From positions 1-19,954 of the IMG/VR virus record IMGVR_UViG_2671180903_000004: a stretch of DNA of 19,954 nucleotides; one strand, 5' to 3'. How positions within the stretch are numbered: position 1 is the stretch's first letter; every line of letters begins with the position of its first letter. Below are positions 1 to 19,954 of this stretch, piece by piece. The translations under genes were made by a program, and so were the position numbers. This DNA comes from a virus (taxonomy: Duplodnaviria; Heunggongvirae; Uroviricota; Caudoviricetes). The notes below the pieces were generated by a model. That model was not told where the DNA came from. It ran no database searches and worked only from the letters and a program-made list of their open reading frames with translations.

Positions 1-8172: not shown

Positions 8173-8568
8173 ATGGCAAAAGTATTTACACCAGAAGAGC
8201 GGGAAGAAGTGAAGGCGCGCATTGTGGAATTCGTGCGCCTGAGCGGACGAGAAACTTTTCGACAACTGGCAGATAAAACGGGTGTCAGTAAGACCGCTAT
8301 TCGTCGTTTATCTGGTGCGCTTGCGGCCAGTGGTGATGTCTGGCTCTGTGATTGCGGGGTATTTCCATCAGAGCAGGCGTATCGCGTATGGCGTAAGACA
8401 CCGGAGAAGGCTGCTGACCCGACACTGATTCGAAAGTTACCAGACGGAGAAATACGCCGCTACGACAGGCGCCTGAATATAATCTGTCGCGAGTGCCGGA
8501 AGAGCGAAGCTATGCAGCGTGTACTGGCATTTTATCAAGGAAATGTTAGGTATTTTAGACGTTACTAG
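8173..8568 (+). CDS. Hypothetical HTH protein with C-terminal Cys cluster (131 aa)
   Basis: ATG 8173 with GGAGG SD 7 nt upstream (track start 8158 is TTG); HTH-like FRQLADKTGVSKTAIRRL; CDCG...CRECRK. Confidence 0.55.
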   Translation: MAKVFTPEEREEVKARIVEFVRLSGRETFRQLADKTGVSKTAIRRLSGALAASGDVWLCDCGVFPSEQAYRVWRKTPEKAADPTLIRKLPDGEIRRYDRRLNIICRECRKSEAMQRVLAFYQGNVRYFRRY

Positions 8569-8721
8569 ATTAAAGAGCATTAGTTCAGATGTGAATTGAC
8601 ATTTTCATGGCGCAGGGTAGAGCCAGCGTGGTTGTCCGCTTTGCGTCAAAACCAGATATTACCAGATTTAGACATATATTCCCGATAGCCCTGCTCTGAT
8701 GCTACACTCTGTGCTATTTTC

Positions 8722-9408
8722 ATGACCCCAATAAAAATATTTATGACTATTGCTGATTTCAAACGGCCTAAATTGGAACTCCCAAACGGGGCAAACAAAC
8801 TACTACTGCACTCTTGCTGTGCTCCATGTTCCGGTGAAGTGATGGAGGCGCTTCAGGCCTCGGGAATCGACTACACCATCTTTTTCTACAACCCGAACAT
8901 TCATCCTCAGAAAGAGTATTTAATTCGTAAGGATGAAAATATTCGCTTTGCTGAACAACACGGCGTGCCGTTTATCGATGCTGATTACGACACCGACAAC
9001 TGGTTTGAACGTGCCAAAGGAATGGAATGGGAGCCTGAGAGGGGGATCCGTTGTACCATGTGTTTTGACATGCGTTTTGAGCGGACAGCGTTGTACGCTG
9101 CTGAAAATGGTTTCAGTGTGATCAGTAGTTCACTGGGCATTTCACGCTGGAAAAATATGCAGCAGGTTAACGAGTGTGGGCGGCGAGCTGTTGCGCATTA
9201 TCCGGGTATGGTGTACTGGGATTATAACTGGCGCAAGCAGGGCGGCTCGTCCCGTATGATTGAAATCAGCAAGCGCGAAAAATTCTATCAGCAGGAATAT
9301 TGTGGCTGTGTGTATTCTCTGCGCGATACCAATCTACACCGCAAATCTCAGGGACGCCCTCTTATCAAAATTGGCCAACTCCACTACGGAAAAGAAGAGA
9401 AGGAGTGA
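8722..9408 (+). CDS. queH: QueH-like protein (DUF208, epoxyqueuosine reductase family), tentative
   Basis: Motif [11 protein letters not shown] near the N-terminus plus further Cys pairs (CTMC, CGC), length 228 aa, consistent with recalled DUF208/QueH features. Alternative start at 8743; neither has a strong SD. Own ~150-bp upstream intergenic region. Confidence 0.6.
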
Positions 9409-9439
9409 TTTTATGGATCACCTTTCTGATTGATTTCAT

Positions 9440-9645
9440 ATTGGCGAGGTGACGTGAGTTAAGTAGAATGGCTGCGGGTGCTTGAGGCTATCTGTCTCAG
9501 GCATGAACACTGAAAGGCAGACAGAGAAAAGCCCCAGTTAACATTACGCGTCCTGCAAGACGCTTAACATTAATCTGAGGCCCAATCTATGTCTCACAAA
9601 TGTAGGTTAGCCTCTTACGTGCCGAAAGGCAAGGAGAAGCAGGCT
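9440..9645 (+). promoter_or_regulatory. hok-type mRNA leader with expected antisense (sok-like) region
   Basis: Long untranslated leader upstream of hok; GGCGAGGTG at ~9446 is partly complementary to the 3' CACCTC element, as in hok mRNA 5'/3' pairing. Antisense RNA not directly identified. Confidence 0.4.
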
Positions 9646-9801
9646 ATGAAGCAGCAAAAGGCGATGTTAATCGCCCTGATCGTCATCTGTATTACCGTCG
9701 TAGTGACGGCACTGGTAACGAGGAAAGACCTCTGCGAGGTACGAATCCGAACCGGCCAGACGGAGGTCGCTGTCTTCGTAGCCTACGAATCTGAGAAGTA
9801 A
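9646..9801 (+). CDS. hok: Hok/Gef-family type I toxin (51 aa)
   Basis: MKQQKAMLIALIVICITVVVTALVTRKDLCEVRIRTGQTEVAVFVAYESEK matches the Hok/Gef family closely; AAGGAG SD 9 nt upstream. Confidence 0.85.
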   Translation: MKQQKAMLIALIVICITVVVTALVTRKDLCEVRIRTGQTEVAVFVAYESEK

Positions 9802-9808
9802 GAAACCA

Positions 9809-9830
9809 GGCGAGGGAGAAATCCCTCGCC
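9809..9830 (+). other. Stable hairpin at the 3' end of the hok transcript (fold-back element)
   Basis: GGCGAGGG (9809-9816) pairs with CCCTCGCC (9823-9830), 6-nt loop; 8 nt after the hok stop. Confidence 0.5.
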
Positions 9831-9905
9831 ACCTCTGATGTGTCAGGCATCCTCAACGCACCTGAGATAAAATCTATTTGGCTGTTTCTGGGTTCGAACT
9901 GATGA

Positions 9906-10259
9906 TTATTTAGTGCTAATACATGATTTAATTCCCTGAATCCTCTTGCTTTTCCCATTGGTGGGGTCTAAGACCCCTCGAAGGGAATAAAAATCAATGA
10001 TAGTAGAACCATCTGCCAACTTATAAATGTCGGCATTATCTGCAACCGCTAATACGCTGTAATACTTGCCAATTTTTTGAGACGTGATAGTGGCTAAGAG
10101 AGGTGTACGCTGCCACTCACTGAGAATGCATTCTTGTATTTCTTGTGGTGGAGAATTTGTTTTGAACGAGATAATAACATTTTGTTCTTCTCTGTAGTTA
10201 TAAGGGTTGACGCATCCTGAAATTGCAAAAACCAATAGAAAACAAATTGTTCTATTCAT
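9906..10259 (-). CDS. Putative lipoprotein (117 aa), AT-rich cargo gene
   Basis: Signal peptide with lipobox FAISGC, Val at +2; markedly AT-rich gene and flanks; convergent with hok and on the opposite strand to the surrounding nin-like genes. Confidence 0.65.
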   Translation of the reverse strand: MNRTICFLLVFAISGCVNPYNYREEQNVIISFKTNSPPQEIQECILSEWQRTPLLATITSQKIGKYYSVLAVADNADIYKLADGSTIIDFYSLRGVLDPTNGKSKRIQGIKSCISTK

Positions 10260-10320
10260 TTAGAAGCCCTTTTATAAGTATTTCTTGGTTATTTAAGTTT
10301 TTTGTTAGTGAAAATATAAA

Positions 10321-10620
10321 CTATAAAAAGTCAGATTCATAACTTTGCCCTCCATGGTAAATGCCAGCGATAAAGACTTTATTGCCATCAACGGCAAAAG
10401 CAATAATCGTTCTGTGGCGGAAGTGAGTTACTCGCATTCCCTGGCGAATATCATCGCGTTTATTGCCCCGATGTGGGAATGTAGAAAACCCATCAAGATA
10501 ATCAAGAAGCGCATTGGCATAATTGTCAGCAATGACGCTTCCTGCTTTCTCCGTTATATATCCGTGCAGGTTTATTATCTGCTGTTCGGCCTCGGGGGTA
10601 ATGATGACTTCAAATGTCAT
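10321..10620 (-). CDS. parE: ParE/RelE-superfamily toxin (99 aa)
   Basis: Starts 5 nt after the antitoxin stop; C-terminal RVTHFRHRTIIAFAVDGNKVFIAGIYHGG resembles ParE; typical size. Confidence 0.75.
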   Translation of the reverse strand: MTFEVIITPEAEQQIINLHGYITEKAGSVIADNYANALLDYLDGFSTFPHRGNKRDDIRQGMRVTHFRHRTIIAFAVDGNKVFIAGIYHGGQSYESDFL

Positions 10621-10625
10621 GCAGA

Positions 10626-10883
10626 TTACTTCCCGGATCGAATCGCGGCGCGAACCTGTGAAATGGAGCGTCCGTTGTTTGGATTTTCGCGGATAGAATC
10701 AAGAGAGGGGGCGGCTGAATGCGTTAACCACGCTTCGATTGCTTTATCGCGCTCATTCAGTGCGCGAAGCCCTTCACGAATGACCTCGCTTTCTGAAGCA
10801 TAGGCACCGGAAGCCACACGGGCGCGCACCATGTCAGCCATCTCGTTAGTTAATGTAATGCTGAATTGTTGGGTTGTACGCAT
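10626..10883 (-). CDS. parD: ParD-family (RHH) antitoxin (85 aa)
   Basis: Internal ATG at 10883..10881 with GAGGT SD 6 nt upstream; motif ITLTNEMADMVRARVASGAYASESEVIREGLRAL resembles ParD/CopG antitoxins. Confidence 0.75.
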   Translation of the reverse strand: MRTTQQFSITLTNEMADMVRARVASGAYASESEVIREGLRALNERDKAIEAWLTHSAAPSLDSIRENPNNGRSISQVRAAIRSGK

Positions 10884-11018
10884 GGTAAACCTCACGGAGT
10901 AGGATAGAACACTATTCGATGATAGCACGCTGCCTGTTGACGACAACAGAAATCAGAGACAATATTGCCGCACGCCAGCTTGAACAACTGGCACCTGCTG
11001 CGCCAGCAGAGAAAACAG

Positions 11019-11297
11019 ATGGCGCACGATACCAAACCATACAATTCTGATAATTCAGCCGTCTTTGCCAGCAGGCACGGGCGGCGTTCTCATGCATTCA
11101 AATCTGACTGGTATCAGCACGACCCCTGCACCGAAGAACAGGCTGAATGGCTGATTCAGTGTTACCGCAGGCGCGGATACGAGGTTAAGAAAGCCCTCAC
11201 CCTCGATTATCGTCACTGGATAATCTACGTCAGACTCCCTTATTCCGAACGCCCACCGCGTCCGTCCCGCACATATCAGCAACGCATCTGGAGGTAA
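11019..11297 (+). CDS. Hypothetical protein (92 aa)
   Basis: ATG 11019 chosen inside the track ORF; weak RBS; stop immediately precedes the next gene's start. Confidence 0.45.
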   Translation: MAHDTKPYNSDNSAVFASRHGRRSHAFKSDWYQHDPCTEEQAEWLIQCYRRRGYEVKKALTLDYRHWIIYVRLPYSERPPRPSRTYQQRIWR

Positions 11298-11298
11298 C

Positions 11299-12345
11299 GT
11301 GCGGGTATTACTTCGACCTGTTCTGGTACCGGAGTTCGGGCTGGTGGTCCTTAAGCCGGGCCGTGAATCCATGCAGGTATTTCATAACCCTCGAGTGCTG
11401 GTGGAGCCTGAACCGAAAAGCATGCGCGGGCTGCCGTCTGGAGTCGTTCCTGCCGTTCGCCAGCCGCTGGCGGAAGATAAATCATTACTGTCATTTTTCA
11501 GCAACGAACGGGTGATTCGCGCTGCAGGCGGTGCTGGTGCACTGTCTGACTGGCTCCTGCGTCATGTCAAATCCTGCCAGTGGCCTCATGGTGACTACCA
11601 TCACAGTGAAACCGTCATACATCGTTACGGTACCGGCGCGATGGTGTTGTGCTGGCACTGCGACAACCAGCTGCGTGACCAGACTTCCGAATCACTCGGG
11701 CAACTTGCTCACCAAAACCTGTCAGCATGGATGATTGACGTCATACGCCATGCAATGAATGGCACGCAGGAGCGGGAATTATCGCTGGCTGAATTATCCT
11801 GGTGGGCTGCCTGCAATCAGGTGGCGGACGCGCTACCGGAGGCAGTATTGCGTCGTTCGCTGGGATTACGTGCGGAAAAAATCCGCCCGGTGTACCGCGA
11901 AAGCGACATCATACCGGGAGAACCGACCGCCACCAGCATACTGAAGCAGCGCACAAAAAATCTTGCGCCGCTGCCTCACGCCCACCAGCAAAACCCGCCA
12001 CAGGAAAAGACGGTGGTCAGCATTGCTGTTGATCCGGAGTCTCCGGAATCTTTAATGAAGCGACCTAAACGTCGCCGTTGGGTAAATGAGAAATATACGC
12101 GCTGGGTAAAGACACAGCCGTGTGCGTGTTGTGGTAAGCCTGCTGACGATCCGCATCACCTGATTGGTCATGGTCAGGGGGGAATGGGGACAAAGGCCCA
12201 CGATATTTTCACGCTACCGTTGTGCCGGGAGCACCACAACGAACTTCATGCAGACCCGCTGGAGTTTGAGAAAAAGTACGGCTCTCAGATTGAGTTAATT
12301 TTTCGTTTTCTTGATCACGCCTTTGCGACTGGCGTGCTCGGGTAA
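11299..12345 (+). CDS. DUF968-type prophage protein with C-terminal HNH-like zinc-finger motif (YdfU-like)
   Basis: GTG 11299 with GGAGGT SD 4 nt upstream, right after the upstream stop; C-terminus CACCGKPADDPHHLIGHGQGGMGTKAHDIFTLPLCREHHNELH is HNH-like; size (348 aa) and position before rusA fit recalled YdfU-type proteins. Confidence 0.7.
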   Translation: MRVLLRPVLVPEFGLVVLKPGRESMQVFHNPRVLVEPEPKSMRGLPSGVVPAVRQPLAEDKSLLSFFSNERVIRAAGGAGALSDWLLRHVKSCQWPHGDYHHSETVIHRYGTGAMVLCWHCDNQLRDQTSESLGQLAHQNLSAWMIDVIRHAMNGTQERELSLAELSWWAACNQVADALPEAVLRRSLGLRAEKIRPVYRESDIIPGEPTATSILKQRTKNLAPLPHAHQQNPPQEKTVVSIAVDPESPESLMKRPKRRRWVNEKYTRWVKTQPCACCGKPADDPHHLIGHGQGGMGTKAHDIFTLPLCREHHNELHADPLEFEKKYGSQIELIFRFLDHAFATGVLG

Positions 12346-12357
12346 AAGAGGTGACTG

Positions 12358-12717
12358 ATGCTCATAGATTTGGTTTTACCTTACCCGCCGACGGTGAACA
12401 CTTACTGGCGACGCCGTGGCAGCACATATTTTGTATCAAAAGCCGGGGAGCGTTATCGCCGGGCAGTGGTGCTTATTGTTCGCCAGCAGCGACTGAAATT
12501 AAGCCTGTCCGGACGGCTGGCAATAAAAATTATTGCAGAGCCACCGGATAAGCGTCGTCGTGACCTGGACAATATTCTGAAAGCACCGCTGGATGCGCTG
12601 ACGCATGCGGGAGTGTTAATGGACGATGAGCAGTTTGATGAAATCAATATTGTACGTGGTCAGCCAGTATCTGGTGGACGGCTGGGTGTGAAGATTTACA
12701 AAATTGAGAGTGAGTGA
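12358..12717 (+). CDS. rusA: Holliday-junction resolvase RusA
   Basis: 119 aa; motifs LPYPPTVNTYW and DKRRRDLDNILKAPLDALTHAGVLMDD match recalled RusA; AGAGGTGA SD upstream. Confidence 0.85.
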   Translation: MLIDLVLPYPPTVNTYWRRRGSTYFVSKAGERYRRAVVLIVRQQRLKLSLSGRLAIKIIAEPPDKRRRDLDNILKAPLDALTHAGVLMDDEQFDEINIVRGQPVSGGRLGVKIYKIESE

Positions 12718-12725
12718 GCGTAAAT

Positions 12726-13256
12726 ATGATATATCCGGAAATTACAGGCAAAAGCGGCGAACATTTACGCCTGAACACGCTGGAAGCAGTCTGGATCCAG
12801 GGGAAATTACGGATGTGGGGGCGGTGGTCGTATATCGGTGGGGGTAAATCCGGAAATATGTTTAACCGGTTACTGGTTTCGAAAAAGCTGACGAAAACAG
12901 CAGTTAATGAGGTTTTACGCAGCATGAAGAAATCCGGGCTGGAAAAACCGGAACTTGAGGCATTTTTTCGGGATATGACCAGAGGGAAGCAGAAGAGCTG
13001 GTTGTCACATTGTACAGACACAGAGGCGTTGATTATTGATCGCGTTATCAGTGAGGTGCTTGGGGAATATCCCGGGCTAATCAATATTCTCCGGCAAAGG
13101 TACGAAGGACGGGGAATGAGTAAGAGAAAAATGGCAGAATGTTTAAATCGTACTCACCCGGAATGGTGTTTCAGCACATGTGAGAAACGTATTGCAGGTT
13201 GGTTAGCCGTGGCTGAACACATGCTTTATGTACCTATGCACGATTCATTTCGATAA
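12726..13256 (+). CDS. Q: Late-gene antiterminator, Q-like (176 aa)
   Basis: Sits directly upstream of a promoter-like region and tR'-type terminator and after rusA, the canonical Q position; ATG 12726 preferred over the GTG at 12714 that overlaps the rusA stop. Sequence family not independently confirmed. Confidence 0.65.
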   Translation: MIYPEITGKSGEHLRLNTLEAVWIQGKLRMWGRWSYIGGGKSGNMFNRLLVSKKLTKTAVNEVLRSMKKSGLEKPELEAFFRDMTRGKQKSWLSHCTDTEALIIDRVISEVLGEYPGLINILRQRYEGRGMSKRKMAECLNRTHPEWCFSTCEKRIAGWLAVAEHMLYVPMHDSFR

Positions 13257-13351
13257 AAAAAGCTTGCTTTTTTACGCAGAAACAGCTTGAATTCCTGTAA
13301 GCTTCGCAAAGCTGTATCGCGAGGCGAAATGCAAGTTTTTTCGCACAAGGA
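13257..13351 (+). promoter_or_regulatory. Putative late promoter (PR'-like) and Q-utilisation region
   Basis: Intergenic region between Q and a strong intrinsic terminator; -35-like TTGAAT present. Exact -10 and start site not resolved by eye. Confidence 0.4.
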
Positions 13352-13375
13352 AGCCACCGGAAGGTGGTTTTTTTG
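13352..13375 (+). terminator. Rho-independent terminator (tR'-like)
   Basis: CCACC-GGAA-GGTGG stem-loop (13354-13367) followed by TTTTTTT (13368-13374). Confidence 0.7.
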
Positions 13376-13495
13376 TGTCCGTAATATACAGCAGCGCAAT
13401 AAATTCGCTGGTGGTTATTAATACCGTTCTTTCAGCTTGCTGGCTTTTTCGACAAGAGTTATTGGTGTGTCACGTTAACCGGAAAAGGAAAAGAC

Positions 13496-13693
13496 ATGCT
13501 AAAACAGCAGGATATGACAGAAACCGCCAGAGTGGTGTTTAATGAATTAAGCGTTACCGACCCGGCGACAGTCGGGGAGATTGCGCAGAATACTTACCTT
13601 TCACGCGAACGCTGCCAGTTAATACTGACCCAGCTGGTTATGGCGGGTCTGGCAGACTATCAGTTCGGTTGTTACAGACGCCTTCCGCAGTGA
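13496..13693 (+). CDS. Small winged-helix-like protein (65 aa), unknown function
   Basis: ATG 13496 with AAGGAAAAG SD; ATVGEIAQNTYLSRERCQLILTQLVMAGLADY looks like a wHTH recognition region; enclosed between two intrinsic terminators. Confidence 0.5.
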   Translation: MLKQQDMTETARVVFNELSVTDPATVGEIAQNTYLSRERCQLILTQLVMAGLADYQFGCYRRLPQ

Positions 13694-13704
13694 AGGCTTT
13701 TTTA
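13680..13704 (+). terminator. Rho-independent terminator overlapping the stop of the 65-aa ORF
   Basis: GCCTTC-cgcagt-GAAGGC (13680-13697) followed by TTTTTTT; the TGA stop lies in the loop/stem. Confidence 0.55.
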
Positions 13705-13843
13705 TTTGTGGTAAATGGGCGGCTGGTGGGTGTTAGGGGCACCCACCAGCCATCTGCTCATGCGTTGGGTTCACAAGCAAACCTCAGGCCCACTGCTTTG
13801 CGCAAAAGCAGAATGAGCCTATCAGAGACAGGCTTAATGATCC

Positions 13844-14893
13844 ATGCTTAATACTGTAAAAATATCCAGTTGTGAGTTAATCAACGCCGACTGCCTGGAA
13901 TTTATCCGGTCGTTACCCGAAAATTCTGTTGACCTGATAGTCACGGACCCGCCGTACTTTAAAGTGAAGCCTGAGGGCTGGGATAACCAGTGGAAGGGCG
14001 ACGATGATTACCTGAAGTGGCTGGACCAGTGTCTGGCGCAGTTCTGGCGGGTGCTGAAACCTGCCGGAAGTCTTTACCTGTTCTGTGGTCATCGCCTGGC
14101 ATCTGATATCGAAATCATGATGCGTGAACGCTTCAGTGTGCTGAACCATATTATCTGGGCGAAGCCTTCCGGACGCTGGAACGGGTGCAACAAGGAAAGC
14201 CTGCGGGCGTATTTCCCCGCCACAGAGCGCATTCTGTTCGCGGAACATTATCAGGGGCCGTATCGTCCGAAAGATGCCGGGTATGAGGCGAAGGGCAGGG
14301 CACTGAAACAGCATGTGATGGCCCCGCTGATTTCTTACTTTCGTGATGCATGCGCGGCCCTGGGGATAACGGCAAAACAGATTGCAGATGCCACAGGAAA
14401 GAAAAACATGGTGTCGCACTGGTTCAGTGCCAGTCAGTGGCAGTTGCCGAACGAAAGCGATTATCTGAAATTACAGGCACTGTTTGCTAGGGTGGCAGAA
14501 GAGAAGCATCAGCGGGGGGAACTGGAAAAGCCCCACCACCAGCTGGTGGATACGTATACTTCACTGAACCGACAGTATGCGGAGCTGCAGAGTGAATATA
14601 AACATCTGCGGCGGTATTTTGGTGTGACGGCGCAGGTGCCGTACACGGATGTGTGGACACATAAACCGGTGCAGTTCTATCCCGGGAAACATCCGTGCGA
14701 AAAACCGGCAGAAATGCTGCAGCAGATAATCAGCGCAAGTAGTCGTCCTGGTGATCTGGTTGCGGATTTTTTCATGGGGTCGGGTTCAACGGTAAAAGCG
14801 GCACTGGCGCTCGGGCGTCGTGCGATTGGCGTTGAACTGGAGACAGGACGTTTTGAGCAGACAGTCAGGGAAGTTCAGGATTTAATCGTTTGA
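13844..14893 (+). CDS. Orphan DNA methyltransferase, beta-class (motif IV before motif I), probably N6-adenine
   Basis: DPPY (VTDPPYF) near the N-terminus and FxGxG (FFMGSGST) near the C-terminus, with a long variable region between; no adjacent restriction endonuclease gene. Confidence 0.85.
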   Translation: MLNTVKISSCELINADCLEFIRSLPENSVDLIVTDPPYFKVKPEGWDNQWKGDDDYLKWLDQCLAQFWRVLKPAGSLYLFCGHRLASDIEIMMRERFSVLNHIIWAKPSGRWNGCNKESLRAYFPATERILFAEHYQGPYRPKDAGYEAKGRALKQHVMAPLISYFRDACAALGITAKQIADATGKKNMVSHWFSASQWQLPNESDYLKLQALFARVAEEKHQRGELEKPHHQLVDTYTSLNRQYAELQSEYKHLRRYFGVTAQVPYTDVWTHKPVQFYPGKHPCEKPAEMLQQIISASSRPGDLVADFFMGSGSTVKAALALGRRAIGVELETGRFEQTVREVQDLIV

Positions 14894-14942
14894 AACGGAT
14901 GAGATTGCAGAATTAATTACGCACCATTATTATTCTGCTCCC

Positions 14943-15018
14943 GGCCCTTTAGCTCAGTGGTGAGAGCGAGCGACTCATAATCGCCAGGTCGCTGGTTCAA
15001 ATCCAGCAAGGGCCACCA
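14943..15018 (+). tRNA. tRNA with CAT anticodon (Met or Ile2/lysidine type, ileZ-like)
   Basis: Hand-folded cloverleaf: acceptor GGCCCTT/AAGGGCC, D-arm GCTC...GAGC, anticodon loop CTCATAA, T-arm GCTGG-TTCAAAT-CCAGC, encoded CCA. Confidence 0.85.
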
Positions 15019-15025
15019 TCACATA

Positions 15026-15099
15026 CCGCCATTAGCTCATCAGGAAAGAGCGCCAGCCTTCGAAGCTGGTTGCGCGGAGTTCGGGTCCCCGAAGGCGGT
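15026..15099 (+). tRNA. tRNA-Arg(TCG)-like, possibly degenerate
   Basis: Anticodon arm CCAGC-CTTCGAA-GCTGG is clean, but hand-folding shows an A-A mismatch in the acceptor stem, an A-C mismatch in the T-stem, T-loop TTCGGGT, C at position 1 and no encoded CCA. Confidence 0.5.
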
Positions 15100-15115
15100 T
15101 CATTATCTGTATCCT

Positions 15116-15192
15116 GCGTTGTTAGCTCAGCCGGACAGAGCAATTGCCTTCTAAGCAATCGGTCACTGGTTCGAATCCAGTACAACGCGCCA
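15116..15192 (+). tRNA. tRNA-Arg (anticodon TCT)
   Basis: Acceptor GCGTTGT/ACAACGC, anticodon loop CTTCTAA, T-arm ACTGG-TTCGAAT-CCAGT, discriminator G, encoded CCA. Confidence 0.85.
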
Positions 15193-15206
15193 CACTTATT
15201 TTCCCT

Positions 15207-15232
15207 GGCTCGCTTTTGCGGGCCTTTTTTTT
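15207..15232 (+). terminator. Strong rho-independent terminator after the tRNA cluster
   Basis: GGCTCGC-tttt-GCGGGCC stem-loop (one G-U pair) followed by eight T residues (15225-15232). Confidence 0.7.
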
Positions 15233-15428
15233 AAATGTCTCACAATTCAGGCGGTTGACTGTTGTCTGGTTTGCGGGGAGTTTGTTAAAAGAAACTGGCA
15301 TGGTGAATCCCCCTGTGCGGAGGGGCAATCAGCGAGTAGGTATATGGGATAATCGCGGATTCAGGTGCTGGTACTGAATTCACCGGGAGGCACCCGGCAC
15401 CATGCAATGGCACATAGCGCCACTCTCC

Positions 15429-15456
15429 AGCCCCTCTCCGGAGGGGCTGTTTATAT
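15429..15456 (+). terminator. Terminator-like hairpin (perfect 8-bp stem AGCCCCTC/GAGGGGCT, 4-nt loop) followed by a T-rich tract
   Basis: Stem 15429-15436 / 15441-15448, then GTTTATATTGATTTT; lies between the structured region after the tRNAs and the stop of the reverse ORF. Confidence 0.45.
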
Positions 15457-15483
15457 TGATTTTGTCAGATGTGAGTAAACTCC

Positions 15484-15819
15484 TTATGGACTTTGTTGTT
15501 TTAGCCCATAAGGACATATTTGCAGAGTGCAACGGTTATTAAAGCATTCATTCAATACGTTATCTGTATTTGTAGGGCATTCCTGGCTGTTTTTGATTAA
15601 ATTCCAGAATGTTTTATTGAATGGTACTACGTTGTAAATGGTTACAGGTAGCACTTTGTTATTGAGCATGATGCCTGTGTGAGTCAGTGTAAATATACTT
15701 TCAGGAGGTAAGAAAGCATCCGATTGATACCAGATTATTAATTTTATTTTACTCCATATGACTGAAAAAGATATTCCGCATGATGGCTGGATAACTGTAT
15801 CAATCACAATCCACTTCAT
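15484..15819 (-). CDS. Hypothetical protein (111 aa), AT-rich reverse-oriented cargo at the stx-equivalent position
   Basis: ATG at 15819..15817 with AAGGAAA SD; gene and flanks are clearly AT-rich versus neighbours; minus-strand -35-like TTTACA with imperfect -10 candidates upstream (plus 15858-15886); no recognisable family. Confidence 0.35.
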
Positions 15820-16079
15820 TTGGTTTCCTTGTTTATGCATTGCTGGTGATGTTCTGAAAAGTATAAATGATATTTTTGAATGTAAACCATAGAGCAGAAT
15901 TATTTTTCTGATGTTGTTTATTGTTTATTTAAATGCAGGGTGGTTTATATCTCGTCTTGTAGTTTATCCATGCATATCTGCTTGATGATGAGGTTTTTAT
16001 TTAAGGTATGGTTTTGTGTTTTTTCTGTATTACATGTCAGGTATTTTAAAGAATCATTTTTCAGATGGTGGAAAGAACC

Positions 16080-17945
16080 ATGGCATTTAAACACTATGAT
16101 GTTGTCAGGGCGGCGTCGCCGTCAGATCTTGCGGAAAAGCTGACACATAAACTGAAAGAGGGCTGGCAGCCGTTTGGTAGTCCGGTGGCCATAACCCCTT
16201 ATACTCTGATGCAGGCGATTGCAGCAGAAGGTGCAGTAATCAGCGCCACCAGCGACCCGGAGTATTACTTTGTTGTGGTTCTGGCAGGGCAGTCAAACGG
16301 CATGTCGTATGGTGAAGGCCTTCCGCTGCCGGGGACATATGACCGTCCGGACCCGCGTATTAAGCAACTGGCGCGTCGCAGTACGGTGACACCGGGCGGT
16401 GCAGCATGCAAATATAACGACATCATTCCGGCGGACCATTGTCTGCATGATGTGCAGGACATGAGCCGTCTTAACCATCCGAAAGCGGACCTGTCAAAGG
16501 GGCAGTACGGAACCGTGGGGCAGGGGCTGCATATCGCCAAAAAACTGCTGCCGTTTATACCGGCGAATGCGGGCATTCTGCTGGTTCCGTGCTGTCGTGG
16601 TGGTTCAGCGTTCACCACCGGAGCTGATGGCACATACAGTGACGCGAGTGGTGCCTCGGAGAATTCAACCCGCTGGGGTGTGGACAAGCCGCTGTATAAG
16701 GACCTTATCGGTCGAACAAAAGCGGCACTGGAGAAGAACCCGAAAAATGTGCTGTTTGCCGTGGTGTGGATGCAGGGGGAATTTGATTTTGGCGGTACGC
16801 CGGCAAATCATGCCGCACAGTTTGGTGCGCTGGTTGATAAATTCCGTGCAGACCTGGCGGATATGGCAGGCCAGTGCGTCGGTGGCTCTGCTGGCGGTGT
16901 TCCCTGGATATGCGGGGACACGACGTATTTCTGGAAGCAGAAGAACGAATCCACGTACCAGACGGTGTACGGCAGCTATAAAAATAAAACGGAAAAGAAT
17001 ATCCATTTCGTACCGTTCATGACCGATGAGAACGGGGTGAATGTGCCGACGAACAAACCGGAAGAAGACCCGGACATTCCGGGTATCGGTTATTACGGTT
17101 CGAAATGGCGTGACAGCTCAGCCACCTGGACGTCACAGGACAGGGCGAGCCATTTCAGTTCATGGGCTCGCCGTGGGATTATTTCCGACCGTCTGGCAAC
17201 GGCGATTCTGAGCTGCGCGGGTAAGTCTTCTGCGTTTGTTAATGGTACTGCCGGGGTGGTTGTTCCAGACAGGCCGGTTACCACCTCAGAGTCTGTAATT
17301 TTTTACGATGCCAAAAAAGCTACAGACAATCAGCTGAAACCTTATGGCTGGGACGGTATGTATGGCAGACGCACACTGGTTGATGACAGCGGCAATAAAG
17401 CTCTGCGAATTGAGAAAAATAACAGCGCGAAATCCTGGTCAATGTACTGTGATATTGCTGCAGACAAGGCAAAACTTTTACTGGAAAAAGGCGGGGAAAT
17501 TGCTGTCCGGTTTAAAATCCCCGAAAACGTCAATCTTGAGACAACCAGAAACAAGTATGCCTTTGGTTTGTACTGGCGAATAGCGGAATGGCCGGGTGAG
17601 GGTGGTGAAGGCCATCTGAGTTCTTTCTTTGTCCAGACAGATAAAGCCAGTATTAATGTTGCATACCATCATACAGTTAATCAACAAAAAGAACTTGGCA
17701 CGTTTGGCGCATTCGACCATGACTGGCATACGCTTGCATTTAAATTTAAGGGCAGTAACAGCATTAATGTTACTCCGGTGCTTGATGGTGTGGATGGACA
17801 GGCGTTTGACCTGGTGAAATGGGCCAATACTGCTAATGGACTCAACAGGTTTGTCATTACGGATATTACAGGTAGTGCAGAAACCTACCCTGTACTTATT
17901 GATACGGTGGAAGTTAAAGCAAACAAAGCTGGAGCAGCCGCATAA
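16080..17945 (+). CDS. nanS: Prophage O-acetyl sialate esterase, NanS-p-like (N-terminal DUF1737-like region, SASA/SGNH esterase core, C-terminal lectin-like region)
   Basis: 621 aa from ATG 16080; motif VVLAGQSNGMSYGEG (esterase Ser motif); N-terminus MAFKHYDVV...EGWQPFGSPV recalled from the large ORF downstream of stx in Stx phages; position just upstream of the lysis cassette. Confidence 0.75.
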   Translation: MAFKHYDVVRAASPSDLAEKLTHKLKEGWQPFGSPVAITPYTLMQAIAAEGAVISATSDPEYYFVVVLAGQSNGMSYGEGLPLPGTYDRPDPRIKQLARRSTVTPGGAACKYNDIIPADHCLHDVQDMSRLNHPKADLSKGQYGTVGQGLHIAKKLLPFIPANAGILLVPCCRGGSAFTTGADGTYSDASGASENSTRWGVDKPLYKDLIGRTKAALEKNPKNVLFAVVWMQGEFDFGGTPANHAAQFGALVDKFRADLADMAGQCVGGSAGGVPWICGDTTYFWKQKNESTYQTVYGSYKNKTEKNIHFVPFMTDENGVNVPTNKPEEDPDIPGIGYYGSKWRDSSATWTSQDRASHFSSWARRGIISDRLATAILSCAGKSSAFVNGTAGVVVPDRPVTTSESVIFYDAKKATDNQLKPYGWDGMYGRRTLVDDSGNKALRIEKNNSAKSWSMYCDIAADKAKLLLEKGGEIAVRFKIPENVNLETTRNKYAFGLYWRIAEWPGEGGEGHLSSFFVQTDKASINVAYHHTVNQQKELGTFGAFDHDWHTLAFKFKGSNSINVTPVLDGVDGQAFDLVKWANTANGLNRFVITDITGSAETYPVLIDTVEVKANKAGAAA

Positions 17946-18084
17946 TTGCTAAAAAAAGCCGCCAGCGGCAGGAATGGAAGCTGGCGGAGGTAATCCCAAT
18001 GGAGAATGTAAAGAAAAGATGCTTTCGTACATTGGTTTTTTAAATGAAAACAATTCTCATTGTCAACCATAACGGTAAGAAATT

Positions 18085-18267
18085 ATGACATTTATTCATC
18101 AGGTGATGCTGTACTTCTGTACGGCGGTCTGTGTGCTGTATCTTCTTTCGGGTGGGTACAGGGCTGTGCGCGATTTCTGGTGCAGGCAGATTGATAAAAG
18201 GGCCGCTGAGAAAATCAGCGCCAGTCAGTCAGCCGGAAGCAAACCCGAAGAACCCGTTACTCCTTAA
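18085..18267 (+). CDS. Small membrane protein (60 aa), unknown function
   Basis: One hydrophobic segment (VMLYFCTAVCVLYLLSGG); weak RBS. Confidence 0.4.
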   Translation: MTFIHQVMLYFCTAVCVLYLLSGGYRAVRDFWCRQIDKRAAEKISASQSAGSKPEEPVTP

Positions 18268-18292
18268 CAACCCCTTTCAGCGAGAAAATCCC

Positions 18293-18538
18293 ATGTCAGA
18301 AATCACATCCCTGGTCACTGCAGAGGCAGTGAAGGAAGTCCTGCGCTCTGAAGAAGTCCGGAGCGCACTGAAACAGAAACTTCGCCAGAATCTTGAGTCG
18401 CGTCTTGATGCAGAAGTGGATGCCATTCTGGATGAGCTGCTGGGCGTAGCAGCGGTTCCTGAGCCGGAAGGTATCGCGGGTGACGGGAGTGCTTCAGATG
18501 GCGGTGAACCTACACCTGACAGCGACATGATGATGTAA
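18293..18538 (+). CDS. Small acidic protein (81 aa), unknown function
   Basis: Internal ATG 18293 with GAGAAAA upstream; predicted helical and acidic with a C-terminal D/E/G/S-rich tail. Confidence 0.45.
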
Positions 18539-18614
18539 GCATGCGCAAGGGACCATCGGTGTGTGCCGGTGGTCTTTATATTGTTGTGAGCTTCCGGATT
18601 GCGGGAGACGGGGT

Positions 18615-18830
18615 ATGTACCAGATGGAAAAAATCACAACAGGTGTGTCATACACCACGTCAGCGGTGGGAACGGGCTACTGGTTCCTGCAGTTGCTGGA
18701 CAGGGTTTCCCCGTCTCAGTGGGCGGCAATAGGCGTGCTGGGGAGTCTGTTGTTTGGGCTGCTGACATATCTGACTAACCTGTATTTCAAAATCAGAGAG
18801 GACCGTCGTAAGGCGGCGCGGGGAGAGTAA
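18615..18830 (+). CDS. S: Class II holin / pinholin, phage 21 S-like, with dual-start motif
   Basis: [71 protein letters not shown] closely matches recalled S21; two in-frame ATGs (18615, 18624) give the antiholin/holin pair; two TM segments. Confidence 0.85.
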
Positions 18831-18834
18831 AGCG

Positions 18835-19179
18835 ATGAAGAAAAAATACGAACTGGTTGTTAAAGGGATAAATAATTACCCGAATAAGATTACTGTTACT
18901 GTGGCACTGGAAATTGGTGGGTATCCGTCACTGTTGTTGCCAGATGTGGCGATTAGTCTTGACCGTACTGAAGATGCCACGCTGGAGTTTTACGAAGCTG
19001 AGGCGAAAAAGCAGGCGAAGCAGTTTTTCATGGATGTTGCTGCCGGGTTATGTGAAGGGGATGGTCCGTTGCCGGAAAAGCGCCCCGTAATTTTAGAGGC
19101 GCAGGATGTGTTGATAACCTACAGAGGAAAACTACCGGGAATAATTACTGGTTCTCTGAAGACTCCACCGCTGGCCTGA
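18835..19179 (+). CDS. Hypothetical protein (114 aa) inserted between holin and endolysin
   Basis: ATG 18835 with GGAGAG SD, 5 nt after the holin stop; no TM segment or signal peptide; no recognisable family. Confidence 0.55.
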   Translation: MKKKYELVVKGINNYPNKITVTVALEIGGYPSLLLPDVAISLDRTEDATLEFYEAEAKKQAKQFFMDVAAGLCEGDGPLPEKRPVILEAQDVLITYRGKLPGIITGSLKTPPLA

Positions 19180-19229
19180 AGACTTAACATATCCAGGGAT
19201 TTGAAATCGATAAACCCTGATAAATATCC

Positions 19230-19763
19230 ATGAACACCAAAATCAGATACGGCCTGTCGGCTGCCGTTCTGGCGCTGATTGCCGCAGGTGCGCCTGCGCC
19301 TGAAATCCTCGACCAGTTTCTGGATGAAAAGGAAGGTAACCACACCACGGCATACCGTGATGGCGCGGGTATCTGGACCATCTGCCGCGGTGCCATCCTG
19401 GTGGATGGTAAACCTGTCGTCCCGGGCATGAAGTTGTCGAAGGAAAAATGCGACCAGGTTAACGCCATTGAACGTGATAAGGCGCTGGAGTGGGTGGAGC
19501 GCAATATTAAAGTACCGCTGACCGAACCCCAGAAAGCGGGGATCGCGTCATTCTGTCCGTACAACATTGGTCCCGGTAAGTGTTTCCCGTCGACGTTTTA
19601 TAAACGAATTAATGCAGGTGATCGAAAAGGTGCCTGCGAAGCGATTCGCTGGTGGATTAAGGACGGTGGCAGAGACTGCCGTATTCGCTCAAACAACTGT
19701 TACGGTCAGGTATCCCGTCGCGACCAGGAGAGTGCGCTGGCGTGCTGGGGAATTGACAGATAA
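19230..19763 (+). CDS. R: SAR endolysin (phage lysozyme, T4-lysozyme fold, R21-like)
   Basis: N-terminal signal-anchor-release segment LSAAVLALIAAGAPAP followed by the catalytic E...D...T motif (EGNHTTAYRDGAGIWTICRG); 177 aa. Confidence 0.9.
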   Translation: MNTKIRYGLSAAVLALIAAGAPAPEILDQFLDEKEGNHTTAYRDGAGIWTICRGAILVDGKPVVPGMKLSKEKCDQVNAIERDKALEWVERNIKVPLTEPQKAGIASFCPYNIGPGKCFPSTFYKRINAGDRKGACEAIRWWIKDGGRDCRIRSNNCYGQVSRRDQESALACWGIDR

Positions 19764-19857
19764 GCAGAATATTTTGCTGAAAAATAAGGCGTGGCCACGC
19801 GGGCGGATAACACGAAATCCTGCGAACTGGCGAAACGTAAGTGAATAAAAGTAAAAA

Positions 19858-19892
19858 CCCCGTTTGTTGGCACCAAGCGGGGTTTTGTGTTT
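19858..19892 (+). terminator. Terminator-like hairpin downstream of the endolysin
   Basis: CCCCG...CGGGG stem (19858-19862 / 19878-19882) with a 15-nt loop, followed by TTTTGTGTTT. Confidence 0.4.
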
Positions 19893-19919
19893 CTGACCTT
19901 GAGTAAGGCAAGGGAGAAC

Positions 19920-19954
19920 ATGGCGAAGTATAAACGAATTCTGTTGAGGTTGAC
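19920..19954 (+). CDS. 5' end of an unidentified gene (MAKYKRILLRL...), continues past the window end
   Basis: ATG 19920 with AAGGGAGAA SD; only 11 codons visible, so product is unknown. Confidence 0.35.
   Translation, partial: MAKYKRILLRL

Follow-up and report, generated by a model that had tools for sequence, protein, structure and literature searches.

The DNA analysed here, a window of 19,954 nt, is part of a lambdoid prophage that carries queH, a gene whose product is a genuine QueH as judged by profile search, family cysteines, model fold and orthology. The gene travels as lone prophage cargo in a host, E. coli, that already has QueG: among 5426 complete E. coli genomes, the queH cassette occurs in 995 and queG in every one. 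This main reading had been put forward in a preliminary description of the same DNA and it stands after our analyses. We consider it reasonably likely that the gene is a true QueH orthologue, captured together with its promoter, that would provide B12-independent completion of queuosine (Q) in lysogens. The gene identity is not new, being already public through the RefSeq annotation. What has been under-described is that an enzyme of the tRNA branch of the queuosine pathway is a common and constrained cargo of E. coli lambdoid prophages, probably with a promoter of its own.

Family membership and start codon of the prophage QueH

The assignment to QueH/DUF208 made in the preliminary description was borne out by a full-length profile match. 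The match to Pfam PF02677 (QueH, formerly DUF208) scored 221.5 bits (E=1.1e-65), where the cutoff is 23.5, and took in positions 1-174 of the 175 in the profile. The family cysteines, in the numbering of the 221-aa protein, are C25, C26 and C29 (CCAPC), C104 and C107 (RCTMC), and C187 and C189 (YCGC). In an alignment with QueH from T. maritima, S. aureus, Listeria, Acinetobacter and three gut bacteria, all seven (CCAPC, RCxxC, YCGC) are kept, as is the NPNIHP motif, and this comparison of the cysteine ligands agrees with the proposed assignment. The cysteine motifs are also invariant across 35 clade members. The first motif is usually CCAPC in the diverse alignment, including in the prophage protein; the exception is T. 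maritima QueH (PDB 7LC5/7LC7/9DEU), which has CCAPD. PDB entries of the T. maritima enzyme include the C9S and D13N variants and a queuosine complex, so the CCAP(C/D) motif would seem to be functionally central. The CCAP(C/D), RCxxC and YCGC cysteines are said to be metal ligands in the T. maritima structure of Li et al. from 2021.

When the PDB was searched with the prophage sequence, only entries for T. maritima QueH, variants included, were significant (7lc5 and related entries, E=8e-22). An AF2 model built on the 35 clade members (pLDDT 77.5, pTM 0.79) gave the same answer: the best PDB matches were 7lc7/7lc5, with a target-normalised TM of 0.84, an rmsd of 2.6 A and E=5e-11, and the next structural matches, TtuA-type PP-loop enzymes, had a TM below 0.4. 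The prophage protein thus shares the full-length domain, the predicted fold, the cysteine motifs and the length of T. maritima and chromosomal QueH.

Annotation resources differ on this protein. RefSeq names the identical protein WP_000150294.1 'epoxyqueuosine reductase QueH', although no NCBIfam model matched the queH product at E<=0.01. The match to PHROG 3217 is very strong (E=2e-138), and that family is labelled 'unknown function'. A PADLOC search of the protein returned zero defence families at E<=0.1, and we rejected a defence protein as a candidate.

The preliminary description had spoken of a 228-aa protein with an HxCCAPC-type motif. The motif is indeed present in the ORF, but the length has to be corrected. 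An uninterrupted ORF, 8722..9408 on the plus strand, does encode 228 aa. However, when five divergent alleles were aligned, all shared the ATG at 8743, but the one at 8722 read ATT in the divergent E. coli ST70 allele. Orthologue starts fall at or downstream of the position of residue 8, and the RefSeq start corresponds to window position 8743. Because ATG 8722 is not conserved and ATG 8743 is, the alignment makes ATG 8743 almost certainly the real queH start, giving 221 aa, and the seven codons before it are probably an untranslated 5' leader (Table 1).

Table 1. Coordinates of queH, of its cassette and of neighbouring features (window positions unless a record is named)
Feature	Position	Strand	Basis or remark
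queH CDS, 221 aa + stop	8743-9408	+	Epoxyqueuosine reductase QueH; start and name as in RefSeq
Seven-codon in-frame extension, probably leader	8722-8742	+	ATG 8722 lost in ST70; orthologue starts
TGCTACACT, putative extended -10-like promoter element	8700-8708	+	Begins 43 nt before ATG 8743
Mobile single-gene cassette	8650-9410	+	blastn breakpoints; ~90 bp promoter/leader + queH
DUF977 gene, left neighbour, end of replication-region block	8158-8568	+	Pfam PF06163, E=7e-39
sok antisense RNA + mok/hok toxin ORF, commonest right neighbour	9476-9801	+	Rfam, Pfam; sok 9476-9651 (RF01794, 116 bits), Hok ORF 9589-9801 (HOK_GEF, E=8e-23)
DUF977-sok/hok slot	8569-9475		Window
DUF977-sok/hok slot, other loci	L003:3044-4393; L004:599-1933	-
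DUF977-sok/hok slot, other loci	L009:4457-6096; L010:4433-6443	+
ParE toxin / ParD antitoxin pair	10321-10946	-	Pfam
DicF antisense sRNA	2661-2712	-	Rfam, 76.7 bits; early-left region
Three prophage tRNAs, anticodons CAT, TCG (Arg), TCT (Arg)	14943-15192	+
STnc100 sRNA	15269-15458	+	Rfam, 132 bits; directly downstream of tRNA cluster
QueH-encoding non-phage records in phage collection	L011 (CAKLQH020000001.1); L012; L013

A single-gene cassette in a lambdoid cargo slot

The window covers the early/regulatory half of a mosaic lambdoid prophage. Its genes follow the order DicF, cI-like repressor, cro, YdaT, O-like protein, DnaC-like ATPase, DUF1627, DUF977 and queH, then sok/hok, ParDE (on the minus strand), DUF968, RusA, Q-like antiterminator and DNA methylase, and finally three tRNAs, STnc100, a SASA esterase and the lysis genes. 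The replication genes, which extend up to 8568, encode an O-like HTH protein, an IstB/DnaC-like ATPase and the DUF1627 and DUF977 proteins. The placement of queH between a replication module and toxin-antitoxin genes, as first described, is therefore correct, with DUF977 on the left and sok/hok and ParE/ParD on the right. The ParE/ParD pair is rare at this place, being found at 1 of 80 IMG/VR loci with identical QueH. Neither the 116-aa ORF at 9906-10256 (minus strand) nor the 110-aa ORF at 10965-11294 had a Pfam or PADLOC match. The DUF1627 protein (7387-8154, plus strand) gave weak PADLOC matches to CARF/Csa3-type winged-helix regions (E=2e-5 to 6e-4), which probably reflect only N-terminal HTH domains. 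No complete E. coli genome covers at least 80% of the window in one place, the best reaching 77% at 91.3% identity.

The cassette itself is about 750 bp long and ends 2 nt past the queH stop codon. In blastn comparisons, homology to phage mEp460 stops on the left at 8649 and homology to Tritos at 8660; on the right, all three phages compared (mEp460, Tritos and HannyBb) are homologous again from 9411. The stretch shared with HannyBb is 8627-9414, at 92.9% identity. DUF977 lies immediately to the left of queH at 74 of the 80 IMG/VR loci with identical QueH and sok/hok immediately to the right at 55 of them, while other cargo follows queH at 24. This other cargo includes Kiwa KwaA/KwaB and a Dcm + NgoMIV-family restriction pair, both directly 3' of queH, as well as a DUF1971 gene. 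Where queH is absent, the slot is occupied by PD-T7-1 in phage mEp460 (PADLOC E=4e-157) and by a PDC-S15 candidate in Tritos. Since defence genes fill the slot elsewhere and varied cargo follows queH, the gene is located at the edge of a lambdoid cargo/defence hotspot.

The queH cassette is present or absent as a discrete unit between conserved flanks, with breakpoints at ~8650/8660 and 9410 and varying right-hand neighbours, as is typical of a moron. It resembles the lambdoid morons found near hok/sok (PD-T7-1, Kiwa, R-M) in its slot, its sharp edges, its patchy presence and its apparently own promoter. Unlike the usual moron, it showed no terminator: our terminator scan found none after queH and detected none upstream. 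It also differs from the hotspot morons in its cargo, a housekeeping-type tRNA-modification enzyme and not a defence, toxin or virulence gene.

Upstream of queH, the sequence TGCTACACT fits the extended -10 form TGnTAnnnT. Its core is invariant in five prophage alleles, even where the sequence farther upstream diverges (ST70). Identical or near-identical elements (TGCTACACT, TGCTACAAT or TGCTACCCT) were found 42-44 nt before the start codon of chromosomal queH genes in Scandinavium, Kluyvera, two Enterobacter species and Symbiopectobacterium, with TGCTACA(C/A)T at -43/-44 and TGCTACCCT at -42. The element is present upstream of Erwinia queH as well, and the Scandinavium and prophage upstream regions have 13 nt (CTCTGATGCTACA) in common. 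We estimated the chance of TGnTAnnnT at a fixed position (within 1 nt) at ~0.003 per sequence. A strict generic sigma-70 scan called no promoter upstream of queH, where the -35 region is poor. Because a -10-like element occupies the matching position in prophage and chromosomal queH, comparison of these upstream regions suggests that the gene was probably captured with its native promoter, with TGCTACACT as putative promoter element.

The preliminary description had called queH a lone gene, with no dpdA or queCDE partner, and this was the case both in the window and in a complete related prophage. No TGT/DpdA, QueC, QueD, QueE, QueF or FolE was found by Pfam among the window ORFs, nor in the complete annotated 48-kb prophage with the same cassette at ompW in strain JE86-ST05 (NZ_AP022815.1). 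Dpd-type phage clusters likewise bring genes of the queuosine/deazaguanine pathway onto phages, but they combine DpdA with FolE/QueD/QueE/QueC, with or without QueF and others, whereas the prophage queH stands alone. A DNA-modification cluster was accordingly rejected as an explanation. The suggested link between queH and the rare-codon tRNAs of the prophage did not survive either. These tRNAs cannot be QueH substrates because none of their anticodons (CAT, TCG, TCT) is GUN, and we regard the association as coincidental. The CAT tRNA is called Met by ARAGORN, and the equivalent gene is Ile in RefSeq.

Origin, distribution and selection

QueH proteins of other Enterobacterales are 80-92% identical to the prophage protein, and their genes lie in non-phage contexts or have no phage flanks. 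The closest sequences in a 5.8-billion-sequence collection, at 78-90% identity, were annotated QueH from Erwinia, Gibbsiella, Photorhabdus, Providencia, Proteus, Sodalis, Ewingella, Rahnella, Dickeya and Serratia. We also compared 80 species representatives, one genome per species. After Escherichia albertii (100%), the best matches were Scandinavium (92%), Kluyvera (91%), Enterobacter (88-90%) and Symbiopectobacterium (87%), and phage flanks (DUF1627, DUF977, hok) surround queH in E. albertii only. In the E. albertii type strain, the identical QueH has the same kinds of neighbour genes.

Six contexts were inspected, and all were ordinary chromosomal surroundings without phage genes. In Erwinia, queH follows purL and precedes a two-component system (glrK-like), glnB, hmp and glyA; in Providencia it adjoins tmcA. 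QueH proteins from these two core chromosomal contexts are 84-86% identical to the prophage QueH. Non-phage neighbours were also found in Photorhabdus, Gibbsiella and Ewingella and on two metagenome/read-set contigs (90% matches). As its near relatives lie in ordinary chromosomal neighbourhoods, the prophage queH is, by sequence comparison, a recent and little-changed copy of a housekeeping enzyme. It shares the upstream -10 element of its nearest chromosomal orthologues, and differs from them in residing in a lambdoid cargo slot of a host that already has QueG.

Strains of ST131 and O157:H7 are among the cassette-bearing E. coli genomes (~18% of the complete genomes). In 985 of the 995 at least 80% of the cassette is covered, which we counted as complete; the cassette is usually single-copy, and 1015 of its 1018 places are chromosomal. 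The universal presence of queG confirms that the host normally has the cobalamin-dependent enzyme, as had been assumed, and for this reason QueH is redundant on paper in the carriers. Nevertheless, the reading frame is intact in all six translated alleles, and five distinct prophage alleles show dS up to 0.47, dN <=0.02 and dN/dS of 0.03-0.09. These substitution patterns indicate that prophage queH is under strong purifying selection. The low dN/dS at a dS of up to 0.47 suggests that the gene has been kept functional through a long residence on phages.

A tblastn search of 50,697 phage records gave 25 matches, among which HannyBb is the sole named, fully annotated phage isolate. Eighteen matching 'Bacteriophage sp.' faecal contigs are unannotated, and the three of them that we inspected are flagged UNVERIFIED. 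Three further records of the phage collection that we inspected (identities of 79% and 35-36%) turned out to be bacterial contigs, mislabelled or unverified (Table 1). One of these, 'Acinetobacter phage MD-2021a', is a 328-kb contig with the housekeeping genes soxR, tadA and cynX and not a phage; in that record the chromosomal QueH bears the label 'putative prophage protein'. The flag UNVERIFIED_ORG is attached to the QueH records from S. aureus and Listeria. Hutinet et al. (2019) reported QueA, QueG and QueH to be absent from the viruses that they analysed (PMC6884629), and our literature search found no paper discussing phage-borne QueH.

Possible roles of QueH in lysogens and in the phage cycle

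We propose that a lambdoid phage captured queH with its native promoter from an Enterobacteriaceae chromosome, and that the gene now travels as a minimal single-gene moron in the variable slot bounded by the replication genes and sok/hok. In lysogens, QueH would convert epoxyqueuosine (oQ) into Q at position 34 of the host's Asp, Asn, His and Tyr tRNAs, and would thus duplicate the reaction of the host QueG without cobalamin. The prophage enzyme would be expressed from the -10 element. Because QueG needs cobalamin and E. coli does not synthesize cobalamin de novo, the benefit would lie in full Q modification when B12 or B12 uptake is limiting.

Prophage QueH shares its cell with E. coli QueG, and both presumably catalyse one reaction, the conversion of oQ to Q on tRNA. 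The two enzymes are unrelated in sequence and cofactor, and they differ in distribution, queG being core and queH accessory. According to PMC5372724 and PMC6461909, QueH takes the place of QueG as a non-orthologous, cobalamin-independent enzyme for the final reaction of queuosine synthesis. That this reaction is cobamide-dependent in E. coli/Salmonella is stated in the title of a 1988 paper by Frey et al., which PMC5372724 cites. That the step matters is suggested by two recent observations. S. aureus retains both reductases, whose expression profiles differ (PMC13443448), and Shewanella responds to phage infection with induction of queG and a higher Q/oQ ratio, with effects on biofilm and phage resistance (bioRxiv 10.64898/2026.03.05.709803).

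Part of the evidence could be read in favour of a lytic-cycle function. queH shares its strand with the early rightward operon and its orientation with cro, the O-like and P-like genes, DUF1627 and DUF977; the interval from DUF977 to queH holds no terminator-like site. This arrangement speaks against the main reading, as do the negative sigma-70 scan, the poor -35 region, the lack of an NCBIfam match and the codon usage of the prophage genes, and queH could be expressed mainly by lytic read-through. In that case, delayed-early transcription from the rightward early promoter would supply QueH during infection, and conversion of oQ-tRNA to Q-tRNA would aid phage translation. The position of queH in a nin-like region upstream of the Q antiterminator, its presence in HannyBb, an isolated and viable temperate phage, and the rise of Q/oQ in infected Shewanella all fit such a role. 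We nonetheless hold it to be unlikely: the conserved native -10 element points to expression outside the phage circuit, and the prophage genes are not enriched in NAU codons. The fraction of NAT among NAY codons is an unremarkable 0.53 across the 17 window genes, without NAU bias, and on this ground a codon-bias rationale was rejected. The lytic and lysogenic roles are compatible and not mutually exclusive.

A role in phage conflict, in which an altered Q status of tRNA would shield the lysogen from superinfection or tRNA-targeting toxins, or would counter a host defence, appears quite improbable to us. It draws on the company that queH keeps, with PD-T7-1 or the PDC-S15 candidate in the slot of other phages and Kiwa or a type II R-M system after queH, and on the tie between Q levels and phage resistance in Shewanella. 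Yet non-defence cargo also occurs in hotspots, the product had no PADLOC match, it adds no domain to the ordinary chromosomal enzymes that it nearly copies, and there is no known mechanism for an effect of oQ versus Q on phages. The same closeness to chromosomal enzymes (80-92% identity, with all cysteines and purifying selection) also weighs against the new substrate that the preliminary description had offered as an option, and makes it hardly credible that QueH acts on a phage-DNA deazaguanine or another epoxide instead of tRNA oQ. It is true that queH is alone on the phage and that phages use deazaguanine pathway enzymes for DNA modification (PMC6884629). However, the window and the complete related prophage have neither a DpdA/TGT-like transglycosylase nor preQ0 synthesis genes, the very low dN/dS shows no sign of neofunctionalisation, and we found no report in the literature of oQ or Q in DNA, the derivatives listed in PMC6884629 being others.

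It may also be asked whether queH does anything useful at all, or hitch-hikes beside selected cargo. QueG covers the reaction in every E. coli genome, and no phenotype that sets E. coli cells with oQ-tRNA apart from those with Q-tRNA is known to us. A neutral passenger would however not be expected to keep an intact frame in 6/6 alleles, a complete cassette in nearly all carrier genomes and a dN/dS of 0.03-0.09 between prophage alleles at the dS reached here, nor to stay in place while its right-hand neighbours vary, and we judge this explanation very improbable.

How codons for Asp, Asn, His and Tyr are decoded depends in part on queuosine status, which has also been tied to biofilm, to virulence and, in recent work, to phage resistance. 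That queH is constrained although queG is universal suggests that in nature the conversion of oQ to Q can at times be the bottleneck, with cobalamin supply as the most plausible cause; if so, a mobile element changes the vitamin dependence of tRNA modification in its host. The role of queH on phages is so far unstudied, though the gene is publicly named, and a QueH function would be assigned by our reading to PHROG 3217 and to 'hypothetical protein' calls in phages such as HannyBb. A more far-reaching proposal, which we put forward as unlikely though worth stating, is that temperate E. coli phages carry out lysogenic conversion of the translation apparatus through captured queH, in that Q formation freed from cobalamin would shift the oQ/Q balance and so alter Q-dependent traits. 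If this were true, the shift, for instance at scarce B12, would alter NAU/NAC decoding, biofilm, or stress or phage resistance, and QueH would be the first functional phage-encoded enzyme that belongs specifically to the tRNA branch of the pathway.

Follow-up and report, generated by a model that had tools for sequence, protein, structure and literature searches.

Toxin-antitoxin modules and a rare lipoprotein gene side by side in a Qin/DicF-type lambdoid prophage of Escherichia coli

Why do a hok-type toxin gene, a lipoprotein gene and a ParD/ParE pair lie together within about 1.5 kb of a prophage, and do they act as one unit? We addressed this question in a stretch of 19,954 nucleotides, referred to as the window, which belongs to a lambdoid prophage of the Qin/DicF type in E. 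coli. A previous sequence-only reading had proposed that the three modules are cargo inside an otherwise rightward nin-like region, and that the lipoprotein gene might form a unit with parDE.

Layout of the cluster

The three accessory modules fall within positions 9441-10946, with hok/mok/sok on the plus strand and the lipoprotein gene and parD-parE on the minus strand (Table 1). Their neighbours, QueH, DUF968, RusA and Q, are all located on the plus strand, which agrees with the proposed cargo in a rightward nin-like region, and the RefSeq (PGAP) annotation of the closest genomes contains the same four genes as found here.

Table 1 Features of the accessory cluster, with positions in the window and the evidence for each assignment.
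Feature	Position	Strand	Evidence
Promoter-like site of the hok mRNA (TTGGCG, 17 nt, TAGAAT)	9441-9469	+	Consensus scan; -10 and downstream sequence conserved in hokW of 933W
Full-length hok mRNA: tac (9476-9488), leader, mok/hok, 3' hairpin, fbi (9851-9862)	9476-9862	+	Rfam, fold, homology
Putative Sok-like antisense RNA	9527-9597	-	Coordinates transferred by alignment from annotated sokW of 933W
mok frame, 70 aa, overlaps hok	9589-9801	+	ORF list; PHROG 251 'MokW-like host killing' (E=1e-31); aligns to annotated mokW of 933W
Putative sok promoter (TTGCCT, 17 nt, TAACCT)	9604-9632	-	Read from the sequence; stretch identical in 933W
hok toxin gene, 51 aa, MKQQKAMLIALIVICITVVVTALVTRKDLCEVRIRTGQTEVAVFVAYESEK	9646-9801	+	Pfam HOK_GEF (E=7.6e-23); aligns to hokW of 933W
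G+C-rich hairpin, 3' stem-loop of the hok mRNA	9809-9830		Minus-strand terminator scan; folds; compensatory differences to 933W
AT-rich lipoprotein module, GC 0.352	9863-10320	-	Lies between the last position of hok homology and the stop codon of parE
Lipoprotein gene, 117 aa, lipobox ISGC, conserved Cys44 and Cys113	9906-10259	-	ORF list; PHROG 914; family alignments; AlphaFold
AT-rich spacer separating parE from the lipoprotein gene, 61 bp	10260-10320	-	No terminator, no convincing promoter
parE toxin gene, 99 aa	10321-10620	-	Pfam ParE_toxin, PF05016 (E=2.4e-9); PHROG 5232 'toxin' (E=5.4e-41)
parD antitoxin gene, 85 aa, ribbon-helix-helix N-terminus	10626-10883	-	Pfam ParD_antitoxin, PF03693 (E=1.6e-7); TIGR02606 (E=1.5e-14)
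Promoter-like site of parDE (TTGTCG, 16 nt, TG-extended TATCAT)	10919-10946	-	Consensus scan; also in a parDE-only locus (L003)

The type I and type II toxin-antitoxin modules

The left-hand module had been described as a hok-family locus with a leader and a fold-back, and all three elements could be recovered. The Pfam HOK_GEF match to Hok spans 42 of the 42 profile positions, and the sok/hok-leader model RF01794 is matched over its full length at 9476-9651 on the plus strand with 116 bits (gathering threshold 59); when 9380-11050 was scanned permissively against Rfam, no other model gave a match. In both the MFE and the centroid fold of 9476-9865 (z = -6.4), the 5' end of the hok mRNA (9476-9489) is predicted to pair with its 3' end. 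The proposed extent of the locus, 9440-9840, was correct except for its right edge, which is about 20 nt short and misses the fbi element located beyond the 3' hairpin.

The locus shares 93% DNA identity with hokW-sokW of the Stx phages 933W / Sakai Sp5 across 9455-9862, a stretch that begins with the -10 element and includes fbi. The two loci also have in common the overlap of mok and hok, the position of Sok and its promoter, both of which align with annotated sokW of 933W, and a 3' hairpin with compensatory changes. The 51-aa toxins are nearly the same, with differences at three positions, whereas the upstream -35 region and both flanks are different: the downstream neighbour of hokW in 933W is a YgiW-like gene, and here the lipoprotein/parDE cassette converges on the 3' end of hok. 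The sok promoter is an element that we infer, since a simple consensus scan did not report the site at 9604-9632. We also considered a degenerate chromosomal copy of the kind represented by hokD of K-12, to which the hok coding region and the 3' part are 94.8% identical. This reading was dropped, as the leader, mok and the Sok region are all preserved in full here, whereas hokD of the Qin prophage is without the mok/sok leader, its homology beginning at window position 9632. Homology to hokW and to K-12 hokD stops exactly at 9862.

By its sequence, the hok/mok/sok locus is complete and represents a type I toxin-antitoxin like hokW-sokW, in which a stable folded-back hok mRNA would be held silent by an unstable Sok antisense RNA. 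For hokW-sokW of Sp5, the toxicity of Hok and its neutralisation by Sok have been shown experimentally, establishing a type I toxin-antitoxin, and upon induction the system aids lysis and phage release rather than defence (PMC8621323). By analogy with Sp5, induction of the prophage studied here would lead to the production of Hok toxin and to faster lysis; the hok locus is co-oriented with rightward early transcription.

The right-hand pair, which had been read as ParD/ParE on the minus strand at 10321-10883, was identified as such by Pfam and TIGR02606 matches. A profile of 16 ParE homologues matched only ParE chains in the PDB, namely 6x0a (E=9e-6), 5ceg, 7ycs and 8c24, and no RelE, and the PDB matches of ParD are the ParD chains 3kxe_C, 7ycv and 7b22. 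The antitoxin gene comes first and is followed by parE after a gap of 5 nt. This antitoxin-first operon, a ParD of the ribbon-helix-helix type and a PF05016 ParE are shared with ParDE of RK2, with ParD1/ParE1 of Caulobacter (3kxe) and with the Mesorhizobium pair (5ceg/6x0a), whereas the sequence similarity to the solved members is low, as seen from the best profile match given above, and the cassette here is prophage-borne. Judged by these matches, parD-parE is a type II toxin-antitoxin, ParDE. ParE family toxins are gyrase poisons, and ParD would neutralise the ParE toxin. A search of 10860-11000 around the parDE promoter showed no inverted repeat that could serve as an operator. Since parDE runs against the phage operon, it would be transcribed in the lysogen from its own promoter; elsewhere, too, the cassette is found inverted with respect to the adjacent genes, and annotations of it already exist for 365 E. 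coli genomes and for ArgO145-type Stx2a phages.

The hok/sok and parDE modules are ordinary and previously annotated, and the lipoprotein represents the only uncharacterised family of the three. Because both toxin-antitoxin modules are already annotated and hokW is already characterised, they add little, and the practical value of the locus is modest.

The lipoprotein and its relatives in tail gene clusters

The gene between the two modules had been proposed to be AT-rich, to encode a lipoprotein and to occupy 9906-10259 on the minus strand, and each of these points was confirmed. Its GC content is 0.373, compared with 0.488 for the whole window, and the N-terminus, MNRTICFLLVFAISG followed by C, has the features of a signal peptide ending in the lipobox I-S-G-C. 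The protein matches PHROG 914 (E=2.8e-27). The lipobox cysteine is invariant across 28 family members, all of which have both conserved cysteines, and 10 of the 28 are matched by Pfam LPAM_1; beyond this lipid-attachment motif, a comparison of all 28 members with Pfam gave nothing. The residue after the lipid-modified cysteine is Val, not Asp, for which reason the lipoprotein is predicted, under the E. coli +2 rule, to be sorted probably to the outer membrane.

The lipoprotein itself had no match in Pfam, NCBIfam or PADLOC, nor did a tblastn search of 50,697 phage records return one. Its homologues in protein databases are all unnamed or 'hypothetical', with one 'putative phage-related lipoprotein'. 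PHROG 914 gave no hits in the literature, and the literature searched on prophage parDE and exclusion lipoproteins contained no paper on these genes. Overall, the family is small and rare, is absent from Pfam, and comprises about 40 clusters at 50% identity, found in tail gene clusters of at least six Enterobacterales genera.

A comparison with a second E. coli allele gave a dN/dS of 0.085 at a dS of 0.76, from which we conclude that the lipoprotein gene is a real gene under purifying selection. The AlphaFold model (mean pLDDT 82.7) has an alpha+beta, Flpp3-like fold. It would be conceivable that the ORF is a silent or decaying remnant with no current function, e.g. AT-rich DNA silenced by H-NS, as its DNA is AT-rich (GC 0.35-0.37), no promoter was recognised for it and it is rare in E. 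coli. However, the strong constraint between the two alleles, the intact lipobox, the retention of both cysteines throughout the family and a fold predicted with confidence make such a remnant extremely improbable.

The Flpp3 of Francisella (DUF3568; 6pny/2mu4) shares 14% identity with the lipoprotein, which has no Pfam DUF3568 match, and the structural similarity yields no mechanism because the molecular function of Flpp3 is itself unclear. The structure matches are generic in kind, and T5 Llp is absent among the matches listed for the Flpp3-like fold.

Distant relatives of the lipoprotein (≤60% identity) occur at about 30 loci in Rahnella, Pantoea, Serratia, Yersinia, Morganella and viral contigs. 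They are located between the tail genes M and L or K and I, beside genes for the tail fibre or the tape measure, or at the ends of prophages. An extended -10 element (TGnTAnnnT) lies at -34 to -46 in 18 of 20 distinct upstream regions (shuffle mean 1.5, maximum 6), terminators sit 3' of the genes, and the genes are AT-richer than their flanks at 24 of the 24 loci tested. The three hallmarks of a moron, an own promoter, a terminator and deviant composition, are thus all seen at the family level; for the copy in this window this applies to composition only, as no promoter was detected and its sole terminator is the hairpin shared with hok. In every other setting, the lipoprotein family takes the form of a stand-alone AT-rich 'moron' that carries an extended -10 promoter of its own and is located within tail gene clusters of prophages. 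In three loci, a Cor homologue is found one to two genes away from the lipoprotein relative, like in the cor moron layout of phi80.

Cor (phi80, N15, HK022) and Llp (T5) resemble the lipoprotein in being small and phage- or prophage-encoded, and like them its relatives are morons with an extended -10 promoter and a terminator beside tail or receptor-binding genes, whereas the E. coli copy is located away from tail genes. That the lipoprotein is a Cor homologue was rejected, as there is no sequence similarity beyond the signal peptide. By analogy with Cor and Llp, the most likely role of the lipoprotein would be conversion of the envelope in the lysogen, by receptor masking or another form of superinfection exclusion. 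We propose such an exclusion function only tentatively and regard it as possible rather than probable; as the fold matches are generic, the argument for it is drawn solely from context.

The same context could point to the lytic cycle of the phage instead, with the lipoprotein acting in tail-tip assembly, in release or in shielding progeny from re-adsorption to debris, and not in lysogen conversion, since the relatives lie within the tail-tip order M-L-K-I-J or beside tail fibre genes at about 30 loci in six genera. Their position in the tail cluster varies, however (M/L, K/I, before the tape measure, after the tail fibre), and an own promoter, terminator and deviant GC content are moron hallmarks, unlike those of a core tail gene. 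In addition, most lambdoid phages are without the lipoprotein, and the E. coli copy lies in the early region and is encoded on the other strand. A lytic role therefore appears quite unlikely to us. Debris masking is known for T5 Llp, and even this activity would still be receptor blocking.

Mosaic origin, transcription and possible functions of the cluster

A 1.6-kb query covering the cluster matches 4951 of 5426 complete E. coli genomes, mostly with hok-type sequence; parDE is present in 365 of the 5426 and the lipoprotein gene in 7. In all 7 of these genomes, and in 5 viral contigs, the lipoprotein gene is accompanied by parDE and hok in the same arrangement, and none of the sequenced phages in the 50,697-record collection carries the trio. 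Homology breaks at 9862/9863 and at 10320/10321, and the homology of parDE-only cassettes ends exactly at the parE stop codon. Between two E. coli haplotypes, dS amounts to 0.016 for parD, 0.15 for parE and 0.76 for the lipoprotein gene.

The same slot in the Qin prophage of K-12, upstream of ydfU/DUF968, holds relB-relE-hokD-rem, i.e. also a type II toxin-antitoxin beside a hok gene. In Qin, relBE precedes hokD and shares its strand, and relBE and relF (relBEF) are co-transcribed (PMC3598666), whereas here ParDE is encoded on the opposite strand, converging on hok with the lipoprotein gene in between. This defines a variable slot in Qin/DicF-type lambdoid prophages, which lies between the 3' end of hok and the rem/ydfU (DUF968) region and accumulates different toxin-antitoxin combinations: relBE-hokD in the case of K-12, hok together with parDE in the present one. 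We consider it likely that the segment is a mosaic, in which three independently mobile accessory modules, each with the role proposed above, share this slot.

The previous reading had named abortive infection and prophage stabilisation as candidate functions, neither of which received specific support here. Toxin-antitoxin modules recur among the defence genes carried by prophages, and the cluster could accordingly be an anti-phage abortive infection island: an invader would halt host transcription, the labile Sok and ParD would decay, and Hok and ParE would kill the cell ahead of the maturation of the invader. The different toxin-antitoxin combination in the variable slot of Qin speaks for this idea, as does the lowering of T4 plating by hok/sok of plasmid R1, reported in a passage of PMC8621323 that cites the finding. 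On the other hand, PADLOC models (E≤0.01) gave no match for Hok/Mok, the lipoprotein, ParE, ParD or the next ORF, and the nearest tested relative, hokW-sokW, promotes the release of its own phage and not defence. This reading is moreover compatible with the mosaic explanation, and a dedicated defence island seems unlikely.

The lipoprotein gene and parDE had been noted to be co-directional and only 60 bp apart, and the measured spacer between parE and the lipoprotein gene is 61 bp long. In the E. coli alleles, scans detected neither a terminator nor a recognisable sigma-70 promoter in this spacer, inspection by eye likewise gave no convincing promoter, and both E. coli lipoprotein alleles are without the upstream extended -10 element that characterises the family. 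Since the spacer is without terminator or promoter and the extended -10 element is missing, co-transcription is plausible, and the lipoprotein gene in E. coli is probably transcribed by read-through from the parDE promoter. The hairpin at 9809-9830 is the only terminator-like site for such leftward transcription. Weak or non-canonical promoters can hide in AT-rich spacers, and an independent promoter of the lipoprotein gene is possible as well. A likely course of events is that the E. coli lipoprotein gene moved next to parE, lost its own promoter and came to depend on this read-through.

The proposal of a single unit thus applies at most in the narrow sense of a plausible co-transcription, and not in the sense of a conserved functional unit. 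In a true three-component system, i.e. a tripartite toxin-antitoxin or defence system, the lipoprotein would act as a sensor, effector or accessory of parD-parE. This would suit the co-directional genes without an intervening terminator, the observation that the E. coli lipoprotein never occurs without parDE, and the presence of two deeply diverged lipoprotein alleles at the same place beside parE. However, 358 of the 365 parDE-bearing E. coli genomes are without the lipoprotein gene, and the non-E. coli relatives, each equipped with a promoter and a terminator of its own, reside in tail modules, with no ParD, ParE or Hok within 6 kb of those at ≤60% identity (28 loci). The end of parDE-only homology at the parE stop codon also argues against this system, as does the predicted export of the lipoprotein, whereas ParD and ParE are cytoplasmic. 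Taken together, we judge a three-component system to be very unlikely. The constant linkage of the lipoprotein gene, parDE and hok in E. coli could nevertheless be due to selection for the unit and not to descent from one ancestral arrangement.

Returning to the exclusion function considered above, a more specific and more doubtful version can be formulated. The PHROG-914 lipoproteins might be a new receptor-masking or superinfection-exclusion family of Enterobacterales lambdoid prophages, normally linked to the tail tip, of which one member was captured behind parE in a small E. coli lineage. With this capture and the loss of its own promoter, expression of the lipoprotein gene would be tied to the ParD-autoregulated promoter, and the transcript would run antisense into the fbi element of hok (9851-9862). 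If true, envelope conversion and two toxin-antitoxins would be coupled in one convergent transcription unit. A receptor-blocking lipoprotein of this kind would represent a third family beside Cor and Llp, and it might reveal an unrecognised phage receptor.

Prophage setting and components of the cluster

The window covers DNA of a Qin/DicF-type lambdoid prophage from E. coli. To the left of the cluster lie, in this order, DicF, a cI-like repressor, YdaT, replication genes, DUF1627, DUF977 and QueH, and to its right DUF968, RusA, a Q-type antiterminator, a DNA methylase, three tRNAs, STnc100, a NanS-p-like esterase and lysis genes. The sequence-only reading had placed the cluster in a rightward nin-like region, which is borne out by the + strand orientation of every flanking gene. 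Since the left arm (2375-3988) shares 92-97% identity with dicB-ydfABC of K-12 Qin, the prophage is related to Qin and differs from it in the cargo slot. In K-12 Qin the same slot holds relB-relE-hokD-rem, of which the hok coding and 3' part is 94.8% identical to the window, and homology picks up again at window position 11002. Because relBE lies beside hokD and is co-transcribed with relF/hokD in K-12 (PMC3598666), a type II module next to a hok gene is a known theme at this site. Directly upstream of hok, in the nin region, QueH is a full-length epoxyqueuosine reductase (Pfam E=1.1e-65), i.e. a tRNA-modification enzyme as phage cargo, which is found in strain GF60 and absent from JE86. The late region (13844-17945), including the DNA methylase, resembles that of Stx phages, but stx genes are absent from it.

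Features of the cluster and its surroundings (window coordinates)
Feature	Position	Strand	Basis or remark
DicF sRNA	2661-2712	-	Rfam, 76.7 bits
cI-like repressor	4222-4995	-	
QueH	8722-9408	+	left neighbour of hok region
mok	9589-9801	+	annotation transferred from 933W
hok	9646-9801	+	annotation transferred from 933W
Sok-like antisense RNA, putative	9597 to 9527	-	annotation transferred from 933W
sok promoter, putative	9632-9604	-	TTGCCT, 17 nt, TAACCT; read from sequence, stretch identical in 933W
Lipoprotein ORF	9906-10259	-	canonical lipobox ISG/C; 37% GC; full-length PHROG 914 match
parE	10321-10620	-	Pfam, PHROG and TIGRFAM matches (ParE/ParD set)
parD	10626-10883	-	Pfam, PHROG and TIGRFAM matches (ParE/ParD set)
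parDE promoter-like site	10946-10919	-	TTGTCG, 16 nt, TG-TATCAT
DUF968	11299-12345	+	right of cluster
Three tRNAs	14943-15192		anticodons CAT, TCG, TCT
STnc100 sRNA	15269-15458		
Unannotated 118-aa ORF	15484-15840	-	
NanS-p-like sialate esterase	16065-17945		DUF1737+SASA+DUF6645

All elements named in the sequence-only reading, i.e. hok, the lipoprotein gene and ParD/ParE, were present and correctly identified. The hok toxin matches Pfam HOK_GEF (E=7.6e-23), and the locus is 93% identical to that of the Stx phage 933W in an alignment from the -10 element (about 9455) through 9862. Rfam RF01794 matches over its full model length (116 bits, 9476-9651) on the + strand, so that the model depicts the hok mRNA leader in sense orientation; although named "sok antitoxin", it would misplace Sok if the strand were taken from the model alone. 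When 9476-9865 was folded, the 5' end paired with a 3' element (9851-9862) in both the MFE and the centroid structure (z=-6.4), and this predicted pairing is the tac-fbi lock, the defining feature of hok mRNAs. The locus lies essentially where proposed, except that the proposed right edge (9840) falls about 20 nt short of the end of the fold-back element. In the related hokW-sokW system, HokW is toxic and neutralised by sokW RNA, mitomycin C leads to loss of sokW RNA and a RecA-dependent increase in HokW, and deletion of hokW-sokW halves the release of the Sakai Stx phage Sp5 (PMC8621323). Because of the 93% identity and the intact regulatory elements, the same behaviour would be the default expectation for the hok/sok locus of the window.

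Regarding the type II module, ParD matches solved ParD chains, and a profile of ParE homologues retrieved ParE chains only from the PDB, with no RelE among the matches. According to the assumed family mechanism, labile ParD would repress the operon and neutralise ParE, the presumed gyrase poison. The cassette also occurs in a nin-region locus without hok and in the early-left region of the Stx2a phage ArgO145, in both cases running opposite to the surrounding genes. An ORF immediately to the right of the parDE promoter (10965-11297, +) matches PHROG 1212, a family without assigned function, over its C-terminal 66 residues, and in relatives PGAP annotates it in a shorter form of 92 aa. Between this ORF and parDE, which point away from each other, lie about 80-140 bp that may hold divergent promoters.

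Distribution and divergence of the three modules

Among 5426 complete E. coli genomes, a 1.6-kb query matched 4951, nearly all via hok, while parDE alone was present in 365 and the lipoprotein module in seven, in each of them between hok and parE. In the ranking of these matches, every genome with hok and parDE less than about 1.3 kb apart also had the lipoprotein gene. All seven sharing genomes already carry RefSeq annotation of the cluster. Similarity to hok-only loci (933W, K-12 hokD) stops at 9862 and similarity to parDE-only loci starts at 10322, right at the parE stop codon, which marks the AT-rich module 9863-10320 as a separate piece. Strain 214-4 (NZ_CP025840.1), which over the lipoprotein gene and parDE is the nearest E. 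coli genome (99.8%), aligns with the window only from 9576 onward. Promoter and 5' leader therefore seem to be missing from its hok locus, and judged by this alignment the trio there would be partly truncated.

Strain GF60 has the identical gene order, with a lipoprotein module of only 82% identity, representing a second E. coli haplotype. Between the window and this haplotype, dS was 0.016 for parD, 0.15 for parE and 0.76 for the lipoprotein gene. This steep climb across the cassette (window 10321-10883 against 4922-5484 of L002, the second-haplotype locus) indicates a recombination breakpoint in or near parE. The dN/dS of the lipoprotein gene (0.085), together with its dS, indicates strong purifying selection and a history that reaches much further back than that of the gene on its right. 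The evidence thus points to three separate things, assembled as a mosaic from types of prophage cargo that are known already. Of the proposal that the lipoprotein gene and parDE may form one unit, a limited part stands, at the level of transcription, where the parE-lipoprotein spacer suggests a common transcript; distribution, breakpoints and dS argue for three modules.

Tail-cluster relatives of the lipoprotein

PHROG 914, to which the 117-aa lipoprotein belongs, is a family without assigned function; no Pfam family was found for it, and the sources held no informative homologue names beyond "putative phage-related lipoprotein". The family is small and rare (12 clusters in a word search; a set of 1.8 billion proteins yielded 40 representatives at 50% identity), and its members all have about 113-125 aa, with the lipid-attachment Cys, Cys44 and Cys113 invariant. 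The mature domain is confidently predicted by AlphaFold (mean pLDDT 82.7; most 10-residue blocks at or above 90 from residue 31 on), with a modelled order of helix, strand, helix, four strands, helix.

We compared about 30 loci with relatives of 25-60% identity, drawn from Rahnella, Pantoea, Serratia, Yersinia, Morganella and from IMG/VR viral contigs; within 6 kb of the gene, none of them encoded a homologue of ParD, ParE or Hok. The relatives lie between tail genes M and L or K and I, before the tape-measure gene, or beside tail fibre and tail-fibre-assembly genes, others at a prophage end close to integrase or umuDC. In 18 of 20 distinct upstream regions, TGnTAnnnT, an extended -10 element, stands 34-46 nt before the start codon (shuffled sequences: mean 1.5, maximum 6). 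Those loci that were inspected for terminators have strong intrinsic ones behind the gene, and its AT content exceeded that of the 3-kb flanks at each of 24 loci tested, by a mean of 7 points. By these sequence features, i.e. own promoter, terminator and AT-rich composition, the relatives carry the hallmarks of morons, autonomous inserts that the prophage expresses. In four Yersinia and Morganella loci (L041-L044), relatives of 25-27% identity sit between K and I, with strong intrinsic terminators behind them, inside the tail operon.

Three loci (L022, L025, L037) encode a Cor homologue, 49% identical to phi80 Cor, one or two genes upstream of the relative (e.g. L037 5595-5843), and the order J, gp22-like, gp23-like, cor, lipoprotein, tail fibre resembles the layout of the cor moron region in phi80. 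The two genes are separated there by a hairpin plus a promoter-like element, so that a pair of lipoprotein morons stands in tandem ahead of the tail fibre gene. Going by gene order, the placement within tail gene clusters offers a useful lead on the lipoprotein.

Transcription and possible roles of the E. coli copy

In E. coli, the lipoprotein gene is located in the early region on the opposite strand. Since the extended -10 element is absent in both alleles and a consensus scan of the 61-bp spacer to parE returned neither promoter nor terminator, read-through from the parDE promoter would most simply account for its transcription. The transcript would end in or near the hok 3' region, where a hairpin (9830-9809) is the only terminator-like site for leftward transcription.

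As the lipoprotein is small and predicted to be exported, and as its relatives have moron architecture, are linked to tail-tip and receptor-binding genes and in three loci occur beside cor, receptor masking or superinfection exclusion is the likeliest mechanism, albeit a tentative one. It showed no homology to Cor past the signal peptide and T5 Llp was absent among the structure matches listed, and it therefore does not fall into a known exclusion family. Alternatively, it may help to release the phage that encodes it or bring about another kind of envelope conversion. No cluster protein matched a PADLOC defence model; an abortive-infection role of the cluster is no more than a general possibility. 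Because hok is oriented sense and parDE antisense to rightward early transcription, prophage induction should favour both toxins, as more hok mRNA would be made while transcription of sok and parDE would be disturbed.

Follow-up and report, generated by a model that had tools for sequence, protein, structure and literature searches.

Prophage-encoded lipoproteins of the cell envelope act as a cheap first-line barrier that sets which phages can infect a lysogen, and through this role they affect both the host range of phages used in therapy and the competition between prophages. The characterised exclusion families are few (Cor, Llp, Rtp45 and the mEp Lpp proteins), and all of them are tiny proteins. 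Llp of phage T5 binds FhuA and remodels its external loops (PMC9586334). Rtp45 is a periplasm-facing outer-membrane lipoprotein that binds LptDE and also remodels external loops (PMC12685063), and exclusion of OmpA- or LamB-dependent phages by the mEpimmI lipoproteins Lpp021 and Lpp010 has been experimentally shown (PMC11893012). The structurally known exclusion lipoproteins have masses of about 6 kDa, as compared with about 11.5 kDa for the mature, globular protein predicted from the gene described here.

Uncharacterised lipoprotein morons of prophages are in themselves unsurprising. The gene considered here is one accessory gene of a stx-less prophage of the Stx-phage type and has no evident clinical significance. 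It is found in a stretch of DNA of 19,954 nucleotides that we analysed as a whole and refer to as the window. It very probably represents a functional moron for an outer-membrane-type lipoprotein, and it belongs to a small, uncharacterised, phage-borne lipoprotein family that is unrelated in sequence and fold to Cor, Llp, Bor and the mEp Lpp proteins.

The lipoprotein gene and its locus

The gene for the predicted lipoprotein precursor occupies positions 9906-10259 of the minus strand, stop codon included, and is identified by the ORF list, a match to PHROG 914, homologues and its dN/dS. An earlier note on this DNA had placed a 117-aa ORF at exactly these coordinates, and the count holds on the minus strand with the ATG start included. 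The mature protein (Cys16-Lys117) has a computed mass of ~11.5 kDa and a computed pI of 8.5. A Shine-Dalgarno sequence, AAGGG, is present at 10267-10271 (minus strand), 7 nt before the ATG; the divergent GF60 allele keeps a counterpart, AGAGG, though the surrounding spacer differs. Between the two E. coli alleles dN/dS is 0.08 (0.06 for the mature part) at a dS of 0.76, and seven other pairs of family members give values of 0.09-0.31, all by the Nei-Gojobori method. Judged by these ratios, the lipoprotein gene is under strong purifying selection. The presence of homologues in several genera, the low dN/dS and the family-wide conservation of the lipobox together identify 9906-10259 as a real gene and rule out a chance ORF.

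The window is a lambdoid prophage with a stx-less backbone of the Stx-phage type. Its gene order runs from cI and cro through ydaT-like, O-like, DnaC-like, DUF1627, DUF977, QueH and hok genes to the lipoprotein gene and parE-parD, followed by DUF968, rusA, a Q-like gene, a DNA methylase gene, three tRNAs, nanS-p, DUF826, holin and lysozyme. The window copy is located in the nin region, away from the tail genes. Immediately upstream of it, on the same minus strand, is the parE toxin gene (10321-10620; Pfam PF05016, E = 2.4e-9; PHROG 5232), preceded by the gene for the 85-aa form of the parD antitoxin (10626-10883, minus strand; TIGR02606, E = 2.9e-14, and the RefSeq annotation of an identical protein). 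A promoter-like site, TTGTCG-16-TG-TATCAT, is present upstream of parD at 10919-10946 (minus strand) as a pattern match in a consensus scan, and the same site is found in prophages that carry parDE only.

An AT-rich spacer of 61 nt (10260-10320, minus strand) extends from the parE stop codon to the start of the lipoprotein gene and is part of the inserted cassette described below. The consensus scan detected no promoter or terminator within it. Downstream, a pattern match identifies an intrinsic terminator hairpin of 9 bp, 7 of them G-C, with a T-rich tail (9809-9830, minus strand); it begins 76 nt after the stop codon and faces the end of hok. From the parD promoter-like site to hok there is no other terminator on the minus strand, and this hairpin is conserved between alleles. 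Since parE and the lipoprotein gene share a strand and no terminator separates them, the two are probably co-transcribed in the lysogen.

The composition and distribution of the locus indicate how the gene arrived there. The GC content of the ORF is 0.373, or 0.349 if the upstream spacer is counted in; the corresponding values are 0.488 (window), 0.478 (parDE) and 0.519 (hok). Sliding-window values drop to 0.32-0.38 across about 9900-10500, compared with about 0.50 in the flanks, in agreement with the AT-rich patch described in the earlier note. The parDE genes are present in 365 of 5426 complete E. coli genomes and the lipoprotein gene in seven, where it is always annotated as 'hypothetical protein' and always lies between hokD and parE. 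Prophages that have parDE and not the lipoprotein gene are homologous to the window exactly as far as the stop codon of parE, a break that marks the insertion of a cassette. The earlier description of the gene as a moron is thus upheld by this break, by the difference in frequency between the two sets of genomes and by the deviant GC content. The ORF, its Shine-Dalgarno sequence and the terminator are undamaged in all E. coli copies.

Lipoprotein signature and predicted fold

The N-terminus of the window protein reads MNRTICFLLVFAISGC|V: a basic n-region, then a hydrophobic h-region and the lipobox I-S-G-C, ending in Cys16 and followed by Val at the +2 position. The putative signal peptide comprises residues 1-15 (MNRTICFLLVFAISG; 10215-10259, minus strand), with signal peptidase II cleavage expected before Cys16, and the lipobox corresponds to residues 13-16 (10212-10223, minus strand; Cys16 codon at 10212-10214). 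The window protein thus agrees with the general lipobox form [LVI][ASTVI][GAS]C, with the Cys about 15-35 residues from the start. A PROSITE-type lipobox rule is satisfied by 86 of 87 family-sized proteins, and the lone exception has LVGC. G15 and C16 are invariant in our alignment A1, as is C16 in alignment A2. Lipoprotein status is accordingly a prediction, which draws on this sequence rule and on its conservation across the family.

Sorting to the outer membrane is suggested by the residue that follows Cys16. Asp, the Lol avoidance signal, is absent from the +2 position of the window protein, and across the family this position is occupied by A (48), V (17), S (11), M (5), T (3), Q (1) and N (1), with no D. 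The +2 rule is one of Enterobacterales and is less strict in Pseudomonas. A lipobox with Val at +2, of the outer-membrane type, had been described in the earlier note, and both the sequence and the family-wide pattern agree with it.

The mature part contains exactly two cysteines in 84 of 86 members. In a 34-sequence alignment of distant members the only invariant columns are Cys16, Cys44 and Cys113. The codons of the latter two are at 10128-10130 and 9921-9923 (both minus strand), and they are proposed to be partners in a disulfide. This is the pattern expected of an exported lipoprotein with one structural disulfide, and a Cys44-Cys113 bond would account for it.

Structure prediction, which the earlier note had proposed as a check, yields a confident beta-alpha-beta4-alpha domain. 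AlphaFold2, run on a 13-sequence alignment, gave a mean pLDDT of 82.7 and a pTM of 0.76, with values in the core above 90. In the model, strands and helices follow the order beta-alpha-beta-beta-beta-beta-alpha, and both cysteines fall in helices, Cys44 in the first long one (residues 38-51) and Cys113 in the last, C-terminal one (residues 102-114). Among solved folds, that of Flpp3, a lipoprotein of Francisella, comes nearest as a weak match; KA1 and helix-grip folds are also among the fold matches. A sequence profile search of the PDB returned noise only (E about 0.7).

Distribution of the family

The sole family match of the window protein in the libraries scanned is to PHROG 914, which is annotated as of unknown function (E = 2.8e-27; residues 1-114 against profile positions 1-118 of 118). 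No model matched it in Pfam (E <= 0.1) or NCBIfam, no component model of PADLOC-DB 2.0 matched it at E <= 1, and a Pfam scan of 34 relatives at E <= 0.01 matched none of them. Neither the protein accessions nor the PHROG number turned up in a literature search.

Among 5.8 billion proteins, a word-indexed search identified 12 clusters, with members of 113-117 aa, in Escherichia, Rahnella, Pantoea and Serratia. When 1.84 billion representatives were searched exhaustively with a profile, 40 matched at E < 0.001, nearly all of them 111-125 aa long, and a second profile search added members from Pseudomonas, Rhodanobacter and Bordetella. The family extends over two orders of Gammaproteobacteria; the collection profile scan made with alignment A1 reaches the Enterobacterales clade only. 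None of 50,697 GenBank phage records was matched by tblastn at E <= 1e-5. The known carriers of the family are prophages and IMG/VR contigs; the isolated phages of that GenBank collection are not among them.

The most distant relatives are chromosomal or located on islands, outside phages. We note that the Bordetella relative overlaps the start of an M23 peptidase gene and that a relative on a Pseudomonas-like contig has SPOR-domain neighbours. Among the other distant relatives, one copy adjoins Slam/HphA and another sits in an integrase island.

Genomic slots of the family

Outside E. coli, context look-ups and a scan of IMG/VR place the family in the tail modules of lambda-like siphoviruses, co-oriented with the tail genes. 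Such tail slots are found in Rahnella, Pantoea, Serratia and Pseudomonas and on 19 IMG/VR contigs. At least seven slots are used. In Serratia the gene separates the tail assembly chaperone (TAC) gene from the tape measure (TMP) gene; elsewhere it separates TMP from M, M from L (in Rahnella among others) or, in Pseudomonas, K from I. It may also stand between J and a fibre gene, or immediately follow cor or a TonB_C gene with the fibre gene next in line. In Pantoea and on many IMG/VR contigs it lies at the prophage end, past the final fibre or assembly gene. By these sequence contexts, the family is a promiscuous, mobile add-on moron of lambda-like prophages. In each of the four unrelated contexts inspected for this pattern (loci L002, L005, L007 and L019), the stop codon is directly followed by a GC-rich hairpin with a T-run. 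Promoter-like sites, likewise pattern matches, are present upstream of the gene in L002 and L007 and in neither L019 nor L005.

In loci L019, L020 and L048 the lipoprotein gene directly follows a true cor gene, whose product is 58% identical to phi80 Cor (E = 3e-36). The layout of phi80 in this region is J-gp22-gp23-cor-terminator-fibre, and the three loci repeat it, the lipoprotein gene being the one addition. In about ten loci cor and the lipoprotein gene occur together.

The two E. coli host prophages that were compared are visibly decaying, with IS elements in the J and fibre genes and a frameshifted capsid gene. The lipoprotein gene is intact in them, which suggests a benefit to the host rather than to virion production. 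The C-termini of J differ between these two prophages (n = 2).

Possible functions

The earlier note had read the protein as a possible superinfection-exclusion or surface factor. We propose, tentatively and with somewhat less than even confidence, that the family acts in phage exclusion at the level of the envelope. The evidence for exclusion is circumstantial, combining the recurrent association with cor and fibre genes and the persistence of the gene in decaying prophages with precedents that are not homologous, and makes this reading plausible. In the mechanism we envisage, the precursor would be exported by Sec, receive diacylglycerol on Cys16, be cleaved by signal peptidase II and be N-acylated. 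Cys44 and Cys113, one in each helix, would be joined by a DsbA-made disulfide to give a compact beta-alpha-beta4-alpha domain of about 100 residues, and a short tether with a conserved NPYxYRE motif would keep this domain near the membrane. The domain may then bind the periplasmic side of an outer-membrane protein or machine such that the adsorption or DNA delivery of incoming phages is blocked, and it may also spare progeny from loss on the debris of lysed cells. Such an action would parallel those of Llp on FhuA, Rtp45 on LptDE, Cor on FhuA-dependent phages and mEp Lpp on OmpA- or LamB-dependent phages. Because the family so often accompanies a true cor, its target is probably other than that of Cor. 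Expression of the window copy in the lysogen would probably come from the autoregulated parDE promoter by read-through.

Several observations do not fit easily with exclusion. A position in the tail module is not specific to exclusion genes, as lambda lom and other conversion genes are also located there. The E. coli copies are unlinked to tail genes, and the J C-termini of the two host prophages differ. For about ten prophage loci Cor is already present, so that self-exclusion at the phage's own receptor would be redundant. Purifying selection is unusual for an interface engaged in an arms race, the distant relatives are chromosomal or on islands beside M23 peptidase, SPOR or Slam/HphA genes, and no convincing promoter was found for the window copy itself. 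The protein is also unrelated in sequence or fold to Llp, Cor, Bor, mEp Lpp and the PADLOC entries, and at ~11.5 kDa its mature form is about twice as large as the known exclusion lipoproteins. Given the co-occurrence with Cor, the purifying selection and a larger globular fold unlike the known examples, the family may serve other envelope functions.

One of these would be lysogenic conversion, in which the protein modifies the envelope with no block to phage entry and confers serum or complement resistance, stress tolerance or virulence in the manner of Bor/Iss or Flpp3. We consider this unlikely. None of 34 members matches the Pfam families Lambda_Bor (PF06291) or DUF3568, in a scan that detected the Bor control, and the likeness to Flpp3 derives from a weak match to a fold that is itself generic. 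The carriers belong mostly to environmental or plant-associated genera (Rahnella, Pantoea, Serratia fonticola and Pseudomonas), where serum resistance is irrelevant, and the repeated placement beside cor and fibre genes would be left unexplained. The KA1 and helix-grip fold matches, together with the peptidoglycan-related neighbours of distant members, suggest a periplasmic binder or inhibitor: either an immunity-like lipoprotein directed against an enzyme that attacks the wall or membrane (a tail-associated or secreted peptidoglycan hydrolase, a T6SS effector or a colicin) or a lipid-binding module of the helix-grip or KA1 type that would change how the outer membrane handles lipids. These neighbourhood signals come from two or three distant loci, however, and may be due to chance, and the adjacency to K represents one of at least seven slots. 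No Pfam match to lysozyme-inhibitor or immunity families was found, and the ~100-residue domain is smaller than true START or Bet v 1 cavities. We regard this reading as improbable.

The locus in E. coli raises two further possibilities. In all of the E. coli copies (the window, L001, L010 and L025-L029) the lipoprotein gene follows parE after 61 nt on the same strand and no terminator intervenes, as might be expected if the lipoprotein were a third component of the ParDE toxin-antitoxin module. This arrangement is not matched by the distribution of the genes: 358 of the 365 E. coli genomes with parDE have no lipoprotein gene, and outside E. coli the family is never found next to parDE. ParE acts on gyrase in the cytoplasm. 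The window protein, in contrast to ParE, is predicted to be exported. A role as third component is nearly refuted by the distribution and must be considered extremely improbable. It is also conceivable that E. coli carries the gene as a passenger that is silent or decaying. The gene is rare (7/5426), the prophages around it are degraded, the scan revealed no strong promoter belonging to it and silencing by H-NS might be anticipated for such AT-rich DNA. A dN/dS of 0.08 at a dS of 0.76, the intact ORF, Shine-Dalgarno sequence and terminator in all copies and the strong conservation across the family argue against this, and we view it as very unlikely.

Two further roles were rejected. A structural tail protein or tail assembly factor is incompatible with predicted export and lipidation, a variable slot and absence from most related tails. 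An o-spanin of the Rz1 type is excluded by a position outside the lysis cassette, whose holin and lysozyme genes lie at 18.5-19.8 kb, and by the folded 100-aa domain.

Returning to envelope-level exclusion, we can also formulate a more specific version, which is possible and rather doubtful. The family would constitute a new structural class, in which a disulfide-locked KA1/Flpp3-like domain of ~100 residues in the inner leaflet of the outer membrane mediates heterotypic exclusion and is stacked with Cor and a periplasmic TonB C-terminal-domain decoy as a receptor-shielding array beside the fibre genes. The target in this version would be a conserved outer-membrane machine different from that of Cor, with LptDE, BamA, OmpA, LamB or a TonB-dependent transporter as candidates, and the carriers would be temperate siphoviruses of Enterobacterales and Pseudomonas. 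If the family is not an exclusion factor, it would rank among the more mobile morons of the tail module, and its role would give PHROG 914 a function.

Comparison with known systems

The earlier note stated that the protein resembles none of Cor, Llp or Bor, and direct profile alignments, which cover the signal peptide only, lead to the same conclusion. When T5 Llp, phi80 Cor and lambda Bor are each aligned with the family profile, the aligned part is confined to 21-27 columns of signal peptide (21 columns for phi80 Cor with hhalign), and the family HMMs score below 10 bits against each of phi80 Cor, lambda Bor and mEp021 Lpp. The controls were detected as expected, with lambda Bor matching PF06291 at 1.9e-30, mEp021 gp81 matching PF24052 at 5.6e-31 and Llp present in the PDB copy, so these negative results are meaningful. 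Homology to Cor, Llp, Bor and mEp021 Lpp is rejected on this basis.

Cor (phi80, N15, T1, HK022 and mEp167) resembles the window protein in being a small lipobox lipoprotein with a residue other than Asp at +2 and conserved cysteines in its mature part. Homologues of the window protein are also encoded where cor is, in the accessory slot that runs from J/gp22/gp23 to the side tail fibre, and as in phi80 a terminator ends the unit. The two differ in length (77 aa for Cor and 117 aa for the window protein) and have no homology past the signal peptide, and the window gene is in the nin region, not the tail. Since Cor and the window family are often found together in one prophage, they are not alternatives to one another.

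Llp of T5 (PDB 8A60, 7QJF) and Rtp45 (PDB 9RPS) are comparable to the window protein in their predicted compartment and in the proposed principle of a lipid-anchored periplasmic binder of the outer membrane. Their placement near receptor-binding genes is a likeness to the homologues, not to the window copy. Sequence and fold searches of the PDB revealed no similarity to Llp (8A60_B, 7QJF), which is present in the copy searched. No Rtp45 chain (9RPS) is among the matches of these searches, for which membership of 9RPS in the copy searched is unconfirmed. Lpp021 and Lpp010 of the mEpimmI phages (Pfam PF24052, 'Phage_lipoprotein') are encoded by temperate coliphage genes in the structural or tail cluster and are of several unrelated sequence types. 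The 72-aa mEp021 Lpp matches PF24052, a model that matches neither the window protein nor any of 33 relatives, and it scores below 10 bits with the family HMM.

Bor/Iss (PF06291) is, like the predicted product of the window gene, an outer-membrane lipoprotein of about 100 aa encoded by a lambdoid moron, and Bor is expressed in the lysogen. It differs in that PF06291 is absent from the window protein and its relatives, only the signal peptide can be aligned and bor adjoins the lysis genes. Flpp3 of Francisella tularensis (DUF3568; PDB 6PNY, 2MU4) is 14% identical to the window protein, with no Pfam DUF3568 match, and is chromosomally encoded. The likeness to Flpp3 consists of a common two-layer alpha+beta topology, which is also shared by eukaryotic KA1 domains.

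The slot of the Serratia homologues has a further precedent. HK97 gp15 is reportedly a moron located between the tail assembly chaperone and the tape measure, where it blocks DNA entry. The Serratia homologues occupy the same TAC/TMP slot and, like it, are tail-module morons with a terminator of their own; gp15 is an inner-membrane protein, not a lipoprotein. With a different predicted fold, a putative disulfide, strong sequence constraint and cor and fibre genes as neighbours, the family is a well-defined candidate for another exclusion mechanism beside those of Cor, Llp, Rtp45 and mEp Lpp, with a target that is probably different.

Local organization and putative terminators

In the window, the gene for the Hok/Gef type I toxin (9589–9801; the 51-aa form starts at 9646) and the lipoprotein gene are convergent, and a hairpin at 9809–9830 lies between them. 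This hairpin may terminate both the hok and the lipoprotein transcripts. A different arrangement is seen in prophages that carry parDE but no lipoprotein gene, where a hairpin (GATCCCGAC...GTCGGGATC) followed by TTTTTT is located ~90 nt after parE. In locus L011, one of these prophages, it occupies about 2400–2440 on the minus strand and was missed by our terminator scan because its loop is long. The presence of this hairpin suggests that parDE normally has its own terminator, and that the lipoprotein cassette takes the place of that terminator in the window.

Prophage background and decay in E. coli carriers

The region of the window at 14943–16064 contains Q, a methylase gene, three tRNA genes (Met, Arg and Arg) and nanS-p, which is the layout of an Stx-converting phage. 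The interval from the tRNAs to nanS-p lacks stxAB; its sole content is an unannotated minus-strand ORF of 118 aa (15484–15840) that has no Pfam match. Just upstream of hok is a prophage-encoded epoxyqueuosine reductase gene, queH (8722–9408; Pfam E=1.1e-65), which is also found in E. coli strain GF60, whereas strain 214-4 has IS150 and other genes instead.

The E. coli prophages with the lipoprotein gene show degradation (locus L001, 8877–11696; locus L053, 11033–22619). The strain 214-4 prophage has an IS150 insertion, frameshifts in a nucleoid-associated gene and a capsid gene, and truncated fibre genes, and in that of strain GF60, IS21 lies within J and the fibre region contains IS66. The block comprising hok, the lipoprotein gene and parDE is intact in both.

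Relatives in Bordetella and Pseudomonas

The most distant family member lies on a Bordetella chromosome, and its stop codon overlaps the beginning of a gene for an M23 peptidase (Peptidase_M23_N and Peptidase_M23 domains; locus L018, 8001–9211). From this overlap, the non-phage branch of the family may have a role connected with peptidoglycan. In Pseudomonas sp. S36, a member is located ~470 nt downstream of genes for an HphA hemophore and a Slam (surface lipoprotein assembly modulator) protein (locus L054, 4225–7363). It is therefore possible, judging from gene neighborhood, that some members are surface-exposed.

Putative envelope-acting genes near the fibre genes

We also note that Rahnella and Pantoea-type lambda-like prophages encode an exported protein of ~95 aa that is essentially a TonB C-terminal domain alone (L002, 16795–17082; L005, 8247–8531; L045, 5658–5915), with Pfam TonB_C matches at E=1.9e-10 and 1.2e-9. 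The N-terminus has a lipobox (LLSGC) in the Rahnella copy and a Sec-type signal peptide in the Pantoea copy. The gene lies exactly in the accessory position after J/gp22/gp23 that is occupied by cor, the φ80-type exclusion lipoprotein gene. One possibility is that such a C-domain in the periplasm serves as a dominant-negative decoy and blocks TonB-dependent receptors, in which case phages and colicins that use those receptors would be blocked as well.

Many lambda-like prophages from outside E. coli, as well as IMG/VR contigs, contain true cor homologues with 47–58% identity to φ80 Cor (L019, 7694–7930; also L020, L032, L033, L035, L040–L044 and L048). These homologues often share a prophage with a member of the present lipoprotein family, a pattern suggesting that several accessory genes acting on the envelope are stacked close to the fibre genes.

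Follow-up and report, generated by a model that had tools for sequence, protein, structure and literature searches.

Cassette organisation and identity of the methyltransferase

The window analysed here (19,954 nt; positions 1 to 19,954 of the Caudoviricetes record IMGVR_UViG_2671180903_000004) contains, to judge from its sequence, the standard M.EcoGII-type cassette of lambdoid prophages, placed in the leader of the late operon. On the + strand, a Q-like gene is followed by a weak putative pR' promoter, a terminator (T0), a small winged-helix gene, a second terminator (T1), a leader of ~140 nt, the methyltransferase gene, three tRNA genes, a further terminator, and then esterase and lysis genes. 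We consider it likely that terminators gate the expression of this cassette, that the leader acts as a second layer of control, and that the enzyme serves in anti-restriction. The ~140-nt non-coding leader and the winged-helix gene are apparently undescribed, and may help to keep a toxic enzyme off until the late stage. Of 5426 complete E. coli genomes, 2586 carry the cassette, with as many as eight copies per genome; it also occurs in many Stx2 phages, where it follows Q, precedes the tRNA/stx genes and lies immediately ahead of the toxin genes. A scan of viral contigs with the methyltransferase alignment returned near-identical E. coli loci only and added no diversity.

The methyltransferase gene (13844-14893, + strand) encodes a 349-amino-acid orphan enzyme of the beta class, a member of the M.EcoGII family of non-specific N6-adenine methyltransferases. 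The beta-class assignment made in the first-pass annotation was borne out by a profile match to PF01555 (151 bits against a cutoff of 26.7, E = 6e-44) and by the motif order, in which DPPY (residues 35-38) precedes F-M-G-S-G (FxGxG, residues 310-314), with the recognition domain between them; both motifs were invariant across 12 homologues. The intervening part, earlier described as a long variable region, is not variable within the family and corresponds to the target recognition domain, a four-helix bundle as described for M.EcoGII. The absence of a partner endonuclease was also upheld: none adjoins the gene, which has the Q-like gene upstream, the three tRNA genes downstream, and RusA, esterase and lysozyme genes as its other neighbours. 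In a full-length BLASTP alignment with M.EcoGII, 331 of 350 positions were identical (~95%), the reference being a machine-read copy of a PDF table (PMC11551740 Table S1) with evident reading errors. A PDB sequence search returned distant beta-class enzymes only and no M.EcoGII structure. An identical protein is already public (e.g. ACD07257.1 / B2TZ43_SHIB3), and phage 1720a-02 matches this region of the window at 94.4% DNA identity, its methyltransferase having been named by Murray et al. as very similar to M.EcoGII (PMC5778455). The methyltransferase finding is thus largely known, the enzyme being a close copy of the characterised M.EcoGII of E. coli lambdoid prophages. With M.EcoGII and M.EcoGI of E. 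coli O104:H4 C227-11 (Murray et al. 2018, PMC5778455), it shares the length of 349 amino acids, ~95% identity and the beta-class order, as well as the lambdoid prophage setting without a partner endonuclease and a context that matches phage 1720a-02. It differs at ~18 amino acids, several of them in the target recognition domain (residues 235-275); the activity of this allele is a predicted one.

According to the cited sections of the original characterisation, M.EcoGII methylates adenine non-specifically, in any context, and directly blocks many restriction enzymes by doing so, and both M.EcoGI and M.EcoGII are silent in the lysogen (PMC5778455). Under constitutive expression, M.EcoGII was unstable or toxic, as related in the relevant parts of two reports (PMC5778455; PMC12707154). 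From its near-identity to M.EcoGII, the target of the window enzyme is predicted to be any adenine, not a motif. There is accordingly no target motif to predict, and the database label 'site-specific DNA-methyltransferase' is probably wrong for the M.EcoGII family. It had been proposed that the failure of a new methylation motif to appear on induction would count against a late-stage role; for a non-specific enzyme, an absent motif would refute that idea wrongly, and the proper readout is bulk m6dA.

Late-operon signals upstream of the cassette

The 65-aa ORF, both terminators, the hairpin and the 349-aa methyltransferase reported in the first-pass annotation are all present in the sequence. 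Its placement of the cassette after an antitermination point also fits the neighbourhood, with a Q-like gene and a tR'-like terminator upstream and more terminators thereafter. The Q-like late antiterminator gene (12714-13256, + strand) belongs to the DUF1133 family (PF06576, E = 1e-110) and also matched PF06530 (Phage_antitermQ; 35 bits, cutoff 26) and PHROG 753, 'anti-termination protein Q-like' (E = 4e-74). A putative pR' follows on the same strand (-35 TTGCTT at 13264-13269, 17-nt spacer, -10 TTGAAT at 13287-13292); its -10 element is poor, being without the key A at position 2, and a consensus promoter scan of the + strand from 12600 to 16200 called no promoter, this one included. In four loci whose Q gene is an orthologue of the DUF1133 type (L043, L048, L079 and L083), TTGACT-N16/17-TAATAT occupies the same place after the Q stop codon, with a terminator ~60 nt beyond the promoter. 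In the window, T0 (13354-13374, + strand; CCACC-ggaa-GGTGG followed by T7), which was read from the sequence, lies ~75 nt past the predicted pR' start. Almost all of ~50 loci have a GC-rich hairpin with a T-run at the 5' boundary of the cassette, irrespective of the upstream genes. The terminator scan listed the T0 hairpin on the minus strand only.

T1 (13680-13703, + strand; GCCTTC-cgcagt-GAAGGC followed by T6) was called by the terminator scan and overlaps the end of the small ORF, whose TGA (13691-13693) spans the T1 loop and 3' arm. A hairpin at the T1 position was present in 44 of 47 distinct loci, with stem sequences that vary and pairing that is kept, and it is retained in loci that lost the small ORF. 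A strong U-run at T1 occurs in some lineages only and many genera are without a good one, so T1 may terminate poorly in those genera. Terminator-like sites are by themselves no more numerous than chance would give (6 vs 4.1 +/- 2.3 in shuffles); the features stand above chance because they are conserved in >100 related loci.

In Stx lysogens, pR' is constitutive and its transcripts are terminated just downstream (PMC7547250). The window resembles this lambdoid/Stx late-operon leader (Q, pR', tR' and the StxS RNA; PMC7547250) in having a Q-family gene, a putative promoter just after it, a predicted short terminated transcript, and accessory genes (tRNA genes, and stx in Stx phages) ahead of the lysis genes, to be read only after antitermination. 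It differs in its DUF1133-type Q, its weak promoter and its lack of stx. The position of the cassette makes it sound to expect that it is expressed late and in a Q-dependent manner. In the lysogen, pR' transcripts would end at T0 and T1, and the toxic enzyme would not be made. On induction, Q would render RNA polymerase terminator-resistant, and the cassette would be transcribed with the late genes. Replicating phage DNA would then become heavily adenine-methylated, and the progeny DNA could evade the many restriction systems that are blocked by adenine methylation. Anti-restriction protection of progeny DNA, suggested in the earlier annotation, is also the role that the characterisers of M.EcoGII proposed for it upon induction, in the passages cited (PMC5778455; PMC12707154). 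As a second layer, the start codon, which no Shine-Dalgarno sequence precedes, and the bases next to it would be paired in the fold of the leader, and the translation of leaky transcripts would be limited.

M.EcoGII is a familiar laboratory reagent, and we did not find its natural control described in the literature; no study of its regulation or of its expression upon induction was found, and in the sections of the published M.EcoGII work cited here (PMC5778455) there is no description of the small gene before the enzyme, of the leader or of the terminators. If terminators and leader do gate its expression, this would explain how prophages safely carry a toxic enzyme and how induced, spreading phages, Stx phages included, evade many restriction systems.

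A conserved leader with a predicted fold before the methyltransferase

The perfect 10-bp hairpin noted previously is real and perfect, and its position is 2 nt further right than had been reported (13723-13732 / 13740-13749). The inverted repeat extends to 12 bp (GGCTGGTGGGTG / CACCCACCAGCC, 13721-13732 / 13740-13751) and forms the core of a long hairpin, P1 (13715-13761, + strand), which is lengthened by the pairing of AUGGGC (13715-13720) with GCUCAU (13756-13761). The hairpin, earlier raised as a region that the 65-aa protein might bind, is not a stand-alone protein-binding site; it is the core of a conserved structured leader. Among the paired bases of P1, there are G.U wobbles and compensatory changes, which agree with a structure on the + strand only, and a P1-like hairpin also occurs in the shorter spacers of Xenorhabdus and Photorhabdus. 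UGGGC (13716-13720) pairs equally well with GCUCA or GCCCA, and the available variation cannot separate the two, so the leader fold is not settled. The second domain, P2 (13762-13847, + strand), is a predicted long-range helix with nested helices inside; 13762-13771 plus 13775-13778 form one side of it, and 13832-13835 plus 13839-13847 the other. Its 3' strand is the stretch immediately before the AUG of the methyltransferase together with the AUG itself, and no Shine-Dalgarno sequence is visible before this start.

RNAalifold and single-sequence folds of six diverged leaders gave the same architecture, with z-scores of -1.6 to -5.3. When the pairing was scored on 56 distinct leaders, 96.5% of cells were compatible, vs 20-38% in slid controls. 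Changes on both sides were seen in only 7 of 30 pairs; this covariation is modest because the leader sequence itself is so conserved. At ~80%, the nucleotide identity of the leader exceeds that of the methyltransferase gene (69-78%) and that of the small ORF (62-77%). Of the 83 loci fetched via the methyltransferase, 49 have the leader, loci without the small ORF among them, and when loci were found independently through the leader motif, the methyltransferase ATG lay 74-75 nt after the motif in every case (77/77). The leader (13702-13847) had no match in Rfam 15 at gathering thresholds, the SAM and SAH riboswitch classes included; in a permissive search, the best match was P26, on the minus strand, at 24 bits vs a cutoff of 36.

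We tentatively propose that the 140-nt spacer is an undescribed cis-regulatory RNA dedicated to the M.EcoGII family across Enterobacterales, with two domains, a hidden start codon and a switch operated by an effector. The switch might respond to the winged-helix protein, to the enzyme, or to a small molecule (SAM or SAH, for instance); as the enzyme binds and methylates RNA, feedback would be possible if it were the effector. A dedicated regulatory RNA would supply the missing explanation for a lethal promiscuous methylase that stays silent in close to half of the searched complete genomes of E. coli, and the conserved leader offers a concrete, easily mutated target for testing control of the enzyme.

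The same conservation could also be read without a functional link, the small ORF being a mosaic neighbour and the spacer being conserved for a function at the DNA level (a promoter or operator, or a recombination joint) and not for RNA structure. The small ORF is indeed replaceable, the conservation of the leader is mainly one of primary sequence with limited covariation, and in many loci the TG-N-GAAAAT immediately 5' of P1 looks like an extended -10 element. However, this motif is without the key A or T in ~1/3 of the sequences, the pairing is kept via wobbles and two-sided changes in a + strand-specific way, the independent folds of diverged leaders agree, the distance to the ATG is invariant, and the small gene and the enzyme stay linked from E. 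coli to Xenorhabdus despite divergence of the small protein to 40% identity. We regard this explanation as unlikely and favour the terminator-gated cassette with a leader acting at the RNA level.

Other readings of the spacer were tried and rejected. A 60-aa ORF with a TTG start (13669-13851) would make the leader a coding sequence, and its frame is broken by 1-nt indels across homologues; to take TGTGAAAAT, which precedes P1, as an extended -10 element does not work for roughly one sequence in three.

The small winged-helix gene and its upstream box

The ORF at 13496-13693 (+ strand; PHROG 331) encodes a 65-aa protein whose AlphaFold2 model comprises H1-H2-H3 and a beta wing (best model pLDDT 90). 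With a dN/dS of 0.04-0.19, it is a real gene under purifying selection, and its product has a winged-helix fold. The Pfam match to TrmB is weak (E = 0.004, below cutoff), NCBIfam holds no model for the protein, and PHROG 331 is without an assigned function. Foldseek searches with the model returned generic winged helices only (IclR and MarR regulators, methyltransferase dimerisation domains, SelB and Z-alpha), none with E < 0.001, so no specific function follows. A homologue is encoded immediately 5' of the methyltransferase gene in 62 of the 80 genome loci and in 65 of the 74 viral loci (~80-88%). This linkage holds from E. coli to Xenorhabdus although the small protein falls to 40% identity, and in Enterobacteriaceae the small ORF and the enzyme gene stand a fixed ~150 nt apart. 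In 16 of the 80 loci, the small gene was replaced by unrelated genes while the leader and an intact methyltransferase were kept. The cloning described in the cited sections of the M.EcoGII report (PMC5778455) also implies that the enzyme is active without the small protein.

Upstream of the small ORF, a conserved box, CTTGCTG-N10-CAAGAGTTATTGGTGTGTCAC, lies at 13436-13473 (+ strand). From E. coli to Xenorhabdus and Providencia, its elements CTTGCTG, CAGAGTTA and TGT.TG hardly vary, and the box and the small ORF are present or absent together. In the promoter scan, the box is no consensus sigma-70 promoter; it could be a promoter all the same, in which case part of the cassette would be Q-independent. 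No palindrome was found between 13375 and 13495. RfaH ops, boxA/nut and sigma-54 elements were considered as identities for the conserved boxes and dropped as poor matches by eye.

The arrangement invites comparison with com-mom of phage Mu, in which the modification gene is likewise expressed late and toxic if expressed early, a small gene lies directly upstream, RNA structure covers the start (as predicted here), and control is layered. By analogy, the 65-aa protein might be an activator that binds the leader RNA, at P1 or at conserved single-stranded stretches, and opens the start helix, so that the enzyme is translated late only. The fixed spacing of ~150 nt and the predicted pairing of the start region would suit such a mechanism, as would the position of a small gene directly before a toxic DNA-modification gene, and RNA binding is known for some winged-helix domains, SelB being among the fold matches. 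Com, however, is a zinc finger and com overlaps mom, whereas the protein here is a winged helix with no CxxC pairs, its gene lies 150 nt off, and a terminator stands between the two genes. A count of its charged residues gives a net charge of about -1, which is atypical of proteins that bind RNA, and the loci that lost the small gene kept both leader and enzyme. The systems differ further in the product (carbamoylmethyl-adenine for Mom, m6A here) and in their control, which in Mu involves the activator C and Dam/OxyR and here would involve Q antitermination, any activator being hypothetical. In our judgement, an activator of the Com kind is improbable.

A role of the opposite sign, as a repressor or antidote, seems equally doubtful. 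Here the small gene would be expressed in the lysogen from the box, with its transcript ending at T1, and its product would repress the methyltransferase or bind it in the manner of an antitoxin. The layout of box, ORF and terminator is that of a typical phage accessory gene, the box and the ORF are always co-present or co-absent, and the gene lies upstream of that of a toxic enzyme; moreover, the protein is slightly acidic, and among its best structural matches are winged-helix domains through which SAM-dependent methyltransferases dimerise, domains that make protein-protein contacts. Those matches are all weak, however, the box is not a recognisable sigma-70 promoter, the 150 nt and terminator between the genes are unlike coupled toxin-antitoxin genes, and the methyltransferase is intact in loci without the small gene. 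The controller (C) proteins of restriction-modification systems are also small proteins with a DNA-binding fold that are encoded just upstream of a modification gene and could time its expression; they are Xre-type HTH proteins acting on palindromic C-boxes, whereas the cassette has a winged helix, no palindromic operator that we could find, and no endonuclease. The dedicated regulatory role suggested for the small protein in the first-pass annotation is a candidate role.

Downstream tRNA and late genes

Three tRNA genes (CAT, Arg-TCG and Arg-TCT; 14943-15192, + strand) follow the methyltransferase gene. The scan found no terminator between 14893 and 14943, and the tRNA genes are probably co-transcribed with the methyltransferase. 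In every E. coli or Stx-phage record whose annotation was read, phage tRNA genes came next after the methyltransferase. Given this constant neighbourhood and the activity of M.EcoGII on single-stranded DNA, RNA and DNA:RNA hybrids in vitro (cited sections of PMC5778455), the main role of the enzyme might be something other than anti-restriction, such as the modification of phage or host RNA (the adjacent tRNAs or late mRNAs) or the marking of DNA for packaging or replication control, but this is very unlikely, as RNA is a far poorer substrate than DNA (0.12 vs 11.1 in the units of PMC11551740 Table S3), M.EcoGII methylation directly blocks many restriction enzymes, and evidence for an RNA role was not found.

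Beyond the tRNA genes, the terminator scan called a further terminator (15207-15232, + strand; GGCTCGC-tttt-GCGGGCC followed by T8), and a phage lysozyme gene lies on the same strand at 19230-19763, downstream of the cassette. Holin, lysozyme and Rz-type genes are annotated in a 98%-identical locus (L003). The prophage in the window is missing stx, and an STnc100-family sRNA occupies the position that stx has in Stx phages. The CAT tRNA was called as Met in the window and is annotated as ileZ/Ile in related phages.

Gene order and identity of the methyltransferase

The window is the late regulatory region of an E. coli-type lambdoid prophage. A DUF968/HNH-like gene (11299–12345, +), RusA (12358–12717, +), and a Q-like antiterminator (12714–13256, +; PF06576; PF06530 above the cutoff; PHROG 753 "anti-termination protein Q-like", E = 4e-74) precede the methyltransferase cassette, which is followed by three tRNA genes (14943–15192, +) and, further downstream, a NanS-p-like esterase (16065–17945, +) and a phage lysozyme (19230–19763, +). 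All features of the cassette listed in the first-pass annotation were found in the sequence: a tR′-like terminator hairpin, CCACCggaaGGTGG followed by T7 (T0, 13354–13374); a 65-aa ORF (13496–13693); a second terminator, GCCTTCcgcagtGAAGGC followed by T6 (T1, 13680–13703); an inverted repeat; and a 349-aa ORF (13844–14893) with DPPY at residues 35–38 and then FMGSG at residues 310–314. The inverted repeat was perfect, as described, but its 10-bp core lies at 13723–13749, 2 nt further to the right than reported, and it extends to a perfect 12 bp (13721–13732/13740–13751). The number of terminator-like sites (6 versus 4.1 ± 2.3 in shuffles) was by itself not above chance, and the features are credible because they are conserved in related loci, not because of this count.

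The 349-aa ORF matched PF01555 with 151 bits, and M.EcoGII aligned with it over the full length with 331/350 identities, a value that is only approximate because the reference copy (Supplementary Table S1 of PMC11551740, machine-read from the PDF) contains evident reading errors. A second, independent sequence-based link to M.EcoGII is the 94.4% DNA identity between window positions 13406–15233 and phage 1720a-02, whose methyltransferase is very similar to M.EcoGII according to Murray et al. (PMC5778455). M.EcoGII is a prophage-borne, non-specific adenine methyltransferase that acts in every dinucleotide context, modifies up to 99% of dA in vitro, and also accepts single-stranded DNA and RNA; it is not expressed in normal growth, and its constitutive expression causes slow cell growth and unstable clones. 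Its authors inferred that it is switched on at prophage excision to overcome restriction (PMC5778455). The identity of the window enzyme, the architecture, and the conservation are established here; its activity, toxicity, and silence in lysogens would be those described in the M.EcoGII literature. The first-pass interpretation was correct in outline. The checks it proposed, prediction of a target motif and a search for new motifs after induction, would mislead, since an M.EcoGII-type enzyme has no motif.

Neither the enzyme family nor its position is new, and the cassette is very common. Window positions 13250–14900 were matched in 2586 of 5426 complete E. coli genomes, at up to 8 places per genome, and in 2006 of these genomes at least one place spanned 80% or more of that region. 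The records of many Stx2a, Stx2c, Stx2d, and Stx2e phages have the cassette 3′ of Q and 5′ of the tRNA genes and stx2, and an earlier published survey noted that some Stx2a phages encode 352-aa "DNA methylases" after Q. The exact window protein is already in public databases as a "site-specific DNA-methyltransferase", a label that conflicts with its non-specific characterised close relative and is probably wrong for the M.EcoGII family. Its start also differs between public annotations (13844 in the window; 6633 and 2900 in the related loci L003 and L001), giving 337, 349, or 352 aa.

A conserved leader before the methyltransferase

The hairpin of the first-pass annotation is part of a conserved leader, the non-coding spacer before the methyltransferase ATG. 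The small ORF and the methyltransferase are separated by 147–154 nt in Enterobacteriaceae, and the leader (13707–13843) shows approximately 80% nucleotide identity across genera, compared with 62–77% for the small ORF, 69–78% for the methyltransferase gene, and approximately 55% for the upstream sequence. One-base indels ruled out the leader as a coding sequence. A covariance model of the spacer matched 49 loci, some of which lacked the small ORF, with one copy per locus that always ended at the methyltransferase ATG. In the reverse test, a search of viral contigs for the leader motif, the methyltransferase ATG lay 74–75 nt after the motif in all 77 loci with enough sequence to judge. No Rfam family matched the leader, and no Shine–Dalgarno sequence was visible at the methyltransferase start codon.

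The RNAalifold consensus and six diverged sequences folded independently gave the same two domains. Domain 1 (13715–13761, +) is a long hairpin (P1), the core of which is the inverted repeat, extended by AUGGGC:GCUCAU pairing. Domain 2 (13762–13847, +) is closed by a predicted long-range helix (P2), in which 13767–13771 and 13775–13778 pair with 13832–13835 and 13839–13843, the bases just 5′ of the AUG; in the window's own predicted fold, the AUG itself pairs with 13762–13765. Among 56 distinct leaders, 96.5% of cells pair versus 20–38% with slid partners, and both sides have changed in 7 of 30 pairs (0/500 shuffles reached 7), figures that come from an alignment fitted to the model in which most columns are simply invariant. 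Wobble pairs were consistent with the + strand only, and UGGGC has two alternative pairing partners. Xenorhabdus and Photorhabdus have a shorter spacer and keep only a P1-like hairpin, the stem sequences of which vary yet stay paired, often with a U-run after them. A GATC (Dam) site at 13839–13842, directly 5′ of the methyltransferase ATG, occurs in almost all leaders, and in many the pairing strand carries another GATC approximately 70 nt upstream; this may be simply a consequence of the helix or may be relevant at the DNA level.

Of 47 distinct loci, 44 have the T1 hairpin, with stems that differ in sequence but keep their pairing. The stop codon of the small ORF falls in or beside the loop, and the strong terminator form, with a long U-run, was confined to the E. 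coli type and a small number of others. The hairpin was retained where the small ORF had been lost, indicating that T1 belongs with the leader. We found no description of the leader RNA and its partner gene in the literature searched, and these are the part of the cassette worth following up.

The small winged-helix ORF

The small ORF is a real gene. Of 80 species-representative genome loci, 62 have a homologue of 62–67 aa immediately 5′ of the methyltransferase gene, in genera ranging from Escherichia to Xenorhabdus, Photorhabdus, and Providencia, and the same holds for 65 of 74 viral contigs that had been found via the leader and not via either protein; dN/dS was 0.04–0.19. Unrelated genes replaced it in 16 of the 80 loci, where the methyltransferase was intact, so that its linkage to the methyltransferase is strong but not obligatory. 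The best AlphaFold2 model (pLDDT 90; the other four near 60) is a canonical winged helix (H1, H2, H3, and beta wing), whose structural neighbours were generic winged helices, none of them significant. The Pfam match to TrmB was below the cutoff, and no function is assigned to PHROG 331. The small ORF encodes a slightly acidic protein, with its most conserved stretch, RCQL.LTQ...AGL, in helix 3. The protein may act as an activator like Com or as a repressor or antidote, or its gene may be an accessory gene unrelated to the methyltransferase; the data favour none of the three roles.

Approximately 25 nt upstream of the small ORF, the box CTTGCTG-N10-CAAGAGTTATTGGTGTGTCAC (13436–13473, +) is almost invariant across genera, from E. 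coli to Xenorhabdus and Providencia. Box and ORF were present or absent together, and no consensus sigma-70 promoter was recognisable in the box.

Putative late promoter and proposed Q dependence

Five loci from other genera encode DUF1133 Q homologues with 42–46% identity. In all five, a good sigma-70 promoter follows the Q stop codon (e.g., TTGACT-N16-TAATAT in Xenorhabdus), and then come a short transcribed stretch that contains a conserved GTATAAGCTTCGC-like element and, approximately 60 nt later, a GC hairpin followed by a T-run. The window can be aligned to this arrangement, with TTGCTT (13264–13269), a 17-nt spacer, TTGAAT (13287–13292), TGTAAGCTTCGC, and T0, which by analogy predicts a short RNA of approximately 75 nt, like the StxS of Stx phages, the product of a constitutive pR′ that is terminated immediately downstream (PMC7547250). 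The −10 element of the window (TTGAAT) is poor compared with the TAATAT of the orthologous loci, and the consensus promoter scan did not call it; the window promoter is therefore putative, and this prophage may have a weakened late promoter. Just 3′ of T0, homology to phages that have another type of Q begins, as expected for a module junction; in those phages, too, the cassette is encoded on the same strand as Q and 3′ of it, in some cases with intervening genes. Judged by position alone, the earlier proposal that only antiterminated polymerase transcribes the cassette is reasonable.

We infer Q dependence, an anti-restriction role, and control by the leader, and the most likely mechanism is a terminator- and leader-gated, Q-dependent methylase directed against restriction. 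In the lysogen, T0 and T1 would keep the cassette off, and the leader, by hiding a weak translation start, would probably add a further block. On induction, Q-modified polymerase would pass the terminators, and the non-specific methylase would then hypermethylate the replicating phage DNA, protecting the progeny from restriction. The methyltransferase and the tRNA genes are probably co-transcribed.

Other features of the prophage

The first tRNA (14943–15018, +) was called Met with anticodon CAT by ARAGORN and is annotated as tRNA-Ile (ileZ) in related phage records, which implies that the anticodon carries a lysidine modification. The prophage also encodes a tRNA-modification enzyme, the epoxyqueuosine reductase QueH (8722–9408, +; PF02677, E = 1e-65). 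An STnc100-family sRNA (15269–15458, +; RF02076, 132 bits, full-length match), with its own terminator at 15428–15449, sits 3′ of the tRNA genes, at the place of stx in Stx phages. Between it and the esterase gene lies a 118-aa ORF of PHROG 4407, function unknown (15484–15840, −), with two minus-strand promoter-like sites (15927–15899 and 15768–15741). Elsewhere in the prophage, we found DicF sRNA (RF00039; 2661–2712, −) and sok antitoxin RNA (RF01794; 9476–9651, +), the latter part of a hok/sok locus whose hokD is annotated in the near-identical L003.

Follow-up and report, generated by a model that had tools for sequence, protein, structure and literature searches.

Organization of the late region

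What does a lambdoid prophage carry between its late tRNA cluster and its esterase gene, in the zone where Stx phages have stxAB, when no toxin gene is present? The question is raised by the stretch of DNA analysed here in its whole length (19,954 nt of the IMG/VR record IMGVR_UViG_2671180903_000004, hereafter the window), for which a first-pass annotation had described, between a terminator and the esterase start, about 850 bp of AT-rich cargo with one reverse-oriented ORF, located exactly at the stxAB position.

The window covers the part of a lambdoid prophage that is devoted to late regulation and lysis. An antiterminator-like gene (DUF1133/Phage_antitermQ, nt 12714-13256) is followed by a DNA methylase (nt 13844-14893) and by three tRNAs, tRNA-CAT, Arg-TCG and Arg-TCT (nt 14943-15192). 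The tRNA cluster is closed on the plus strand by an intrinsic terminator (nt 15207-15232), recognized by the terminator scan as a stem (nt 15207-15224) plus a T run, and homologous to the terminator annotated upstream of the stx genes of phage 933W. At the opposite end of the interval, a single plus-strand gene (nt 16080-17945) codes for a NanS-p-like SASA carbohydrate esterase of 621 aa, having the Pfam domains DUF1737, SASA and DUF6645, a match with phrog_143 over its full length and a homologous start annotated by RefSeq; a class II holin, a YdfR-family gene and a lysozyme are encoded at its 3' side. The tRNA cluster, its terminator and the esterase start were all found as the first-pass annotation had reported them. 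Alignment of the whole window with complete E. coli genomes gave at best 77% coverage and 91% identity: the prophage is a mosaic, and a counterpart matching it in full was absent from the complete E. coli genomes aligned.

The interval is heterogeneous in base composition. GC content is 33.0% for nt 15459-16079 (34.8% in the reverse coding sequence and 30.4% in the intergenic region) and 53.5% for the first 226 bp (nt 15233-15458), versus 48.8% for the whole window. The AT-richness attributed to the entire 850 bp is thus a property of the right part of the interval and not of the left one, which contains an sRNA gene of the STnc100 family (see below). Two plus-strand ORFs (nt 15758-15892 and nt 15940-16143), both without any Pfam match, were treated as spurious.

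Identification of the reverse ORF as iraL

The reverse ORF (nt 15484-15819, minus strand, stop codon included) is intact and codes for 111 aa, as first annotated. The protein is identical at 111/111 amino acids to IraL of E. coli CFT073 (WP_000871291.1, C_RS06710), and the two coding sequences share 335/336 nt, the sole difference being synonymous. The gene therefore belongs to the iraL type, whose members are 95% or more identical to CFT073 iraL along the whole CDS (PMC4045071). IraL (formerly YcgW, c1429; Hryckowian et al. 2014, PMC4045071) is encoded in the prophage of the potB island of the uropathogenic strain CFT073; it is a paralogue of IraM, about 59% identical, and has been experimentally characterised as an RssB anti-adaptor stabilising RpoS in log phase (PMC4045071). 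Judging from this identity, what had been regarded as unknown cargo is iraL, a prophage gene named and characterised in 2014.

In agreement with this assignment, the match with the NCBIfam model NF007393 (IraM) scored 162 bits (cutoff 121, E = 4.7e-48), residues 1-110 of the protein covering positions 1-113 of the 114 of the model. RefSeq labels the protein "anti-adapter protein IraM", and in four phage records the gene is annotated as "anti-adapter protein". When searched by phmmer against the IraM chain of the PDB entry 8TWD (chain A), residues 1-78 aligned without gaps (E = 9.1e-32), pointing, by sequence alone, to homology with the solved IraM core, a PmrD-like beta-barrel formed by residues 1-78. 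Since no model in the Pfam copy used matched the 111-aa protein, its assignment to the family is based on NCBIfam, PDB and pairwise identity.

Lack of conservation, one of the adverse outcomes considered in the first-pass annotation, was not what we observed. The comparison of iraL with iraM gave a dN/dS of 0.17 (dN 0.25, dS 1.5), and on this estimate iraL is under purifying selection. By megablast, the interval is covered for at least 80% in 1,430 of 5,426 complete E. coli genomes; iraL itself, with an identity of 95% or above, was found in about 1,415, or roughly a quarter of the 5,426. Searching the same genomes by blastn with the coding sequence separated this iraL type from an iraM type (about 71% identity, 3,330 records), with few intermediates.

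Transcription and translation start sites

The published 5'-RACE sequence of the CFT073 iraL mRNA matches the window at 31/32 bases, thus placing the putative transcription start at nt 15852 of the minus strand; the 5' leader would then measure 33 nt (nt 15820-15852). Reading upstream of this start, a putative promoter (nt 15860-15886, minus strand) can be assigned, consisting of a -10 hexamer TATACT (nt 15860-15865) and a -35-like hexamer TTTACA (nt 15881-15886) separated by a 15 nt spacer; by this assignment of the hexamers, the iraL promoter would be of sigma-70 type. The TATACT hexamer is identical in 4/4 iraL loci, while the -35-like hexamer shows one change in phage 640R1. The 250 bp upstream of iraL are approximately 98-99% identical to those of CFT073, DLI.5a and phage 640R1, and the flanks of iraL have no homology with the flanks of K-12 iraM. 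An iraL-type promoter and leader are thus present, setting the gene apart from iraM. The iraL promoter, with its spacer of only 15 nt, escaped the generic promoter scan, which requires 16-18 nt. Minus-strand matches of the promoter scan at nt 15927-15899 and 15768-15741 were set aside, as they do not fit the mapped start.

An ORF of 118 aa, beginning at nt 15840, was also called. Its additional ATG arises from a G-to-T change (nt 15839) that is specific to the window, represents the single mismatch of the leader and is not found in the three other iraL loci. Although the ORF call and this ATG, unique to the window among the four loci, speak for a protein extended at its N-terminus, we consider such a product very unlikely. 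Only 12 nt separate the ATG at nt 15840 from the mapped transcription start and no Shine-Dalgarno (SD) sequence precedes it, and the 111-aa product is therefore taken as the real one; instead, the conserved AAGGA, with its GG at -9/-8, serves the ATG at nt 15819, in line with the SD that the first-pass annotation had assigned to the ORF. RefSeq annotates the 111-aa form as well, and the same start is used in the original description of IraL (PMC4045071). At position -1, moreover, the window has an A where CFT073 has a G, and other changes are located further upstream; these, like the change at nt 15839, could alter iraL expression.

STnc100 and the hairpin at the 3' side of iraL

The left part of the interval, which is not AT-rich, was assigned by cmscan to the STnc100 family of prophage sRNAs (Rfam RF02076; nt 15269-15458, plus strand), with a score of 132.4 bits (gathering score 47), E = 6e-30 and a match extending over model positions 1-206 of 206. 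The gene runs in the direction of the late genes and converges on iraL. Its predicted minimum free energy is -74.6 kcal/mol (z = -2.3), and the qPCR primers published for STnc_100 (PMC12370729) have exact matches at nt 15299-15318 and 15372-15391. This sRNA, already known from prophages, is related to PasD and frequently lies close to esterase genes (bioRxiv 10.64898/2026.05.13.724894). The same placement was observed in 933W, 75/02, 1717, CFT073 and phi296. For the K-12 iraM stretch, on the other hand, Rfam at gathering threshold returned neither STnc100 nor any other family. A partial pseudo-ORF annotated by RefSeq in antisense inside STnc100 is probably spurious.

The first-pass annotation had drawn attention to a hairpin at the 3' side of the reverse ORF. 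This hairpin does exist (nt 15428-15449), with 9 pairs, 7 of them G-C, followed on the plus strand by TTTATATT, and was found both by the terminator scan and by folding. It coincides with the last helix of the STnc100 fold and is the intrinsic terminator of STnc100. The element thus belongs to the sRNA and not to the reverse ORF. As no T run follows the stem on the minus strand, it does not represent a canonical terminator for iraL, and no canonical iraL terminator was found on that strand.

Insertion point of stxAB

The position of the toxin genes was obtained by aligning the window with Stx2 and stx-negative phages, as the first-pass annotation had proposed. Nucleotides 14801-15233 of the window correspond to positions 1479-1912 of the 933W locus, ending 50 bp before stxA2, and nt 15236-15406 correspond to positions 3245-3426, starting 42 bp after stxB2; stxA2 and stxB2 (positions 1963-3203 of the 933W locus) lie between the two aligned blocks. 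The junction is the same in phage Lyz12581Vzw, whereas the stx-negative phage phi296 aligns with the window across it without interruption. The alignments with 933W and Lyz12581Vzw thus place the stx insertion point at nt 15233/15236, upstream of STnc100. In this prophage the stx slot (nt 15233-15236) is empty: neither stxA nor stxB was found between the tRNA terminator and the esterase, and the interval matches the Stx2 phages only outside stx, in accordance with the previously noted absence of a toxin A/B pair before the esterase. The same order was seen in IMG/VR, where stxB lies upstream of STnc100 in 23/23 loci having both.

Consequently, the proposed occupation of the exact stxAB position was not borne out. 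The cassette containing iraL spans nt 15449-16078, downstream of STnc100, while the stxAB junctions are at nt 15233/15236, and iraL is not a moron of the stxAB position. The cargo zone of Stx phages is made up of two sub-slots with STnc100 between them. Like iraL, the stxAB moron is found in the cargo zone of the late region, bounded by the tRNA cluster on one side and by the nanS-p-like esterase on the other; it is, in contrast, co-oriented with late transcription and located upstream of STnc100, whereas iraL is reversed and lies downstream of it.

Comparison with the CFT073 and K-12 loci

The prophage of the CFT073 potB island, which encodes the identical protein under the same promoter, has an architecture like that of the window, with an antiterminator, three tRNAs, STnc100, a reverse iraL, a DUF1737/esterase gene, a class II holin, YdfR and a lysozyme. 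The two loci differ in several respects. In CFT073, STnc100 is separated from the tRNAs by an additional insert of 642 bp, which includes a DUF3927 ORF; an IS200 follows the antiterminator gene, and the esterase is truncated to a DUF1737 remnant. The window carries instead the full-length esterase of 621 aa, the DNA methylase between antiterminator and tRNAs, and the leader SNP creating an ATG.

The relationship with K-12 is more distant. K-12 IraM (b1160) is the anti-adaptor of Mg2+ starvation, whose structure with RssB has been solved (PDB 8TWD, PMC10844676). IraL and K-12 IraM are homologous over their full length, with 66/107 identical residues (62%) and five shared cysteine positions, and IraL has four extra residues at the C-terminus. 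Both have RssB as target and RpoS stabilisation as outcome. Only the coding sequence of the K-12 iraM locus is homologous to the window (nt 15500-15822), flanks and promoter being unrelated; moreover, IraM adjoins e14, whereas iraL lies in a late-region slot. The two proteins also differ in their mode of binding, as IraM contacts both RssB domains while IraL is reported to bind the N-terminal domain only and to act in log phase (PMC4045071).

Proposed function of IraL and alternative explanations

We consider it very probable that the interval consists of two known, convergent prophage accessory genes, STnc100 and an iraL provided with its own promoter, and that the IraL protein stabilises RpoS via RssB. 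RssB binding, a longer RpoS half-life and the transcription start were established for the identical protein, in CFT073 and Shigella sonnei (PMC4045071); deletion of iraL lowered log-phase RpoS and reduced its half-life from about 5 to about 2.5 min (PMC4045071). From the identity of the protein, RssB binding and RpoS stabilisation can be expected in the host of the window too. According to the proposed mechanism, a lysogen would produce IraL from the sigma-70 promoter, independently of the phage late operon. The protein would bind the N-terminal receiver domain of the adaptor RssB, occupying its 4-5-5 face, and RssB bound in this way would be blocked from delivering the stress sigma factor sigma-S (RpoS) to the ClpXP protease. 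RpoS would thus be stabilised in exponentially growing cells, and the general stress regulon would be raised. After induction, the Q-antiterminated late transcription, antisense across the cassette, would be expected to interfere with iraL.

The residues of IraM that contact RssB, grouped in three clusters according to the IraM-RssB structure (PMC10844676), were compared with those of IraL. Cluster I, contacting the receiver domain, is conserved at 5/5 positions (I4, I6, W22, K26 and I42). Conservation drops to 3/5 in cluster II, which contacts the C-terminal domain (T13S and L75I), and to 2/4 in cluster III, which contacts the linker (H63N and I64V, with P66 kept). [quoted passage not shown]

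Location in a prophage cargo region, orientation against late transcription and an own promoter are all common among defence morons, and these features, all present here, could suggest a moron for anti-phage defence or for superinfection exclusion. We regard this as highly improbable: no defence family of PADLOC-DB matched the 111-aa protein at E <= 1 (0 families), its PHROG match, phrog_4407, is a family without assigned function, and the identical protein has an experimentally shown cellular target, RssB (PMC4045071). Of the earlier proposal of an undescribed defence, exclusion or host-interaction factor, the host-interaction role thus stands, while the gene is not undescribed, being iraL, and defence or exclusion found no support in PADLOC. 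There is next to no probability that the AT-rich segment is instead a decayed remnant of a disrupted stx locus or of an IS element, with a non-functional ORF, as the first-pass annotation had contemplated. Such an origin might be imagined from the strongly deviant GC content of 33% and from the RefSeq partial pseudo-ORF that adjoins the segment. The latter, however, is in antisense inside STnc100, outside the cassette, and no IS is annotated under the match in homologous records. The ORF is intact, and its identity with the functional CFT073 IraL already refutes a decayed gene; promoter and leader are conserved, dN/dS is 0.17, and the interval aligns to Stx2 phages only outside the stx genes.

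A different question is whom IraL serves. It might chiefly benefit the prophage, if the rise in RpoS tuned lysogen stability or induction and antisense late transcription switched iraL off at lysis. The conserved geometry, with a minus-strand Ira-family gene inside the late transcription unit, would agree with this possibility, as would the reverse anti-sRNAs rewiring host regulation that are otherwise held by the slot (PMC4104026). We nevertheless consider it unlikely, since it is pure inference and the phenotypes that have been published are limited to the levels of RpoS in the host. The reading that we prefer, i.e., an anti-adaptor acting on host RssB, also accommodates the previous description of the ORF, supported by our analysis, as a self-contained and oppositely oriented moron, of foreign composition and with a promoter of its own, lying in the cargo zone of the late region.

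A slot downstream of STnc100

The boundaries of the iraL cassette were defined by comparison with IMG/VR loci and phages. One IMG/VR locus, L011, shares with the window nt 13397-15448 (94%) and nt 16079-19954 (99%), having an unrelated, GC-rich spacer of 231 bp in place of nt 15449-16078. Together with two further loci, L024 and L026, it shares nt 13397/13885-15448 of the window at 94-96% identity; in L024 and L026, nt 16079-17452 are shared at 99.8-99.9%, and a 232-bp gap separates the aligned flanks. The flanks of these three loci indicate that the cassette begins immediately behind the stem of the STnc100 terminator and ends with the last base preceding the esterase ATG. A right boundary at the esterase start codon was also found in 933W, Lyz12581Vzw and phi296, the esterase being the conserved right flank of the slot. 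The exchangeable moron delimited in this way (nt 15449-16078, 630 bp, approximately 33% GC) comprises the iraL CDS with its leader and promoter and an AT-rich upstream region.

A census of the slot was carried out on the 75 IMG/VR loci with enough upstream sequence. The slot genes detected, 21 anti-sRNAs and 3 of the Ira family, are all on the minus strand and upstream of the esterase, and in all 23 loci where STnc100 was also detected they lie downstream of it. A minus-strand Ira-family gene between STnc100 and the esterase is present in the window, CFT073, 640R1, 1717 and three IMG/VR loci. Similarly, AsxR of 933W and AgvB of Shigella phage 75/02 Stx are encoded on the minus strand, downstream of STnc100 and directly before the esterase, an arrangement described as "convergent sRNA" by Tree et al. 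2014 (PMC4104026). These two resemble iraL in slot, strand and convergence on STnc100, and they too antagonise a host regulator (FnrS or GcvB); they are, however, Hfq-binding RNAs of 51-60 nt (PMC4104026), belonging to a family characterized by a conserved 3' region and a terminator, whereas the slot of the window encodes a protein, and their slot measures approximately 205-265 bp, versus approximately 620 bp here. Neither AsxR (RF02703) nor AgvB (RF02702) gave a match at E <= 1 in nt 13000-18500 of the window. The junction of the toxin genes is empty and the downstream slot holds iraL; this gene is one allele of a reverse-oriented slot, located downstream of STnc100, that otherwise holds anti-sRNAs.

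A broader generalization can be advanced only tentatively, and we hold it to be rather doubtful at present: the segment from the STnc100 terminator to the esterase ATG would be a second slot with fixed boundaries, whose occupant is always reversed, the identified ones antagonising a host global regulator, and Q read-through would silence the occupant upon induction, given the location of the slot within the late transcription unit. If this were true, RpoS stabilisation or sRNA sponging would be tied to the lysogenic state, and the paralogue found in Stx2c phages (see below) would link the carriage of a toxin phage to RpoS control in O157. As both iraL and STnc100 were already known, the finding is real but ordinary. 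The useful results are the corrections, namely the two sub-slots, the empty stx slot and iraL as an allele of the downstream slot, and the remaining novelty, given by the two-slot anatomy and the Stx2c-phage paralogue, is incremental.

The paralogue is encoded by the Stx2c-converting phage 1717, whose IraM-like gp43 (107 aa) has the slot and the reverse orientation of iraL, is 75% identical to IraL and represents a distinct third sequence type. The gene order in phage 1717 is Q, three tRNAs, stx2cA, stx2cB, STnc100, the reverse IraM-like gene and the esterase, showing that toxin and anti-adaptor genes coexist in adjacent slots. A gp43-type gene was found in 41 records of Stx2c/Stx2a phages, phage 2851 included, and a literature search for IraM and Stx2c phage retrieved no papers. 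As a modest lead, the stress resistance that depends on RpoS could, in O157 lysogens, be influenced by this third IraL/IraM paralogue, encoded next to the toxin genes.

The occupants of the second slot observed so far are AsxR (versus FnrS), AgvB (versus GcvB), IraL, the third IraL/IraM paralogue and the unnamed module of 231 bp. This last, for which no Rfam family match was obtained in L011, is found in close relatives of the window that are devoid of iraL, and in L011 it has a minus-strand intrinsic terminator of its own.

An STnc100 gene in the interval

The interval between the tRNA-cluster terminator and the esterase start (window 15233–16079) was found to contain, on the + strand, a full-length gene for the prophage sRNA STnc100 with its own terminator (window 15269–15458), located in the opening quarter of the interval, where the GC content is normal. 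This gene had been missed in the first-pass annotation. In homologous genomes, RefSeq reports a partial pseudo "hypothetical protein" at window ~15285–15413 (-), lying antisense within STnc100, which is probably an annotation artefact. In some phages STnc100 is repeated in tandem, with at least two copies upstream of the slot that separates it from the esterase, as in phage vB_EcoS-640R1 (L002, 3062–3255 and 3531–3719), and several partial copies were detected inside 3 kb in both L046 and L065.

Other occupants of the slot and of the stx-equivalent point

A third paralogue of the RssB anti-adaptor IraL and of its K-12 homologue IraM was identified in Stx2c and Stx2a converting phages (41 phage records). 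In Stx2c phage 1717 (L010) it is located at 4501–4824. The protein, of 107 aa, shares 75% identity with IraL and shows a similar divergence from IraM. The gene, whose annotation is often missing, is reverse-oriented, is flanked by STnc100 on one side and by the esterase on the other, and immediately adjoins stx2. A literature search for IraM together with Stx2c phages retrieved no paper linking the two.

In close relatives of the window prophage (L011, L024, L025 and L026), the iraL cassette is replaced by a GC-rich module of 231 bp, located at 3769–3999 in the IMG/VR relative L011, where a strong intrinsic terminator is present on the minus strand (3807 to 3786). No Rfam family was matched by the L011 module, which may represent an unnamed, reverse-oriented sRNA using the same slot as the iraL cassette.

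In the CFT073 prophage (L004), an insert of 642 bp (17567–18208, corresponding to window 15204/15228) carrying a small DUF3927 ORF lies between the tRNAs and STnc100, adjoining the stx-equivalent point, thus indicating that non-toxin cargo is also accepted at the stx slot.

IraL variation and the upstream region

An IraL 100% identical to that of the window is encoded by Escherichia albertii NBRC 107761 (L091, 3001–3333). E. coli ECGI0523 (L096, 3001–3318), one of the E. coli genomes matched in the species-representative set, encodes a relative whose identity is only 32%. The iraL leader of the window has a G-to-T change (window 15839–15840) that CFT073, DLI.5a and phage 640R1 lack; it gives rise to an upstream ATG in frame with iraL and to the call of a 118-aa ORF. 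This change may affect iraL translation; use of the upstream ATG as start codon is unlikely.

Window 13496–13697, located after the antiterminator-like gene and before the methylase, comprises an ORF of 65 aa, whose TrmB-like HTH match is weak (E = 0.004, under the Pfam cutoff), and downstream of it a + strand terminator (13680–13697). This stretch may be the region described as "late terminator" in the first-pass annotation.
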